Made by a program: the position numbers and the translations under genes | NCBI GenBank assembly: GCA_049324235.1 | Contig: JBMOLJ010000060.1 | Span: 135 to 64,134, forward strand | Length of the DNA: 64,000 nucleotides | Direction: 5' to 3' | Source: Bacillota bacterium | GTDB taxonomy: Bacteria > Bacillota > Clostridia > Christensenellales > UBA1431 | Notes under the pieces: generated by a model | Told to the model about the DNA's origin: nothing | The model's database searches: none | The model's input: only the letters and a program-made list of their open reading frames with translations | Part shown: positions 1 to 64,000 of the stretch, piece after piece | How positions within the stretch are numbered: position 1 is the stretch's first letter | How the letters are laid out: the number at the start of each line of letters is the position of its first letter

Positions 1-210
1 GTTTTCCATCGCGCATGCGCCGACCACGGCGGAGATTTCGACATCCACGCAAATAAAATGGATGTGACGCAGAAAGGGTATGCCGTTACGCACCAGACAG
101 AAACCGTAAAAGCGGTTTTTGCCTTTATCCTTCTTGCCGGCGCCGCCGTTTGCCTGGTACTGGTTTTGAAAACGAAATCAAGGAACGGCGGCAATAACGG
201 GCCATTCTAA
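1..210 (+). CDS. 3' end of a CDS cut by the window edge; C-terminally membrane-anchored protein of unknown function
   Basis: Frame 1 is open from base 1 to TAA at 208-210. The tail reads TVKAVFAFILLAGAAVCLVLVLKTKSRNGGNNGPF (hydrophobic helix plus basic stop-transfer). A hairpin terminator follows. Confidence 0.35.
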   Translation, partial: VFHRACADHGGDFDIHANKMDVTQKGYAVTHQTETVKAVFAFILLAGAAVCLVLVLKTKSRNGGNNGPF

Positions 211-310
211 CCGGGATAGCAAAAGGTTCTGATTTTGAATTTGCTTATTGCGCCTGCATAATATTCCCATTATACTTGCATCAAAAGATGTATACAGAAC
301 GCGCAACCAC

Positions 311-340
311 GCAGCCGGATGCGTCCGGCTGCTGCATTTT
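311..340 (+). terminator. Rho-independent terminator candidate
   Basis: GCAGCCGGA-tgcg-TCCGGCTGC 9-bp stem, with a TTTT run within 5 nt. Confidence 0.45.
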
Positions 341-498
341 ACGGATAGGCCATATCAAAAGAACGGGCTATGATACAATAATTTATTTCAGCAAAGAAGA
401 GAAATATCCTGAACGATCCGATATATTATAGGTAAAGAAAATCCCTTGTCAGGCGGCGCCAATCAAACAGTGCATATTTATTCAAGGAGGACAATGCC

Positions 499-1086
499 AT
501 GATTAAAAAGATTCCGGTCTTCGTTTTATGTATTATTCTGGCAGCGCTATTGGGCGCATGCGTGCAATCAGCTCCGACATCTTCAGCCACAGCTTCGGCA
601 ACCCCTGCTGCAACGCTCACGCCTGAGGCAACGCTAATCCCGTCACCCACGGCGCAGCCCACGCCCTCGCTTACTCCCACGCCAACGCAAACTGCCACGC
701 CTTCCGGCGTTACCGAGAACAAACTGGGTTATGTCACCGACGCGTATACTACAAACGGCGTCCATTATATCAGGATCGATTATGTTGAGATGTATACGGG
801 CGATGAGGCAATACAGAAGGCCTTGAGCGACCATTCCAGCGTCGTGGAGAAGGATGAGAACGGAAACTACTATATCCCCAACGATTATTACATCCGCAAC
901 GTAAACAGCAAGCTCCGCACCTTCCCCCTGCGTGCAGGCTGCACAATCACCGTCTATGTCCCTGACAATCCGCTCAGCACAAAAAAAATTACATTCAGCC
1001 AGTTCAAGGCTCTTTCGGACCCGCTGATGCACGTAAATATAAAAAACGGCTCCGTCGTTTCCATGAAACAGCAGTACGTTCCGTAA
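499..1086 (+). CDS. Lipoprotein with Pro/Thr/Ala-rich linker, function unknown
   Basis: AAGGAGG lies 8 nt upstream of the ATG. Signal peptide with lipobox LLGAC, then a low-complexity PT linker and a globular domain. Confidence 0.75.
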   Translation: MIKKIPVFVLCIILAALLGACVQSAPTSSATASATPAATLTPEATLIPSPTAQPTPSLTPTPTQTATPSGVTENKLGYVTDAYTTNGVHYIRIDYVEMYTGDEAIQKALSDHSSVVEKDENGNYYIPNDYYIRNVNSKLRTFPLRAGCTITVYVPDNPLSTKKITFSQFKALSDPLMHVNIKNGSVVSMKQQYVP

Positions 1087-1110
1087 GGAATAAAATATTA
1101 AGGCACAAAT

Positions 1111-1141
1111 AACGCCCGTCCTTGTATAGAAGACGGGCGTT
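1111..1141. terminator. Bidirectional terminator between convergent genes
   Basis: AACGCCCGTC / GACGGGCGTT 10-bp stem, flanked by an A-run upstream and a T-rich run downstream. Confidence 0.6.
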
Positions 1142-1146
1142 TTCTG

Positions 1147-1590
1147 TTATGCCTTTTTGCGTTTGACGAGTTGCTTCATGCGTATGAGCGTTTTGACGTT
1201 CTCCAGCACTTTTTCGTTCTCTACGGCAATCATAAGCCACAGCGTCCCGTTGAACGGCTTTGTCCGCCTTATCAGCTCCTGCACCTCTGTTTCGAATACG
1301 GAACCCTGGGCCTCGGCCAGGCGGACAACATCCGGCGTTATTACCACAAGGGCAATAAACCGGTCGTTTTCGGGGTACAGCGTACAGATCGATTTACCCG
1401 ACTTCTGGTACTTGACGTTCCAACCCGGTTTGCCGTAACACTTGCTGAAGGTCGTTTTCGGGGATGCGGCATACTCCTGCTGAACAAAAGCATGGATTTG
1501 CCGCCAAAGTCTTCGCGCAGGAAGCCGGATATATTCCTCTATCTGTTCGAGCGTGGGCATACAACTGCCGTCGAGAATCAAATCATCCAT
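1147..1590 (-). CDS. DUF3788-family protein
   Basis: Collinear with my recollection of DUF3788 proteins (YGKPGWNVKYQKSGKSICTLYPE core, Lys-rich C-terminus). Confidence 0.7.
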   Translation of the reverse strand: MDDLILDGSCMPTLEQIEEYIRLPARRLWRQIHAFVQQEYAASPKTTFSKCYGKPGWNVKYQKSGKSICTLYPENDRFIALVVITPDVVRLAEAQGSVFETEVQELIRRTKPFNGTLWLMIAVENEKVLENVKTLIRMKQLVKRKKA

Positions 1591-1605
1591 CTTGAACCTC
1601 TCACG

Positions 1606-2064
1606 TCATTTCAGCAAAAAAACAATCTTTGTCAATAATTCGCTTTCGGGAACTTCCATCGGTGAATTGTAATAGAACTCATACACCACTCCGGCAGGCT
1701 GGTAGCCGTTCTCCTCCATCCATTTTGTCATCGCTTCATAGGCAGGCGCCATTTCCATGTAAGGCCCCTTGTACATGCTGGCCGCTTTCTTCCCTGCAGG
1801 GATTTCGCTTGCGGTAATCCCATCTTTGCCCGGCAAGGCGTTTGCCACGGGGAAACCTATCTCCACATCCAGCCTTTCCATGTCCATGTTGTAGTAGGCC
1901 ACAAAGGGCATGTCCGCAGGATAGGCCTTGCATTCGCCGAGATACTCCATAATCGCGCCGTACGCCTTCCCGATCTCCTGCGGCAGGTTGCCGACCGGCG
2001 TCACGGTTCTGACAGAGAGCACCGGTTGCGCCGCTGTTTCAAAGACACCAACTGCTATATCCAT
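1606..2064 (-). CDS. GyrI-like small-molecule-binding domain protein (AraC/MerR effector-binding fold)
   Basis: Typical GyrI-like layout (VRTVTP..., EIGFPV, YEFYYNSP). Start moved to the ATG at 2064, which has GGAGGA 7 nt upstream; the longer track ORF has no RBS. Confidence 0.7.
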   Translation of the reverse strand: MDIAVGVFETAAQPVLSVRTVTPVGNLPQEIGKAYGAIMEYLGECKAYPADMPFVAYYNMDMERLDVEIGFPVANALPGKDGITASEIPAGKKAASMYKGPYMEMAPAYEAMTKWMEENGYQPAGVVYEFYYNSPMEVPESELLTKIVFLLK

Positions 2065-2255
2065 ATTGCATTCCTCCATATGACATATTATACCAGGATG
2101 ATAGCAGAACAAACATGACAGCACTGTGTCATGTTTGTAAAAAGTTTTAACAGCTCGCCCGTTTTTGCGTATAGGCTTCACCCTGATTATGCCATCGGCG
2201 GCAGGGAAAAACTTTCCCTGCCGCCTTTATATAGCGTTTGTATCAACTCTCCGCC

Positions 2256-3461
2256 TTACGGCTCATAGACGACATAGGTGAACGATTCGCCGTCGGGATA
2301 GGTAAGGATGAGCTTCGACCCTGAAAACTTGTATTTGAGATTATAATACTCGCTTTGGTAAGGGCCAAGACGCAGGTTGCCGTTCTTTGCGGTATATTTA
2401 CCCGCCTCCGAATAATCGCCCTGATTGTCATAGGCATACATTTCGTATGTGCCGTTCTTATTAAAGGTGTATATCGAGGTATATTGCCCCTGCTGGCAGA
2501 TCCACGTATTGACGATTGACTTTGTTGGCGCAGCGGTTTTTACGGGTGTCTTCACAGGCGTTTTAGTAGGGGTTGGTTCAGGCGCCGCTTCCACGCTCCA
2601 GGCGTTAAAATACGGTTCGGTATACTTTTTGCCGTCATCGGTAAACGTGTAGAGTTCCTCGAACGTGCCCCACATGGTCACCCTTGTGCCTTCCTTTAGC
2701 TTTGCCTCCCCTTTGCTCAGGATATAGTCGATGCCAACGAGATTCTTTTCGACGTCGTCGGCGGCCATCCAGAATTCGAAATATTCCTCATCGCCCTTAT
2801 CTTCCTTATAAATCTCGGTTATCGTACCGGTTATCATGACTTTCGCGCCGATGAGCTGCTTGGTTTTGCCTGCGTCCATGAAATCGCTATACGGCATGGC
2901 GACGCACTGCTTTTTGAACGTATCCAGCCTTGCCTTCCTGTCCGCGGCAGATTCAACAAGATACCCGTTTTCAAATGTTCCCGCAAAGAGCGTATTGCCA
3001 TGCATATCGTACAGCGTGCCCTGGCCGTCATACTCGTCGTCCTTGTAGTTTCCTTCATAGACAAGCGCGTTGTCCTGGTATGTACGCCCCGTCCCGTTGA
3101 GACGGTCGTTTTTATAGGTCCCCTCTATTACGTAGCCGTCGCTCCACACGGTTTTTCCGTTTCCGCTCAAATGGCCGTTCTCCCATCCGCCCTCGTATGT
3201 CCAGTTCACACCTTCTGTGTTCAACGTGGTAAATACTCCGTTGCCATGTGGAAGATCGTTGACCACATCACCCGAATACGTCCCTTCGCGTTCACCGAAC
3301 GCAAACGTCAGCGTCATCTTTTTATTAGTGACGTTTTCAACCGCCGGACCTGAAGGCGACGGCTGTTGTGTCATAACCGGCGATGCCGTTGGCGGCGCCT
3401 GCCCGCATGCGCTCAGCATAAATACCAGAATAAAAGCAAAAAGGAAACGCAGTTTCTTCAT
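2256..3461 (-). CDS. MORN-repeat lipoprotein with C-terminal lipocalin-like domain
   Basis: Start at MKKLRF with lipobox MLSAC. Repeated YEGxWxNGxxxGxG MORN units, a PT linker, and a C-terminal beta-rich domain. Confidence 0.75.
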   Translation of the reverse strand: MKKLRFLFAFILVFMLSACGQAPPTASPVMTQQPSPSGPAVENVTNKKMTLTFAFGEREGTYSGDVVNDLPHGNGVFTTLNTEGVNWTYEGGWENGHLSGNGKTVWSDGYVIEGTYKNDRLNGTGRTYQDNALVYEGNYKDDEYDGQGTLYDMHGNTLFAGTFENGYLVESAADRKARLDTFKKQCVAMPYSDFMDAGKTKQLIGAKVMITGTITEIYKEDKGDEEYFEFWMAADDVEKNLVGIDYILSKGEAKLKEGTRVTMWGTFEELYTFTDDGKKYTEPYFNAWSVEAAPEPTPTKTPVKTPVKTAAPTKSIVNTWICQQGQYTSIYTFNKNGTYEMYAYDNQGDYSEAGKYTAKNGNLRLGPYQSEYYNLKYKFSGSKLILTYPDGESFTYVVYEP

Positions 3462-3634
3462 AGAATAACACCCTTCCCTGATTTTTAATCCCATACCCGT
3501 CAAATCGCGCAGAATAGTCTCACCAAAATGCTATGACTGGCGTTTCCTTTATTATATTCTATATACCGCCATATTGCGAATAGTTTCTCTGCGTTTGGGC
3601 TTTTAATTTGGAAACAGGCGCAAAGAAATATGCA

Positions 3635-4405
3635 CTATTTGGGGGCAGTGAAAAACAGGCGCGGGAACCTGAAGAGCACCCTGCCGTCCGCCTGTTCGGG
3701 ATAGCTCTGTTTGACGCGCCAAAGAATATCGTTTTCGAACACGGCCTTCTTATCATCGGGCAGTCTGTTAAGATACGGACGCAGGCCCGTGCCGCGGTAC
3801 CATTCCAGTATGTCCTCATGAGAATTCAGCACGTGGTAGTATACGGTTTCCCAAAGCGTTACCGTAGATGCATATGGGCGGAGTATATCGTAGTATTCCT
3901 TCGCTGTGCGTGTATAAAAGGGATGCAGATTATCAAAGTATTCTTCCCATGCAGGTGAGGCTGCGATTTCATTGATGATCTTTTTGACCGGTTCGTCCTG
4001 ATTGTAGGGCATCTGCACGGCCAGGAAGCCGCCAGGGGACAGCATCTCCATCATTTGGCCGAGCACCTTTTCATGGTCCGGCACCCACTGGAGGCAGGCG
4101 TTGGAGAACACGACATCGAATCCGCCGCCCAAAGACGGCAAATCGACGGCGGCGTCGCATACCACAAAATCCAGCTCAGGATAATCGGATTGCGCCGTCC
4201 TGATCATTTTCGGGGAATTATCAATGCCCAACACATAAGCTTTGGGGAACTTCTGCGCGAGTATTACGGTGCTGTTGCCCGGGCCGCAGCCGATATCGGC
4301 AATCCGTTGCGGCCGCTCGACGGTGATACGGGCGGCGAGATCGACCGCGGGCCGCGTGCGTTCATCGGCATATTTCAGGTAAAGCCGTGCATCCCAATCC
4401 TGCAT
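3635..4405 (-). CDS. tam: Trans-aconitate 2-methyltransferase-like class I SAM methyltransferase
   Basis: Collinear with E. coli Tam along the full length (DWxxxLYLKxxxERxRPAxDL, DIGCGPGNST, ACLQWVPDH, FPRLFF). GGAGG lies 9 nt upstream of the ATG at 4405. Confidence 0.8.
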   Translation of the reverse strand: MQDWDARLYLKYADERTRPAVDLAARITVERPQRIADIGCGPGNSTVILAQKFPKAYVLGIDNSPKMIRTAQSDYPELDFVVCDAAVDLPSLGGGFDVVFSNACLQWVPDHEKVLGQMMEMLSPGGFLAVQMPYNQDEPVKKIINEIAASPAWEEYFDNLHPFYTRTAKEYYDILRPYASTVTLWETVYYHVLNSHEDILEWYRGTGLRPYLNRLPDDKKAVFENDILWRVKQSYPEQADGRVLFRFPRLFFTAPK

Positions 4406-4517
4406 CTGAACCATCCTCCGCTAAGTGCCCCCTGAAATCCAGGCAGGCCTATGGATCGTATCATCCATAGGCCTGCCGTACGAAAGCCTTGCAGGCACGT
4501 GATTGTATTGTGAATTT

Positions 4518-6320
4518 CTACGCCTCCATGTCGTCCAGGCGTTTTTCAAGGGCATTAAGCTGCGCTGTCAGTTCTTCGGGGAGGCGTTCGCCGTACTTCG
4601 CATAATGCTCTTTTATGGATGCGACTTCGGCGAGCCATTCTTCCTTATTGACTTTGAGCAGCTCTTCCATATCCGCCGGACTGATATCAAGACCGGCAAG
4701 ATCGATAGCGCCGTCGGCGGGCATATACCCTATCGGGGTCTTTACCGCGCCGCCTTCCCCCAGCGTCCTTTCGACGATCCACTTGAGCACGCGGCTGTTT
4801 TCGCCGAATCCTGGCCAGAGCCACCTTCCTTTTTCATCCTTGCGGAACCAGTTCACATAGAAAATTTTGGGCAGTTTGCTGCTGTCCGTCATCTTTCCGA
4901 TATCCAGCCAGTGCTGCAGATAATCGCACACGTGATAGCCGATGAAAGGCAGCATCGCGAATGGATCACGGCGCACCTGCCCGATCTTATCGGAAATGGC
5001 CGCAGCTGTGATCTCGGAGCCCATGATGGAGCCCATGAACACGCCGTGCTCCCAGTCAAAGCTCTCGTGTACCAGCGGAATCGTTTTCGGCCGCCGCCCG
5101 CCGATTAAAATCGCGGAAATGGGCACGCCCTTGGGGTCCTCCCACTCGGGGGCAATGGACGGGCACTGGCTGGCCGGCGCCGTAAAGCGGGCGTTGGGAT
5201 GCGCCGCCGGTCCGGGGTCGCCGGGCATATAGTCGTTTCCCTTCCAGTCTATGAGGTGGCCGGGGGCATCGTAGCCGATGCCTTCCCACCACACATCCAT
5301 GTCGTCGGTAAGGCCGACGTTGGTAAATATGCTGTTCTTCTCCAGTGTACGCATGGCGTTCGGGTTGGAATCCATGGAGGTGCCGGGGGCTACGCCGAAG
5401 AATCCGGCCTCGGGGTTAATCGCATACAGCCGCCCGTCCTCACCGAATTTCATCCACGCAATATCGTCGCCTATGGTCTCCACCTTCCAGCCCGGTATGG
5501 TCGGAATAAGCATTGCCAGGTTGGTCTTTCCGCAGGCGCTAGGGAATGCTCCCGCCACATACTTGACGTTCCCCTTGGGATCGGATATGCGCAGGATGAG
5601 CATATGCTCCGCCATCCAGCCTTCGTCGCGCGCCTGCACGGAAGCGATGCGCAGCGCAAAGCACTTCTTGCCCAGGAGCGCGTTTCCGCCGTATCCCGAG
5701 CCGTAGGACCATATGGTTCTTTCCTCGGGAAAATGGCTGATATATTTTTTCTCCATCGGCGCGCAGGGCCAGGGAACATCCTGCTGCCCTTCTTCAAGCG
5801 GCGCGCCCACCGAATGCAGGCAGGGCACAAATTCCCCGTCCTCGCCAAGCGCTTCAAGGACCGCGCTGCCCATGCGCGTCATGATGCGCATGTTTACGAC
5901 AACATACGGGCTGTCGGTCAATTCCACGCCGATCTTGGAGATAGGCGAGCCGATGGGGCCCATGGAGAACGGGATGACGTACATCGTCCTTCCCTTCATG
6001 CAGCCCGTGTAAAGCTCGGTCATCGTATTTTTGAGTTCGGCCGGGTCGATCCAGTTGTTGGTCGGGCCCGCGTCTTCCTCTTTCTCTGACGCTATAAAAG
6101 TCCTGTCTTCGACACGCGCCACATCGGACGGGTCGCTGCGGAAGGCATAACAGCCAGGACGTTTATCGGGATTCAAGGGCGTCGCGCTGCCGGACGCAAC
6201 CATTTCCGCAAGCAGACGGCCGTTTTCTTCCTCGGAACCGTCACACCAGTAGATTTGGTCGGGCCGGCACATCTCGGCCATTTCATTTACCCATGCAAGC
6301 AACTTCTTGTTTATACACAT
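4518..6320 (-). CDS. pckG: Phosphoenolpyruvate carboxykinase (GTP)
   Basis: 600 aa, full-length GTP-type PEPCK signature regions (kinase-1a [27 protein letters not shown]). Confidence 0.92.
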
Positions 6321-6630
6321 TTGAATTCTCCCCTCGGTTATGGATTGGCGCTATTCAATCGGCTTTTTGGCGCAAGCTACTAAGCCGGGATTTCAAACCT
6401 GACACTTTCATAAGCATGCATCAGCTTTGGTTTTGTAGACTGGCAGATTCTGTTTAAAGTGAAAAACACATAAATGACTCTTTTCAATAGATTTTATCCA
6501 AAATTCGCAGCCGTGTCAATGCTTTTTCGTAAATAAACCGTTAATTTTGCAGGAATGATTTTGTAAAATTGCAGTTTTCAACTTCTAGTTCAGCCAGTTC
6601 GTTATCTCTCTTCTTACGCAATAAGAAAAC

Positions 6631-6720
6631 TCATTTTCAGTCATTCTGAGCGCAGCGAAGAATCTATAATCATGCTTATATTACACTGATTCTTCAGCCG
6701 CTATGCTCCTTGAAAATGAC
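6631..6720. repeat. Family-A palindromic intergenic repeat
   Basis: Left arm GTCATTCTGAGCGCAGCGAAGAATC, right arm GATTCTTCAGCCGCTATGCTCCTTGAAAATGAC. Related copies at 16843, 22675 and 63755. Confidence 0.7.
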
Positions 6721-6731
6721 TTTGCGCCCAA

Positions 6732-6765
6732 CAGGAAAAACCCCTTTTATAAGGGGTTTTTCCTG
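6732..6765. terminator. Bidirectional terminator downstream of the MCP gene
   Basis: Perfect 15-bp stem CAGGAAAAACCCCTT-ttat-AAGGGGTTTTTCCTG. Confidence 0.7.
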
Positions 6766-6790
6766 TTCTTCAGCCTAAAAACCAGGGGAT

Positions 6791-9109
6791 CTAAACGCAG
6801 TATTTATCCGCATGCTGCTCGCCCAATACAATGTGCAGCTTGGGGTTATTTGTTTGATTGCCGCCGGTTCGTTCAAATGTTTTTTGCTTTTCGTTTTTAA
6901 GCCTGAACTTATGGACCATGGTTTTGAGCCTTTCCGCCTGTCCGGAGAGTTCTTCGCTCGCACTCGCCGATTGCTCGGCTGTGGATGCGTTGCTCTGCAC
7001 CACCTGCGCCACCTGCTCAATACCGTCATTCACCTGCCCGATGGCCGCCGCCTGTTCTTCGGACGCACTGGCGATGTCCCCCACCAGTGCTACTGCCTTT
7101 TCCACATCTTCTATAATGTGTGTCAGCGCGTCCGCTGTGCCGTTTGCTATCTTCGTCCCCGCTTCAACCTTTCTGATGGTCCCTTCAATAAGCGCGGTGG
7201 TATTCTGGGCGGCATCCGCGCTTTTTACGGCCAGATTCCTCACCTCCTCGGCAACGACCGCAAAGCCTTTCCCGTGCGTGCCGGCTCTAGCGGCTTCCAC
7301 CGCGGCGTTGAGCGCCAGGATATTGGTCTGGAACGCGATATCGTCTATGACTTTGATGATCTTGCCGATGTTGGCCGACGCTTCGTTGATTTGCCGCATT
7401 GATTCGAGCATCCCCTTCATCTGCTCGTTTCCGGCAAGCGCATCCTCCTTGGCCGCAATGGAGAGATCGTTCGCTTTCCGCGCGTTTTCTGCGTTCAGCC
7501 TGGTTTGCGCCGCGATCTGCGTGACCGAGGCCGTCAGCTCTTCCAGCGCGCTTGCCTGCTCGGTAGTTCCCTGGGAAAGATTCTGGCTGCCTTGGGACAC
7601 CTGCAGCGTACCGCATGCGACCTGGTCGGAGGCGGCGTTTATCTCGGAAAGCACGTCGTTTAACGAAGCTACGATACCGTTTATGGATTGCTTGAGCGCA
7701 TAGAAATCGCCACGGAAATCGGACGTGATCTCCACATCCATGTTCCCCTGGGCCATTTCGCCCAGAGCATACGATATTTCGCCTATATACCCCGTTATGG
7801 CCTCCATCGTGCTGTTGAGCGAATCCTTGATTTTTGCATGGTCCCCTTTGAAATTTCCTCTCACCCGCACACTGAGGTTCCCGTTGGACATTTCCTCCAA
7901 TACTCCGATGGCCTCGTTCACCGGCTCGATTGCCGCGTCGAGCGTTTTGTTGATGCCGTCGATGATCCGGGCATACCCTCCCTTATGGCGCCTGATATCG
8001 GCGCGGACCGAGAGCTCTCCATTCAAGGCTGCTTTTGCCAGCATATTTGAATCGCCCAGCAAAAGGTATAAGGATTCCCTGCACAGGTTCAGGTTTTCAA
8101 TCATCAGCCTGAAATCCCCATTGAATCCTGAGGTGTCAATCGCTTCAACGTCTTCTCCGTTAGCAATTTTTTCGAGCTGCTTTGCGGCAACGTCCAGCGG
8201 CTTTGTCACTGCGTCGAGCGTAGCGTTCACGCCCTCGACGATCCTGCGGAAGTCCCCTTCATGCTGCGTTGCGTCCGCACGCACGCTCAGACGGCCATCG
8301 GCGGCCGCATTCAGGAGCGTGTTTACGCTCTCTGTCATTTTATCGATTTCTCCGATGACGCTTTTGAGCGATTCGGCCAGATCGCCTACTTCATCCTTTG
8401 TGTTGACGTCCAATACAACATCCGTGTCTCCTGCGGCAACCCTTTGCGCAGCCTGAACCATCTTCTTGATCGGCCCGCAAATGGCCCTGGTCAAAAGTAT
8501 CCCCAGACCAGCGGCCAGCAGGACGGAGCATACCACGATAATAACCATGGTTGTTGTTGACGCCGCAGCGATTTGAAGGTTGTTATCATTCCTCGCTTTT
8601 CCGTTGTCTATGTTGTACTGGAAAATTTTATCAAAGGATCCTTCAAGATTTGTGCCAATCTGCGTGGCTTTCGTATAATCAATCTGCTCTCTTTTCCCTG
8701 CTTCCGCCAATTGAATGGCGTCCTCAATAAGCGGAATATACGTTTTCCATTGCGAATTCAGCGTATTGAACAAATCCCTGTCTTCCTGCGTGATGATCAA
8801 AGCTTCATAGTCCTTCAGGCTGTTCTCAACTTTCGCGGCGTAATCTCTGATGCTGTCGATATATCCCTTTTGGTTTGAAACAACATCATCCGTCTTCATT
8901 TTAACAGCATTGAACCGTATTCGCTGATAAAAAATGGCGGCATCTCCCGCATAGTTCAGCCCCAGCGTGTTCTGCCGGTAAATCTGTGTGGCCCCTTCAT
9001 TGATCGCTGTCATGTTCACGAGTCCGATTACGCCCACAACGCCTGTCATAACAGCAATAAGAATATAAGAAATAATCAGTTTTGTCGAAATCTTTATTTT
9101 CTTCAGCAT
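6791..9109 (-). CDS. Methyl-accepting chemotaxis protein with periplasmic helical sensor and poly-HAMP array
   Basis: Two TM segments bracket a roughly 170-aa sensor. Four tandem HAMP-like units follow. Conserved signalling hairpin NAAVEAARAGTHGKGFAVVAEEVRNLA. Confidence 0.92.
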   Translation of the reverse strand: MLKKIKISTKLIISYILIAVMTGVVGVIGLVNMTAINEGATQIYRQNTLGLNYAGDAAIFYQRIRFNAVKMKTDDVVSNQKGYIDSIRDYAAKVENSLKDYEALIITQEDRDLFNTLNSQWKTYIPLIEDAIQLAEAGKREQIDYTKATQIGTNLEGSFDKIFQYNIDNGKARNDNNLQIAAASTTTMVIIVVCSVLLAAGLGILLTRAICGPIKKMVQAAQRVAAGDTDVVLDVNTKDEVGDLAESLKSVIGEIDKMTESVNTLLNAAADGRLSVRADATQHEGDFRRIVEGVNATLDAVTKPLDVAAKQLEKIANGEDVEAIDTSGFNGDFRLMIENLNLCRESLYLLLGDSNMLAKAALNGELSVRADIRRHKGGYARIIDGINKTLDAAIEPVNEAIGVLEEMSNGNLSVRVRGNFKGDHAKIKDSLNSTMEAITGYIGEISYALGEMAQGNMDVEITSDFRGDFYALKQSINGIVASLNDVLSEINAASDQVACGTLQVSQGSQNLSQGTTEQASALEELTASVTQIAAQTRLNAENARKANDLSIAAKEDALAGNEQMKGMLESMRQINEASANIGKIIKVIDDIAFQTNILALNAAVEAARAGTHGKGFAVVAEEVRNLAVKSADAAQNTTALIEGTIRKVEAGTKIANGTADALTHIIEDVEKAVALVGDIASASEEQAAAIGQVNDGIEQVAQVVQSNASTAEQSASASEELSGQAERLKTMVHKFRLKNEKQKTFERTGGNQTNNPKLHIVLGEQHADKYCV

Positions 9110-9564
9110 GTGATAGGCCTTCCTTTTCTTTTTACAAGCAATTATCAGCCCGACTCCCGCTCTGCCTTCCTGCCCAAATATTATCGGTCATCCTCCGGTT
9201 CTACGCTTTGGTAAATGTACTTTTATTGAGTTCAAATGCACCACCTTACATAATATTTCAAAACTGGGAAATTCAAGTAGCGATTTTTGAGCCTGCCATT
9301 CTCACACAAGGGTATCACTCCAACAAATTAATTTGCAATAATTCAAACAATAGTTGAATCAACACTTTGAAATATAAATAACCATGTTTTACCGCATTTT
9401 AATAAAACTTTTACGTAACGTAATGGAGCTAGTTTTCACCCGAAATCCGCATGCATACGTCGTAGAAAAAAGTGGGGTTGTGCACCTCGTTTGCATCATT
9501 ATTTGGGTTGAAATGGAGGATAATCCATCTTTCAACCCTTTAAAAAACATATTTGTGGGCATAA

Positions 9565-9591
9565 AAGGCGCAGCCAAAATGGCTGCGCCTT
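9565..9591 (-). terminator. Terminator candidate after the SDR gene
   Basis: AAGGCGCAGCC / GGCTGCGCCTT 11-bp stem, followed on the minus strand by TTTAT. Confidence 0.5.
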
Positions 9592-9620
9592 GAAAATTTA
9601 CGTAAGTTTAAAGATATGCC

Positions 9621-10394
9621 TTAACTCATGCGCGCGCCCGTTATCAACAGGACTTCGCCGGAGACATAGCTTGCAAGGTCGCTTGCCAGGAACAGCACCG
9701 CCTTCGCAACTTCCTCGGGTTCGCCCATGCGCCCCATTGGAATGGAAGACAAACGCTTCCTGATGCCTTCCTCATCCAGCTTGCTGTAATTGTTCTTCAC
9801 CATTTCCGTTGCGATGGTCCCCGGGGCAATCGCGTTGACCCGTATCCCGTACGGGCCAAGCGTCTTTGCGCCGAACTTCGTGAGTGCGATGACGCCCGCC
9901 TTGGAAGCGCCGTAATCCGCACCCGTGCTTCCGCCCGTAACACCGGCTATGGAAGACGTGTTGACGATAACGCCTCCGCCCTGCTCCTTCATCACTTCGG
10001 CGCCGTACTTCATGCCCAGGAATACCGAGCGCAGGTTCACGGCCAATACCAGATCCCACTGCTCCTCTGTCGTGGTAAACAGGTCGCTCATGCGTGCGAT
10101 GCCCGCATTGTTGATGAGAACGTCCAGGCTTCCCCAGCGCCTGGTCGTAGCCTCGATAGCGCCCTTGATAGTCTCCGACTTGGAGACGTCCCCCGTATAG
10201 ACGATCACCTCCGAACCAAGCGCCTCCAACTCGGATTTGGTCTGTTCGATGGGCCCGCCGGCCTGCAGGTCCACGATGGTGATCCCCTTTGCGCCCGCCT
10301 CGGCCATCTTGACAGCTATGCACTTGCCGATGCCCTGCGCGGCTCCCGTTACCATGACCGCTTTCCCTTCCAGAGAAACATTGTACAATTCCAT
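9621..10394 (-). CDS. SDR-family oxidoreductase (FabG-like)
   Basis: TGAAQGIG cofactor motif and YGASK catalytic motif. Start set at MELYNV (ATG 10394, GGGGTG RBS); the 77 upstream codons of the track ORF run through a repeat element. Confidence 0.85.
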   Translation of the reverse strand: MELYNVSLEGKAVMVTGAAQGIGKCIAVKMAEAGAKGITIVDLQAGGPIEQTKSELEALGSEVIVYTGDVSKSETIKGAIEATTRRWGSLDVLINNAGIARMSDLFTTTEEQWDLVLAVNLRSVFLGMKYGAEVMKEQGGGVIVNTSSIAGVTGGSTGADYGASKAGVIALTKFGAKTLGPYGIRVNAIAPGTIATEMVKNNYSKLDEEGIRKRLSSIPMGRMGEPEEVAKAVLFLASDLASYVSGEVLLITGARMS

Positions 10395-10440
10395 CACCCC
10401 ATATTTAATTATTAACCCGTGATAAACGAGAACTTTTAGA

Positions 10441-10686
10441 CCGTCGACAAACCCTTTGGGTTTGCGACGGATTTCCTGTGCGGTTAAATGCCGCTTTTGC
10501 GCCATTTTTTCGCTGCTCATTCCGGGGCCCCCGCACAGCGAAGCTTTGTGGGGAATAAGGAGGAGCAACGCGGCATGCGAGCTTTCATGCTTCCGCGTGG
10601 AAGCGAGCGGAGCGCAGTTTGCTCCCACGCTCTGACGCGCATGTCGTCAGATTGGATTTCAAGTGGGGGATCCCCCCACACCCCCT
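10441..10686. repeat. Family-B mosaic hairpin repeat, long copy 1
   Basis: About 85 percent identical by eye, over about 230 nt, to 47746-47992. It is a chain of short hairpins (GCCGC..GCGGC, CCCCxCAxAGC-gaa-GCTTTGTGGGG, GCTTCCGCGxGGAAGC, GGAGCGxAGTTTGCTCC, CTGACG..CGTCAG). Confidence 0.8.
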
Positions 10687-10815
10687 TTGGAATGCTTTTG
10701 GGCATCCTGACTTTTAATAATAAAAGTGCATCAGGCTTTTGGGAAGGTGACCGTTCAATTTTTTGAATATTATATCATATTTATTTTACTATGGATAGTT
10801 TGATTTATAAAAATA

Positions 10816-10859
10816 CCAGAGGGCAGCGCCTGCGGTGGCATGCAGGGCTGCCCTCTGGT
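10816..10859 (-). terminator. Rho-independent terminator after the membrane protein gene
   Basis: CCAGAGGGCAGC / GCTGCCCTCTGG stem, followed on the minus strand by TATTTTTAT. Confidence 0.65.
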
Positions 10860-10909
10860 TGAGGTTATTATGGCTCTTTTTGTATCTTTAAGCTATTGGC
10901 CGTATTAGC

Positions 10910-11980
10910 TCAGGAAACAGCCTGCTTTTTTGAACCGCCAAGCATTGCCACAATGAGGCAGATCGCTACAATAACCAAAGGAACAACGATACCGGCTTTA
11001 TCCAGGCCCATTGCCGGGAACAGCGTCATCGTGCAAAGGGAAGCTACAAAAATGGCCATTGCCGGCGGGTCAACGTGGACGTCTCCATACACATAGAAGC
11101 AGTCCGCCAGGAACTCGGCCAGGAACGCTCCGGCCATGCCTATCCCCAGGCCCCAGATGAGGGCGGTTTCCACAGGAATTCCGGTAATGGAGCCGCCGTT
11201 TGCGGTTACGAGCATCAATACCGCGTAACCGGCCGGGAGTGTGATGTGGTGCGTTATAGGGATATCCATGCCGACAAGCAGCAACAACAGTGAAGTAGCC
11301 GAGATAAAGAAGCCGATGAACGGGGCATAACCTGCGGTTTGAGGGAACTGGAAGAGGAGGAACGTTGCATAGGCCGATACAAGCGCCCAGCCGACGCTGA
11401 TGACGACCTTCTGCCAGCCGCCGCGCTGCTGCGGAGCCCAGCATGCCAGAAATGTGCCGCCAAAACGTCCGCCGTCAGCTTTGATTTCTTCAGGGACTTT
11501 GCCCATAATGCTGCCGCCGTCAAATATGGCCTTAATAATCAGCGACAGCGGGAAAATCGCGGTGGCGCCGCCGTCGGCTTTGAGGCCCAGGAACGCGGAG
11601 CCGGTGAGCAATACCATTGTGACATAGCCGATCGCACCGGTAATGCCGCCTACGATCAGGACATCGGGCTTTTTCAGTCCGGCGAGCGCTGTGCCCACTG
11701 CGGCTTTGCCCGATTCAAGGTACCCCATCTTACGCGCATACGCAGCAGCGGCTGCGCCCCCCAGGAATGCCATTGCCGGATGGAACCAGAAACCGAACGG
11801 AACGCCGCCGATAAAGGGGATTGCAGACCCCCCGGCTGCGGCAGAGACCGGGCCTAGCACAGCATCGACGCCCATGCCCGCCAGGCCTACCAGACCAGTA
11901 AACACGAAGGCCTGGACACCGCCGATGGTCGTACCGACGATACCGGCGGCAAAAGCAAGAATGATAGAAACGAGATCCAT
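10910..11980 (-). CDS. Polytopic membrane protein of unrecognised family (candidate transporter)
   Basis: About 356 aa, Gly/Ala-rich, with 10 or more hydrophobic segments. AGGAGG lies 8 nt upstream of the ATG at 11980. Divergent from the CdaR regulator gene. Confidence 0.7.
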   Translation of the reverse strand: MDLVSIILAFAAGIVGTTIGGVQAFVFTGLVGLAGMGVDAVLGPVSAAAGGSAIPFIGGVPFGFWFHPAMAFLGGAAAAAYARKMGYLESGKAAVGTALAGLKKPDVLIVGGITGAIGYVTMVLLTGSAFLGLKADGGATAIFPLSLIIKAIFDGGSIMGKVPEEIKADGGRFGGTFLACWAPQQRGGWQKVVISVGWALVSAYATFLLFQFPQTAGYAPFIGFFISATSLLLLLVGMDIPITHHITLPAGYAVLMLVTANGGSITGIPVETALIWGLGIGMAGAFLAEFLADCFYVYGDVHVDPPAMAIFVASLCTMTLFPAMGLDKAGIVVPLVIVAICLIVAMLGGSKKQAVS

Positions 11981-12311
11981 ACAATAATACCTCCTATCTT
12001 TATTCGGGCCGCAAAGGAGCAAATGCAGCTTTGGGCCAAACGTTTATCTGGTCTAAATCCTAAATAGGCAACAAGAAACAAGCCGTAATACGGCGATAAT
12101 GCGCGCAATTACGATTAAAATACTGGTATGTTAATGTTTGCGTTAATTTTGTTTATAATATGACATAATTCCGCTTTTTACTATGTATGTTCAATCCAAT
12201 AATTACCGCTATTATTGTGCTTCCGGTACAAAATACCACTTGGCAATGTGGTATTTTACATCGCTATTTGTTATTATTATGTTAACAAACTTTGCTGGAA
12301 GAGGTGTTGAT

Positions 12312-13445
12312 ATGCTCGATAGTGTATTGGCTCAGACGCTGGCAAAGCGAATCATGAAGTATCTGGGATACAACATCAACATCATGAACGAAAAAGGCAT
12401 CATCATCGCCAGCGGCGACCAGAAGCGCATCGGGGATTTCCATGAGGTAGCCTACAACGTCATTAACGACGGGCTTGATTTCAAGCTCGTGAAACAGGAC
12501 GAAGAAAACTACATCGGCGTAAAGCCGGGCATCAACATGCCGATCATGAATGAGGGCGAGATCATCGGCGCGGTGGGCATATCCGGAAACCCCGACGAGG
12601 TGTTCAAGTTCGCATATCTTGTGCGGATGTCCGTTGAAGCGATGATCGAACATGAATACTACAAGGAACAGATACGCAAGCGGCAGAACAAAAAAAATAT
12701 TTTCTGCAACGCGCTGCTGTTCGAGGAACCGGTAAACATCGCGAGGCTCGAAAACCTTGCAAAAAACCTGCATTATGACAAAACGCTGGTCAGGGTGCCT
12801 GTTATCATCGAATTATTTTCTTTTAAGGATAACGACGCTATATTAGAAAAAGTAAAAGGCGGCGTCCTGCACACGAAGCAGGATATTTCCATGACCCTGG
12901 GCAACAACTGCATCGCCGTTTTTAAGACGGTTCCCGGCAATCAGCTCAACACTTACAGGCAGACCATGCTCCAGTATATTGAAAACATCAACAGTCTCCT
13001 GCCCGAACCGGACAGATGCACGTTCTTTGTCGGGACCCCGCAGGCGCGGCTGGAGGATTACAGGCAGGCCTTCAGCCATGTGACCTGGCTGGAGGACCAT
13101 ATCAAGCCGGCAGTGGGCGCGGTGTACTTCTTCATGGATTATCTGCTCCAGTATTTTCAGGACATGGTGCCCTTCAGTATTTTTGAGAGTGTTTTTTCGC
13201 CCTATACCGAATCGATCGATAAATACGGCAGGGATATCTTCATCGAGACCGCTAACGCCCTCTACCAAAGCGGCATGAATATCAACAAGGCTTCAAAAGC
13301 GCTGTTCATGCACCGCAACACCATCCTTTTCCGGCTCAAGAAAATGAAGGAGACCATAGGCATAGACCCACTGCACAACATGAGCGACCAGCAGCTCCTT
13401 TTCCAGCTGCTCCATTATGTCAAAAACATGGACAGGATACGGTAA
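12312..13445 (+). CDS. CdaR/PucR-family transcriptional regulator (sugar diacid regulator-like)
   Basis: N-terminal diacid-recognition-like domain (LAQxLAKRIMKYLGYNINIMNEKGIIIASGD) and a C-terminal PucR-type HTH (NKASKALFMHRNTILFRLKKM). The ATG at 12312 has an RBS. Confidence 0.8.
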   Translation: MLDSVLAQTLAKRIMKYLGYNINIMNEKGIIIASGDQKRIGDFHEVAYNVINDGLDFKLVKQDEENYIGVKPGINMPIMNEGEIIGAVGISGNPDEVFKFAYLVRMSVEAMIEHEYYKEQIRKRQNKKNIFCNALLFEEPVNIARLENLAKNLHYDKTLVRVPVIIELFSFKDNDAILEKVKGGVLHTKQDISMTLGNNCIAVFKTVPGNQLNTYRQTMLQYIENINSLLPEPDRCTFFVGTPQARLEDYRQAFSHVTWLEDHIKPAVGAVYFFMDYLLQYFQDMVPFSIFESVFSPYTESIDKYGRDIFIETANALYQSGMNINKASKALFMHRNTILFRLKKMKETIGIDPLHNMSDQQLLFQLLHYVKNMDRIR

Positions 13446-13458
13446 AGCACCCAGCGTA

Positions 13459-14907
13459 TCATTTTCCTTTCCCCTGTATTTCCATTGATACAACCCTTCC
13501 TCCCTTTTTCTCAGGCGATGCCAAAGCGCTGTGCCTGTAGCTGTAAAAATAATAGATGACCAGGCCCAGGGCGATCCATACGGCGAACCGTATCCAGGTG
13601 GTTACGGGCAGGTTCAGCATGAGATAGACCGAGAGCAATGCGGACAGCGCGGGAAGAAAGGGCGCCCAGGGCACCCTGAACGGCCGTTCGAGGTCCGGCT
13701 GCGTCCTGCGCAGTATGATGACGCCCACCGCCACGACGGCGAGCGCCGAAAGCGTCCCGATGTTCGCCATTTCCGCAATAAGCCCTACAGGGAGAAAAGC
13801 GCCTATTAAACTCACTGCCAGCCCGATGATCAGCGTATCGAGATAGGGCGTTTTATATTTTTTGTGTATCCTTGAAAAAACCGGCGGCAGAAGCCTGTCC
13901 CTGGACATGGCGAAAAAGACCCTGCTTTGCGCAAACAATACGGCAATGAGGACGCTGGTCAGTCCGGCGAGCGCCCCGACGGATACCAGCGCCGAAGCCC
14001 AGCGGATACCTGCCGACAGCAAGGCGGCCGCTATCGGCGACGACGTATTGAGTTGGGTATAATTGAGCATCCCCGTCAAAACCACGGATACCGCGATATA
14101 GAGCAGGGTGGAAATTAGAAGCGAACTGATGATTCCCCTGGGCAGGTCGCGTTTGGGATTGCGCACTTCCTCGGCCGCCGTTGCAACCGCGTCAAAGCCG
14201 ATATAGGCAAAGAAGACGATTGCAGCTCCCTGCACGATGCCGGAAACACCAAAGGGCGTAAAGGGGACCCAGTTTGCCGTATTGATCCTGCACACCCCCA
14301 GCGCGATAAACAAAGCGACGACCAGCAGCTTGACGGCGACGATGATCTTTGTCGCGCCCGCGCTTTCCCTGGTCCCGCGGATGACGATCCACGTGACCAG
14401 CAGCGCGATGAGCACTGCCGGAATATTAATGATACCACCCTCGGAAACGGAGGCCGTAAACGCAGCGGGCAAAACAACCCCGACCGATCTGAGCATGTCG
14501 CTGAAATACGAACTCCACCCGACCGCAACCGCCCCCGCCGCGACCAGGTATTCCAGGATAAGGTTCCAGCCTATCAGCCAGGCGATGATCTCGCCCATGG
14601 ACGCGTACGCATATGCGTACGCGCTTCCCGCGACAGGCACCATCGACGCGAGTTCGGCATAGCAGAGCGCGGCCAGGGCGGCGGCGATGCCCGAAAGGAC
14701 GAACGAGATGATCACGGCAGGCCCGGCGTATTTTGCCGCGGCAACGCCGGTCAGCACGAATATGCCGGTGCCGATGATCGCCCCCACGCCCAAAGCGGTG
14801 AGGTCAAGCGCGCCCATGGCCCTTTTCAGCCCCTGTTTCCCGTCTTTGTCTTCTCCAGCCGATTTATCGATCGCTTTCTTCCTGAACGCAGTCCTGACCG
14901 GAAGCAT
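13459..14907 (-). CDS. APC-superfamily amino acid permease (cationic amino acid transporter-like)
   Basis: 482 aa with about 12 TM segments. N-terminal GALDLTALGVGAIIGTGIFVLTG motif typical of AA_permease_2/CAT proteins. Confidence 0.85.
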   Translation of the reverse strand: MLPVRTAFRKKAIDKSAGEDKDGKQGLKRAMGALDLTALGVGAIIGTGIFVLTGVAAAKYAGPAVIISFVLSGIAAALAALCYAELASMVPVAGSAYAYAYASMGEIIAWLIGWNLILEYLVAAGAVAVGWSSYFSDMLRSVGVVLPAAFTASVSEGGIINIPAVLIALLVTWIVIRGTRESAGATKIIVAVKLLVVALFIALGVCRINTANWVPFTPFGVSGIVQGAAIVFFAYIGFDAVATAAEEVRNPKRDLPRGIISSLLISTLLYIAVSVVLTGMLNYTQLNTSSPIAAALLSAGIRWASALVSVGALAGLTSVLIAVLFAQSRVFFAMSRDRLLPPVFSRIHKKYKTPYLDTLIIGLAVSLIGAFLPVGLIAEMANIGTLSALAVVAVGVIILRRTQPDLERPFRVPWAPFLPALSALLSVYLMLNLPVTTWIRFAVWIALGLVIYYFYSYRHSALASPEKKGGRVVSMEIQGKGK

Positions 14908-15075
14908 CGCATCACACCCGTGTTTGTTTTAGCAATAGTTTTCGCAATAGCGGATAAGTTATGCCTGCCCGGATTTTTTGCTTTCAAATTGTATAATTAT
15001 ACGTTTCCCCTATACTTTACGTTTTGTGCTATGATAATGCCATCAGGCGGATTCTGTAAAGGAAAGGGGCTTTTT

Positions 15076-15765
15076 ATGGCAAACGTATTGCTGGTAGAGG
15101 ACGACGCAGCCTTGGCGGAGGGGCTAACCTATGCCCTGAATCTGGAGAAATTCGCCGTTTCCCATGTGCGCACCCTGCGGCAGGCGGATGACGCATTGCA
15201 GACGCAAAAGTTCGGCATCATCATACTGGACGTCATGCTGCCTGACGGCAGCGGGCTGGACTTTATCACAAAAATAAAGGAACGCTATGCTACGCCCGTA
15301 CTCTTCCTGACAGCCTGCGACCAGGAATACCAGATCATACTGGGGTTGGATCGCGGCGCAGACGATTATATCACCAAGCCGTTCCGCGTGCGTGAACTCA
15401 TCTCGCGCATACGGGTCATACTGCGGCGCACTGGCGCCACGTCTTCGTTCCGGCTGGTCTCCGGCCCCCTGACGCTGGATACGCAAAGCACCGAACTTCA
15501 TCTCAGCGGCGAACCTCTCCCGCTGACGCTGATGGAGTACAGACTGCTGCTGTATTTCATGAAACACCCCAAACAGGTGCTGACCCGCGCGCGCCTTTTA
15601 GCCGGACTGTGGGATAACGGCGGCCAGTTCGTGGATGACAACACGCTGTCCGTGAACATCCGCAGGCTGCGCGAAAAAATTGAAGAAAACAGCGCCACTC
15701 CCCAATATATCATCACCGTGCGGGGAATCGGTTACATGTGGAACAGGGAGGTGGCGGGCGTTTGA
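15076..15765 (+). CDS. OmpR-family response regulator (BceR-like)
   Basis: Receiver domain (LLVEDD, ILDVMLPDGSG) plus winged-helix output (TVRGIGY). Start at MANVLLVEDD. Confidence 0.9.
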   Translation: MANVLLVEDDAALAEGLTYALNLEKFAVSHVRTLRQADDALQTQKFGIIILDVMLPDGSGLDFITKIKERYATPVLFLTACDQEYQIILGLDRGADDYITKPFRVRELISRIRVILRRTGATSSFRLVSGPLTLDTQSTELHLSGEPLPLTLMEYRLLLYFMKHPKQVLTRARLLAGLWDNGGQFVDDNTLSVNIRRLREKIEENSATPQYIITVRGIGYMWNREVAGV

Positions 15766-16790
15766 AACAGCCCTCGTTCTACGGAAAAAGGCGGTATTCT
15801 ATTGCCTTCAAATACCTTTTGTGCTTTATCCCGCTCGGTCTTTACCTGCTGATTCAAAGGGACAGGGCAGACTATGTGGCAGCCGTTTTGTTGCTGCTTT
15901 CGGCGCTTGCGGCCTGCTGCATCCTGTTTTTTAGTGCCCGTAGGGAACGCAGGATGCTGGGGGGCCTGCAAAAAATCGCCGATGCGGCGGAATCCGGATT
16001 TGCAGCAGAACTGTCCACCCTGGACGAAGGGATGCTGGGCGCGGTGCAGCACGCCCTGTGCAAGATCGTGAACGAAGCGCGGCACACCATTGCGTCCGGT
16101 GCGGCACAGAAGGAGTATATGCAGGAATTCGTTTCCCACATATCCCATCAGATGAAGACCCCCATCGCTTCCATCAGCATGTACCACGAGCTGATGCAGG
16201 ATAACCCTGAGATGCCGCGCGCCGACGCCGAACGCTTTCTGCACCGCTCGCAGGAGCAGCTAAAAAGGCTGGAATGGCTGATTAGCACGCTGCTGCAGAT
16301 CGCCAGGCTGGAAGCCGACAGCATCGTCATGGAAATGCGCCCCCAATCCCTTATATCCACCCTCCACAGTGCAATGAAGACTTTTGAAGAGATCGCCGCC
16401 CAAAAAGGGATTGCTCTGAATCTGGACGCCGGAGAGGACTATCCGCTGCCGCATGATGAAAAATGGCTGACGCAGGCCTTTGAAAATCTCATCAAAAACG
16501 CCATCGAGCATACGGATGCGGGCGGGACCGTCGGCATACAGACCGGCCAGAACAATTTTTACGTGTGGGTCAAAATTGCAGACAACGGCGCGGGCATGGA
16601 TGAAGAGAAGATAAAGCATATTTTCGACGCGTTCTACAGCCACAGGGAGGACGATTCCGTCGGTGCGGGGCTGGGGCTTGCGCTCGTGAAATCCATCATC
16701 AAGCGGCATGGCGGGGAGATCTATGTGAAAAGCAAAAAGGGCGTGGGTACGCGCTTTGAGATCACCTTCGATAAAAGCCGCGCATCGTAA
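15738..16790 (+). CDS. Intramembrane-sensing histidine kinase (BceS-like)
   Basis: Two TM helices separated by a loop of about 7 residues, with no sensor domain. H-box SHISHQMKTP and the N and G boxes are present. The start is uncertain (ATG 15738 or TTG 15762); both overlap the end of the RR gene. Confidence 0.85.
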   Translation: MEQGGGGRLKQPSFYGKRRYSIAFKYLLCFIPLGLYLLIQRDRADYVAAVLLLLSALAACCILFFSARRERRMLGGLQKIADAAESGFAAELSTLDEGMLGAVQHALCKIVNEARHTIASGAAQKEYMQEFVSHISHQMKTPIASISMYHELMQDNPEMPRADAERFLHRSQEQLKRLEWLISTLLQIARLEADSIVMEMRPQSLISTLHSAMKTFEEIAAQKGIALNLDAGEDYPLPHDEKWLTQAFENLIKNAIEHTDAGGTVGIQTGQNNFYVWVKIADNGAGMDEEKIKHIFDAFYSHREDDSVGAGLGLALVKSIIKRHGGEIYVKSKKGVGTRFEITFDKSRAS

Positions 16791-16842
16791 CCTGTGATTA
16801 ATCCGCGGTAAACAGAGCCTGTTAAAAAGAAGCAACCATTTT

Positions 16843-16934
16843 GTCATTCTGAAGGAGCAAAGCGATGGAAGAATCTTTTGCATTAATGATAGGATTCTTC
16901 ACTACCCAAGATTCTTCGCTGCGCTCAGAATGAC
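16843..16934. repeat. Family-A palindromic intergenic repeat
   Basis: GTCATTCTGAAGGAGCAAAGCGATGGAAGAATC ... GATTCTTCGCTGCGCTCAGAATGAC. Confidence 0.7.
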
Positions 16935-16954
16935 AGATAAGTTTTTGCGCCTAT

Positions 16955-16970
16955 CTTACAAAATTGTAAG
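16955..16970 (+). promoter_or_regulatory. BceR-type response-regulator binding box upstream of the ABC genes
   Basis: cTTACA-AAAT-TGTAAg is a perfect inverted repeat. It fits the TNACA-N4-TGTAA consensus I recall for Bce-like modules. It lies about 35 nt upstream of a TGcTATCCT extended -10 candidate (17001-17009). Confidence 0.5.
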
Positions 16971-17042
16971 CGCATCCGTCACCGTATTGCAAATCCTCTC
17001 TGCTATCCTGTACATGGAAAGTACTGTAAGGGAGGAAATAGC

Positions 17043-17723
17043 ATGATTTTACAGACGCAGAACCTGTCGCACGCCTACGGAACGGATGAAACCAGGGTGG
17101 AAGCGCTTAACAATGTGAGCATCAGCATAAGAAAAGGGGAATTCGTGGCCATCATGGGCCCCAGCGGCTGCGGGAAATCCACCCTGATGCACATGCTGGG
17201 CGGCATGGACCGTCCGCAGGAGGGCAGCATCACCGTGGGAGGCCTCGTTATCACCAGCCTTGGCGAAAAGGAACTGGCGGTGTTCCGGCGCAGGCAGGTG
17301 GGGTTCATCTTCCAGAACTTCAACCTGATCCCGGTCCTTACCGCAAAGGAAAATATCCTGCTGCCGCTGCTTCTCGACAACCAGAAATGCGACGAAACGC
17401 ATTTTGGCGACATTGTGCGCCTTGTGGGGCTTCATGACAGGCTGAACAGCCTTCCCAACCAGCTTTCGGGCGGCCAGCAGCAGCGCGTGGCCGTAGCCCG
17501 CGCGCTGATTTATAAGCCCGCCATCGTACTGGCCGACGAACCCACCGGCAATCTGGACAGTAAAAACGCGCTGGAGGTCATCAACCTGTTCAGGCAGTCC
17601 GCGCGCAAATACAACCAGTCCTTCGTCATCGTGACCCACGATAAGACCATCGCGTCCTACGCCGACCGCATACTCCATATGTCCGACGGGCGCATCGTGG
17701 ATGAGGAGGTCTGCGGGCTATGA
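17043..17723 (+). CDS. ABC transporter ATP-binding protein (MacB/BceA-like)
   Basis: Walker A GPSGCGKST, signature LSGGQQQR, Walker B IVLADEPT. Confidence 0.92.
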   Translation: MILQTQNLSHAYGTDETRVEALNNVSISIRKGEFVAIMGPSGCGKSTLMHMLGGMDRPQEGSITVGGLVITSLGEKELAVFRRRQVGFIFQNFNLIPVLTAKENILLPLLLDNQKCDETHFGDIVRLVGLHDRLNSLPNQLSGGQQQRVAVARALIYKPAIVLADEPTGNLDSKNALEVINLFRQSARKYNQSFVIVTHDKTIASYADRILHMSDGRIVDEEVCGL

Positions 17724-20395
17724 AGCCGAATGTCGCTTTCAAATACATCAAGGCGTCCAAGAGCCGCACCACCCTGACCATACTGGGCATCGCGCTTGCG
17801 CTGGCGCTGATGCTGTGCATCGGCAACTTCTTTTCCACCGTTACCTACACGATGGTACAGAACGCCAGGGAGAACGACGGCGACTATCATGTCCGCGTCA
17901 TGCTGGATGATACGGCGGCCATGCGCAAGCTGTTAAAGGACCCCCGCATAGAAAAATACGGTTTTTTGTATGACGTTTCCTATGCCCTGCCATATTCGAA
18001 GGAACAGGCATCGTCCGGCCAGTCGAAGGATAACCCCTTCCCCTCAGCCTTTGCCCTGCTTCAATACGATTCTTCCATGGAAAAAATATTGCCTGTAAAG
18101 CTTACCGCAGGACGCATGCCCGAAAAGGAGGGTGAAATCGTTTTATGTCCGTATTCTATAGGAAAACTGGGCGATGTTAAGATTGGCGATACCGTACGCC
18201 TCGAAACAGGCAAATACGATATGCTTGTACAGGGAAAAACAATCCATGTGCCTGATATCTCGTACAACCAGGCATACCGTGTTCTCGAAAACCATGGTTT
18301 GCCGGCAGGGAACAACGGCCTCGCGTTCAAAATGACTGGCAGGAAAACAAAAGAATACACCGTCGTGGGCATCATGAAAGATACCGGAATCAGCGTCAAT
18401 TATAACAATGGTAACGGCACTGCCATCGTTTATCCAGAGGATAAAACCCAAATCGCCGCGGCCTACTGCCTTATAAAGGGCGGCGCTTCGCTGCAGGACT
18501 TCATCAATGATATACGGGCTAAGAATGCTCCGTCCTTATCCGTCAATGAAGCGCTGCTGTATTATACCAATACCGACTATGCGGAGCTACCGCTGCCCAT
18601 GCTCCCCATCATCACGGCACTGTTCGTGTTCGTATCCTGCATCGTGGGGCTGGCCGCCATCTCCATCGTGCGCAACACGTTTTCGCTGACGGTGACCGAA
18701 CGGCTCACCGATTACGGGCTTCTGCGCTGCGCAGGCGCAACGCCGAAGCAGGTGCTCGGGATGCTTTCGCAGGAAGTGGGGTTCATGCTCATACTGGCCG
18801 TACCGCTGGGCCTGATTCTTGGAACAAGCGCGTCCCTTGGCCTCATCTGGATCGTGAACAGCATGGATTTTTCCGGCCTGCCCACCATCTATCTCGCCGT
18901 ATCCCCGCTCTATTGCATCATCAGCGTCGCCATCGGCCTTATCGCCACCTTCATCGCCGTAACCGGGCCTTTGCGCACGGTTACCCGCATATCACCGGTG
19001 GAGGTGACGCGCGGCAGCCGGCTCGTCAGGCTCCCCCGCCGCGCCACCAGGCAAAACAGGCTGGCAAAACTTGTTTTCGGCTTTGAGGGCGACCTGAGCC
19101 TCAGGAACATGAAGCGCAACGGGAAGCGGTCGCGCACGGTGCTCGTATCCATGACCATCTGCGTGGCGCTGTTCATCTGCGCGTCCGCGCTGCTTACCGT
19201 TATGTCCAAGGATTTTGAACGCTCGGGCAGGCAAAACATCATAGATGTTGCGGTCACCGTAAAAAATTCTGCCCGTCTGCAGCGCATCTACCCCAGTATC
19301 CGGTCGATGCAGGGGATACAGCGTATCCACACGGACCGGTCAGGAGATTTCACTATAGGTGTTAATGCGCAGGAATATAATCAGGATTTACTACACTATT
19401 GCGGATGGACCTTTGTCAACCCGGCGGAGGAAGACCTCGATACGCATAAACCGGCAGTCTATACGGCGTTGCATATCATTGACCGCGCATCCTTTAATGA
19501 GATAAAGGGAAGCCTGAATCCTTCCATCGGTTACGATGAATGGGCACAGAGCGGCGGTGTGCTGGTATATAACTACTTCCAGATCAATGTCTTCGACGAT
19601 CAGAACAAAGCCAGGATAATAAACGGCAAGATACTGCCGGACCTGAAAACCGGTCAAAAACTGTCGTTTGAAGTTTCTGACAATTCAAAAGGAAATGAGA
19701 AGGCGGATTATTATCCTGAAATGAGCCTTCCCGTGACCGCCGAGGTGAGCAAGCTGCCCTGGTACATCGTGCCGAGTCCCTTCCGGGAACAGCTCGTACT
19801 CTTCATACCCGAAGAAAATGTCCAAAAGTTTGCGGAAAAGCTCCCCTTTATAACCAATTATCCCCCGCAAATCATTATCGACGCGGGCGGGAACAATGTG
19901 AAACAGCTCGCTGCGGATATTCAGAAGCTCGATTCCTCGCTCGCGGTGGCCGATATGAACCAGGACTTCAGGGAGATGAAAAACGTCTACCTGCTGTTCG
20001 TACTCTGCATTTACGGCTTCGTGGGCGTCATCAGCCTGATCAGCTGCCTGAATATCATCAACATCATCAGCACCAATCTCATACTGCGGCGGCGTGAATT
20101 CGGGCTTTTGCAGGCCGTGGGCATGTCGGTCAGGCAGGTGCGGCGGCTGGTGTTCTATGAAAGCTTCCTCTACAGCCTGAAATCCGTTATCTACGGCGTT
20201 ATCGCCGGCGCAGCGCTGATGCTGCTGTTCTTTTCCATCGTGGCGGGGCAGTATGCCACTACGATACAATTCAATTATTTCACGATACTTTACGCCGCGC
20301 TGGGCGCGTTCCTTGTTAGCCTGATCGCGTCCTGGCCGACGCTGCGGCGCCTCAGGCGCATGAGCATCGTCGAAACCCTGCGCACCATCGACTAA
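17720..20395 (+). CDS. FtsX-family ABC permease, internally duplicated with two large extracytoplasmic domains
   Basis: ATGA overlap with the ATPase gene. 891 aa with two 4-TM FtsX modules, each preceded by a loop of about 250 aa. Confidence 0.85.
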   Translation: MKPNVAFKYIKASKSRTTLTILGIALALALMLCIGNFFSTVTYTMVQNARENDGDYHVRVMLDDTAAMRKLLKDPRIEKYGFLYDVSYALPYSKEQASSGQSKDNPFPSAFALLQYDSSMEKILPVKLTAGRMPEKEGEIVLCPYSIGKLGDVKIGDTVRLETGKYDMLVQGKTIHVPDISYNQAYRVLENHGLPAGNNGLAFKMTGRKTKEYTVVGIMKDTGISVNYNNGNGTAIVYPEDKTQIAAAYCLIKGGASLQDFINDIRAKNAPSLSVNEALLYYTNTDYAELPLPMLPIITALFVFVSCIVGLAAISIVRNTFSLTVTERLTDYGLLRCAGATPKQVLGMLSQEVGFMLILAVPLGLILGTSASLGLIWIVNSMDFSGLPTIYLAVSPLYCIISVAIGLIATFIAVTGPLRTVTRISPVEVTRGSRLVRLPRRATRQNRLAKLVFGFEGDLSLRNMKRNGKRSRTVLVSMTICVALFICASALLTVMSKDFERSGRQNIIDVAVTVKNSARLQRIYPSIRSMQGIQRIHTDRSGDFTIGVNAQEYNQDLLHYCGWTFVNPAEEDLDTHKPAVYTALHIIDRASFNEIKGSLNPSIGYDEWAQSGGVLVYNYFQINVFDDQNKARIINGKILPDLKTGQKLSFEVSDNSKGNEKADYYPEMSLPVTAEVSKLPWYIVPSPFREQLVLFIPEENVQKFAEKLPFITNYPPQIIIDAGGNNVKQLAADIQKLDSSLAVADMNQDFREMKNVYLLFVLCIYGFVGVISLISCLNIINIISTNLILRRREFGLLQAVGMSVRQVRRLVFYESFLYSLKSVIYGVIAGAALMLLFFSIVAGQYATTIQFNYFTILYAALGAFLVSLIASWPTLRRLRRMSIVETLRTID

Positions 20396-20422
20396 AACGA
20401 AAACATCGCGCAACCCCTCCAA

Positions 20423-20460
20423 AAGGAATCTCCGGCGCCGATTTGCGCCGGAGATTCCTT
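20423..20460. terminator. Bidirectional terminator between convergent genes
   Basis: 16-bp stem AAGGAATCTCCGGCGC / GCGCCGGAGATTCCTT. Confidence 0.6.
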
Positions 20461-20465
20461 TGTTA

Positions 20466-21173
20466 TCATCTTAGTATACTCTTTACCGTTCCAGGGTCGC
20501 ACGATATCCCGCAACTGCATCTCGTAGCTCCGAACAGCAAGGCGTACGCTGCAGGGAACTCGTTGTTCACATGCTGCACTTCTTCGGCAAATTCCTTCTG
20601 GCTATCGGGAACAGGTCCCAGCGCGTCCGCTTTATCCTGCGTATCTATGATTGCCCCGGGCGGTACAAACCTGTCGGGTTTGACCGTGATGCCGCCAGTT
20701 ACCAGCGCATTTGCCGAAATATAGCACCCTTCACCTACTATGGCATTGAGCACAATGGAATGGAACCCCACGAACACATGATCCCCGAGCTTACATGGGC
20801 CGTGGATGATGCAGCCGTGCGTGCAGCTTACATGTTCCCCTATATAGATGGAATACGTCCTGTTGCCGTGCTGCACTCTGCCGTGTTGAAGGCCGTGCAG
20901 GATAACGCCGTCCTGGATATTGGTATTCGCACCGATATAGAAAGGGAAGCCCTCGTCTGCCCGTATGCTCACATTCGGGGCGATGAACACGTTGCGCTTT
21001 ACGATTACGTCTCCGATAACGGATGAAAAGGGGCCTACATATGCACTTGAGGCAATCCTTGGCCTGACGCTTCTGGGATTGAAGGATGTCCTGGGATTGG
21101 GGCCTATAAAATGCGCATTAATATTAAACGTTTTTATCGGCTTGCTGCAGCCGTCATCGTTGCAATCTATCAT
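20466..21173 (-). CDS. Gamma-class carbonic anhydrase, Cam type (left-handed beta-helix)
   Basis: Collinear with Methanosarcina Cam as I recall it. Zn ligands are in VILHGL and CTHGCIIHGP, with the ADEGFP catalytic Glu. Hexapeptide repeats throughout. Confidence 0.75.
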   Translation of the reverse strand: MIDCNDDGCSKPIKTFNINAHFIGPNPRTSFNPRSVRPRIASSAYVGPFSSVIGDVIVKRNVFIAPNVSIRADEGFPFYIGANTNIQDGVILHGLQHGRVQHGNRTYSIYIGEHVSCTHGCIIHGPCKLGDHVFVGFHSIVLNAIVGEGCYISANALVTGGITVKPDRFVPPGAIIDTQDKADALGPVPDSQKEFAEEVQHVNNEFPAAYALLFGATRCSCGISCDPGTVKSILR

Positions 21174-21249
21174 ATCCGTTTACTCCCAATCTGCAAGGTT
21201 TCAGTATCATGATATGATTATTGTCTGAAAACGGTTTGGCAAGGCATCG

Positions 21250-22524
21250 TCAAGTTTCGGTTTGCCGCGGTTGCTCCGTTTCGCCGCAGCCGTTTTGCTT
21301 CCTGCGTTTCCCCCGCCACAGCAGCAGGATGCCTATCAGAAGGAGGATCATGGCGCCGCAGGCTATGAACCCAACAGAAGGCCCGAAATGCTCGGTTATG
21401 GTGCCTGCAAAAGGATTGCCGATGGGAACGGAGCCCACGAAAAACAGCGTGAATACGCTCATGACCCGGCCGCGGTATGCATCCTCGGTCGTAAGCTGCA
21501 GGCTGGAATTGGCCGTCGAGCTGAACGCTACAAAACAGAAGCCGGTCGCGGCCAGGCCCAGCGCCGTAATGAAATAGGAACCCGTGCATCCGGTGATAAT
21601 AAGCGAAACGGCGGCGAACAGCGGGAAATACCGGATGATAAACCTGCTCGGCCCGTGTTTGCTCCTGATTGCGATAAGCATCGCTCCAAAAAACGAGCCT
21701 GCGCCCACGAACGACATCAGGAAACCGAAGCCTGCCTCCTCCTGATGAAGCACGGTTTTGGCAAACACGGGTACGAGGACGTTGTAATTCAAAGCAAATG
21801 CGCTTACGATCAGGATGGATACCAGGGTCTTTAAAATCGTTTCATTTTTACGTATATACCTTAGCCCGTCCTTCACGCTTGCCCACACGTTTTGATCCGG
21901 CTGCGCACGCGGCATTGACAGCGGCCTGATAAAGACCAGGCTGATGATAACGGCCAGAAAGCTCACCGAGTTAATATAAAAACATACGGCGATCCCCGCG
22001 ACCCCCATGATCAGGCCGGCCAGCGCTGGGCCTACAATCCTTGCGATATTAAAGACCGTCGAATTCAGCGCGATGGCGTTCATCAGGTCCTCTTTGCCTA
22101 CCAGTTCGATGACAAAGGTATGCCGCGTGGGCATGTCCAGCGTATTCACGATGCCAAGGGCAGTGGCGGCGGCGAGGAGGTGCCAGTACTGTACTCTTCC
22201 CAGCGAGATCAAAACCGCAAGCATAAGGGTAATCACGAGCGATGCGGTCTGCGTAAACAGCAGTATCTTTTTCTTTGGCCGCCTGTCGATTATGACGCCG
22301 GCGAACAGCGAAAACAGGAGCGTGGGGAGAAACTGCAGCGTACCGACAAGGCTCAGGAGCAGCGGAGACTTGGTGAGCGAATAGGCCAGCCACGGCTGCG
22401 CGATGTTCTGCATCCATGTGCCTATGAGCGAAACGCACATGCCCAGCCAGTACAGCCTGAAATTCCTGTGTTTTAAAGCAATGAAGGGGTTGTTTAATCC
22501 CCTGTCCTCTGCATTGGCCATCAA
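21250..22524 (-). CDS. MFS transporter (EntS/MFS_3-like)
   Basis: 424 aa with 12 predicted TM segments and the N-terminal FRLYWLG motif typical of this MFS subfamily. Confidence 0.85.
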   Translation of the reverse strand: MMANAEDRGLNNPFIALKHRNFRLYWLGMCVSLIGTWMQNIAQPWLAYSLTKSPLLLSLVGTLQFLPTLLFSLFAGVIIDRRPKKKILLFTQTASLVITLMLAVLISLGRVQYWHLLAAATALGIVNTLDMPTRHTFVIELVGKEDLMNAIALNSTVFNIARIVGPALAGLIMGVAGIAVCFYINSVSFLAVIISLVFIRPLSMPRAQPDQNVWASVKDGLRYIRKNETILKTLVSILIVSAFALNYNVLVPVFAKTVLHQEEAGFGFLMSFVGAGSFFGAMLIAIRSKHGPSRFIIRYFPLFAAVSLIITGCTGSYFITALGLAATGFCFVAFSSTANSSLQLTTEDAYRGRVMSVFTLFFVGSVPIGNPFAGTITEHFGPSVGFIACGAMILLLIGILLLWRGKRRKQNGCGETEQPRQTET

Positions 22525-22674
22525 ACGACTCTTCTTTTCGCGTACTGAATAAAGACAATCACAGAATTACTTTAGCACGTAAACGGACATGTTACAAGGA
22601 CCGGGTTATGCATTTTATGCTGTATCAGGCCGCAAAGGCAACCGCCAATAGGACGGCTACAAAAATCCTTTTTT

Positions 22675-22751
22675 TCATTATGAGCATAGCGAAGAATCTT
22701 TCCGTATTTTATCCATATAGATTCTTCAGTCGCTTGCTCCTTCAGAATGAC
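22675..22751. repeat. Family-A palindromic intergenic repeat
   Basis: TCATTATGAGCATAGCGAAGAATC ... GATTCTTCAGTCGCTTGCTCCTTCAGAATGAC. Confidence 0.7.
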
Positions 22752-22785
22752 CAAAAGGATACCTTTCTTTATGTCTGCCAACCCC

Positions 22786-23745
22786 TTAAGAGGCGGCCAT
22801 TGAATTGCTCCATTTCCCGCACCGGTCGCCAAAACACCCGATATCCTTAAAATCGGCCTGTATCTTGACGACCTCACACCGGTTCGAGCAGCCTTCGCAT
22901 TCGAAGCTGGTTGAGACGTATTCTGCATCCGCTATGTCAAACCCGTTGAATCTGCTGCGGCCCGCCTTTTTCACCGCGTCTTTGGCGATAACCGCCGCGC
23001 CGATTGCGCCCATCATATTATAGTGCTCGGGAACGGTCACCTCATACCCCAATGCCTTTTCAAAGGCGGAGCGCATGCCGGAGTTGGCCGCGACCCCTCC
23101 CTGGAAGAATATTTTCGGGGTTATTTCCTTTCCTTTGGCAACGTTGTTGAGATAATTCCGCACAAGCGCATCGCAAAGCCCCCCGATGATGTCTTCCTCG
23201 TTGTATCCCATCTGCTGTTTGTGTATCATGTCCGATTCGGCGAATACGGCGCACCTGCCCGCAATCCGTATCGGAGTCCTGGCCCGCATGGCATAGTTCC
23301 CGAATTCCTCGATGGAAATGCCCAGCCTTTCCGCCTGCCTGTCGAGGAACGAGCCGGTACCCGCGGCGCAGACGGTGTTCATGGCAAAGTCGATGGCAAC
23401 GCCGTCTTTCAATATGATGATCTTGGAATCCTGGCCGCCGATCTCGATGATCGTCCTGACATCCCTGTCCGCTTCAAGCGCCGCGACGGAATGCGCGGTG
23501 ATCTCGTTTTTCACGGCATCCGCTCCGATAACGGCCGACGCTATCTGCCTGCCGCTTCCGGTGGCCCCGGCCGCGCCGACGCTGATGCTCCCATACTTAT
23601 CCTTAATCAGCTTAAAGCCTTCCTGTATGGCCCTTATAGGCTTGCCCTGCGTTTTAAGATAGAACGCTTCCAGCACGCACATATTCCCGTCAAGCAATAC
23701 GATATCCGTACTTACGGAACCGACGTCAACACCCAGATAAAACAT
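22786..23745 (-). CDS. BcrAD/BadFG-family ATPase (2-hydroxyacyl-CoA dehydratase activase-like) with Cys-rich C-terminus
   Basis: GVDVGSVSTD, GGQDSK and AAGTGSF actin-fold ATPase motifs. C-terminal CEGCSNRCEV...CFGDRCGKW. Start at MFYLGVD (ATG 23745). Confidence 0.85.
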   Translation of the reverse strand: MFYLGVDVGSVSTDIVLLDGNMCVLEAFYLKTQGKPIRAIQEGFKLIKDKYGSISVGAAGATGSGRQIASAVIGADAVKNEITAHSVAALEADRDVRTIIEIGGQDSKIIILKDGVAIDFAMNTVCAAGTGSFLDRQAERLGISIEEFGNYAMRARTPIRIAGRCAVFAESDMIHKQQMGYNEEDIIGGLCDALVRNYLNNVAKGKEITPKIFFQGGVAANSGMRSAFEKALGYEVTVPEHYNMMGAIGAAVIAKDAVKKAGRSRFNGFDIADAEYVSTSFECEGCSNRCEVVKIQADFKDIGCFGDRCGKWSNSMAAS

Positions 23746-24823
23746 TTTTCCTTCTTCTTTCCAGCAAATCAATAAACGCTTCTATTCTCGTGACATACCC
23801 TGCTTCACCCGTCATCTCGTCCACCACCAGCGACATTACCGGAAAATCCTTTTCCCTGGAAATGGCCGGCAATATCGATTTCGACACGATCTCGGGCATG
23901 CAGCCCATGGGGAATATCTGTATGGCCCCGTCGAACCCCTCCCGTTGTGCGAGTACGGTCTCGCCGATGCATTCGCGCGCGTGCCCGCCGATGTCCATCG
24001 GAAGATACCCGCCGGCCGCCTTATCCATTTTGGTGGGAAACATCTTGAACAACGCCGGAACGAGATTGTCCACCCACCAGCTCGGGGTGAGGCGCCGTTT
24101 TGTCGAGACCCCATAATCCATGAGCTTTTCTTCGATATACAGGTTGGCAAAGGGTTCGATGACCGTATAGATTTCCCCGATGATCGCAATTCTGACCGGG
24201 TCCTTTGTTTCATCGATTTCAACCGCATCGAGCTTTTCATCATAGGTGTGCAGGAGTTCGAGCGTTTCTTTGGGGCTGCCGCACTTTTCGGCGGCCGCCC
24301 TGCATGCATTCAGCAGCCTTTTGCATTCCCCGCTGTTTTTCTCATATCCCGCCAGAGCGTGCGCCTTTGCTTCCAGCTTGTCCATACGCTTCATTATTTT
24401 GACCGCATCAGCCAGGGACCTGAGCTTGGTGAGGCTGGTTTTCGCGCTGCCTTCCGCTATCCTGCCTATCCTGTTTAACAGTTCGTGAAAACCGATGTCC
24501 GACGGTTTGTCGATAACGATGAAATCCACATCGTGCCCCAGCTTGCGAAGGATCTCAGCCTGCAGTTCGCAGTATTCCCCGAACCTGCAGGGACCGCAGC
24601 TCCCTGTGATCAGGACGGTATCGGCTCCCTGTTTTATACTGTGGATGTAGTTCCCCATGTTTATTTTGAAAGGCAGGCATATCTCCTCGGGCGAATACAG
24701 CGCGCCTATCCTGACGGATTCCTTGTTGCAAAGCGGCGGTATCACATACCGGATGCCCAGTCCGTCCAGAAGCGCCTTAATTGCAATATAAGCGTTTCCC
24801 AGGTGCGGGAACGTAATCACCAT
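23726..24823 (-). CDS. DUF2229-type activase-associated protein
   Basis: Resembles the C-terminal modules of large CoA-substrate-specific enzyme activase proteins. AGGAGG lies 8 nt upstream of the ATG at 24823. Ends in EAFIDLLERRR, like its paralogue. Confidence 0.7.
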   Translation of the reverse strand: MVITFPHLGNAYIAIKALLDGLGIRYVIPPLCNKESVRIGALYSPEEICLPFKINMGNYIHSIKQGADTVLITGSCGPCRFGEYCELQAEILRKLGHDVDFIVIDKPSDIGFHELLNRIGRIAEGSAKTSLTKLRSLADAVKIMKRMDKLEAKAHALAGYEKNSGECKRLLNACRAAAEKCGSPKETLELLHTYDEKLDAVEIDETKDPVRIAIIGEIYTVIEPFANLYIEEKLMDYGVSTKRRLTPSWWVDNLVPALFKMFPTKMDKAAGGYLPMDIGGHARECIGETVLAQREGFDGAIQIFPMGCMPEIVSKSILPAISREKDFPVMSLVVDEMTGEAGYVTRIEAFIDLLERRRKNVLSGC

Positions 24824-25715
24824 AGAGCCGCCTCCTTTCGAGCATGTCGGCAAACGCCTCTATCCTGGTATCGAATCCCGCCTCGCCGGTATGCTCATCT
24901 ATTTTCAGCACCAGATACGGCACTTCCCCGATTTTCAGCTTGATAAGCTCGGTGACCACCGAATCTATCCCGCACGCAAAGGAAGAGATATAGATGACCC
25001 CGTCTACCCTGTTCGCCATATGCACGGCAAATCCGTAGGCGTTCCGGGCGAAGGTCCAAAAAGGCCTTTTATAGAGTTTCTTTACTTCCGAATCGATCAG
25101 TTCGTCCGCCAGGTATTCCTCGGTTACGACCCCGATTCCCATTCTGTTCAGTTTCCTGACCAGATTCATGTTGATATACGGGTCATAGATATTATAGGGG
25201 TGTCCGACCAGCGCGACGTTTACCCCGAACCCCTCGTCCCGTATGCCCGTCCCGTGTGTGCTTTGCTTCGCCAGCGCCGCTTTGAACGCTCTTTGGATGT
25301 TCGCGGGATCCTTGGTACATTGCGAGCCGGTCTCTTTTGCCCATTTATAGAACTGCCTGCCGGTCTGGGCATAGATCGGCGCTTTTGTAACGGCAGGAAG
25401 ATGCGGTATACTGTTTATGATCATCTCGGGAAGCCCGCAGAACTTGGGGCAGATGTATTCCCTTTTTCGTACGCGCATGAACCTCGGAACGAGCATGAGA
25501 TCGCATTTATCCTTCAAACATGCCACGTGCCCGTGAAATACTTTAATGGGCAGGCAGGCGTCGTCCACGCAGTAATGGGCGCCCTGATCCAGTATGTCCT
25601 TTGTCGTATCCCCCGAAAAAACGATCTCCTCGCCCAGCTCCTCAAAAAAAGTCCTAAAAAAAGGACCATATTTATGAAAAAGTAATCCTTTGGGTATGCC
25701 TACGGTCATATGCAC
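24777..25715 (-). CDS. DUF2229-related activase-associated protein (first gene of the operon)
   Basis: N-terminal GIPKGLLFHKYGPFF motif and C-terminal DEHTGEAGFDTRIEAFADMLERRR, paralogous to the next gene. Confidence 0.65.
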   Translation of the reverse strand: MHMTVGIPKGLLFHKYGPFFRTFFEELGEEIVFSGDTTKDILDQGAHYCVDDACLPIKVFHGHVACLKDKCDLMLVPRFMRVRKREYICPKFCGLPEMIINSIPHLPAVTKAPIYAQTGRQFYKWAKETGSQCTKDPANIQRAFKAALAKQSTHGTGIRDEGFGVNVALVGHPYNIYDPYINMNLVRKLNRMGIGVVTEEYLADELIDSEVKKLYKRPFWTFARNAYGFAVHMANRVDGVIYISSFACGIDSVVTELIKLKIGEVPYLVLKIDEHTGEAGFDTRIEAFADMLERRRLYGDYVPAPGKRLYCN

Positions 25716-25810
25716 CTCATGAAATATTTGCTTTTTTAATTTTTTCCCATTGCAATCGTTTGCTATTCAGTTCGCATGATTTTTCTCCTTGATGTTTGGA
25801 AATCTGCTGT

Positions 25811-25856
25811 AACCAAAAACTGCCGGAACACTTGGCTCCGGCAGTTTTTGGTTTTT
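25811..25856. terminator. Bidirectional terminator after the DUF1540 gene
   Basis: CTGCCGGA / TCCGGCAG stem flanked by AACCAAAAA and TTTTTGGTTTTT. Confidence 0.65.
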
Positions 25857-25861
25857 GCGCG

Positions 25862-26014
25862 TCATTTCTTTGTGAATGTTGAACAATCGGTCTGCTCATA
25901 CGTGGCGGCGTTCTTGGGCTCCACATCGATCTTGTCTGCCGAGCATTTATCGCCGGCCATGTAATAATAGCACGTATCCACAACACACCGTATTCCGGGA
26001 TTGGCCTGGTTCAT
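25862..26014 (-). CDS. DUF1540-like Cys-rich small protein (50 aa)
   Basis: MNQANPGIRCVVDTCYYYMAGDKCSADKIDV...TDCSTF matches the DUF1540 pattern. The longer track ORF (118 aa) adds an unsupported N-terminus. Confidence 0.55.
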   Translation of the reverse strand: MNQANPGIRCVVDTCYYYMAGDKCSADKIDVEPKNAATYEQTDCSTFTKK

Positions 26015-26230
26015 CTTTTTTGCTTTCACCGTGGTTTCCCTCCAAAGCGTTTTATTTCGGTAGTACTTTGCCCAAACCGGTTTTTGAATATTCGCGCCTG
26101 CATCTACCGGAACAGACCGGCTGACAACCCCGAAAGAACGACCCGAAAAAGTAACCGCTTTAGCTGAGCAGCCGGTTCTGAGCGGCTTCAGGAGCCTGAT
26201 AAAAAAATAATGCCGCATATGCGGCAGTTT

Positions 26231-27463
26231 TCAATCTCCGGCAGGCCCGGGGAGCGTAAGCCGCACCGATGTCCCCTCTCCTGGTGCGCTTTTGACTGTC
26301 ATGCTGAATTTGTCCCCGTAGGCATAGGCCAGCCGTTTATATATATTGGAAATGCCCATGCCGGCAGATTTCGCGTTCAGGGACTGCCCCCCGTCAAATT
26401 CGAGGACTTCGCCCAGCCGTTCCCTGCTCATCCCCATACCGTTGTCTACGATTTCGAAAATAGCGCTGTCCTCTGCTATGTATCCGAACAGTTTTACGAA
26501 ACCGTCGGATTCTTTGAGTTCCAGGCCGTGGATGACGCTGTTTTCGACAAAAGGCAGCAGGATAGCGGAAGGTATCAAATAGTCCCGTACCTCCGGCGCG
26601 ACATCGACCGCATAGGAAAGCTTACTGCCGTACCGTATGGACTGAATCTTCAGATATCTTTCAACCTGTCCGATTTCCTCGTTCACGGATATTTTAACGT
26701 CCTTATGCCTGGCCGAGAAACGCAGCATCTCGGCCAGAAGATAGACAAGCTCCTGCGTCTTGTCCGCCTTTTCTATCAAAGCCAAGCTCCCTACCGTATT
26801 TAACACGTTAAACAAAAAATGCGGATTGATCTGGGCGTGCAGCGCTTTTATCTCTGAATCCTTCAATGCCCTTTCCAGAACGACTCTGGCCTTCATCTCT
26901 TCGACCAGCTTTTGGTTGTTGCTTTTTAATTCCTCGTGCATGCTTTGCAGCATGTCTTTTTCAACAATACTCTTCACCACCATGAACATCAGACGGGTGC
27001 TCGCAGCGATTTTATCGCATTTAACGACGGGAAGCCTGTTATACGCGTCCAGAATCTCCTTGTTGTCCAGAAGCCCGCTGGTGGGCTTTACAATAAAATC
27101 TATCCGTTCCATCTCCTCGTCGGGGAGCTTCACCTGTCCCGCCATGAAGGATGCCATGTACTGCCCGCGTATGATAATGGGAACGGCGAAGTCGATGAGG
27201 CCCGAGTGGCACTTGTATATGGCGGGCTTCCCCAGCCTTGCTGCCTCCAGGCCTCCATGCGCATCGGACTGGCAGCAGCATTGGCAATACTTTTCATTGT
27301 TTCGCATAAGCATGCAAAAATCGGTAAAATTGCTGTATTTCGTTACCGGCTCTCCCCGGTAGTCTATGATTACGGCCGCAAATCCGGTCGCCTGCGAAAA
27401 TTCGTCCTGTATTTCCTGCAGCAGGTCTTCATTGATAAAATCCTTGAGATGATACAGCTCCAT
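26231..27463 (-). CDS. Cytoplasmic PocR-domain sensor histidine kinase (LytS/YesM type)
   Basis: N-terminal PocR domain (TGFAAVIIDYRGEPVT...CxxxxxxxxxCQCCCQSD...YKCHSGL), His_kinase H-box LHAQINPHFLFN, and HATPase_c. No TM segment. Confidence 0.85.
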   Translation of the reverse strand: MELYHLKDFINEDLLQEIQDEFSQATGFAAVIIDYRGEPVTKYSNFTDFCMLMRNNEKYCQCCCQSDAHGGLEAARLGKPAIYKCHSGLIDFAVPIIIRGQYMASFMAGQVKLPDEEMERIDFIVKPTSGLLDNKEILDAYNRLPVVKCDKIAASTRLMFMVVKSIVEKDMLQSMHEELKSNNQKLVEEMKARVVLERALKDSEIKALHAQINPHFLFNVLNTVGSLALIEKADKTQELVYLLAEMLRFSARHKDVKISVNEEIGQVERYLKIQSIRYGSKLSYAVDVAPEVRDYLIPSAILLPFVENSVIHGLELKESDGFVKLFGYIAEDSAIFEIVDNGMGMSRERLGEVLEFDGGQSLNAKSAGMGISNIYKRLAYAYGDKFSMTVKSAPGEGTSVRLTLPGPAGD

Positions 27464-27740
27464 GCCTTTTGCACTCCTTTTCACGCTCTTATGACCACAT
27501 TTGCAGGCGTCCGCTGCGATTCATACCATGGTTTATTGTAACATGCCTTGCCTGAAAAAATAAAAGCACTTACCGGTCAACACCATGCACATTATTGTCC
27601 TTGCCGTACCAGTGCCGCGCACCCCTGCAAGATGCATAACGTCTATACGGGAATTTTTACATATAGTTGGATGAGGCAGTTCGTGCTATAGTTAGTTCAA
27701 GGGAAAATATACCAGTGAGGCTATCAGAGGAGGCTAAGCA

Positions 27741-28478
27741 GTGAAAAAGCGTATTGTGCGGATGGCATTGACCATCCTCGTTCCGGTATGCATCGTATTG
27801 GCAATCACGGGGTGCAAGGACGGCGTGATCGGCAACGGACAGGCGGTAACAAAAGAAATTCAAATAAGCGACGCGCTGACGGGCGTTATAAATACCGGAT
27901 CGTTCGAGGTTACCATCGACCCGTCGCTGAAAGGCAAGGCCGTCCTTGAGGGGGAAAGCAACATCCTGGACCTGGTGGAAGCCGGACAGAACGCCGACGG
28001 CGTATTCGAAATCGCTTTCAAGCCAGCCGCCATCCTGTCCCTGCGGACGGTAAAGGCGCGTATTCCGGCGGTAAACGGCGGGATATTCAGGATTGACGGC
28101 ACAGGGAGCATCAGGCTCGACGGAGACAACGCGCTTAAAGGTGATATTTTTGACCTGCAGATAAACGGTACAGGCAGCATGAAACTTAACCTTAACGCCA
28201 CACAGCTCAGGGCGGTGATATCGGGCACGGGCAATGTGGACGTAACAGGTGAAGCCGGCAAATCGGAAATAGAGATAAACGGGACGGGGAATTTCAATGG
28301 CCTCGATTGCAAAGCGGCATCGGCAAATGTCCGTATTTCCGGGAGCGGAAACGCATATGTCAATACAAGCGGCGCGCTTACCTGCAGCATCTTTGGTTCG
28401 GGCAACGTCGTCTATAAGGGCAACCCTGCGAAGATATCGGCTGACGGCGGCGGCAGCGGAAAGGTGAACAAGTACTGA
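27741..28478 (+). CDS. Lipoprotein with DUF2807 / GIN (adhesin-head-like) beta-helix domain
   Basis: GTG start with GAGGAGG upstream and lipobox AITGC. Repeated xGTGxxxL / GSGNxxV rungs. Confidence 0.8.
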   Translation: MKKRIVRMALTILVPVCIVLAITGCKDGVIGNGQAVTKEIQISDALTGVINTGSFEVTIDPSLKGKAVLEGESNILDLVEAGQNADGVFEIAFKPAAILSLRTVKARIPAVNGGIFRIDGTGSIRLDGDNALKGDIFDLQINGTGSMKLNLNATQLRAVISGTGNVDVTGEAGKSEIEINGTGNFNGLDCKAASANVRISGSGNAYVNTSGALTCSIFGSGNVVYKGNPAKISADGGGSGKVNKY

Positions 28479-28639
28479 GTAATGCAGCAGTTTCAGGGTG
28501 TAGCCAAAAACGGCTGTAAACCGCGTGGAAGCGTCAATTTGATTGCTGAGACAGGCAGAATCATAGTATAATGTGTCAAAGGTTGTAATAATTGGGAAAT
28601 TTGACGGGAATTTTTGAATAATGGTTGGGAGGAAAAAAA

Positions 28640-29671
28640 ATGAGTTCTCGATTCTGCCCGCAATGCGGGAAAGAGCTGGATGCGAACGCGCAGTTCTGCA
28701 TATACTGCGGAGCGAACCAGACGCTTCAACCGGCTGCGCAGGCGCCGCCGGAGCCGCCGCCCGTGGCATATCCGCAGCCGGTAAATGCCGGGGCAAGACC
28801 GCCGCGCAAAAAATGGCCGATTTTTGTCATCATCGGGGTTGCCGCCGTCGTCATTGCTGCCGCGGCGCTTCTCCTCACCGGCGTTATCAAGCTGGGCGGC
28901 GCTGCCTTCGCACCGGCTGATATTAACGGGGAATGGAGCGCACAGATGTCCCTGGACGACGTCATCGGCACCGGGAGCGAAGCCGACAGCTTGAGGCAGT
29001 ATAAAGGACAGACGCGATCAGGAGATGTTAATATTACCCTGGATCAAAACGGAAAGGGAACGGCGGAAATTAATAATGCAACGTATCCGGCCGAGCTTAC
29101 AGGTTCCAGCCTGGTTATAAAGGGGCAGGCGCAGTATGGTGCATCCGATACGGTGGATTATACGGGCAGCATTACGAAAACCGCCGATGGATATGCGATC
29201 ACCGGGAGTTATTCGAGCACGCAGTCGGGCCTAACCATCAAGGGTCAGTTGAAGATGCAGAAAAGCGGCGGCGCGCAAAACACCTCTACGCCCATAGCCA
29301 CGGAGGCGCCATATTACACGCCCATGCCCACACCCTATCCCACATATTCATACACAACCGAGCCTACCGCATATACAACGCAACAAACCACTATGCTCGA
29401 AGGGACATATCAGTGTATGTATGATGTGGATAACAGTAATGCTGCTTTAATTGAATTTAAAACCGACGGCACCTGTGTGACATATACTACAGAGGAAACC
29501 GAACGCGTACCGGGTACTTATATTCTTAGCGGCAATACGCTCAGCCTCACGCGCTATCCGATCGGCAAGGAAACCGAGTACTATACGTATCAAATCTCCA
29601 TGGGTACAGGCCAGTTTACGCTGACGAACCCGTCAACAGGCCAGACCAAAACCTTTGTCCAGGTAGAATAA
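28640..29671 (+). CDS. Zinc-ribbon membrane protein with extracellular domains
   Basis: FCPQCGKEL..FCIYCG zinc ribbon, a Pro-rich spacer, one TM segment, and a C-terminal lipocalin-like domain. GGGAGG RBS before the ATG at 28640. Confidence 0.75.
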   Translation: MSSRFCPQCGKELDANAQFCIYCGANQTLQPAAQAPPEPPPVAYPQPVNAGARPPRKKWPIFVIIGVAAVVIAAAALLLTGVIKLGGAAFAPADINGEWSAQMSLDDVIGTGSEADSLRQYKGQTRSGDVNITLDQNGKGTAEINNATYPAELTGSSLVIKGQAQYGASDTVDYTGSITKTADGYAITGSYSSTQSGLTIKGQLKMQKSGGAQNTSTPIATEAPYYTPMPTPYPTYSYTTEPTAYTTQQTTMLEGTYQCMYDVDNSNAALIEFKTDGTCVTYTTEETERVPGTYILSGNTLSLTRYPIGKETEYYTYQISMGTGQFTLTNPSTGQTKTFVQVE

Positions 29672-29697
29672 TAATGGTGAAACTTCGAGCCATGCAA

Positions 29698-29730
29698 ACA
29701 GCGTCCGGGAAAACCCGGACGCTGTTTTAT
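29698..29730. terminator. Terminator between convergent genes
   Basis: ACAGCGTCCGGG-aaaa-CCCGGACGCTGT 12-bp stem followed by TTTAT. Confidence 0.65.
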
Positions 29731-29736
29731 TGTACA

Positions 29737-31053
29737 TCAGGTTGCCTTGAAATCGATGCATAATATATATTTTTCATTCTCGATATTCCTGAAAACTTTG
29801 GAATAGGTTATGCAAAGATTCCCCGTAGCAAGGGAAACGTAAGGCTCGGTGATATATTTGTTCAGTTTTGCGTTTACAGGGCGGTAGTAATATTTCTTCA
29901 TGGAATGGTCCGTACCTGTCCGCGCCAGATAAAAAACCGGATTCTCTTTGACATCGCTACCGCTAATGGTTTTCCCGACCTGTATTCCATACGCGTCAAG
30001 GATATACGCGCATTCAATATTTTCGTTCGTATGTACGATTTCCGCAAGGCGGTTATCGAAATGCTGCTCGGGCGTCCTTACCAGTATCATAAGCGCATCG
30101 CTCATCACCGTATTCAGCTGCTCATATCTTTGTTCCTCCTCCTTGATGATGAAATTCATATATTCTTTGAAGCTGTTGTTAAGGATCTCTATCTTCCTGC
30201 CCAGAAATGCATCGGTTTCCCTGTACATTTCCTGCGGCCTGGAGAAATAAAATCCCTGAATCATATGCCCGCCGTGCCGGAGTATCTGTATGGCCTCTTC
30301 CTCGGTCTCCACCCCCTCCGCGACAACGAGCGCTCCGATGGTATTCGCCAGGTTTATCATCGATTTAAAGACCTCCTGTTTGTGGTAATCGTTATGTATG
30401 TTCCTTATCAGGGACATATCGGTCTTTATGATATCCGGTTTTGCGAGCGGTATCCTGTTGAGGTTTGAAAAACCGGCTCCAACGTCATCCAACGCTATCA
30501 AAAATCCGTTTTCCCGGTATATGTCGATAAAATTCCTTAAGGCTGCATTATCCTGCACCTTTATTTCGTTTACTTCGATGACAACATTGTTTGGGTTTAT
30601 TTTATGCCTGTTCACCTGATTCAATAAAAACTTTGAACCTGCCACCTTATCCAAAATGGATGCGTCGATATTTAGAAACAGGAGTTTATCCTTATTGTCT
30701 TCATAAATACCGGTGAAAGCCTCAAGAACCATCTCCCTGCATAACCTGTCCAGCTCGAGCGTTACCCCTGCATCCTGCGCGGCATCGAAAAGCAGGATGG
30801 GCGGAATAAGCTGATTCGTTTCCGTATTCAACCCGCGAACCAGTCCCTCCAAACCCAGAACCTTTTTCCTGTTTGGGGAGATCACCGGCTGAAAATGTAC
30901 TGTTATTTTCTTGTTTTTGATTACATCGCTTATATTGAAAGTATCCTGCTGTTCCCGTTCCCATAGCACCTGCATCAACACATAACCTTTCAAATTTTGT
31001 TTTAAACTATGTTTTAAAAGTAGTTTTCCTTTCTGAAACAGTTTGAACGCCAA
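29737..31053 (-). CDS. EAL-domain c-di-GMP phosphodiesterase with C-terminal Cache/PDC-like domain
   Basis: LEGLVR (EGL variant of EAL), IEVNE, ALDDVGAG, KTD, AEGVETEEE and QGFYFSRP catalytic motifs are all present. The C-terminal YxSxxTGxxxIT pattern is Cache-like. The start may be the internal ATG at 30975. Confidence 0.85.
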   Translation of the reverse strand: MAFKLFQKGKLLLKHSLKQNLKGYVLMQVLWEREQQDTFNISDVIKNKKITVHFQPVISPNRKKVLGLEGLVRGLNTETNQLIPPILLFDAAQDAGVTLELDRLCREMVLEAFTGIYEDNKDKLLFLNIDASILDKVAGSKFLLNQVNRHKINPNNVVIEVNEIKVQDNAALRNFIDIYRENGFLIALDDVGAGFSNLNRIPLAKPDIIKTDMSLIRNIHNDYHKQEVFKSMINLANTIGALVVAEGVETEEEAIQILRHGGHMIQGFYFSRPQEMYRETDAFLGRKIEILNNSFKEYMNFIIKEEEQRYEQLNTVMSDALMILVRTPEQHFDNRLAEIVHTNENIECAYILDAYGIQVGKTISGSDVKENPVFYLARTGTDHSMKKYYYRPVNAKLNKYITEPYVSLATGNLCITYSKVFRNIENEKYILCIDFKAT

Positions 31054-31241
31054 AAAACAAAAAACGCCTGACAGAAAGAAATCCTGTAAGCGTCTTTGCT
31101 TATCTCAGGTAAGCAGTCTCACCAGCATTGAACAACATCCAAGATACATAATAAACTTTCAAACGGTTTAAGAAACAGGATTGCCGTATGTTACAGGGAA
31201 TAATCTGGCATTTTCCGTACCTCCGGCATCAAAACGGTGAT

Positions 31242-31592
31242 TCAGGCCTGTTCAGGGCCAAGGTCAACGGTCGTAAAGTACGTTCCCAGCATCATGGAAT
31301 ATCCCATCACGCAGGTTACCCTTCCCGATATCTGCTCACCGTACTTTTCCTTTAAAGGCATAAACACCTCCGCCGGTGTCCCCCGCAGTAATACTTCCGC
31401 ATCGGTAAAATCTATGGTAACGCATCCGTCAGTGTCGTCTTTATGGACTTTGGGAGGTTTTCCCTGCCTGCTCTTTGAAGCCAGTATAAACGCGCGTATG
31501 GGGCTGTCTTTGAGGAGCATTTCCTTTGCCGCCGCCTGCGCCCGCACCTTCATTTTACCGCCCACCGCAAAAAAATCAACGTTCATCATCAT
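31242..31592 (-). CDS. Small protein of unknown function, start overlapping the stop of the VWA gene
   Basis: ATGATGATG start overlaps the TAA of the upstream gene (TAATGATGATG). No recognisable family. Confidence 0.5.
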   Translation of the reverse strand: MMMNVDFFAVGGKMKVRAQAAAKEMLLKDSPIRAFILASKSRQGKPPKVHKDDTDGCVTIDFTDAEVLLRGTPAEVFMPLKEKYGEQISGRVTCVMGYSMMLGTYFTTVDLGPEQA

Positions 31593-32722
31593 TACCCTTC
31601 CGCAATATCGCATACCACGCTTTCCCCGAACGGGGGTTTCTTCCCCCCGGGGGTAAGTACCCACAGCGTTTTCTGGTTGGCGAATCCAGGCGCGGGGCCG
31701 TCGCCGTCCGTAAATATGATGAGCAGGGGAATCCGCATGGAATCGGCCAGCGCGAACACCGGCCTGAAATCCGTTCCGCCGCTCTTGACGCGCACGGAAT
31801 CCAACGCAAACCGCCTTGCGGGCACGGGTTTTGTACAGGTGGTGTCGAACCGGGTAACCATCATGGAAACGCCCGTGATTTCATGGATGCTCAGCACTTC
31901 CGAATAAAACGCGTTAAATGTTTGAAGCGGGATGGAGCCGCTCTCGTCGACGGCAACAAGCACGTCGATGCCCGATGTATGCTTGTTCCCCGGAAAATCG
32001 TCGAAGCGTTTGGATACCCTTTTATAGGATTTACGGGTGAAAAACCTTCCTCTTCCGGTAATAAACCGTTTAAGTATGCTCCTCCAGTTGAGCCTGTCTG
32101 AACGGTACACCGTATCGAGATGCATGCTTAAGGCAGCGCTGGTTTCTCCCCCGTCGGACGCGTAGCGCACCTTGTCCGAAAGCAGCCCTTTCATTACGGC
32201 ATAGGCGGAAGCGTCATCGTTGTCCTCAATGGTATCGCATTCTACCTGCGACCCGTTGCTCAGTATGATTTTGATATTGACGCTGGTTTGCAGTATGCCG
32301 GGCAAACCGGGGCTGTTTTTGATCACGTCGTAGTATTCTTCCGCGCTTGCCGATTCCCGCAATCCCGCCACTTCCGAGCGCATAGCGGAAACCGTGACCG
32401 CATCTTCTGTAAGCATATGCGGCGGGATATGCTCGTTGACCGCCATATCGCAGGCAGTGGCCCAGAGCGCCTCCTCCCTGCCGTTCCTCCTGAAGGGGTG
32501 CAGCAGCATCAGGTGCAATAACTGATGCAATAAAGCGCCCACCGCAATATCAGGGTGCAGGGATTCGAGCCACCCGGGATTGTATATTATCCTGGGAAAC
32601 GCATCAAAAGCGCATGCGATTTTTGCCGTATTCCCCGGGGCAATAGGCAGGGACGCGGCCACATGCCCGTAGAAAGGCTGTTCAAGCAGCAACCGTATTA
32701 GGATCTCCTGCATCTTCATCAT
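31592..32722 (-). CDS. VWA-domain protein with N-terminal DUF2201-type putative metallopeptidase domain
   Basis: N-terminal LLLEQPFYGH and HQLLHLMLLH segment. MIDAS-like VAVDESGS and FTDG motifs in the C-terminal half. Confidence 0.75.
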   Translation of the reverse strand: MMKMQEILIRLLLEQPFYGHVAASLPIAPGNTAKIACAFDAFPRIIYNPGWLESLHPDIAVGALLHQLLHLMLLHPFRRNGREEALWATACDMAVNEHIPPHMLTEDAVTVSAMRSEVAGLRESASAEEYYDVIKNSPGLPGILQTSVNIKIILSNGSQVECDTIEDNDDASAYAVMKGLLSDKVRYASDGGETSAALSMHLDTVYRSDRLNWRSILKRFITGRGRFFTRKSYKRVSKRFDDFPGNKHTSGIDVLVAVDESGSIPLQTFNAFYSEVLSIHEITGVSMMVTRFDTTCTKPVPARRFALDSVRVKSGGTDFRPVFALADSMRIPLLIIFTDGDGPAPGFANQKTLWVLTPGGKKPPFGESVVCDIAEG

Positions 32723-32736
32723 GTACCCCGCACCGG

Positions 32737-33843
32737 CTACAACGCCGCAACAATGGCTTTTTGTATGCGCGCAAAGCTGGACAGCTCGTCACTTAGCGTA
32801 TCGAGAAGCTCCGGCCTTTTGTCGGCAATAAGCCGGAAAAATACGATGCACAGCTCATCCGGCAAAAGACCGGTGAACAGGTCGAGATTGTGCAGATGAA
32901 CCTGCGTGTTCTCACAGAAAGCTGCACATTTGCGCACAAGCAGCGTCAGAATATCCATCCGTTTGAGCCGGATCAGGCGTTCGGCCTCCGGTCGGACGCT
33001 TTCAAAATCGTTCAGGATGGCTGCCGCCCTAGGAATGCTGAACTCCGGATCGGCAATAAAGCAAAAGAACTCGGTCGCCACTTCATGCCCTATGATGCCC
33101 GATACAAGTTCGAGCATAATGCTTTTTTCGAGGTTGCACCGGTTCATCAGTTCCTGTACCCGCGTCCAGCCCCTGGGCGTGGGCGCTTTCGCCAGGGCCG
33201 TGGAGTCCGCCGCGTTCTTTGTGATGAGCAGGCTCTCCGGGTTTGCCTGCAGATACGCCAGAACGCTGTCGCACGGCTCGTTCTGCAGGGAATAGGCGAT
33301 ATAATCATCCAGGTTCGTATGGATTTCTATGGATATGAACCGGTCGATCATAGCATCGTCCAGCACGCCGACGGCGTAATTCATCGTGTCGGGGTTCATG
33401 GTTATGCCTATCTTCCAGCCGCCGGCCAGCGCGTGCCCGTTGATCTTCTTTTCCAGGAGCAGCGGATACAGCACGGACACCGTATCGCTGGGGACCCTGT
33501 TGATCTCTTCGAGCACCAGCAGCCCTTCGGGCCGAAACAGTCCTTCGCTGACGGCCTGCCGCGTGGGGAGGAACTGGGGCGCGAGATATCGGGTAAGGCC
33601 CTTTTCCCTGTCCTTATCGGGCAGGCCCATGAAGTCCGGCCCTTCCAGCGCGGCGGCGTAGAGCGCCAGATGGTCCACGCCCATTTCCGCGGCGCACTGT
33701 TGGAAAATCGATGTCTTCCCCACGCCTCTTTCGCTGACCAGCGCGATAACGCTGTCCGTTTTTCGGAAGATTTCTTTGATACACTCCTTGGCAAGGCTTA
33801 TCCGCACAGAAAACACCCCGATCGATATGTATTTATATGTCAA
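32737..33843 (-). CDS. MoxR-like AAA+ ATPase (AAA_5 type)
   Basis: Walker A SERGVGKTS and Walker B LLVLEEIN. The start is uncertain: TTG at 33843, or GTG at 33807 which has a GGGGTG RBS. Confidence 0.8.
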   Translation of the reverse strand: MTYKYISIGVFSVRISLAKECIKEIFRKTDSVIALVSERGVGKTSIFQQCAAEMGVDHLALYAAALEGPDFMGLPDKDREKGLTRYLAPQFLPTRQAVSEGLFRPEGLLVLEEINRVPSDTVSVLYPLLLEKKINGHALAGGWKIGITMNPDTMNYAVGVLDDAMIDRFISIEIHTNLDDYIAYSLQNEPCDSVLAYLQANPESLLITKNAADSTALAKAPTPRGWTRVQELMNRCNLEKSIMLELVSGIIGHEVATEFFCFIADPEFSIPRAAAILNDFESVRPEAERLIRLKRMDILTLLVRKCAAFCENTQVHLHNLDLFTGLLPDELCIVFFRLIADKRPELLDTLSDELSSFARIQKAIVAAL

Positions 33844-34030
33844 TTTGAACAGAATTCTTTGTTAATATAATAACACATTTGAGGCATATGGGGTATTGCA
33901 AATACAAAATTGCCCGCAAACAGGTGTTTGCAGGCTTCGTTCATCACATGATTTTATCGTTCTTTCTAATTCTCATATCAAAATTGGGCCATAAAAACAT
34001 CATAATCATATACATAGAAAAAGGGGGTGA

Positions 34031-34315
34031 TTGGTTTTGCATACACATGCATTCAAAGGCGTGACTACATATATAGATGGCCATTTGCATCTGTTCTCAG
34101 GAGTCTCAAGTGCCAGCCCGGATGTGCCGGGTCATACCCACTATATAACCGGGACCACCACAATAAGCAACGGCCATTCACATAGCTTTAATCTGATTAC
34201 CCATACGCAAACGAATGTTAATTCAGGACACTATCATTATTATCAAGGAGATACAGCCATCGTACTCGGGCATAGTCATCCTATGGAAAGCACTACTTTT
34301 GTATTGGGAGAATAA
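34031..34315 (+). CDS. YmaF-family His-rich protein
   Basis: Repeated GHxH / HSH units (HTHAF, GHLHLF, GHTHYI, GHSHSF, GHYHYY, GHSHPM). TTG start at 34031 or 34037, after GGGGGT. Confidence 0.65.
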   Translation: MVLHTHAFKGVTTYIDGHLHLFSGVSSASPDVPGHTHYITGTTTISNGHSHSFNLITHTQTNVNSGHYHYYQGDTAIVLGHSHPMESTTFVLGE

Positions 34316-34418
34316 TGGAAGCTTGGCTCAAATCTTTAAAACGCCATCATCTCACAAGGGCAGGATGCACGCCCAAAAACTGAAAATTATAATAACAGAG
34401 GGCGTTCATATCCATCAT

Positions 34419-34568
34419 TCACCCGTCGTTCGGGTTGTTTTCCTCGCTGTAGACGACCCGGACATTCTCCGGCAAACCTATTCCGTTATTGGCACGCCGG
34501 GCTTCAGCTTCCTTTAGAAAATGGGATGCAGGCTTTTTACCGCCGTCCTTTTTTTTATCCTTTTTCAT
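34419..34568 (-). CDS. 49-aa basic small protein (below the ORF-track cutoff)
   Basis: GAGGAGG lies 6 nt upstream of the ATG at 34568. Sequence: MKKDKKKDGGKKPASHFLKEAEARRANNGIGLPENVRVVYSEENNPNDG. Convergent with ymaF. Confidence 0.45.
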   Translation of the reverse strand: MKKDKKKDGGKKPASHFLKEAEARRANNGIGLPENVRVVYSEENNPNDG

Positions 34569-34674
34569 CGTTTACCTCCTCAAACGTTTTTATTAGTCTG
34601 TGCATTCGATAGGCGGCATAATCATGCTATTAAAGTTGAATGGAATCCGGCTGAACCCTAAAATTGTTTAAAGC

Positions 34675-34709
34675 GCAAAAAAGCCGGTTTTATAAAACAC
34701 CGGCTTTCA
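34675..34709 (-). terminator. Terminator at the end of the Tad operon
   Basis: On the minus strand: AAGCCGGT-gttttataa-AACCGGCTT followed by TTTTTGCGC. Confidence 0.65.
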
Positions 34710-34728
34710 GACGGATTTGGCACGGTTG

Positions 34729-35637
34729 TTAAACCGCTTCCTCCATGGTATCATGCGGCACTCGGGCATCACTCAGGCTCTCCATGCACCTCACGGAGGC
34801 AGTGAAGCTTTCCTGCAGGCGCTGCATGCACAGTTGCTGGCTGCGCAATATGCCCCTGCAGCGCTGAAGGAGAGCGTTTCTCTCCGCATCGCAGCGCTCC
34901 TGCCATCTGACGGCCTCCTTTTCATAATGTTCCTTTTCCCGGGCGATCTGTTGGTTCATTTCCTGGGCAAGCCGGTACTGGAATTCGAGCATCTCATATT
35001 GGGCCTGCATCTGCACCAGTTCTTCAGCCTGTGCCATGCAAAGCGCTTCCGTTTTCTCGATCTGCGCTTTCTGCTCCGCTGCCGCCCTGGTTTGCGCTTC
35101 CAGCCGCAGATTCAACTGATAGCATTCCTCAGCCCTGGCCTGCGCCTGTCTGTGGATCTGTTCGAATTGCTCGATTTTGCTCTCGGCTTCCAGCTGTACC
35201 TTCTTTTTTTCTTCCAGTTCCTTATGGAGTTCTTCCGTTTCCTGTTCGAGCTGCCTGAGCTTTTCCGTAAGGCCTTCCACATCCTTCCGGTACACGGCCT
35301 CCATATTCTGAAACCGCCCGTATTCCTCTTTGGGCAACGCCACAAGTCCCTGCTCTTTGAGATGGGCATTACAGCGCTGAGCAGTGTTTTCCAATTCCCG
35401 CTCCAAAGCACGTACCCGTTCCGATTGTTCATCCCGTTCCCTGGTCATCGCGAGAAGGCTGGTGCGCATTTCCTCATACCGCTCCTGGTATACCGCTTCC
35501 ATGTTGCGCAGCCTGCCAAGCAGCTTTTCCACATACTGGTCCACTTCTTTGGTGCGGTAGCTTCCCCAGTGCTTCTTCAAAGCATCTTCCTGGGCCTGTC
35601 CGGCCCTGATCTGTTCCAGCAGTCCGTCTGTCGTCAT
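34729..35637 (-). CDS. Coiled-coil protein with DivIVA-like N-terminal motif
   Basis: AAGGAGG RBS. N-terminal WGSYRTKEVDQYVEKLL resembles the DivIVA GYxxxEVDxFL motif. The rest is E/Q/K/R/L heptad-rich. Confidence 0.7.
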   Translation of the reverse strand: MTTDGLLEQIRAGQAQEDALKKHWGSYRTKEVDQYVEKLLGRLRNMEAVYQERYEEMRTSLLAMTRERDEQSERVRALERELENTAQRCNAHLKEQGLVALPKEEYGRFQNMEAVYRKDVEGLTEKLRQLEQETEELHKELEEKKKVQLEAESKIEQFEQIHRQAQARAEECYQLNLRLEAQTRAAAEQKAQIEKTEALCMAQAEELVQMQAQYEMLEFQYRLAQEMNQQIAREKEHYEKEAVRWQERCDAERNALLQRCRGILRSQQLCMQRLQESFTASVRCMESLSDARVPHDTMEEAV

Positions 35638-35671
35638 TTATTTTCAGTCCTCCTTTTATACGTCCGTTCAG

Positions 35672-36007
35672 TTACTCCATTGTGAGATAGTCTCCCTCTG
35701 CGATTTTCCATTGCGCCGCGCTCCCCGCGGCCACCTCCAGGACAGACGCCGCTTCCTTTACCCTGGGCCCTACCCTCCCCGGCTCGAGGGTGACAATGCG
35801 CGCTATCCGCATGTCCCTGGTCAGATACAAAACATCCAGGGGGAACCGCATGCGGAAGGTATGCACCTGGTTGCAGGGGATAATAAGCAGCCCTTCTCCC
35901 TCTAGCAGTTCCCGCCTCCCCATAAGCCCCTTAAAGCGCCTGAACGGATTGGCGGCACGGGCTGCCTTATCGCAAAGGAGAATATTCCGGAAATAGACCT
36001 TATGCAT
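35672..36007 (-). CDS. DUF192-family protein
   Basis: GLMGRRELLEGEGLLIIPCNQVHTFRMRFPLDVLYL matches the DUF192 (COG1430) core. Start at MHKVYF. Confidence 0.75.
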   Translation of the reverse strand: MHKVYFRNILLCDKAARAANPFRRFKGLMGRRELLEGEGLLIIPCNQVHTFRMRFPLDVLYLTRDMRIARIVTLEPGRVGPRVKEAASVLEVAAGSAAQWKIAEGDYLTME

Positions 36008-36021
36008 ATCCGGCCACCTCA

Positions 36022-36942
36022 TCATTTGATCACTTTGATCACGGTCGGCCCGAGCAGTATGATGAAGATTACCGGAAATATAAAGAGCACCATGGGCAGC
36101 ATCATCCGCACCGGCGCCTTCATCCCCTTTTCCTGGGCCATCTGCCTCCGGTTTATGCGGAGCTGCTGGGCCTGTGCACGCAGCACATTTTTCATCGGGG
36201 TCCCAAACTGCTCGGACTGCACCACGGCGGATGCAAAGGTCTGAAGTTCGGAAACGTTGCTCCGCTGGCTCAGGGAAGCCAACGCTTCGCGCCTGGGCCT
36301 GCCCATCTGAACCTCCCGGTATACCTGGCTCAGTTCCTCTATCAAAGGGCCCTTGAACCTCTCGGTAACCTTGAGCAGCGCCGAATCAAAGCTCAGCCCT
36401 GCTTCAATGCTCACACAGAGCACATCCATGACGTTGGGCATCTGGTTCTGTATCGCAAGCTGCCTGGACCTGATGCGCGACCGGAGAAAGAGACGGGGAA
36501 TCAGCACCGCCGCCACCAGGGTAAAAAGTACGATGAGCAGATTTATCTGGTAGTCGGCCTGCAGTAACAAAACAGCGGCTATGCCAACGAGCAATACCCC
36601 GGCGGTGACCAGCAGCCTTAGCAGCATGAACTCCTGCACCGGCAGATGAATCCCAGCAAGGCGCAGCTCGTTCATCATGCGGACGCTGCGCTCGTTATTC
36701 TTTGACGGATTTGCGGAGCGGCCTTTGGACAGCTTTGAAAGCTGGGCCAGCGCCCTCTTTAATGCCGTGGAAATAAACCGCTGGTAAAAGCTTTTTTCCA
36801 GCTCCTCATCAACATAAAGCGTGTCTTTACGTATCCACTTAAGCTGTTGCTTTTTGATCGCTTCTCTGCGGATGGTTTCTCTGCAGCATATCAGGGTGAC
36901 CAGCAACGCCAGTATGGATGTGCTTGCGATGAGCAGCGCCAT
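36022..36942 (-). CDS. tadC: Tad pilus platform protein, T2SSF domain (TadC-like)
   Basis: T2SSF-type inner membrane protein directly downstream of the tadB-like gene. Confidence 0.85.
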   Translation of the reverse strand: MALLIASTSILALLVTLICCRETIRREAIKKQQLKWIRKDTLYVDEELEKSFYQRFISTALKRALAQLSKLSKGRSANPSKNNERSVRMMNELRLAGIHLPVQEFMLLRLLVTAGVLLVGIAAVLLLQADYQINLLIVLFTLVAAVLIPRLFLRSRIRSRQLAIQNQMPNVMDVLCVSIEAGLSFDSALLKVTERFKGPLIEELSQVYREVQMGRPRREALASLSQRSNVSELQTFASAVVQSEQFGTPMKNVLRAQAQQLRINRRQMAQEKGMKAPVRMMLPMVLFIFPVIFIILLGPTVIKVIK

Positions 36943-36956
36943 GCATGTTTCCTCCC

Positions 36957-37880
36957 CTAATACTTTATCGTCACTATCTTTTTAATAATCAGAAAACCAA
37001 TGATCTCCATGCCCGCGGCGACTGCCAGCATGCCTATGCCCAGAGGCGTATTGAAGAACGTCTGTATATAGGCTGGATTTATGAGCATGAGCAGCCCGCC
37101 GATCGCTACCGGAATAAGGCCGACCACCATGCTGCTGATACGGCCTGAGGCGGTCATCACACGGATATCGTCCTTGAGCTTGATCCGCTCCTTGATGGTC
37201 ACCGAGGTGTTTTCCAGAATCTCGAGCAGGTTTCCCCCGACCTGGCGCTGTATCTGTACTGCCGAGACTGTCAGCATCAAATCGGTGCTGCGCACCCTTT
37301 GCACCATATTGTCCAAAGCGGTATCGATGCTGTTGCCGAGCTGGATTTCCTTAACCGTGCGTCCGAACTCCTTAGCTATCGGGTCGGGCATCTCATGCGC
37401 GATGTTGGCCATCGCCTGCTGGAAGGTAAGGCCGGAGCGCAGGCAGTTGCCCATGAGCAGCAGCGCATCCCCCAGTTGTTTCTCAAACAGCTGCAGCCGC
37501 TTGCCCTTGGCTCTGTGTACGATCACGGGCGGGATGACCACGCCCATGGCGGCTACGGCCAGCATGGTAACGGGATGCGCGCCGATGAGCATCAGCAATC
37601 CGGCCGGTACCAGCGCGGCGGCGAGCCAGAGCGTGAGAAACTCCTCCGGCCGCATGCGTATGCCGGAGGATGCCAGTTCCTCCGCGAATACCCTGGACAC
37701 AGGGATGCGCGGGCGCTTCTGCTTCTTTTCACGGGCAGGGCGGGCATGTTCCTGCTGCCCTGTAAGCGCCTGCAGCCGCTGTTTTATCCGCGTTCTGTCC
37801 GCCGTCGCCCGGGTAAGGAGGATAACGGCTGTAAAGAACACGAAAAATGCGATTGCAACTGCCAATAATACGACTTGCAT
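36957..37880 (-). CDS. tadB: Tad pilus platform protein, T2SSF domain (TadB-like)
   Basis: T2SSF domain. Start taken at MQVVLLAV (ATG 37880, GGAAGGG RBS); the track start at 37928 overlaps tadA. Confidence 0.85.
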   Translation of the reverse strand: MQVVLLAVAIAFFVFFTAVILLTRATADRTRIKQRLQALTGQQEHARPAREKKQKRPRIPVSRVFAEELASSGIRMRPEEFLTLWLAAALVPAGLLMLIGAHPVTMLAVAAMGVVIPPVIVHRAKGKRLQLFEKQLGDALLLMGNCLRSGLTFQQAMANIAHEMPDPIAKEFGRTVKEIQLGNSIDTALDNMVQRVRSTDLMLTVSAVQIQRQVGGNLLEILENTSVTIKERIKLKDDIRVMTASGRISSMVVGLIPVAIGGLLMLINPAYIQTFFNTPLGIGMLAVAAGMEIIGFLIIKKIVTIKY

Positions 37881-37908
37881 CCGAAATCCCTTCCTGCTGG
37901 CTGGTAAA

Positions 37909-39237
37909 CTAGTTAAACCACTCTTCATGCACCGCTATGCCGTTATTCCGAATCTTCTCCAAGCACTGGGGATGTATGCCGGTTCCCCTGAACCGCCCCT
38001 TAAACCGCCCCTGGCTGTCCATCTGCCCCTGTGTCTCAAAAACAAACAGGTCCTGCATACTCACAATATCTCCCTCCATGCCGGTGATCTCAGTGATGTT
38101 GGTCACGCGGCGCGTACCGTCCCTGAGCCTTGACTGCTGGACGATGATGTCCACCGCCGAGGCGATCTGGCTGCGGATGGCGAAAAGCGGCAGCTCCATC
38201 CCTGCCATCATAACCATGGTCTCTATCCTTGCGATGGTATCCCGGGGGGAATTCGCGTGCGTGGTGGTAAGGGACCCGTCATGGCCCGTGTTCATGGCCT
38301 GCAGCATATCCAGAGCTTCGGCGGAGCGGACCTCGCCCACGATGATGCGGTCGGGGCGCATTCGGAGCGCGTTGCGCACCAGATCACGGATGGTCACCTG
38401 CCCCCGCCCCTCCGTGTTCGGCGGACGGCTTTCCAGCGTGACCACATGGTCCTGTTTGAGCTGGATCTCGGCGGCGTCTTCGATGGTGACGATGCGCTCG
38501 TCATCGGGAATGAATCCCGAGAGGATGTTTAACAGCGTAGTTTTGCCGCTCCCTGTCCCTCCCGATACAACGATATTCAGCCGCCCTTTCACGCAGGCCT
38601 CCAAAAAGCTCATCATCTTGGGGGAAACGGAACCGAAGTCTATAATGTTCTGGGCGGTGTAAGGGGTCTGTGAGAATTTCCGAATGGTGACCACCGGCCC
38701 GACGAGCGAAAGGGGCGGGAGTATGACATTCACGCGGGAGCCGTCCTTGAGCCTGGCGTCCACCATCGGGCTGGCCTCGTCGACGTGGCGTCCCACGCTG
38801 GAAACAATGCGGTCGATGATGTTGAGCACGTGCGTCTGGTCCCTGAAAGGCACCTCCACCTGATGGAGCCTTCCCTGTCTCTCGATATACACCTGTCGGC
38901 AGCCGTTGATCATGATCTCGGTGATGGTCGGATCGGCCAACAACGTCTCCAGTGGGCCGAATCCCATGATATCGTTGTAGAGTTCGTTCGCAATGCGGCT
39001 GCGCTCGGTATAGGGCACGTCTCCGGCTTCGAGTTGAAGGATTTCGTCGAGCTTTTCCCGTACCGTCTGGGCGTCGGGATCCTTTGCTTCGTTCAACGCC
39101 TCGATGGTATTGGTCCGTACACGCTCCTTCAAACGGATATGTGCATCGTTGCCACGCAGCTTTATTGTGGGCTCCGGCGCTCCTTCCTGGGGTAAGGCTT
39201 CGCCGCGCTGCTGTTCCAGCCGTTTGAGCAGGCTCAT
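37909..39237 (-). CDS. tadA: CpaF/TadA secretion ATPase
   Basis: Walker A GGTGSGKTTLLN, Asp and His boxes, and a CpaF-type N-terminal domain. AGGAGGG RBS before the ATG at 39237. Confidence 0.92.
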   Translation of the reverse strand: MSLLKRLEQQRGEALPQEGAPEPTIKLRGNDAHIRLKERVRTNTIEALNEAKDPDAQTVREKLDEILQLEAGDVPYTERSRIANELYNDIMGFGPLETLLADPTITEIMINGCRQVYIERQGRLHQVEVPFRDQTHVLNIIDRIVSSVGRHVDEASPMVDARLKDGSRVNVILPPLSLVGPVVTIRKFSQTPYTAQNIIDFGSVSPKMMSFLEACVKGRLNIVVSGGTGSGKTTLLNILSGFIPDDERIVTIEDAAEIQLKQDHVVTLESRPPNTEGRGQVTIRDLVRNALRMRPDRIIVGEVRSAEALDMLQAMNTGHDGSLTTTHANSPRDTIARIETMVMMAGMELPLFAIRSQIASAVDIIVQQSRLRDGTRRVTNITEITGMEGDIVSMQDLFVFETQGQMDSQGRFKGRFRGTGIHPQCLEKIRNNGIAVHEEWFN

Positions 39238-39250
39238 TCTCTCATCCCTC

Positions 39251-40372
39251 CTACCGCTTTTCCTCAATCCAGTGGCTTGCAAGGCGCTGTACGCCTTGGG
39301 AAACCGGCGTTCGTGGCATGCCGATTACGAAGGGAACTCCCCGCTCCTGGCTAAGGCGGACGGTCTTTACGTCTTCGGGCAGGATACAGGAAGCCGGCAT
39401 CTCCAGCACCTGTTCAAAATCCTTGTATTTCAGGATTCCTTTATGATCCGCGTTGAGCAGCAGAAGCACCTTCTCCTCCTGGTGCAGCGAACGGAATACG
39501 CCCAGCATCAGCTTCGCGGCGCGCAGGTTGGAAATATCCATACGGGACACCAGTAGGATGTCGTCGGAATTTTCCAACGCGGTAAGTGTGCATTCGCTTA
39601 GGTCGGCCGGCAGATCCAGCACAATGAAATCATAATAGGGGCGCATGATGCTTATGAGGGCTTCCACATGCCGGGGCGTGATATATTCGGCATACTCCGG
39701 CGCGGAAGGCGAACACAGGATGCTTACCCCGCTCGAATGCTGGATACAAAAGCTTTTCACATCGTCAATGGCAAACATGGACTTTTCCTGAACCAGATCG
39801 GAAATGGAATCCTTGGCCGTAATGTTCAGCAGCAATGCGGCATCCCCGAAGTTCAGGCAAAGATCAATGAGGGCAGTCCTGCGTCCGGTTTGTGCCAAAG
39901 CAACCGCCAGATTGACTGCAACGGTTGTTTTTCCTGCCCCTCCCTTGCCGCCGTATACCGCGATGACGTGCGGTTCCCTGCCTGTTTCACCGGTGCGGCC
40001 TTTTTCAAAAACCGCGGCCTGTATAAGCAAATCCCTAATGTTATCGAGGTCCTGTATGCCGGCTACCCTCCTAATGCCTGCCTGCATGGCGCTGTCTATG
40101 AGCGGCATGTCCACCTCAGGCGCAAGAAGCACCAGCGCACAGCCCGGAAACCCCAGGTATATCCTTTCGGCGATATCCATGACCCCTGTATCGCCCTTTT
40201 CCTGAACCAGCAAGACAACGTGCGGGGCATACCCCCCAATTTTCTCAAGGACAGCGGTATCCATAGCGGCAAAGCCCACCAGGGCTATTTCTTCTTCTTT
40301 AGAAAGATTCTGACGCAGAGCAAGGCGCATTTCCTCGCTGTTTACCACAGCGAGTACCTTGTATTTTGACAT
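39251..40372 (-). CDS. tadZ: TadZ/CpaE: atypical receiver domain fused to a ParA/MinD-type ATPase
   Basis: The N-terminal receiver-like fold lacks the phospho-acceptor Asp (VVLLVQEKGD). Deviant Walker A GGKGGAGKTT. Confidence 0.85.
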   Translation of the reverse strand: MSKYKVLAVVNSEEMRLALRQNLSKEEEIALVGFAAMDTAVLEKIGGYAPHVVLLVQEKGDTGVMDIAERIYLGFPGCALVLLAPEVDMPLIDSAMQAGIRRVAGIQDLDNIRDLLIQAAVFEKGRTGETGREPHVIAVYGGKGGAGKTTVAVNLAVALAQTGRRTALIDLCLNFGDAALLLNITAKDSISDLVQEKSMFAIDDVKSFCIQHSSGVSILCSPSAPEYAEYITPRHVEALISIMRPYYDFIVLDLPADLSECTLTALENSDDILLVSRMDISNLRAAKLMLGVFRSLHQEEKVLLLLNADHKGILKYKDFEQVLEMPASCILPEDVKTVRLSQERGVPFVIGMPRTPVSQGVQRLASHWIEEKR

Positions 40373-40384
40373 GAACCGCACCAA

Positions 40385-40592
40385 CCTTTCGATGACAAAC
40401 CCCAAACGCTAAAGCGGTTGGGATTCTGAGCGGAGCGAGGTTTGCTCCCGTACCATTGCCTCAAAGTCCTTCCCTGGCAACTCCATGCAAAACATAGTTT
40501 TGCATGGATGCGGAGGAGCAACAGGGCGGGGCGAAAAATCCTTGAATCGCAAAGCGATTAGGGATTTTGAGCGGAGCGAAGTTTGCTCCGAC
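40385..40592. repeat. Family-B mosaic hairpin repeat, short copy inside the Tad operon
   Basis: Contains two GAGCGGAGCGA(A/G)GTTTGCTCC modules, the CCTTCCCTGGCAACTCCA module shared with 57481-57500, and a perfect CCATGCAAAAC-ata-GTTTTGCATGG hairpin. Confidence 0.75.
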
Positions 40593-40593
40593 G

Positions 40594-41277
40594 TTATGGA
40601 TAGTTCTTGGGATTGGCCGCTTTTTTATCCAGCACCGGCCTGAGCAGCAGGCGCAATTTCCCGTTTGTTGCGGCATAGTTGATCTTCAGGGCTTCCTGCG
40701 GCGTTACGGAGAGTGTGACGGTCGTATAGCTGTTTGCAGAATCGGTCGATTTCGGCACCTTTGTGCCGGTTTGCAGCACCGGTACGTTTTCCACCAGCAT
40801 TGTCGAGACCGGCCGGCTCTTGCCCCCCGCATCATATGCGATAACTGTGCCAATGACGTCGACGTAATCCCCCTTTGAGATGAAACCCGAAACCCCGGAA
40901 ACGTCGTCTACCGCGACTGAAACCGCGCGGCGGCCTTTTTCGAGCATGAAAGAAAGCGCTGAGTCTTCCTTTCCCTGCATGGCAAGCTGAGGGATAAGCA
41001 CCTGTTCCTTTGGCAGCAGGGGATACTTTGTGATCTTGCCGACAACCTGCTTAATATCTGTAGCCGCATAGGGGCTTATGCCAGAGCCCGTAAGCTGGGT
41101 CAAAGCCACCATATCCTCCGTTATTTGCGTGTTGGCCGGTATCTCCTTTACCGCAATGACGACCCGGCTCGCATCGGACGAGGCGCTGGCATTCCGCTCA
41201 AGCGAGGATGCGAAGAGGTAAACCGCAACGCCCGCTATGACAGCCATTAGGATTGAAAGTATGTAGACCTTTTTCAA
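40594..41277 (-). CDS. cpaB: CpaB/RcpC-family Flp pilus assembly protein (SAF domain)
   Basis: N-terminal TM segment, SAF-like VAVKEIPANTQITEDMV, and a C-terminal beta domain. Confidence 0.85.
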   Translation of the reverse strand: MKKVYILSILMAVIAGVAVYLFASSLERNASASSDASRVVIAVKEIPANTQITEDMVALTQLTGSGISPYAATDIKQVVGKITKYPLLPKEQVLIPQLAMQGKEDSALSFMLEKGRRAVSVAVDDVSGVSGFISKGDYVDVIGTVIAYDAGGKSRPVSTMLVENVPVLQTGTKVPKSTDSANSYTTVTLSVTPQEALKINYAATNGKLRLLLRPVLDKKAANPKNYP

Positions 41278-41363
41278 GGGTTTCCCTCCTGTTCATACAC
41301 CAGATGCAAACGGTTTGGTTATGCCGGATGCCCCGTGGCGGCAAAACATGGTTTTCCTTCTGT

Positions 41364-42353
41364 TCATTCAACCAGGCGGATACGGTATATGCCGTAATCG
41401 CCCGTGCCGCCGATAACTCCTTCCGATTCCCCCTGCTGGGTTTGAAAGGTTATCTTTGAGGCGACGATCTCCCCTTTGCTGTTTGTCCCCTCCAATATGA
41501 ACGGAACAAATCCTTTCACCTTTACGGTATGGCTGTCGACAAGGCTGTATACGATAAGGGTCACCACTCGGGGGCAATCCGGGTCGAAATGCTCCAGGGT
41601 GCATCCTCCCCCGCCTGCATAATGGGTGCACTGGCTATACCGCGTCGTGAAAGCTTCGGTAGTGGGTCCCGCCATGTTGCCCGGTTCCACCGGCAGTACG
41701 TCACCTATGCGCAGAATACCGTCATATCCGAAAGCCAGCCAGCTCTCAAAATCCTTCGCGCCGCCGCCCTTAACCCCGTCAAGGTCCAATGCGCCGAAGA
41801 AACCTTCCGTACCGCCTCCACCGCCATATTTGATAACCAAATGCTGCGTCTGATTTGCCGCAAGCAATTCCTGAAGCCTGGTTTGTTCAATCCCGAGCGG
41901 GACTACGGCGGTGGAAGACGACGCGGGCTTGAGTGTCACCTTTGCGCTTTTCGACACGGTGGTGCCATTTATGCCCAGGATAGGCCCGAATCCGTAGGAT
42001 ACATCGGTTTTTAGCCGCACGCGCACCCCATAACACCTGCCGCCCGAAATATCCTCCATATCCACCGCTTCCACGTTATCGGCCGGAACCCCGTTTTTCA
42101 CCGCGTAATCGGCTGCGGTGCTTTTGATCTGCTGGATCTTCGCATTGTCGTCGGCCGATACCGGCAGCAGCGTACCCGCTGCCAGGGCAGCGGCATCGGC
42201 GGCGGTTTGGGATACGCTTCCCTGCATATATGCCGTTCCCAGATCAATCACAAGCCCGCACAGGGCAATGATAAGCGTAAAGGCAACCGCGGCGATGACT
42301 GCAACGGAGCCGTCCTCACGGCGCCAGATTTTTTTCAGAACCATAGGAATCAC
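41364..42353 (-). CDS. TadG-like minor pilin / pilus assembly protein
   Basis: N-terminal Tad_N-type segment RREDGSVAVIAAVAFTLIIALCGLVIDLG followed by a large extracellular domain. Confidence 0.7.
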   Translation of the reverse strand: MIPMVLKKIWRREDGSVAVIAAVAFTLIIALCGLVIDLGTAYMQGSVSQTAADAAALAAGTLLPVSADDNAKIQQIKSTAADYAVKNGVPADNVEAVDMEDISGGRCYGVRVRLKTDVSYGFGPILGINGTTVSKSAKVTLKPASSSTAVVPLGIEQTRLQELLAANQTQHLVIKYGGGGGTEGFFGALDLDGVKGGGAKDFESWLAFGYDGILRIGDVLPVEPGNMAGPTTEAFTTRYSQCTHYAGGGGCTLEHFDPDCPRVVTLIVYSLVDSHTVKVKGFVPFILEGTNSKGEIVASKITFQTQQGESEGVIGGTGDYGIYRIRLVE

Positions 42354-42356
42354 ATC

Positions 42357-42758
42357 CTAACCTATGCGCATAATGCTGGTGGATTGGAGGACTATCTCCT
42401 GATCCGGCACAAATATCCCCACAAGCGGCGTAATCGCTTTGATCTTTTTCGTAACCTTCACCTTAACATCCTGCTGATCAACGACTTCCGCCGTCACCAG
42501 CATATCGCCCGTATCCCCCAAGCCTGATACCGACTTTACCTTCTCGGTCACAAGGGTGGTCAAATCGGCTGCATCGGCGTTTACGACGGCATACCTTGCT
42601 CCTTCCCTGCTGCAGTTATCGACCATAAGCTGGTTGGAGAATATCCAGCCGAAGTCTATAATGCCGCACACGATCAGTATAAGCAAAGGGATGACATAGG
42701 CCGCTTCCACAATAGACTGGCCTTCTTCCCTCCTGAACCGGCGGCGTCCCTGCTTCAT
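42357..42758 (-). CDS. tadE: TadE-like pseudopilin
   Basis: N-terminus EEGQSIVEAAYVIPLLILIVCGIIDFG is typical of the TadE family. Confidence 0.8.
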   Translation of the reverse strand: MKQGRRRFRREEGQSIVEAAYVIPLLILIVCGIIDFGWIFSNQLMVDNCSREGARYAVVNADAADLTTLVTEKVKSVSGLGDTGDMLVTAEVVDQQDVKVKVTKKIKAITPLVGIFVPDQEIVLQSTSIMRIG

Positions 42759-42796
42759 GCCCTGTCATCCTCCTTTCCGGCGCACACTTAACGCGG

Positions 42797-42839
42797 GGTT
42801 TCCCATTGCCTTCTTCTGTTGCGAAGGCAATGGGAAACC
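42797..42839 (-). other. 17-bp perfect stem-loop immediately 3' of the flp pilin gene
   Basis: GGTTTCCCATTGCCTTC ... GAAGGCAATGGGAAACC, 10 nt after the flp stop codon, with no T-tract. Confidence 0.7.
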
Positions 42840-42848
42840 ATGCTCCTC

Positions 42849-43013
42849 TTAGCTGGGAATCTTGGAGTTTGCGTCTTCGAATATGCCCGAAATTTTGGGT
42901 CCGAGGATGATGAGCGCCGCAATGGCCGCTACCGCGATCAGCCCCAGTATCAGGCCGTATTCCACCATGCCCTGCCCGTCTTCGTCCCTGAGAATCCTCA
43001 TAAGTTTTTTCAT
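42849..43013 (-). CDS. flp: Flp-family type IVb pilin (54 aa; absent from the ORF track)
   Basis: GGAGGAGGGG lies 4 nt before the ATG at 43013. Sequence: MKKLMRILRDEDGQGMVEYGLILGLIAVAAIAALIILGPKISGIFEDANSKIPS, with the Flp motif G/xxxxEY plus a hydrophobic helix. Confidence 0.88.
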   Translation of the reverse strand: MKKLMRILRDEDGQGMVEYGLILGLIAVAAIAALIILGPKISGIFEDANSKIPS

Positions 43014-43047
43014 AATTCCCCTCCTCCTTTTGTTTTGGGTTTTCCCC

Positions 43048-43692
43048 TCAAATTGCTAGCACCAACGGAAATAGAAGTGTTACCATCATACCCAGGGAAA
43101 GCGGTGGTCCTATGGCCACCTTTGTTTTTAAATCCCCCCTTTTCGTTATAATGAGGTAAAGAGAATAAGTCGCGAGAACAGCAGCCATGACCAGCACCGC
43201 CTGAAAAAGCCCGACAATGCCAAGGCAGAATCCGGCCGCTGCCGCCAGTTTTATATCCCCCCAGCCGATGGAGATTCCAATACGCGAAGGTATGAGAAAT
43301 AAAATGAATCCTGCTGCAAGCCCCGCAAGCGCGGAGAGGAAAGACGCCGGATTGCCGCTTATCGCTATTGCGCCTGACTTGAGAATCAATAAAGCCAACA
43401 GCAGTTCGTTGGGAATTTTGCGGATGCTGCCGTCTACCACTGAAAGGCTGGTAAGTACAAGGAAGATGCCCATGTATTCAATGCCGCTTGCAAGCTCCCT
43501 GGTCCACAGGGCGATTATCCCAAAGCCCACGGCGCCCGCGCTTATCCATAGCGCCGGACTCCAAAGGCCGTTTGAGGGCGTCCTTTTGGTACCCATACCG
43601 GTGCGGTTTTTTATCAGCAGATAGGTCAGATGGCGCATGCATTCTCCCAGCACGCCGCCGAACAGGATAAATACCGGTATACGCAAATCCAT
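43048..43692 (-). CDS. tadV: Prepilin peptidase, A24 family (TadV/CpaA-like)
   Basis: Polytopic protein with both catalytic Asp motifs (VVDGSIRKIPN and GWGDIKLAAAAG). AAGGAGG RBS. Confidence 0.85.
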   Translation of the reverse strand: MDLRIPVFILFGGVLGECMRHLTYLLIKNRTGMGTKRTPSNGLWSPALWISAGAVGFGIIALWTRELASGIEYMGIFLVLTSLSVVDGSIRKIPNELLLALLILKSGAIAISGNPASFLSALAGLAAGFILFLIPSRIGISIGWGDIKLAAAAGFCLGIVGLFQAVLVMAAVLATYSLYLIITKRGDLKTKVAIGPPLSLGMMVTLLFPLVLAI

Positions 43693-43720
43693 GCCTATGC
43701 GCCTCCTTTTGGGTTTAAGG

Positions 43721-43755
43721 AAAACAAAAACCGCAATCCTTCCCTGGTTGCGGTA
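43721..43755 (-). terminator. Leader terminator just 5' of the tadV RBS (candidate riboswitch expression platform)
   Basis: On the minus strand: ACCGCAACC-agggaa-GGaTTGCGGT followed by TTTTTGTTTT, ending about 15 nt before AAAAGGAGG. Confidence 0.6.
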
Positions 43756-44029
43756 ATCGTTCCTCTCTTTGTGCTAAAAGTACAACCTTTTGATGCCGGA
43801 GGCTGATACTTTTGGCGCAATATACCCGACAACCAATTGAAACTGCCGACCATAGACCTTACAATCCGTAGTTTTGCTTATTCCGCCGTTTTTTACGTTG
43901 AAGCTTTGATGCAGGAATACCGAGCATTATGAATCACGTGGGATGCTTATTCAAAAAGTAAAGGCACCTAACCCCCTACAGAGGTCAGCTGCCTTGAAAA
44001 ACCAAAATAAGCCTTCAGAAATAAAGCTG

Positions 44030-44132
44030 TCTTTCTGATTCCACTGGCAACTGGCTGCCCTAGGAACAAACCCCTTAGGCCCTGTAGCTTTGCGTCCCAC
44101 CTTTTCAGGTGGTTTGCCTTTTTCACTTGGTA
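44030..44132 (-). promoter_or_regulatory. c-di-GMP-I (GEMM) riboswitch aptamer
   Basis: The minus strand reads GGCAAACCACCUGAAAAGGUGGGACGCAAAGCUACAGGGCCUAAGGGGUUUGUUCCUAGGGCAGCCAGUUGCC. It is collinear with the conserved blocks of the Vc2 aptamer (GGCAAACC, GAAA-type loop, GGGACGCAAAGCC, GGCCUAA). Confidence 0.85.
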
Positions 44133-44137
44133 GCATC

Positions 44138-44166
44138 ATTATTGCATGGACATATGTACTTGTCAA
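44138..44166 (-). promoter_or_regulatory. Sigma-A-type promoter driving the riboswitch and Tad operon
   Basis: TTGACA (44166-44161), a 17-nt spacer, then AATAAT (44143-44138), about 10 nt upstream of the aptamer. Confidence 0.55.
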
Positions 44167-44218
44167 TGTATCCCCTGTTGACTGATTGTGAAAGTCACAT
44201 CCCGTCTCCCTGCATTTT

Positions 44219-44326
44219 TTAGCGCAGCGCCAATTCATGAAGCGTTTTTATTAGCGTATCCATTTCCTCAAAAGTATTGTACAGGCCGATCGAAGCGCGG
44301 GCCGTGCCAAACAGCCCCTTGATAAC
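44219..44326 (-). pseudogene. C-terminal 35-codon remnant of a SufS/Csd-type cysteine desulfurase
   Basis: Translates to VIKGLFGTARASIGLYNTFEEMDTLIKTLHELALR-stop, matching the conserved C-terminus (G-T-x-R-A-S-x-x-x-Y-N-T-x-E-E-x-D) of class V aminotransferases. An in-frame TGA lies immediately upstream and there is no 5' part. Confidence 0.6.
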
Positions 44327-44417
44327 TCATCTATCAAGGGGCTGTGAAACATATGCCGTTATTATCTGACACCGTAATCTGCGGAGTATCAGCACACCGC
44401 CCGGTGCAGTCCTTGCT

Positions 44418-45611
44418 TCACGTACGGTAGTCCGCGTTGATGCGTACATAATCGAGCGACAGATCGCAGGTCCACATGGTTTCTGAGGCCTCGCCGCCAT
44501 GGAGGTCGATGGTGTAGACAACCTCGCTTTGCTTGAGCGCGTGAAGCGCCGCCTCCTCGTCGAACGCCAGCCCGCCGCCGTTTCTGCACACCTGCACATC
44601 GCCGATAAAGATGTCCGCCCTGGCCGGGTCAAACACCGCCTTTGAATATCCCGCCGCCGTTAAAAGCCGCCCCCAGTTGGCGTCGTTGCCGAAGGCCGCA
44701 GTCTTGCACAGCGGCGACTTCGCGATGGCGTTTGCAATCAGGCGGGCGTCACGCTGCGTACGCGCATTGCGTACCGCAATGGTCAGCAGCTTGGTCGCGC
44801 CCTCGCCGTCCGCCGCCAGCATTTTCGCAAGCTGTATGCATACATCCTTGAGTGCGTCCGCAAACACCGCATAATCCGCCGTACCTTGCCCGATAGGCGC
44901 ATTGCCCGCAAGGCCGGAAGCGAGAATCACCACCTTATCGCACACGCTGGTGTCCCCGTCCACGGATATACGGTTATAGGATGCGTCCGCCGCCGCTTTG
45001 AGCGCGCTCTTCAGCGCCTTCGGGGTGATCGCCGCGTCGGTGGTAAGCACGGATATCATCGTCGCCATGTCCGGGTGTATCATGCCCGAGCCTTTCGCCA
45101 TGCCGCCGATGCGCACCTCGTTCGCGCCGATAGTGACGCATGTACCGGCCTGCTTGGGTACGGTGTCGGTGGTCATGATGGCGCGCGCCGCGTCTTCGCC
45201 GCCTTCCCGGGAAAGCACCGCTTTATCAAGTCCCGCCTCGATGCGTTCAATGGGCAACGGTACGCCGATTACGCCGGTGGAGCCGGTCAGCACGTCCTGC
45301 GGTTTGCAGCCGAGCTTTGCCGCCGCCAGCCGCGCCATTTTCAGCGCGTCCTCGTCGCCGCGGCTGCCCAGGCATGCGTTGGCGTTGCCCGCGTTGACCA
45401 CGACCGCCTGTGCGAGCCCGTTGCGCACGTTCCTGCGTGCAAGCAGGAGCGAATGCCCTTTGACAATATTTCGCGTGAATACGCCCGCCGCCTGCGCTAT
45501 GCGTTCGCATTTGACGATAGCGAGATCCAGCGCGCCGTTTTTCTTGATGCCGCAGGCAACGCCTGCGGCCGTAAATCCTTTGGCGTATGTCACGCCGCCT
45601 GTGTACTCCAT
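44418..45611 (-). CDS. argJ: Bifunctional ornithine acetyltransferase / N-acetylglutamate synthase
   Basis: Full-length ArgJ with the autoprocessing site HPDMATMI and the TTDT region. Confidence 0.92.
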   Translation of the reverse strand: MEYTGGVTYAKGFTAAGVACGIKKNGALDLAIVKCERIAQAAGVFTRNIVKGHSLLLARRNVRNGLAQAVVVNAGNANACLGSRGDEDALKMARLAAAKLGCKPQDVLTGSTGVIGVPLPIERIEAGLDKAVLSREGGEDAARAIMTTDTVPKQAGTCVTIGANEVRIGGMAKGSGMIHPDMATMISVLTTDAAITPKALKSALKAAADASYNRISVDGDTSVCDKVVILASGLAGNAPIGQGTADYAVFADALKDVCIQLAKMLAADGEGATKLLTIAVRNARTQRDARLIANAIAKSPLCKTAAFGNDANWGRLLTAAGYSKAVFDPARADIFIGDVQVCRNGGGLAFDEEAALHALKQSEVVYTIDLHGGEASETMWTCDLSLDYVRINADYRT

Positions 45612-45732
45612 AGCAACCTCCCTGTAACCAGGATATTATAGCACAGGACGATACAAAACGCACGCCCCCCGGGCCGCACCGATTTCCGTTCTCCTTAGTA
45701 GAATAATAAAAAACCACCAAAGGAGAAAACCC

Positions 45733-46080
45733 ATGATACCCGCACAGGAATTGAAGGCATTGGCCTATGCGCTGATGCAGACACCGGAATATACGCAAAT
45801 GCTCCGGGAGCGCAAAAAGGTTATGGAAAACGCAAAGCTGGGAAGGCAGATGCTTTCCTTTGAAAAGGAACACGCCCAGCTCATCAATCTCAATTTTCCC
45901 GCTACGGATATGTCCGCACGTTTCAAAAAATTGTACCAGAATTACAAGGAATTTCTCGATGATAAGGATGTTCAGGCATTTATCGCCGCCACCCGGCGGT
46001 ACCAGAGCCTTATTTCGGACTGTATCACGCAATTGAACCGGTTGCTCGACATAAACAATAGCGGAATGAAGCCACGCTGA
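45733..46080 (+). CDS. YlbF/YmcA-family regulatory protein
   Basis: 115-aa helical protein matching the family pattern (..L..AL.QTPEY..., ..FEKEHAQL..., ..AATRRYQSLISDC...). AAGGAG RBS. Confidence 0.55.
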   Translation: MIPAQELKALAYALMQTPEYTQMLRERKKVMENAKLGRQMLSFEKEHAQLINLNFPATDMSARFKKLYQNYKEFLDDKDVQAFIAATRRYQSLISDCITQLNRLLDINNSGMKPR

Positions 46081-46099
46081 TTTGACAAAGTGACAACAC

Positions 46100-46138
46100 A
46101 AAAAAACCGATGACAAACCCCGAAGGATTTGTCATCGG
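46100..46138 (-). terminator. Rho-independent terminator for the small acidic/basic protein gene (uses a family-B hairpin module)
   Basis: On the minus strand: CCGATGACAAA-tccttcgggg-TTTGTCATCGG followed by TTTTTTTG. Confidence 0.7.
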
Positions 46139-46185
46139 CCTGAGCCTGAGTAGTTTAGGCTAATTCTTTATTAAAGCTAAGTATC

Positions 46186-46482
46186 TCAGTCGTAGTCCTC
46201 GTCGTCGTCATACCAGCCTAGCGGTACGCCATACCAGCTGTCATCCCTCATGGCAACCATCACGGGCATGCTGTCGTCGTCCATCGACCACCATCTGTCG
46301 TCATCGTCCCAGCAACGGCCCCACTGGTCACAACACCTGCCGAATCTATCTATCCTGAAGCACCGGCGGCGCGGGAAGCCAAAGAAAAACGGGAATCCGA
46401 AAAACCGCGGAAAACGCCTGAAGCGGCTTCCGTCTCGCATGCCGCCGCGCATTCCGCCGGGAAACCTGAAACCGTCCGGCAT
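46186..46482 (-). CDS. 98-aa charge-segregated small protein (Arg/Phe/Gly-rich N-half, Asp/Trp-rich C-half)
   Basis: AGGAG lies 7 nt upstream of the ATG at 46482 and a canonical terminator follows. Sequence: MPDGFRFPGGMRGGMRDGSRFRRFPRFFGFPFFFGFPRRRCFRIDRFGRCCDQWGRCWDDDDRWW...WYDDDEDYD. Confidence 0.6.
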   Translation of the reverse strand: MPDGFRFPGGMRGGMRDGSRFRRFPRFFGFPFFFGFPRRRCFRIDRFGRCCDQWGRCWDDDDRWWSMDDDSMPVMVAMRDDSWYGVPLGWYDDDEDYD

Positions 46483-46674
46483 GTTCTTATCTCCTTTCTT
46501 TTGATGTATACGTACATATGCACGTATCCTGCTGATGTATTTTATGAGAACAGGCCGGAATGTGTTCATTACATCTGAAGAATAAGCCGCGTCCCTCAAT
46601 TGCAAACCAGATGTATGCAAAAGGACAGAAAGTGCGTTCCTGCCCTTTTTATATACGCATTGTCGGGTTGATTT

Positions 46675-47730
46675 TTATTTCCCGGGTTCCAAAATAACCT
46701 TCAAAGCCTTGCCGCTGGCGGCAAGGTCAAAACCCTCCTGAAACCGGGACAGAGGCAGCGCTTTGGTGATAAGCTTGCCCGGTTGTATCTGCCCCGAAGC
46801 CATCAGGCTGAGGATGGTCATCATGTGGGGAATCCTCGAATCGGAAGTTCCGTGAACGAACAATTCCTTATAATGGATGACATTGCTGTCAAAGGTGGTC
46901 TCCGAGTTCCCCTTGGGGAGGCCGCCAAAGAGGTTAATCCGTCCGCCTCTGGCCGCCATCCGCGTCGCCTGTGCCTGCGCCTCGCCGGACGGCGCGGCTA
47001 CAATGACCGCATCCGCCCCTTCTTCCCCTGTCTCGGTAAGCACCCGCTCGACCACATCCCCCCGTGAGCCGTCGATCCGGCAGTCGATCTCCGGAAAATC
47101 GCGGGATAGTTCCAGACGTCCGGCATCCACATCCGTTAGGATTACCCTGCCGGCCCCCCGCGCTCTGGCCAGGAGGCAGTGCATGAGCCCGACCGGACCT
47201 GCGCCCATCACGCAGACCGCATCCCCCAGCCCCACCCGCGAAAGCTCCTGCCCGTTGAGGGCGCAGGCGAAGGGTTCGGCAATGCAGGCCTCGGCAAAAG
47301 AAAGGCCTTCCGGCATAGGCAACACCCCGCCTCCGGCTACGAGCTGCGGCGGAATCGCAATATACTCCGCAAACCCGCCGTCATACCGGTAGGAAATGGC
47401 CTCTTTGCGCCTGCACTGGTTCTGCATTCCCCGCAGACAGTAACGGCAGGACCCGCAGGCGATAACCGCGGCCAGCACGACCCGCTGCCCCGGTTCAAAA
47501 CCAACGGCGCCTTCGCCGATCGCGTGGATAGTTCCGGCTATTTCGTGTCCGATGGTCACGGGCAGGTCCATCCCGTGAGATGAGCCGCCCGCGCGCACGT
47601 TGCGCACATCGCTGCCGCAGATGGCGCAGGCTTCCACCCTGACCACAAGCCCCCCCGCGGACGCCTTCGGGACAGGGATATCCTGAAGGCGCAAATCACT
47701 TGGTCCATACAGACGGAGCGCCTGCATCAA
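46675..47730 (-). CDS. Zn-dependent MDR-family alcohol/polyol dehydrogenase (sorbitol/threonine dehydrogenase-like)
   Basis: Catalytic Zn motif CGSD..GHE, structural Zn CGSCRYCLRGMQNQC, and Rossmann GAGPVGL. Confidence 0.85.
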   Translation of the reverse strand: MMQALRLYGPSDLRLQDIPVPKASAGGLVVRVEACAICGSDVRNVRAGGSSHGMDLPVTIGHEIAGTIHAIGEGAVGFEPGQRVVLAAVIACGSCRYCLRGMQNQCRRKEAISYRYDGGFAEYIAIPPQLVAGGGVLPMPEGLSFAEACIAEPFACALNGQELSRVGLGDAVCVMGAGPVGLMHCLLARARGAGRVILTDVDAGRLELSRDFPEIDCRIDGSRGDVVERVLTETGEEGADAVIVAAPSGEAQAQATRMAARGGRINLFGGLPKGNSETTFDSNVIHYKELFVHGTSDSRIPHMMTILSLMASGQIQPGKLITKALPLSRFQEGFDLAASGKALKVILEPGK

Positions 47731-47745
47731 ATCACTCCTTACTTG

Positions 47746-47992
47746 CCGATGACAAACCCTTTAGGATTTGTCATCGGTTTTTCTGTGCGGTTAAATGCCG
47801 CTAAAGCGGCATTTTTTCGCTGCGCACTCGGGGCCCCCTCAAAGCGAAGCTTTGTGGGGATAAGGAGGAGTAACGCAGCGTACGAGCTTTCACGCTTCCG
47901 CGCGGAAGCAAGCGGAGCGAAGTTTGCTCCGACGCTCTGACGCACATGTCGTCAGATTCGAGTAAAGTAGGGGATTGCGATCCCCCACCCCC
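47746..47992. repeat. Family-B mosaic hairpin repeat, long copy 2
   Basis: Near-identical to 10441-10686 in the same orientation. Lies between the FGGY kinase stop and the dehydrogenase RBS. Confidence 0.8.
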
Positions 47993-48025
47993 GCTAAGCC
48001 TGGCTTTTCAGCGCAAAGCTTTTGA

Positions 48026-49552
48026 TTACATTTCAGCCAGGACATGCATATCGTCCTTGGTCTTCTCGTAGAGGTTGCGGTACACCTGGTAGAGCTTGCG
48101 GTATACGGCATGGGAATCGGGGTCGGGCTCGTTCGCCTGGTCGTATTTGACCCAGTCTCTGATCTGGCTGAAATCCTTGTAGATGCCCACGCCCAGCCCG
48201 GCCAGGAATGCGTTCGCGACCGGAGCGCCGGACACCTTGGCCATATAGTCCTGCGGCGTATTCATGATATCGGTGATGACCTGCCTGAACAGGCTGCTGC
48301 TCGCGCCCGCGTCCACCGCTACGATGCGTCCGGGCATGAGGCCCTGCTCCCTAAGTATCTCCGCATGGTGTTCAAGCGCATACCCGATTCCTTCCAGCAC
48401 GGCGCGGAACATATGCCCCCGTGTATGATAGAGCGAGAGCCCGAAAAATACGCCGCGCGCCTTCGGGTCCCAAATAGGCGACCGCTCACCCATAAAGTAG
48501 GGAAGCAGCACCAACCCGTCCGAGCCTTTGGGCACGCGGGCCGCTTCCATGTCCAGAAGCTTATAGGCGCTTGTGCCCCGTTTTGACTCATACTCTTTTT
48601 CCAGTTCGCCGAAGTTGTCGCGGAACCACTTGATGATGGCGCCGCTGGTTCCCAAGCCGGCAAGGGCGACATAGCTGCCGGGCACAATGTGCGGGAAATT
48701 GATAAACCTGTCGTCGAACTTCGGCTCGGGGAGTACGATCTGCCAGCAGTGCGTGGTCCCGTACATGCAGGAGGACTCCCCCGGTTCCACCATACCGACG
48801 CTGAAGGCGGAAGCGGAAGCGTCCACGCCGCCCCCGGCGATCACGGGAGTGCCCTCAGCCAGGCCGGTCTCCTCGGCGGCCAGGCGGCGCACGGTCCCGA
48901 TCACTTCATGGGCGGCATAGGCCTTTGGAAACTTATCCATATCCAAGCCGCAGCCTTCAATCATTTCCCCGGACCACTGCAGATTCTTCTGGTCGAAGAA
49001 GGGTGCGTTCAGTCCGGCCACACCGTAGTCAACCACCGCTTCGCCGGTCAGCTTCAATATGACGAAGGCGTGGGAGTTGAGCATCTTCCATGTCTGGTCA
49101 TACCGCTCCTTTTCGTTGCGGGCAAACCACATTGCCTTGTAACCGGCAAAATAGGGGTCTGCAATGTTACCTGAAACTTCGAAAACCTTGCCGCCGAATT
49201 TGTCCATCGTCGACTCACACTCGGCTACGGCGCGCCTGTCCATATAAATAATGCAGGGCCGCACAGCGTTACCATCCCTGTCGACAGGGACAATATCAGG
49301 CGTGAGGCCGCTTACGCCGATCCCTGCGATCTCCTTCGGATCAACCCTGGATTCTGCCAGAAGCTGCCGCGCGATCAGTTTGAATTCGCCCCAGTAAAGC
49401 GCTTCCGCATCCTGCTCGGCCCAGGCCGGGCGGGGGACGCTCACGCCATGCTCCATGGTCTTGCTCGCAAGGACTTTGCCTTCCTGATCGATGATCACGC
49501 CCTTGCTTCCCATTGTACCAATATCATACCCTAAAAGATACCTGCCTGCCAT
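48026..49552 (-). CDS. FGGY-family carbohydrate kinase (xylulokinase-like)
   Basis: N-terminal LGYDIGTMGSKG and both FGGY N and C domains. 508 aa. Confidence 0.85.
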   Translation of the reverse strand: MAGRYLLGYDIGTMGSKGVIIDQEGKVLASKTMEHGVSVPRPAWAEQDAEALYWGEFKLIARQLLAESRVDPKEIAGIGVSGLTPDIVPVDRDGNAVRPCIIYMDRRAVAECESTMDKFGGKVFEVSGNIADPYFAGYKAMWFARNEKERYDQTWKMLNSHAFVILKLTGEAVVDYGVAGLNAPFFDQKNLQWSGEMIEGCGLDMDKFPKAYAAHEVIGTVRRLAAEETGLAEGTPVIAGGGVDASASAFSVGMVEPGESSCMYGTTHCWQIVLPEPKFDDRFINFPHIVPGSYVALAGLGTSGAIIKWFRDNFGELEKEYESKRGTSAYKLLDMEAARVPKGSDGLVLLPYFMGERSPIWDPKARGVFFGLSLYHTRGHMFRAVLEGIGYALEHHAEILREQGLMPGRIVAVDAGASSSLFRQVITDIMNTPQDYMAKVSGAPVANAFLAGLGVGIYKDFSQIRDWVKYDQANEPDPDSHAVYRKLYQVYRNLYEKTKDDMHVLAEM

Positions 49553-49703
49553 TTTATGAATCCCTCCCTATCGGTTGATTGGGGCTTCGCCCTTATTATA
49601 ACATATCATAATACTATTCACTGTAATTTAAATGCATTCCTTCACTTATGTGTTTTTTCAGCTCAATATCTCCATATATGACATTCTTCAGGCCATCCGG
49701 CCA

Positions 49704-49749
49704 GGCGAAATAGTCCGGCTGCCGTTTTGGGCAGCCGGACTATTTCGCC
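49704..49749. other. 20-bp perfect stem-loop at the end of the glp-associated operon
   Basis: GGCGAAATAGTCCGGCTGCC-gtttt-GGGCAGCCGGACTATTTCGCC, with no T-tract on either strand. Confidence 0.6.
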
Positions 49750-49788
49750 AAAGTATATAAGGAGAGGGTGGGTTGGAAGAAAGCTTTT

Positions 49789-50910
49789 TCATATCAGTTC
49801 GGCAAAATACGTTACCTTTTTGTCAAAGCCTCTTACAGTCAGCGCATGGTAGGCATATGGATCGAAAACGGCCACCAGGGAGGGGTTTGCCGATAGTATC
49901 TGCATAGCCGCGTCTTCGCAGATGGCTTTTTGCAGCGCCCCGTCAAGACCGGGCGCCGCAAACTCGGCGCAGACCGGCGGCTGCCATATTGTCACCGTGT
50001 TCACGCGGTTGTCCGCTTCCAGAACCGGATTGAATTCCACGGACGACGCGGCTACGCGCTCGGCCGTATTGGGCACGAGCGCGTTGAACAGGGCTTCGCG
50101 GCGCAGCATGCGCGTATAGAAGCTGCCGGCATACACATACCCTGGTTCGGGGAGCTTTATGGGCGAAAGGAAATCGAGCGCGTTGAATACCTTCAAGCTG
50201 TGCCCGATGCCCACGGCGGGCATGAGCTTTTTGAAAATCATCTCCGTCTGCCCGCTCAGCGTCATCACCGTATCGAATCCCGCTCCGCGGATCGCTTCGG
50301 CCCATTTTTGCAGATGCGCAATGCCGCCGTCGATAAGCCCGTATGCAAAATATTCATACCCTGCGAAAACCGGCTCTATGGTATTGCCAAACTCCAGACC
50401 GGCGTCGCGCATCAGCCGTCCGAACGCGGGTGCGGACGCTGTAGCATAAGCGGCGGTTGCATCGTCGAGGCACAGGTAAACGGTACTGTTGCGGCTTAGC
50501 GGCATGGCCTCCCGCCAGACCGGCGCGGTGCCTGCCGCATCGGCGACGTGGCCGTCATATTTGTTCAACAGTTCCATCAGCGCGTTCACATATTTATGTC
50601 CCACGCCTTTTTCAAGCAGCATCTCGCGGCAGAGCATGGAAACCAGCGTATAATCCAGGTTGTTTTCGCCAAAGTTCTGCCACCGCTCGCCCTGGCCGGA
50701 GAGTATGCTGGAGAAGACGATGTCCGCGGCGTATTCGGTGGGTTCGAGTTCGCCTTTGTATATGGCGCGCGCGATCTGGAGCTTCCTTGAAGGGTAGTCA
50801 TGCATCCTGCGGGTCGCACGGAATTCGGGATTGTAGCACACGCCCTGATCCATGTGCAGGACCTGCTTTGTCAATTGCTCCTCAAAATTTTTAAGCGTGA
50901 ACTCCCTCAT
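49789..50910 (-). CDS. Cysteine-depleted GlcF/GlpC-like (CCG-domain-like) protein, partner of the FAD-linked oxidase
   Basis: ATGA overlap with the upstream oxidase gene. The layout resembles GlcF/GlpC (PSRKLQIARAIYKGE resembles the PRGRIxLxR segment, followed by two CCG-like halves). Only 5 scattered Cys and no CxxC or CCG motif. Confidence 0.5.
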   Translation of the reverse strand: MREFTLKNFEEQLTKQVLHMDQGVCYNPEFRATRRMHDYPSRKLQIARAIYKGELEPTEYAADIVFSSILSGQGERWQNFGENNLDYTLVSMLCREMLLEKGVGHKYVNALMELLNKYDGHVADAAGTAPVWREAMPLSRNSTVYLCLDDATAAYATASAPAFGRLMRDAGLEFGNTIEPVFAGYEYFAYGLIDGGIAHLQKWAEAIRGAGFDTVMTLSGQTEMIFKKLMPAVGIGHSLKVFNALDFLSPIKLPEPGYVYAGSFYTRMLRREALFNALVPNTAERVAASSVEFNPVLEADNRVNTVTIWQPPVCAEFAAPGLDGALQKAICEDAAMQILSANPSLVAVFDPYAYHALTVRGFDKKVTYFAELI

Positions 50911-52316
50911 AGTCCGAGCACCCCCCTGTTCATGAGACGGTCAGGATCGAGCGCCAGCTTGATGCTGCGCATCACGTCCAGCCCAACCCCATGTTCTCCT
51001 TCAAGATAAGCGGCTTTCGCCTTGCCCACGCCGTGGTGGTGGGAGACGTTGCCCCCGTGTTTCAGGCTGGTCTCGACCGCAATCTTGAGGCATTCTTCAT
51101 AGCGCCGCTCCCCGTCGAAGTCATCGCCGCCGGTTTCGCTGTGGAAGATCACATACACGCTCGCGCCCGTATGGTACACGTGCGAAAAATGGCAGTCGAC
51201 CACCGTGCACAGGGGTTCAAGGGCCTTGCGCATCTCGGACCACACCGCATGGATGCAGTCCCACGGCGCGGCGACCTCGATGGCGTCGGCCGTGCCGCCC
51301 CGTATGGCGTCGAAGTCCAGCATTTTCTTGGTTGAAAAGCGTGTCTCAAACCATTCCCGTCCGGCCCGCTCGCCCTTGTATAACCCGTCGTAGGCCTCGC
51401 ACGTGCTTTGAACGATGCTTTGTTCGATGTCCACCATCTTTTCAAGCCCCTCATACCCCATGATGAGCAGTGCGTACCCCTCTTCAAAGCCGTAGTGGCC
51501 AATCTTGTGCGCGGCTTCCACCTCGTCGTACAGGCGCACCACCGCCGGACAGATGCCCGCCTGGATAAACTCGCGGACGGCCTCCAGCCCCTGCCCCGTC
51601 GTCGGGAAGGTATAGGCTTCGAACAGGCGTTTTTCAGCTACCGGATAGATCTTCATCTCCACCGCGGTCACGATGCCGTACACGCCCTCGGCCCCCAGGA
51701 ACAGCTCCTTCAGCTCGGGGCCGGTGGACCGCTTGGGCGCCGCCGGGGTCTTCAGTACGCGGCCGTCGGGCAGCACCACCTCCAGCGCGTTGACCATGTC
51801 GTCCATCTTCCCGTATTTGGTGGAAAAGGTGCCGATGGCCCGGGTGCTGGCCATCCCGCCGAGCACCGCGCTCTGAAAGGACTGCGGGTAATGCCCTGCC
51901 GTATAACCCCTCTCGTTGAGCAGGTTCTCGAAGTCAGCGCCCGACAGGCCCGCGCCGCCGGTTGCCGTGCAGTTGACGGGGTTGATGGAGAAATCTCGCA
52001 GCAGCTTCGTATCAATCATGACCTCGCTGTCCTCGGGCATGCTGCCCCCTACGATACCCGACCCGCCGCCAAAGGGTATGGTCTGTATCTTCCTGTCGCG
52101 CGTAAGGCGTACAATGGCCGCGACCTCCTCCGTATTCCGCGGAAGGAGCACCGCCGAGGGCAGATGCCTGTATTTCCCCTGCAGGATCCATTTGTATTCC
52201 ACCGGATAACAGCCGTGGGCGTAGATGAGCAGGTCTTCCTCGCGCCGCAGGACCTCCATGCCTGGCAGAGCGGACTCGACCTCCTTCAAAAACGCACTGA
52301 TGTTTTCGTTATTCAT
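50907..52316 (-). CDS. FAD-linked oxidase (GlcD / alkyl-DHAP-synthase-like, FAD_binding_4 plus FAD-oxidase_C)
   Basis: PFGGGSGIVGG FAD-binding motif and C-terminal HHHGVGKAKA motif. ATGA overlap with the DUF1667 gene. Confidence 0.85.
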   Translation of the reverse strand: MNNENISAFLKEVESALPGMEVLRREEDLLIYAHGCYPVEYKWILQGKYRHLPSAVLLPRNTEEVAAIVRLTRDRKIQTIPFGGGSGIVGGSMPEDSEVMIDTKLLRDFSINPVNCTATGGAGLSGADFENLLNERGYTAGHYPQSFQSAVLGGMASTRAIGTFSTKYGKMDDMVNALEVVLPDGRVLKTPAAPKRSTGPELKELFLGAEGVYGIVTAVEMKIYPVAEKRLFEAYTFPTTGQGLEAVREFIQAGICPAVVRLYDEVEAAHKIGHYGFEEGYALLIMGYEGLEKMVDIEQSIVQSTCEAYDGLYKGERAGREWFETRFSTKKMLDFDAIRGGTADAIEVAAPWDCIHAVWSEMRKALEPLCTVVDCHFSHVYHTGASVYVIFHSETGGDDFDGERRYEECLKIAVETSLKHGGNVSHHHGVGKAKAAYLEGEHGVGLDVMRSIKLALDPDRLMNRGVLGL

Positions 52317-52699
52317 ACGGTATTCCTCTTTCTAACGTTGTTTTTTATGTCCCGCGCGGCGACGATGTCCACGCCCAGGCCCAGGATATCGCGGAGCACC
52401 GCATCCCCCTGCCTTACGGGCGCGCGCACGGACGCAGCGTATATCGCCGCCATACAGTCCTTCAGATAGCTTTTCGGCACCTCGCCCGTGCTGATGACGG
52501 GCAGCACCGGCAGCTCTCCGCCCTCTATGCGCACTGTGGTGGTGATCATGCGCACCGGATTTTCGTGTTCCGCCCGCGCGTACGCCGCGCCCCTTTTGCA
52601 GCCGTTGCCGGTGACCGTAAGGGTTCCGCTTCCATCTCGCAGGCTGACCCTGCAGCTTTTGGGGCATACGATGCAGGTATACGTCTTTTCGGTCATCAT
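52313..52699 (-). CDS. DUF1667-family protein
   Basis: TCIVCPKSCRV...GNGCKRG Cys motifs. Start overlaps the stop of the upstream oxidoreductase gene. Confidence 0.8.
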   Translation of the reverse strand: MMTEKTYTCIVCPKSCRVSLRDGSGTLTVTGNGCKRGAAYARAEHENPVRMITTTVRIEGGELPVLPVISTGEVPKSYLKDCMAAIYAASVRAPVRQGDAVLRDILGLGVDIVAARDIKNNVRKRNTV

Positions 52700-53964
52700 C
52701 ACGCATCCTCCCCACTGATATCGATCCGCAGCCCATCGGCGCCCGGACATCCTACATGCCTGATGCGCGCATGCACCATTTCGGGCGGGCTGACCACCGC
52801 ATGCCGGTTTGACAGCAGCGTTTCATCCACCGTCCGCGCCGTCACCGCTGCCTGCCGCAGCGGGCGTTTTGCGCGCATATACAGGTCGACGTTCACGTCG
52901 CCCATCCGTACCCTCTGCGGGATTACGTAAAGCACATTATCGCCCGCAGTCACGGCGGCGTATTCCCCGGCGGCCCGCAAGCCGCCTTTGATATAGCTGA
53001 CGGCCCCGCGGGCCGCGCGTTCGCCTGTTGCGGACACATAGTCCACAAGGTCGAAGACCGCCACCGCGTTGCCGGCGGCGAATATTCCCGGGACAGACGT
53101 CATCATGTCTGCGTCCACCACAGGCCCGCGCGTGACAGGGTCCATTTCGATGCCGATCTCCCTGGAAAGCTCGTTCTCGGGAATCAGGCCCACCGAGAGC
53201 ACCAGCATGTCGCAGCCGATCCTCCGCTCCGTCCCCTTTACGGGCCGGAGTTTCTCGTCTGCGCGCGCAACCGTAACGCCCTCCACGCGCTTTTTGCCGT
53301 GGACCTTTACGACCGTATGGCTCAAATGCAGCGGGATGCCGTAATCCTCCAGGCACTGCACGATGTTGCGCGTCAGTCCGCCCGGACTTTGCATCACTTC
53401 GTACACGCCCTCGACTTCGATCCCCTCCAGCGTCATGCGCCGGGCCATGATCAGCCCGATATCGCCCGAGCCCAGGATCACCGCGCGCTTGCCGGGCAGA
53501 TAGCCCTCCATGTTGATGAAGCGCTGCACCACTCCCGCGGTATACACGCCCGCAGGCCGCGTGCCCAGTATGAACGCCTGCGCGCGCGTGCGCTCGCGGC
53601 AGCCCATGCACAAAATGATTGCCCCCGCGTCGATGCATATAAGCCCGTGCGTGCTGTTTACCGCAAAAACTTTCTTTTCCTGTGTGATTTCCAGCGCCAT
53701 CGTATCGGTCAGGACTTCCGCGCCCGCTTTTTCAATTTCATCGATGTATCGCTGGGCATACTGGCACCCGGACATCCGCTCGCCGAATTTTAACAGCCCG
53801 AAGCCGTCGTGGATGCACTGCTGCAGGATGCCGCCCAGCTCAAAATCGCGCTCAATGATCAGCGTTTTTGCGCCCAGCTTCCTTGCTTCCAGCGCAGCCG
53901 CAAGCCCGGCCGGCCCGCCGCCGATCACAGCGACGTCCGTTTTTATCGTTTTCATCTGGCGCAC
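52699..53964 (-). CDS. NAD(P)/FAD-dependent pyridine nucleotide-disulfide-type oxidoreductase
   Basis: Two dinucleotide-binding motifs (VAVIGGGPAGLAAA and AVILGSGDIGL). Confidence 0.85.
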   Translation of the reverse strand: MRQMKTIKTDVAVIGGGPAGLAAALEARKLGAKTLIIERDFELGGILQQCIHDGFGLLKFGERMSGCQYAQRYIDEIEKAGAEVLTDTMALEITQEKKVFAVNSTHGLICIDAGAIILCMGCRERTRAQAFILGTRPAGVYTAGVVQRFINMEGYLPGKRAVILGSGDIGLIMARRMTLEGIEVEGVYEVMQSPGGLTRNIVQCLEDYGIPLHLSHTVVKVHGKKRVEGVTVARADEKLRPVKGTERRIGCDMLVLSVGLIPENELSREIGIEMDPVTRGPVVDADMMTSVPGIFAAGNAVAVFDLVDYVSATGERAARGAVSYIKGGLRAAGEYAAVTAGDNVLYVIPQRVRMGDVNVDLYMRAKRPLRQAAVTARTVDETLLSNRHAVVSPPEMVHARIRHVGCPGADGLRIDISGEDA

Positions 53965-55673
53965 ACCTCCTTGGGAGGCAGGGGCCTGGAAGGCGCGCTC
54001 AAAAGTTCGGAGCCTCTCCCGTCTTTTGTAACCTGCTCAGGGGGAACGCCCAGTTCGCGCGCAAGTATCGCGAGCACGCGCGGCCCGCAAAATCCGCCCT
54101 GGCACCGCCCCATGCCCGCGCGCGTGCGCCTTTTCACGGCGTCCATGGTGCGCGCGGGAATCTTCCCGCGGATGGCATTTACAATCTCGGCCTCGGTCAC
54201 CGTTTCGCAGCGGCATATGATGTGGCCATATCTTGGGTCTTGTTTGATCAGCGCCTCGCGCTCTTCGTTCGTGCAGTGCCTGAACTCTTTGGGCGGCGTG
54301 CGGTACGGATTATAATCCGGCTTTTGCTTGACGTCAGGATGCATCTTTAAAAATATTTCCTCCACCAGATCCGCCACCGCCGGGGCCGAAGCCACGGCCG
54401 GCGACTGCATCCCCGCCACGTGGATGAACCGTTCGACCTTGCGCGAAGGCTCGATGATGAAGTCCTCCTTATAGGTACTCGCCCGCGTACCGCTGAAAAA
54501 TGTGATCACGTCGCCGCGCGTAAAACCGCGTGTGAGCTTGAAGCCCTTGTCCAGTATGAAGTCTACGTCGTCGGCGTCCACCGCGTAGTCCTCCTTATCG
54601 GGCACTTCGATCGCCGACGGGCCCCAGAGCGGATTGCCCTCCGGCGTTTCGGTCGGACCGCCGCCCTTGGTATGGTTGGCAGGCGTCGTTCCCACGAACT
54701 GGACCAGCCTGCCTTTCAGGTTTTTATCGAATATCACCAGCGTGCCCCGCCGCGGATGGATAGTGAAGAACTCGTCCCCCCCCATCGCCGCAATCTCGTC
54801 GGCATATATTCCCGCCGCGTTGATGATGGTATTTGCCTCGATTACGCCCCGGTTTGTAACCACCCGGTGGGGCTCTCCTGTGTCTATGGCCGCCACCTCG
54901 GTTTCAAGCATGATCCGCACGCCGTTGTCAACAGCGTTTTCGGCAAGGGCCAGCGTCACCTCCTGCGGCTCCACATAGCCCGCCGACGGCGTCCATAATG
55001 CAAACTGTATCTCGTCGCTCAGATAGGGCGCGATCTCGCGCGCTCTTTCGCCCGAAATGATCTCGATGCCAGGCACGCCGTTCTTTTTGCCGTTTTCAAG
55101 GAAATACTCCATATGCTTGCGGTCGTTTTCGTCGAATCCGGCTACGAAAGAACCCGTCCGGCAAAACTTGAAACCGAGCTCGCGCGCCCATCTGTCGTAT
55201 TTGGCGTTCCCTTCCACATTGAGCCGTGCCTTTAAGGTGCCGTGTTTGGAATCATACCCCGAATGGACCATGCCGTTGTTGGATTTCGTGTTGCCTTCCC
55301 CGATGTCCGTACATTTTTCCACCACCAGTATGCTCTGCCGGTACTTTGCAAGCTGCCGCGCCGCAGCGCAGCCCGTGATGCCGCCCCCTATGACGAGCAC
55401 ATCCACCCGCTCAATCACGCCGATGCCGCGGCCCGCTTCGATCAGATGCGTTCGGTCATGCTCCGGCGGGTTTTCGTTAAGCGCGCGCATATGGCTAACC
55501 ACATTGCGCACCCCGGGTACCGAAGCCGCGAGATGCCCGACGGCGACCACGTCCTCCCAGGCCTGCGCCGTGCCGAAGAGCCAGAGGATATCCCCGTCCT
55601 TTACTTCCGCCCGCACATCGTACCCTTTCAACCGTTCATGTTCATGCAAACGCCTGTAAAACGTTTCCACCAT
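53952..55673 (-). CDS. FAD-dependent glycerol-3-phosphate dehydrogenase-like oxidoreductase with C-terminal BFD-like [2Fe-2S] domain and N-terminal BON-like extension
   Basis: DAO-type VLVIGGGITGCAAA and the BFD motif ICRCETV...GMGRCQGGFC. About 85 extra N-terminal residues fit the BON pattern. Confidence 0.8.
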   Translation of the reverse strand: MVETFYRRLHEHERLKGYDVRAEVKDGDILWLFGTAQAWEDVVAVGHLAASVPGVRNVVSHMRALNENPPEHDRTHLIEAGRGIGVIERVDVLVIGGGITGCAAARQLAKYRQSILVVEKCTDIGEGNTKSNNGMVHSGYDSKHGTLKARLNVEGNAKYDRWARELGFKFCRTGSFVAGFDENDRKHMEYFLENGKKNGVPGIEIISGERAREIAPYLSDEIQFALWTPSAGYVEPQEVTLALAENAVDNGVRIMLETEVAAIDTGEPHRVVTNRGVIEANTIINAAGIYADEIAAMGGDEFFTIHPRRGTLVIFDKNLKGRLVQFVGTTPANHTKGGGPTETPEGNPLWGPSAIEVPDKEDYAVDADDVDFILDKGFKLTRGFTRGDVITFFSGTRASTYKEDFIIEPSRKVERFIHVAGMQSPAVASAPAVADLVEEIFLKMHPDVKQKPDYNPYRTPPKEFRHCTNEEREALIKQDPRYGHIICRCETVTEAEIVNAIRGKIPARTMDAVKRRTRAGMGRCQGGFCGPRVLAILARELGVPPEQVTKDGRGSELLSAPSRPLPPKEVCAR

Positions 55674-55749
55674 GTTCGTTTCCCTCCCAACACCGGGGCC
55701 TTTGCCGGAGAGAACCGCTTCTCTCCGGCAAGCCCGCCGGACAGTTCAG

Positions 55750-57237
55750 CTATGCAAGCCAGTTCTTACTGCGCTCCACCGCGTTTTTCCATGCACTGTA
55801 GATCTCATTGCGCTTTGCTTCGTCCATCTGCGGGGTGAACACGCTGTCACTGACCACCGCGTTATCAAAGTCGGATTCCTGCCACATCCCGACGGCAAGT
55901 CCGGCCATCTGCGCCGCGCCAAGGCTTGTGGCCTCCACTGAGCTCGGGCGCTCCACGGTACAATCAATGAAATCGGCGAACATCTGGGCCAGCAGGTTGT
56001 TCTTAGACGCGCCGCCGTCGATCTTGATGCTCTGCATCCTGATGCCGGTCTGTGCGGCCACAGTCTCGGTAATGTCCTTGGTGCGGAGCGCTATGGCTTC
56101 GAGCGCCGCACGCACGATGTGTGCGCGCGTCGTACCGCGCGTGATGCCGATGATAAGGCCGCGCGCGAAAGGATCCCAGAAGGGCGCGCCCAGCCCGGTC
56201 AGCGCGGGCACGAAATACACGCCGTTGGTGTCGGGCACGCTGGAAGCGATGGCTTCGGTTTCCGGCGCGGATTTGATGATTTCCAGCCCGTCGCGCAGCC
56301 ACTGGATTGCCGAACCCGTCACGTTCACATACCCTTCCACCGCGTACATCATCCTTCCGCCGATGCACCAGGCGATTACCGTGTTGATGCCGCCTTCCCT
56401 GGTGGAGCAGGTCTCTCCGATGTTGATGTCCAGGAACGTTCCGGTGCCGTTGGTGCACTTGGCCTGTCCGGCGCTGCGGCAGCCCTGCGCGTACAGCGCC
56501 GAATGCTGGTCGGCTATGTCGGCCGTGATTTTGATGGGCGCCCCGAATATCCCGGGCAGCGTGGAGCCGAAATCGCCCGAGTCCTCGCGCACCTCAGGAT
56601 AGATGCTCACCGGAACGCCGAGGAAATCAAGAAATTCTTTGTACCATTCATTGGCGTACAGGTCGTAGCTTCCCATCACCGATGCGTTCGAATAACTCGT
56701 CGCGTGCACGGCCCCTCCGGTCAGCTTCCAGATAAGCCACGTGTCGATGGTGCCGAAAAGGGCCGTGCCTTTTTCGATGGCGTCCTTGATCTCCGGCACG
56801 TTCTCGATCATCCAGTTGAGCATGAGCGAGGAATACACCGGCGCGACGGTCCAGCCCGTGGCCTTGCGCGCCTTCTCGCCCCATTCGCTCCCGTTGATGG
56901 CGCGGCACTTCTCGGCGGTGCGCGAATCCTGCCACACGATGGCCCTGTACAAAGGCTTGCCCGTGTTTTTGTCCCACACCACGCTGGTGGCGCGCTGGTT
57001 GGTGATGCCGACCGCCGCGATGTCCTCCGCGCTCAGGCCTGCCTGTTCCAGCGCGTTTTTACACATCCTGATGGTCTTGTCGTAGATTTCCTCGGCGTCG
57101 TGCTCTACCCTGTCCTCGGCGGGCGTGTACTGCGTGAATTCTTCATAGCTCTGGGATACAATCTCAAAGCTGCGGTTGAAAATAAGCGCCCTGGTGCCCG
57201 TTGTCCCCTCGTCGATAACCAATACGTACTGTTTCAT
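55750..57237 (-). CDS. glpK: Glycerol kinase (FGGY family)
   Basis: IDEGTTGTRA, and GGASKNNLLAQMFADFIDCTVERP close to the GlpK C-terminal signature. GAAGGAGG RBS before the ATG at 57237. Sits in glpP and G3P-dehydrogenase context. Confidence 0.85.
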   Translation of the reverse strand: MKQYVLVIDEGTTGTRALIFNRSFEIVSQSYEEFTQYTPAEDRVEHDAEEIYDKTIRMCKNALEQAGLSAEDIAAVGITNQRATSVVWDKNTGKPLYRAIVWQDSRTAEKCRAINGSEWGEKARKATGWTVAPVYSSLMLNWMIENVPEIKDAIEKGTALFGTIDTWLIWKLTGGAVHATSYSNASVMGSYDLYANEWYKEFLDFLGVPVSIYPEVREDSGDFGSTLPGIFGAPIKITADIADQHSALYAQGCRSAGQAKCTNGTGTFLDINIGETCSTREGGINTVIAWCIGGRMMYAVEGYVNVTGSAIQWLRDGLEIIKSAPETEAIASSVPDTNGVYFVPALTGLGAPFWDPFARGLIIGITRGTTRAHIVRAALEAIALRTKDITETVAAQTGIRMQSIKIDGGASKNNLLAQMFADFIDCTVERPSSVEATSLGAAQMAGLAVGMWQESDFDNAVVSDSVFTPQMDEAKRNEIYSAWKNAVERSKNWLA

Positions 57238-57354
57238 AGGAACCTCCTTCTTCAGCGCCGGACTCTTTGCCCTTTCAGCGCCATTGATGTTTTTATTAGC
57301 GTGGATAAACGGCCTTGGTTTATCCATAAATTTCCGTTTCTTAGGAATAAGGGG

Positions 57355-57404
57355 AAAACAAAAAGCCATACAAAAGAAATGTCTAAGCATTCTTTCATAT
57401 GGCT
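57355..57404 (-). terminator. Leader terminator between glpP and glpK (candidate GlpP antitermination target)
   Basis: On the minus strand: AGCCATA...TATGGCT with inner AAGAA/TTCTT pairing, followed by TTTTGTTTT, about 120 nt upstream of the glpK start. Confidence 0.6.
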
Positions 57405-57459
57405 CCAAAATCCACCCATTAGAAACGATATACTCTAAGGATTAAGCTATTCAGTTTTA

Positions 57460-57519
57460 GGCTGTGGTCCCCCGCAAAGCCCTTCCCTGGCAACTCCACG
57501 GAGTTTGCTCCGACGCGTT
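57460..57519. repeat. Family-B repeat fragment abutting the glpP stop codon
   Basis: CCCGCAAAGCCCTTCCCTGGCAACTCCACGGAGTTTGCTCCGACG shares modules with 40461-40487 and 40572-40592. Confidence 0.65.
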
Positions 57520-58104
57520 TCAGGTATCGTTCCACAATTCGCGCGCCGAAGTGGTTACCCCGAGTGCGCCCGCTTTCAGCGCAGCCATCACGTGTTCCCT
57601 GGTATACACCATGCCCGCCGTGATCACGGGTGCGTCCAAACGCTCGCAGAGCTTCGTGATGTATTCAGGAATACGGCCGGGCATGACCTCCACCATGTCG
57701 GGCTTGTAGCTCTTGATGATCTCGATGTTGTTCTCAAAAGCAACCGAATCTACCAATATAGTGCGCTGGATGGTAAGCAGGCCTTCCTCGCGCGCCAATT
57801 TCAGCACGTGTCCGTGCGTGGAGATGATCCCCTGCGCACCCAGCTTTTGCGCGATGTACCGGATGCCGAATTCATCCCGCGCCACGCCCTTGACCAAATC
57901 CATGTGTACGAAAAACAGTTTCCCGCTTTGGATAATGGCCGGTACGTCGCGCTCCATGTCGAATACGCTGCCCCGCACAAACGTGATAATGTTGGCCGCT
58001 GAATCAATCGCAGCGCGTATCACTTCCGAATGCGGCTCGGGCGTGCTGTACACCGTCGCAATGATGGGATAGTCGGCAAGCGCGCGATGGACTCTACTTA
58101 GCAC
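57520..58104 (-). CDS. glpP: Glycerol-3-phosphate-responsive antiterminator
   Basis: 194 aa, collinear with the GlpP family (PIIATV, FVHMDLVKGV, ISTHGHVLKLA, VMPG). Confidence 0.85.
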   Translation of the reverse strand: MLSRVHRALADYPIIATVYSTPEPHSEVIRAAIDSAANIITFVRGSVFDMERDVPAIIQSGKLFFVHMDLVKGVARDEFGIRYIAQKLGAQGIISTHGHVLKLAREEGLLTIQRTILVDSVAFENNIEIIKSYKPDMVEVMPGRIPEYITKLCERLDAPVITAGMVYTREHVMAALKAGALGVTTSARELWNDT

Positions 58105-58282
58105 GGCAATCTTCCCTTACATATAACCATCTCGTTAAGGGTATTGTACATTTACCATGGAAATTGCGCAAGCCCGAAAATTTTGGTTTTTTTAACAGGC
58201 GTAATCCGTTTACTCTCATCGCGGCGAAGACCCTGCACGCATACTTTTGCCGGCGTACACATTTTAGATTTTTCACAATGTG

Positions 58283-59578
58283 TTAAATCACCGACGCCTC
58301 CAGCAGGACACCCTCATTTTGATTATAGATCGTATTGAACTGCTCTGTACCGATGGGCTTGACGCCGCGGCCGACCTCGAAGGTATACCCGGGCCTTCTG
58401 TATTCTTGTATGAACCAGTCCTTGTAACCGCCAAAGGACGCTTCGGGCGGATTGGTCAGCACGGCATACCCGTTTATCCGGGAAAAACGCTCCGCTATCG
58501 GCAGGGCTTCGGGCGGCGCGAGATCGAGGTACTGCCAGAAAATAACCTCTCCCTGCGTGTGGAATGCTATCGCCAGCGTGAAGCTATGTCGGCGGGTAAA
58601 CTCGGCCATAGCGAGCGTCTCCGGCTCGGAAAGGGGGGCGGGGCCGCCGTAATTCGCCGGGCCGGGGCCAGTGGTCCCAAGAGACCGCTCATACTCTACG
58701 CCCCGCTCCCAACCAGCCGGATAATTCAGATTCAGATCGGTTCCCCGGATATTCGCCTTCCACACCCGCGGGATGGGTTGGCCGGTGCGGTTTAGACTAA
58801 CCGCATTCCGGTAATACGGATTATCGGGGCTTATGGCTCCCAGTACAAGATCCACGCCGTCGGGGTTGACCATGGGTACGATATACATGCTGCTCCGGTT
58901 CCAGAGCGCGGCAATATCGTAGCCACGGATGCTGGCCCTGCTTACATAGGCTTTGAGGAAGTTTTCGATGAACTTCATCAAAAACGGACTGGTGATCCAC
59001 TCGTTGGCGTGATGGGAGCCGTTGTAGGAGACTTCGTGGGAGCCGGCGCCAAGCCGTATGTAGTATATATTCTTTCCCATGACGCTTTTGCCTATGACGC
59101 CGGTCTCCAAAAAGGGGTGCCTCGCCTTAAGCGCCCGGATATTCATTTCCATGATATCGTATGTATAATCAATGTCGGTGAAAACAACGTCAATTCCGTA
59201 AGGAACCACAACGGTCTGCCCGATTTGCAGGAAATTGGGATCCACGCCGGGGTTGGCGGTGATAATGGCGTTGACGGTCGTGTAGAATCTTCGGGCTAGG
59301 GAGGTATATGTGTCCCCGGGACGCACGGTGTAGTTCGCGTATCCCCTTAAGATAGTATTGAACGCCCTCCAGGTCGCCGGTCCAACGATGCCATCCGGCG
59401 TCAATCCGTTGTTCATTTGGAATGCTATAACGGCCTGCCGGGTTTGGGAACCGAATACCCCGTCCACCGGACCGGAATCGTAGCCTATCCGTTTGAGCAG
59501 GCTCTGTACAAGCTTTACATAGGGGCCTCGAGACCCCGTATACAAGGTTTCCATCATTTCCACTCCGTTTTTTTTCAT
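58283..59578 (-). CDS. Cell-wall peptidase: PG_binding_1 plus LysM plus M14 carboxypeptidase (gamma-D-glutamyl-meso-DAP peptidase-like)
   Basis: PG-binding repeat VDGVFGSQTRQAVIAFQ, LysM YTVRPGDTYTSLA, and M14 Zn motif GSHHANEW. Confidence 0.85.
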   Translation of the reverse strand: MKKNGVEMMETLYTGSRGPYVKLVQSLLKRIGYDSGPVDGVFGSQTRQAVIAFQMNNGLTPDGIVGPATWRAFNTILRGYANYTVRPGDTYTSLARRFYTTVNAIITANPGVDPNFLQIGQTVVVPYGIDVVFTDIDYTYDIMEMNIRALKARHPFLETGVIGKSVMGKNIYYIRLGAGSHEVSYNGSHHANEWITSPFLMKFIENFLKAYVSRASIRGYDIAALWNRSSMYIVPMVNPDGVDLVLGAISPDNPYYRNAVSLNRTGQPIPRVWKANIRGTDLNLNYPAGWERGVEYERSLGTTGPGPANYGGPAPLSEPETLAMAEFTRRHSFTLAIAFHTQGEVIFWQYLDLAPPEALPIAERFSRINGYAVLTNPPEASFGGYKDWFIQEYRRPGYTFEVGRGVKPIGTEQFNTIYNQNEGVLLEASVI

Positions 59579-59874
59579 TCTATGGAAGTGGCTGTAAAAT
59601 GGTTCGGCATCTCACTTAGCCCCTATAAAAAATGCACCTCTTTTCGCGCCGATTTGGTAAATTATGTTACCTGATTACGCTGAATATTTCATGTTGATAT
59701 ACGTATTGTCTGTTAAACAAACTTTGCATCCGCCCGAAAGGAAGGGACGCAAAGTCCAGGGCCTTCCCGTACATATCACGGATGGCAACCGGTTGCCGAA
59801 GGGGAAGTTTTTATGTTGTTTCCACAACACAAGAACCACCTTTTACAAATTTAGATAATAAGAGGTTGGTATGG

Positions 59875-61632
59875 ATGAAAAGAATCCAAAATATCCTTCT
59901 CGTTCTGATCGCATTCTTCGTGTTTTCGGTTGGAACAACAAACGTACAGGCGGCCACAGACCGAACACCGCCCACAAAACCCACAGGCCTTGCTGTCTCA
60001 TCCGTAACCCAGACAACGGTTAAACTGCGGTGGACGGCCTCCAGGGACAACACCGGCGTCTATTCTTACAGAATATACCGCAATAATAAATATATCGGCT
60101 CCACTAAATCGACAGTCTATACGGTCAAGGGGCTTACCTCCGGTAAATCGTATGCGTTCTATGTAAAAGCAACCGACAAAAGAAAAAACTATTCAAAGCC
60201 CAGCGCAACCATCCGTGTGCAAACTCTGCCCAAAAATAATGCAGCGCCTGCCTCCTCGGCAAGTAAGACGGGCACTACGGGTACCTCCAAAAAGGATACG
60301 CAAGCCCCGACCGCGCCAACAAGCCTTTCCGTTGCTTCCGTGAACGCCGATTCGGCAAGCCTTACATGGAAGCCTTCGACCGATAATGTCAGTGTCGCCG
60401 CCTATCTGGTGTACAGGAACAGCGTAAACATCGAGTCCGTTTCGGGTACAAGCTATAGCGCAACGGGCCTGACACCCTCGACATCCTACTCCTTCTGTGT
60501 AAAGGCCCGCGACGCTGCGGGCAATTTGTCCCCTGCCAGCAATACGGTGACGTTCAAAACGGCAGCCATACCCCCAATCGGCAGAATCATCGCCGGATAT
60601 TACGCGTCATGGGCTGCCTACTCAGGATATACGCCCGATAAAATCCCGGCGGCGCAACTGACCCATATTACCTATGCCTTTGCTAATATCGACGATAACC
60701 TGAAAGTTGAAATGGGCGATCCCTATGTGGATGCGTCAAATTTTACAAAACTGAACGCACTGAAGAAGCTCTATCCCAACATCAAAACGCTCATTTCTGT
60801 CGGCGGCTGGGACTGGTCGGGCAAGTTCTCGGACGCGGCGCTGACCGATGCAAGCCGCACGGCTTTTGCAGACAGCGCGGTTGCCTTTATCAAGCAATAC
60901 GGCTTCGACGGCGTGGATATCGACTGGGAGTATCCCTGCGGGGGCGGGCTTGCCGCCAATACCGCAAGGCCAGAGGATAAGCATAATTTTACGCTTCTCA
61001 TGATGAAGCTGCGCGAGAAGCTGGACGTACAAGGCGCTGTCGACGGGAGACATTACCTGCTCACTTTTGCTGGGGGGGCCGGAACCGGCTATGCCGCAAA
61101 CACCGAGCTTTCGCTGCTGGCAGGGTATGTCGATTTCGCTACCGTCATGACCTATGATATACACGGCACATGGGATAATTATACGGATTTCAACGCGCCG
61201 CTCCACACGCCTTCCGAGCCGTCTCCGCAATACAAATGGAGCGTGGATGCGGCCATCAAACTCTGGCAGTCCAAGGGTTTCCCTGCATCCAAAACCGTCA
61301 TGGGGGTGCCGTTCTACGGATACAGGTATACCGGAGTAGCCACCGCCAACAACGGACTATACCAGCGCTTTACCGGCGGCGCTTCCATTTCCTATGACGC
61401 GATCGTATCCTCGTATCTCAACAATTCGTCGTATATACGGCGGTACCATACGGACGCGCGCGTGCCCTGGCTGCTGGGCGGCTCCACGTTCATCTCGTAT
61501 GACGACCCGCAGTCCATCGCCGAAAAGGCGGCGTACATCAATTCCGGCGGGATCGCGGGCGCAGCCATATGGGAGCTTTCCTGCAACACGAACGGCACGC
61601 TGCTAAGCGCGCTGTATAACGGTTTGAAATAG
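59875..61632 (+). CDS. Secreted GH18 glycoside hydrolase (chitinase-like) with two FN3 domains
   Basis: Signal peptide from MKRIQNILLV. Two FN3 repeats (PTxLxVxSVT...W). Catalytic motif DGVDIDWEYP. Confidence 0.88.
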   Translation: MKRIQNILLVLIAFFVFSVGTTNVQAATDRTPPTKPTGLAVSSVTQTTVKLRWTASRDNTGVYSYRIYRNNKYIGSTKSTVYTVKGLTSGKSYAFYVKATDKRKNYSKPSATIRVQTLPKNNAAPASSASKTGTTGTSKKDTQAPTAPTSLSVASVNADSASLTWKPSTDNVSVAAYLVYRNSVNIESVSGTSYSATGLTPSTSYSFCVKARDAAGNLSPASNTVTFKTAAIPPIGRIIAGYYASWAAYSGYTPDKIPAAQLTHITYAFANIDDNLKVEMGDPYVDASNFTKLNALKKLYPNIKTLISVGGWDWSGKFSDAALTDASRTAFADSAVAFIKQYGFDGVDIDWEYPCGGGLAANTARPEDKHNFTLLMMKLREKLDVQGAVDGRHYLLTFAGGAGTGYAANTELSLLAGYVDFATVMTYDIHGTWDNYTDFNAPLHTPSEPSPQYKWSVDAAIKLWQSKGFPASKTVMGVPFYGYRYTGVATANNGLYQRFTGGASISYDAIVSSYLNNSSYIRRYHTDARVPWLLGGSTFISYDDPQSIAEKAAYINSGGIAGAAIWELSCNTNGTLLSALYNGLK

Positions 61633-61701
61633 GATTATTCTGTGGGTTTGAGCGTGGCAATACCGCTTCGCAGCATGGGAGGGCGGGAAATCCCCCGCCC
61701 T

Positions 61702-62328
61702 CTATAGATTATAATCACCCTGAATTGTAAGCCACCAGCCCGCACCGTCTTTTGAACATGAACTGAATATGAGGTAAATATCTCCAGCTTCATATACTAA
61801 ATCATAGTAATTATTCTCAGCAACCGGTATAATTTCTGTTTTCCCCGGACCGAGCAGCTTTTGAATCTGTGTGTAATTCATGTCCTCCTTGATACCATTT
61901 AATGCGATTTTTTCATGATCACATTCAACCATCGTTAATGGGGCTTCATCAAGTTTATAATCGTAATCATTGTAAACAAAAGTGATTCCGAGTTTCGCAT
62001 AATGGTATCCTTCCCAGGAATTTTCAGCTCCGGTCATGACTTTTTCATAATCATTTCCCAGCTTTTTGATTAACTCGGGGTACTTCAGTTCAAAAAAGCT
62101 CTCACAATCCGATACTTTAATTCCGCTTGTCATGATTACCGTATCCCGGGTAAGCTTAAATTTACCGGTTGTGGCGGGTATATTTATTTGGGCGGGCGTG
62201 CTCGTAGTGGTAATTACAGCCGTACTTATGGCATCTGTCACCGCGGGCGTGTTCATCGCCGGTTGCGCGTTGCAACCGGTCAGAGACACCACAACAATAA
62301 GCACTATCAAAAACGAAAATTTCTTCAT
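61702..62328 (-). CDS. Lipoprotein of unknown function
   Basis: Signal peptide with lipobox SLTGC and a Thr-rich linker. Confidence 0.7.
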   Translation of the reverse strand: MKKFSFLIVLIVVVSLTGCNAQPAMNTPAVTDAISTAVITTTSTPAQINIPATTGKFKLTRDTVIMTSGIKVSDCESFFELKYPELIKKLGNDYEKVMTGAENSWEGYHYAKLGITFVYNDYDYKLDEAPLTMVECDHEKIALNGIKEDMNYTQIQKLLGPGKTEIIPVAENNYYDLVYEAGDIYLIFSSCSKDGAGWWLTIQGDYNL

Positions 62329-62496
62329 TCTCTGTCCCCCCGTTTATACCATGTTCAACCAAATTATACCAAAACACAGGGCTTTTTGCCGCAACAATTA
62401 TCATCTGGACGGGATGAATACAAAAAACTATAATAGCACTATACCCCGAATATAACGTTACCGCATTAAGTTAGACCCTGAGAGGAATGAAAACGG

Positions 62497-63687
62497 TTGA
62501 ATGATTTAAAGAAGCTGAACCTGAAAATGCACGCGCTGGTCATTTTCCGCCGTCTGCTGAGCGACGCATTGCTCACGCGCCTGTCCGGTCTGCTCGCCTG
62601 CGCCGGTAAGCCTTTGGCGGAGCGGGTGAATAATTATGCATCCTTCGTTTCCCTGCTTTATACGGAAAACGGCAATCTCACCGATTCCATACTTGAGCGT
62701 GTCCTGTCGGACGAAAATATCTATGTTTTGAAGCGCGCGCAAAACCAGCCAACCGGCAGCCGGCTTGAAGAATGCCTGCTGCATGAGCTGAAAGTCCTGG
62801 AAGAGATTTCGCAACTGACAGCCCAGCAGGTAAGGGAATTTCTGGGTTATGACGGGTACCTGCCGGTCTGGGAAACCACGGCTGTCGATTTTCACACCGC
62901 TTACATGAACCGCATGGACAACATTTCCTCCATAGGATACGGCATGTTTTCAAAGCATCATATGTTCGTTGTGAAGAACGGCGCCATCTCTCCGGTCAGG
63001 TCGCCTGATTGCATACAGTTATCCGATCTCAAAAGCTATGAGGCGGAACGTCAGGCGGTGATCGCGAACACGCTCGCTTTACTTAAAGGAAAACCGGCGG
63101 CCAACGTCCTTTTGTACGGCGACGCCGGAACAGGAAAATCGTCCACGGTCAAAGCAATCGTCAATGCGTATAAGGGCCGGGGGCTGCGGCTGATCGAGAT
63201 CACAAAAACGCAGTTTCGGGATATACCTGTAATCGCACAGGAACTGAGCGCGAATCCGTTAAAATTCATTCTGTTTATCGACGATCTCTCGTTTACTGGC
63301 GACAACGACGATTTCAGGGCGTTAAAGGCGGTTCTGGAAGGCTCTGTGTTTGCAAAGACTGTCAATGTGGCGATATATGCGACCAGCAACAGGCGGCATC
63401 TGGTAAAAGAGTCGTTCTCGGACAGGGCCGGAGACGACATCCACCGCAACGAAACCATACAGGAACTTGCTTCCCTGTCCGAGCGTTTCGGGCTTTCGGT
63501 CAATTTCTTCAAGCCGGATAAGGAGCGGTATCTGGAGATAATCCGCGGGCTGAAAACGCAGTACGGCATCAGGGTGCAGGATGATGAGCTGGAAAAAGAA
63601 GCGGAAATGTACGCGCTCAGACGCGGCGGACGCTCCCCCAGGATCGCGCGCCAGTTCATGGACTACCTTATCAGCATCGAGGAGTAA
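62497..63687 (+). CDS. DUF815-family AAA-type ATPase
   Basis: Walker A LLYGDAGTGKSS, Walker B FILFIDDL, and C-terminal RGGRSPR. TTG start at 62497, or the internal ATG at codon 11. Confidence 0.8.
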   Translation: MNDLKKLNLKMHALVIFRRLLSDALLTRLSGLLACAGKPLAERVNNYASFVSLLYTENGNLTDSILERVLSDENIYVLKRAQNQPTGSRLEECLLHELKVLEEISQLTAQQVREFLGYDGYLPVWETTAVDFHTAYMNRMDNISSIGYGMFSKHHMFVVKNGAISPVRSPDCIQLSDLKSYEAERQAVIANTLALLKGKPAANVLLYGDAGTGKSSTVKAIVNAYKGRGLRLIEITKTQFRDIPVIAQELSANPLKFILFIDDLSFTGDNDDFRALKAVLEGSVFAKTVNVAIYATSNRRHLVKESFSDRAGDDIHRNETIQELASLSERFGLSVNFFKPDKERYLEIIRGLKTQYGIRVQDDELEKEAEMYALRRGGRSPRIARQFMDYLISIEE

Positions 63688-63754
63688 GACTGTGTAGGAA
63701 AGAAACGCGGTTTGCCCGTTCTGGCTATTTGATAAAGTATCTTTTTGTATTAAA

Positions 63755-63797
63755 ATTCTTCGGCCGCAAAGATTCTTCCGCTATACTCAGATGACGG
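63755..63797. repeat. Family-A repeat, half copy
   Basis: ATTCTTCGGCCGCAAAGATTCTTCCGCTATACTCAGATGAC resembles the right arm of the other family-A copies. Confidence 0.5.
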
Positions 63798-64000
63798 ACA
63801 TAGGTTTTCGATAAACTGAATGCGGCTGAATAAGCCGCATTTTTATGAATTCCTACACGGTCAGCCATTTCGTTTGCGCTTTTTCCCACCGGCCGTGCAG
63901 AAACCTGGCCATAATGCAGGGCGGGACGAGTTTGCCCGCGATGCTGAATATCCGGTTGACGATACCAGGAATGTAGATTCTTTTTTTGCAAAGCGCTCTT

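Follow-up and report, generated by a model that had tools for sequence, protein, structure and literature searches.

A predicted c-di-GMP-I riboswitch with its own promoter, and the apparent remains of a second one, in the leader of a Tad/Flp pilus operon from a Christensenellales-like Bacillota bacterium

In the window (the whole 64-kb stretch of DNA analyzed here), the Tad/Flp pilus operon of a Christensenellales-like member of the Bacillota is preceded by a leader that appears to carry a c-di-GMP-I (GEMM) riboswitch with its own promoter. This identification, already proposed in an earlier sequence-only reading, is supported by the covariance score of the aptamer, by the Pfam annotation of the operon, and by the recurrence of RF01051 matches in related leaders, with at least one such aptamer upstream of tadV in 10 of 12 distinct lineages of the TadV clade. 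We consider it likely that the leader works as one transcript with an OFF switch at a terminator close to the aptamer (T1), followed by a decayed second OFF riboswitch that would once have governed the terminator before tadV (T2). Features are listed in Table 1.

Table 1. Features of the leader and of the operon downstream, with positions in the window given 5' to 3' on the strand shown.
Feature	Position	Strand	Details or basis
SigA-type (sigma-70) promoter	44166-44138	-	-35 TTGACA 44166-44161; 17-nt spacer; extended -10 TGcAATAAT 44146-44138 (AATAAT 44143-44138)
c-di-GMP-I (GEMM-I) aptamer	44128-44043	-	RF01051 full-length match
First hairpin of aptamer	44112-44097	-	CCACCU-GAAA-AGGUGG; GAAA tetraloop 44106-44103
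Switching strand	44053-44046	-	CAGUUGCC; aptamer 3' strand including C92 equivalent; alternative partner T1 5' arm
Variable spacer hairpin	44040-44000	-	inside antiterminator helix
T1, own intrinsic terminator of the riboswitch	43995-43952	-	5' arm AAGGCAGCUGACC 43995-43983; 3' arm GGUUAGGUGCCUU 43973-43961; tail UACUUUUUG 43960-43952
Relic of second (type-2) c-di-GMP-I aptamer	~43904-43817	-	best-kept piece 43871-43841 (CUACGGAUUGUAAGGUCUAUGGUCGGCAGUU)
Anti-T2 strand	43834-43826	-	GGUUGUCGG; pairs with T2 5' arm
T2 terminator	43755-43721	-	CCGCAACC 43753-43746; GGAUUGCGG 43739-43731; UUUUUGUUUU 43730-43721; dG ~-14 kcal/mol
Shine-Dalgarno of tadV	43709-43702	-	AAAGGAGG; 9 nt before ATG
Tad/Flp pilus operon	43692-35672	-	Pfam above curated cut-offs for every gene; ORFs
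tadV/cpaA (first gene)	43692-43048	-	Pfam, ORF; ATG at 43692
flp	43013-42849	-	Pfam, ORF
tadE	42758-42357	-	Pfam, ORF
tadG-like	42353-41364	-	Pfam, ORF
rcpC/cpaB	41277-40594	-	Pfam, ORF
tadZ/cpaE	40405-39251	-	Pfam, ORF
tadA/cpaF	39282-37909	-	Pfam, ORF
tadB	37928-36957	-	Pfam, ORF
tadC	36942-36022	-	Pfam, ORF
DUF192	36025-35672	-	Pfam, ORF

Aptamer, promoter and pilus operon

A search with the Rfam covariance model RF01051 (c-di-GMP-I), which the sequence-only reading had recommended, returned a match covering model positions 1-87 of 87 with a score of 80.4 bits, versus a gathering score of 35, and with E-values of 3.3e-14 for the whole 64-kb window and 3.1e-16 for a 601-nt region. A match by chance is excluded. 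The letters that had been likened to the Vc2 aptamer are present on the minus strand, and the two-helix architecture of the class is there: a GNRA-capped first hairpin, the stem of which covaries among relatives, and a second helix that bears the receptor (CCUAAG...CUAGG), with every consensus pair present save two flagged non-canonical positions. Residues G44118, A44091, and C44047 fall in model columns 11, 38, and 83 and, by our own mapping of Vc2 onto these columns, would correspond to Vc2 G20, A47, and C92, which are ligand contacts (PMC5888326). An A at the G20 position, the hallmark of c-AMP-GMP (GEMM-Ib) aptamers, is absent from the window aptamer, which has G at 44118. The full-length family match, the GAAA-capped first hairpin, the GACGCAAAG core, the CCUAAG-type receptor helix, and the G, A, and C in the three ligand-contact columns are all shared with Vc2 of Vibrio cholerae, the type example. 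Conversely, Vc2 belongs to a Gram-negative host and lacks a simple terminator platform, whereas the platform of the window is a classic terminator/antiterminator pair, ligand binding being predicted. Aptamer 1 of the window is identical to that of the related leader L005 and aligns with the aptamer-1 class of other relatives. A plus-strand "terminator" called at 44097-44112 is merely the reverse complement of the GAAA hairpin. Elsewhere in the window there is a second aptamer-like element (59715-59800), for which no convincing terminator was found.

Directly before the aptamer, which lies 351 nt upstream of tadV, is a promoter that matches the consensus at 11 of 12 positions, has a TG upstream of its -10, and scores highest in the region, in agreement with the earlier suggestion that the riboswitch has its own TTGACA-17-AATAAT promoter. 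Transcription would start at approximately 44131, 3 nt ahead of the aptamer match. Similar promoters (TTGACA, a spacer of 17-18 nt, and a TAnAnT-type -10) precede aptamer 1 in L001, L007, L010, L013, L008, L016, and L018. Two ORFs in the leader were dismissed as genes. One is the 95-aa ORF (44238-43951) noted previously, which overlaps the promoter, aptamer, and T1, and the other is a 52-aa ORF (43853-43695) lying over the relic and T2; neither has a Pfam match. For annotation, both can be removed as spurious, along with genes called over the aptamers of relatives.

Downstream of the leader, consecutive co-oriented ORFs from 43692 to 36022 encode the full type IVc (Tad/Flp) gene set. The Pfam families found across the operon are Peptidase_A24, Flp_Fap, TadE, Tad, RcpC, ParA-like TadZ, T2SSE, T2SSF (twice), and DUF192, and the complete Tad/Flp operon that had been read from the ORFs is thereby confirmed. 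Approximately 13 kb away, a minus-strand gene (31053-29737) encodes an EAL domain (162.5 bits) with the catalytic-type motifs EGLVR, DDVGAG, EGVE, and QGFYF, and, as had been supposed, its product appears to be active. No exact match to the window TadV is on record. Relatives were reached through a protein search and contig look-ups; in genome and metagenome scans with TadV alone, L001 was the only close sequence among the matches listed, the rest being distant Dehalococcoidia-type sequences without a riboswitch.

Terminator T1 and the predicted polarity of the switch

The aptamer has its own intrinsic terminator, T1, which the sequence-only reading overlooked. This hairpin lies 48 nt downstream of the aptamer, has a predicted dG of -22.4 kcal/mol and a U-rich tail with an interrupted U tract (UUUACUUUUU), and was flagged in part also by a motif scan of the region. 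Across seven loci, 89% of cells pair in the T1 register, as compared to 24-56% in slid registers, and four pairs show compensatory changes. In L016, which has only aptamer 1, T1 is the sole terminator and lies directly before the tadV RBS. The platform had previously been taken to be T2, an arrangement in which a single riboswitch would act on a distal terminator across a spacer of ~290 nt. That reading was correct that a genuine terminator-like hairpin, T2, immediately precedes the RBS, and a long two-terminator c-di-GMP-I platform is documented for Bc1 (PMC11218506), but T1 is both nearer to the aptamer and stronger than T2, its 5' arm is complementary to the aptamer 3' strand, and the 5' arm of T2 pairs instead with GGUUGUCGG, whose homologue in relatives is the P1 strand of a separate aptamer. 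Moreover, T2 always follows aptamer 2 in those relatives, and the aptamer-1-only leader L016 has T1 alone. We therefore regard T2 as a very improbable platform for this aptamer. The unusually long spacer is an artifact of overlooking T1, and is explained by the distal terminator belonging to the second, decayed aptamer.

An antiterminator can be formed by the switching strand CAGUUGCC and the stretch GGCAGCUG (43993-43986) of the T1 5' arm, enclosing a hairpin that is found, with differing sequence, in every related leader. The antiterminator pairing recurs throughout the seven related leaders compared. Once the 5' arm of T1 but not its 3' arm has been transcribed, this antiterminator is the minimum free energy (MFE) fold in the window and in five of six related leaders; in L006, the pre-terminator fold was uninformative (a terminator mis-call), and the antiterminator duplex has an energy of -14.9 kcal/mol. 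In the window, at a length of 149-157 nt, the antiterminator is the MFE fold and is 11-16 kcal/mol better than a forced aptamer fold, while only ~3 kcal/mol separates the two competing states, terminator and antiterminator, at full length. All of these energies are those of the Turner model, in which ligand and tertiary contacts are ignored. The antiterminator register is specific, with 79.6% of cells pairing in register versus 9-49% in slid registers. The pattern is one of conserved complementarity and not of covariation, given that a single pair has changed on both sides and that shuffle controls were not exceeded. Computationally, T1 and the antiterminator are predicted to be mutually exclusive structures coupled to the aptamer.

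Since the aptamer 3' strand competes with the T1 3' arm for the T1 5' arm, ligand binding is expected to favor termination, and the polarity predicted by these folds is most likely transcriptional OFF, with high c-di-GMP turning the pilus genes off. Polarity had earlier been judged undecidable from sequence, which is not so given the competing pairing at the T1 5' arm. The same aptamer and T1 could conceivably act with ON polarity, c-di-GMP inducing the pilus operon, as c-di-GMP commonly induces adhesins and pili and many Gram-positive GEMM representatives were first modelled as ON switches (PMC1950547). However, ON designs overlap the terminator 5' arm with the aptamer 3' strand, T1 is a self-contained downstream hairpin whose 5' arm has just one other strong pairing partner, the aptamer 3' strand; capture of that strand by the ligand would leave T1 free to form, which argues against ON polarity and makes it, in our judgment, quite unlikely.

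In the favored OFF mechanism, a single transcript would begin at ~44131 and open with the aptamer (44128-44043). When c-di-GMP is bound, CAGUUGCC, including the C92 equivalent, would stay within the aptamer, the T1 hairpin (43995-43961) would form, and RNA polymerase would stop at ~43952, leaving the Tad/Flp operon untranscribed. Without ligand, CAGUUGCC would pair with GGCAGCUG and transcription would continue towards tadV. The next 230 nt would be the remnant of a type-2 c-di-GMP-I OFF riboswitch that is intact in relatives. T2 and the anti-T2 strand persist there, and T2 would probably be a ligand-blind leaky attenuator or be read through, as ligand sensing would have been lost when the second aptamer decayed beyond recognition.

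Comparison of leaders bears on whether the riboswitch still controls the tad genes. Between the window and L005, no differences were found in 215 positions of promoter, aptamer 1, and T1, versus 9 in 261 positions of relic and T2 (p = 0.005); coding sequences differ by ~2%. The absence of differences from the first of these segments, against 3-5% in flanking non-coding DNA, argues for a selected function of promoter, aptamer, and T1. In L001 and L007, T1 and aptamer 2 lie too close together for a promoter to fit between them, and this, together with the abutment of T1 on the RBS in L016, indicates that the ancestral unit was one transcript. These observations weigh against a decoupled riboswitch that yields a short terminated RNA or is unresponsive, whether because of an internal promoter or because T2 terminates constitutively. 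In favor of decoupling, a promoter-like site (43954-43926, TTGAAT-17-CATAAT) matching 9 of 12 positions lies just past T1, in the full-length leader T2 is 3.5 kcal/mol more favorable than its antiterminator, and Bc1 provides a precedent of an unresponsive two-terminator leader (PMC11218506). The internal site is weak, though, with ~1.2 such sites expected by chance in the region, and was rejected as a promoter; we keep it only within this alternative, which we consider improbable.

Probable remains of a second aptamer, and T2 as its likely platform

In five lineages (L001, L007, L010/11, L013, and L018), tadV is preceded by two complete aptamers, and each of these has a terminator to itself. 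Depending on the lineage, the leader contains both types of aptamer, type 1 alone, type 2 alone, or type 1 with a relic. The intact aptamer 2 of L001, L007, L010, L013, L018, and L019 is followed by a hairpin homologous to T2 (A[AC]CGCAA...UUGCG[GU]U, then a U run). Additionally, aptamer 2 of L001 and L007 has an A at the G20 position, as in the c-AMP-GMP type.

In the window, no second RF01051 aptamer was detected between 43650 and 44250, even at E<=10, and a custom aptamer-2 model built from the tandem relatives gave no match in the window with default filters. With filters off, the same model gave a weak match of 7.2 bits (E ~0.09) at the expected place and strand of the relic. By local alignment, the relic is identical to aptamer 2 of L001 and L013 at 24 of 31 positions (z 4.6-5.9; none of 300 shuffles scored as well). 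The core of aptamer 2 is lost: the GAAA hairpin, GACGCAAAG, and the P2 5' strand are gone. The window leader does not contain two family-recognizable aptamers, its second one failing the family model, and so does not itself count as a tandem riboswitch. A scan of 43650-44250 for other Rfam families gave sub-threshold noise only: Srn266 at 20 bits and the eukaryotic lncRNAs WT1-AS_5 and RMST_5.

The anti-T2 strand GGUUGUCGG is homologous to the GAAGUUACGG box, which forms the P1 3' strand where aptamer 2 is intact in relatives. In pre-terminator folds it pairs with the T2 5' arm in the window, L005, and L006, and the equivalent box does likewise in L001, L010, and L013. Judging from these homologies, T2 is probably the orphaned platform of a decayed second riboswitch. 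Complementarity between anti-T2 and T2 has been retained despite substitutions in the window, L005, and L006 (GGUUGUCGG/CCGCAACC, GGUUGCGG/CCGCAAUC, and AAGUUGCGG/CCGCAAUUU), and three of the nine differences between the window and L005 sit in T2/anti-T2 elements with both pairings preserved. This retention could point to a working second sensor between T1 and T2 that still controls T2, either an aptamer remodelled to bind a different ligand, or a site for a protein or an sRNA. We give little credence to such a sensor, because the aptamer core is gone, the region matches no Rfam family and drifts about like other non-coding DNA (3.4% versus 5.5% between the window and L005), and the retained pairing is seen in just three sequences, two of them nearly identical. 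A broader reading would combine several of these elements: in this Christensenellales clade c-di-GMP would repress the Tad pilus, not induce it, by way of one or two OFF riboswitches, the leader would record riboswitch turnover, T2/anti-T2 of the window may be a working regulator minus its c-di-GMP sensor (remodelled for another input or a fixed attenuator), and the A20 aptamers of L001 and L007 would make a two-signal gate on pilus expression in Bacillota. As a joint proposition this is unlikely, and we offer it tentatively.

Relation to known systems

Work by Sudarsan et al. in 2008 and later studies in Clostridioides difficile reportedly identified Cd1, in the long leader of the flgB flagellar operon, as a transcriptional OFF switch. 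In both Cd1 and the window, a long leader begins with a class I aptamer and precedes a large operon for a surface appendage in a member of the Clostridia; the terminator closely follows the aptamer, at a long distance from the first start codon, and c-di-GMP causes premature termination (predicted in the case of the window). The target of Cd1 is flagella, whereas that of the window is a Tad/Flp pilus, and the extra length of the window leader appears to come from a second riboswitch that has decayed. A list of GEMM motifs published in 2007 (Weinberg et al., Table 2; PMC1950547) includes examples that precede pilus genes, cpaA among them. There cpaA is the Tad/Cpa prepilin peptidase, of the same gene family as the tadV of the window, but the list is mainly of Proteobacteria and gives neither mechanism nor polarity, and our comparison is with the listing as a whole. 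Tandem c-di-GMP-I riboswitches with pseudo-cooperative behavior are known as well, such as Bc3-5 of Bacillus thuringiensis (PMC4759541), and 347 doublets have been catalogued (PMC9481103). The five two-aptamer lineages are arranged as described for pseudo-cooperative tandems, whereas the window keeps only the first unit intact. As GEMM motifs before cpaA were already listed in 2007 and tandems are common, the window aptamer is genuine but adds an ordinary member to a class that is well known, and knowledge of the class itself is unchanged.

Bc1 is a c-di-GMP-I riboswitch with two terminators that binds its ligand and does not regulate in vivo (PMC11218506). Both it and the window have one intact aptamer followed by two intrinsic terminators before the gene, of which the downstream one may mask control by the upstream one. 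The terminators of Bc1 are 28 bp apart in one platform, while those of the window are ~200 nt apart and the second comes from a separate, decayed riboswitch. An intact T2 could mask control at T1, as in Bc1.

Our literature search yielded no paper that connects c-di-GMP riboswitches to Tad/Flp loci of Bacillota or Christensenellales, and no published work on the surface structures or second-messenger biology of Christensenellales. The leader offers a testable link between c-di-GMP and Tad/Flp expression in Christensenellales-type Bacillota of gut and digesters, and the leader family provides a natural series for the gain and loss of tandem riboswitches and the orphan terminators left behind. 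In C. difficile, pilA1 is preceded by an ON switch, as cited in PMC6916266. The polarity predicted here, with high c-di-GMP turning pili off, is the opposite of that C. difficile type IV pilus paradigm, and an OFF response of an adhesive pilus would run counter to the usual pattern in which high c-di-GMP means attachment.

Aptamer, promoter and proximal terminator of the Tad/Flp leader

The leader contains a full-length match to the Rfam c-di-GMP-I model RF01051 (80.4 bits against a gathering score of 35; E 3.3e-14 over the whole window), with a GAAA-capped first hairpin, a GACGCAAAG core and a CCUAAG-type second helix, where the sequence-only reading had placed such an aptamer and called for a covariance-model search. 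In the Vibrio cholerae aptamer Vc2, one ligand guanine pairs with G20 and the other with C92, and A47 touches the ribose (PMC5888326). Under our own presumptive mapping of Vc2 numbering onto the model columns, these contact columns are occupied by G44118, A44091 and C44047, which argues for a c-di-GMP-type aptamer rather than the A20 c-AMP-GMP type. Every test run on the aptamer sequence points to c-di-GMP-I membership, an assignment we hold to be almost certain. The promoter described in the same reading, TTGACA and AATAAT with a 17-nt spacer, is likewise present; matching 11/12 positions plus a TG extension, it comes closer to consensus than any other site in the region, and transcription would start ~3 nt ahead of the aptamer. 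ORFs and Pfam matches delineate a complete Tad/Flp operon downstream on the same strand, and the sequence identifies the leader as a canonical c-di-GMP-I riboswitch predicted to control it from its own promoter. The earlier interpretation is thus supported, with two corrections: the platform is T1, and polarity is predictable as OFF.

That interpretation had taken a distal terminator, T2, as the platform, had missed T1, and had considered ON and OFF undecidable from sequence. Leader folding revealed T1 as a strong hairpin (dG -22.4 kcal/mol) 48 nt past the aptamer. When the nascent transcript was folded stepwise by length, the minimum-energy fold at 149-157 nt (T1 5' arm out, 3' arm not) was an antiterminator in which the aptamer 3' strand, containing the C92 equivalent, pairs with GGCAGCUG in the T1 5' arm and encloses a spacer hairpin, beating the forced aptamer fold by 11-16 kcal/mol. 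In the full-length leader, only ~3 kcal/mol separates the modeled terminator state from the antiterminator state, the bistability expected for a switch. Because T1 is self-contained and its 5' arm is contested by the aptamer 3' strand, ligand capture should free T1, and a transcriptional OFF switch is therefore predicted: with c-di-GMP bound, the aptamer would hold its 3' strand, T1 would form and transcription would terminate; without ligand, that strand would pair with the T1 5' arm as antiterminator.

Features of the window and of related loci
Feature	Position	Strand	Remarks
GEMM-like element	59715-59800	+	37.9 bits
GH18 chitinase gene	59875-61632	+	signal peptide, two fn3 domains
argJ	45611-44418		upstream of leader
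Hairpin after argJ	44352-44322	-	CCCCUUGAUAgaugaguUAUCAAGGGG, then CUGUUU
In-frame remnant	44308-44219	-	GTARASIGLYNTFEEMDTLIKTLHELALR and stop
Promoter	44166-44138		TTGACA-17-TGcAATAAT
Aptamer	44128-44043	-	RF01051
First hairpin	44112-44097		GAAA-capped
Aptamer 3' strand	44053-44046		CAGUUGCC
T1	43995-43952	-	
T1 5' arm	43995-43983	-	AAGGCAGCUGACC
T1 3' arm	43973-43961	-	GGUUAGGUGCCUU, then UACUUUUUG
Type-2 relic	43904-43817	-	
anti-T2 strand	43834-43826		GGUUGUCGG
T2	43755-43721	-	
tadV/cpaA	43692-43048	-	Peptidase_A24
flp	43013-42849	-	
Rest of operon		-	tadE, TadG-like, rcpC/cpaB, ParA-like tadZ, tadA/cpaF, tadB, tadC, DUF192 gene
ORF, 302 aa	35637-34729	-	
ORF, 368 aa	33843-32737	-	
EAL-domain gene	31053-29737	-	PF00563, 162.5 bits
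Hypothetical proteins over leader	44238-43951; 43853-43695		
Hypothetical protein, L007	2164-2478		
Aptamer 2, L001	3731-3817		A in G20 column
Aptamer 2, L007	2211-2297		A in G20 column
Tandem flp, L010	3179-4065		
Tandem flp, L013	3172-3896		
Tandem flp, L007	3179-3598		
Tandem flp, L016	2161-2584		

Related leaders and a probable decayed second unit

The window's TadV protein itself is absent from public collections; a TadV search recovered a clade of homologues from Christensenellales and other Bacillota, whose contigs were scanned with Rfam. RF01051 aptamers (65-83 bits) lie directly before tadV in 10 of 12 distinct lineages: among these related loci, L001, L007, L010/11, L013 and L018 have two complete tandem aptamers, L008/9, L016 and L019 a single one, and L005 (TadV identity 97%) and L006 (76%; contig begins within the aptamer) a window-like layout, with none in L012 and L014/15. 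The aptamers sort into two sequence types. Type 1 aptamers, the window's among them, invariably precede a T1-type terminator; type 2 aptamers invariably precede one of T2 type (A[AC]CGCAA...UUGCG[GU]U, then a run of U).

The helix between aptamer 3' strand and T1 5' arm appears in the pre-terminator fold of the window and 5/6 related type-1 leaders; in L006 the terminator was mis-called, so this fold is uninformative, and the antiterminator duplex is compatible (-14.9 kcal/mol). In an alignment of seven loci registered by hand, 89% of T1-helix cells pair (24-56% in slid registers), four pairs showing compensatory changes. For the antiterminator, 79.6% of cells pair (9-49% slid), and covariation is nearly absent, since the aptamer fixes one of the two strands; its support is conserved sequence complementarity, not covariation. 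The sole terminator of L016 is T1, adjoining the tadV RBS, and in L001 and L007 the gap between T1 and aptamer 2 is too small for a promoter, which argues that the leader is transcribed as a single unit, with T1 as the platform for aptamer 1.

The distal hairpin of the sequence-only reading is real and a clear T2 homologue, but it is not the platform of the window aptamer: the "long spacer" is best read as a decayed type-2 riboswitch, with T2 part of this fossil unit. No further RF01051 match was found in 43650-44250, even at E<=10. A custom covariance model from four type-2 aptamers, run with filters off, gave no more than a 7.2-bit match (E ~0.09), the relic, on the right strand between T1 and T2. 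Within it, 43871-43841 is 24/31 identical to P2 and the 3'-strand part of aptamer 2 in L001 and L013 (z-scores 4.6-5.9; 0/300 dinucleotide shuffles as good), with weaker alignment to L007 and L010. Since the GAAA hairpin, core and P2 5' strand are all gone, the relic cannot now be a c-di-GMP-I aptamer. T2 survives together with the anti-T2 strand, which pairs with the T2 5' arm and is homologous to the GAAGUUACGG box of intact type-2 units, there at once extended P1 3' strand and T2 antiterminator; L005 (GGUUGCGG/CCGCAAUC) and L006 (AAGUUGCGG/CCGCAAUUU) retain this pairing. In the full-length fold, T2 is 3.5 kcal/mol more favorable than anti-T2, so it may work as a ligand-blind partial attenuator. 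Window and L005 differ at 0/215 positions in promoter, aptamer 1 and T1 and at 9/261 in relic and T2 (Fisher p = 0.005), with ~2% divergence in coding and 5.5% in other intergenic DNA; for this one sequence pair, the pattern is consistent with a first unit kept by selection and a second one under relaxed constraint. The modeled mechanism as a whole, OFF through T1 plus a relic second unit, we consider likely.

The riboswitch-cpaA/tadV association is not new in kind, since the original GEMM paper lists cpaA (Tad prepilin peptidase) among families GEMM-regulated in more than one instance and reports frequent tandem arrangements (PMC1950547). Doublets of c-di-GMP-I with separate terminators numbered 347 in a 2022 survey (PMC9481103), and Bc1, a dissected class I riboswitch with two terminators, warns that control can be masked by a downstream terminator (PMC11218506). 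In Clostridioides difficile, the type IV pilus gene pilA1 is under a class II ON switch (cited in PMC6916266). Our literature search turned up no paper dealing with c-di-GMP riboswitches ahead of Bacillota Tad loci, nor with Christensenellales signaling. Functionally, the nearest counterpart is the flgB leader of C. difficile, in which a class I OFF switch lies far ahead of a surface-appendage operon. Specialists might follow up two points: the predicted OFF polarity, counter-intuitive for a pilus, and the naturally occurring range of leader states (tandem, single or relic).

Other signaling elements and neighboring genes

Aptamer 2 has A in the G20 column in L001 and L007, where aptamer 1 has G; type-2 aptamers of L010, L013, L018 and L019 have G. 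An A here is the signature of c-AMP-GMP-sensing GEMM-Ib variants, and the two aptamers of L001 and of L007 may form a two-signal gate (c-di-GMP plus c-AMP-GMP) on Tad pili in Bacillota. A borderline c-di-GMP-I match elsewhere in the window (cut-off 35), 75 nt ahead of a chitinase gene, has U in the G20 column, which could change ligand specificity, and a GAAA hairpin with a 2x2 mismatch; we found no clear terminator for it. GEMM association with chitin genes is classic. The EAL gene mentioned previously was confirmed: the stand-alone protein keeps EGLVR (where EALxR is expected), DDVGAG, EGVE and QGFYF, has no family match in its C-terminal ~150 aa, and is probably an active c-di-GMP phosphodiesterase.

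The hairpin ~65 nt past the argJ stop codon is probably the argJ terminator, in which case the tad promoter would be insulated against upstream transcription. Between argJ and this promoter, a remnant of ~30-35 codons corresponds to the very C-terminal end of SufS/Csd-type class-V aminotransferases (PF00266 positions 350-371/371, E 0.076) and shows indels relative to L005; it resembles a pseudogene fragment that would record an old rearrangement beside the Tad locus. A 95-aa ORF covering promoter and aptamer, lacking a family match, was regarded as spurious. Two co-oriented ORFs downstream of the Tad genes (302 and 368 aa) have no Pfam match and may be lineage-specific pilus operon parts. The window has one flp pilin gene; relatives have two to four in tandem after tadV. 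Hypothetical proteins annotated right over aptamers and terminators, in the window and L007, are likely annotation artefacts.
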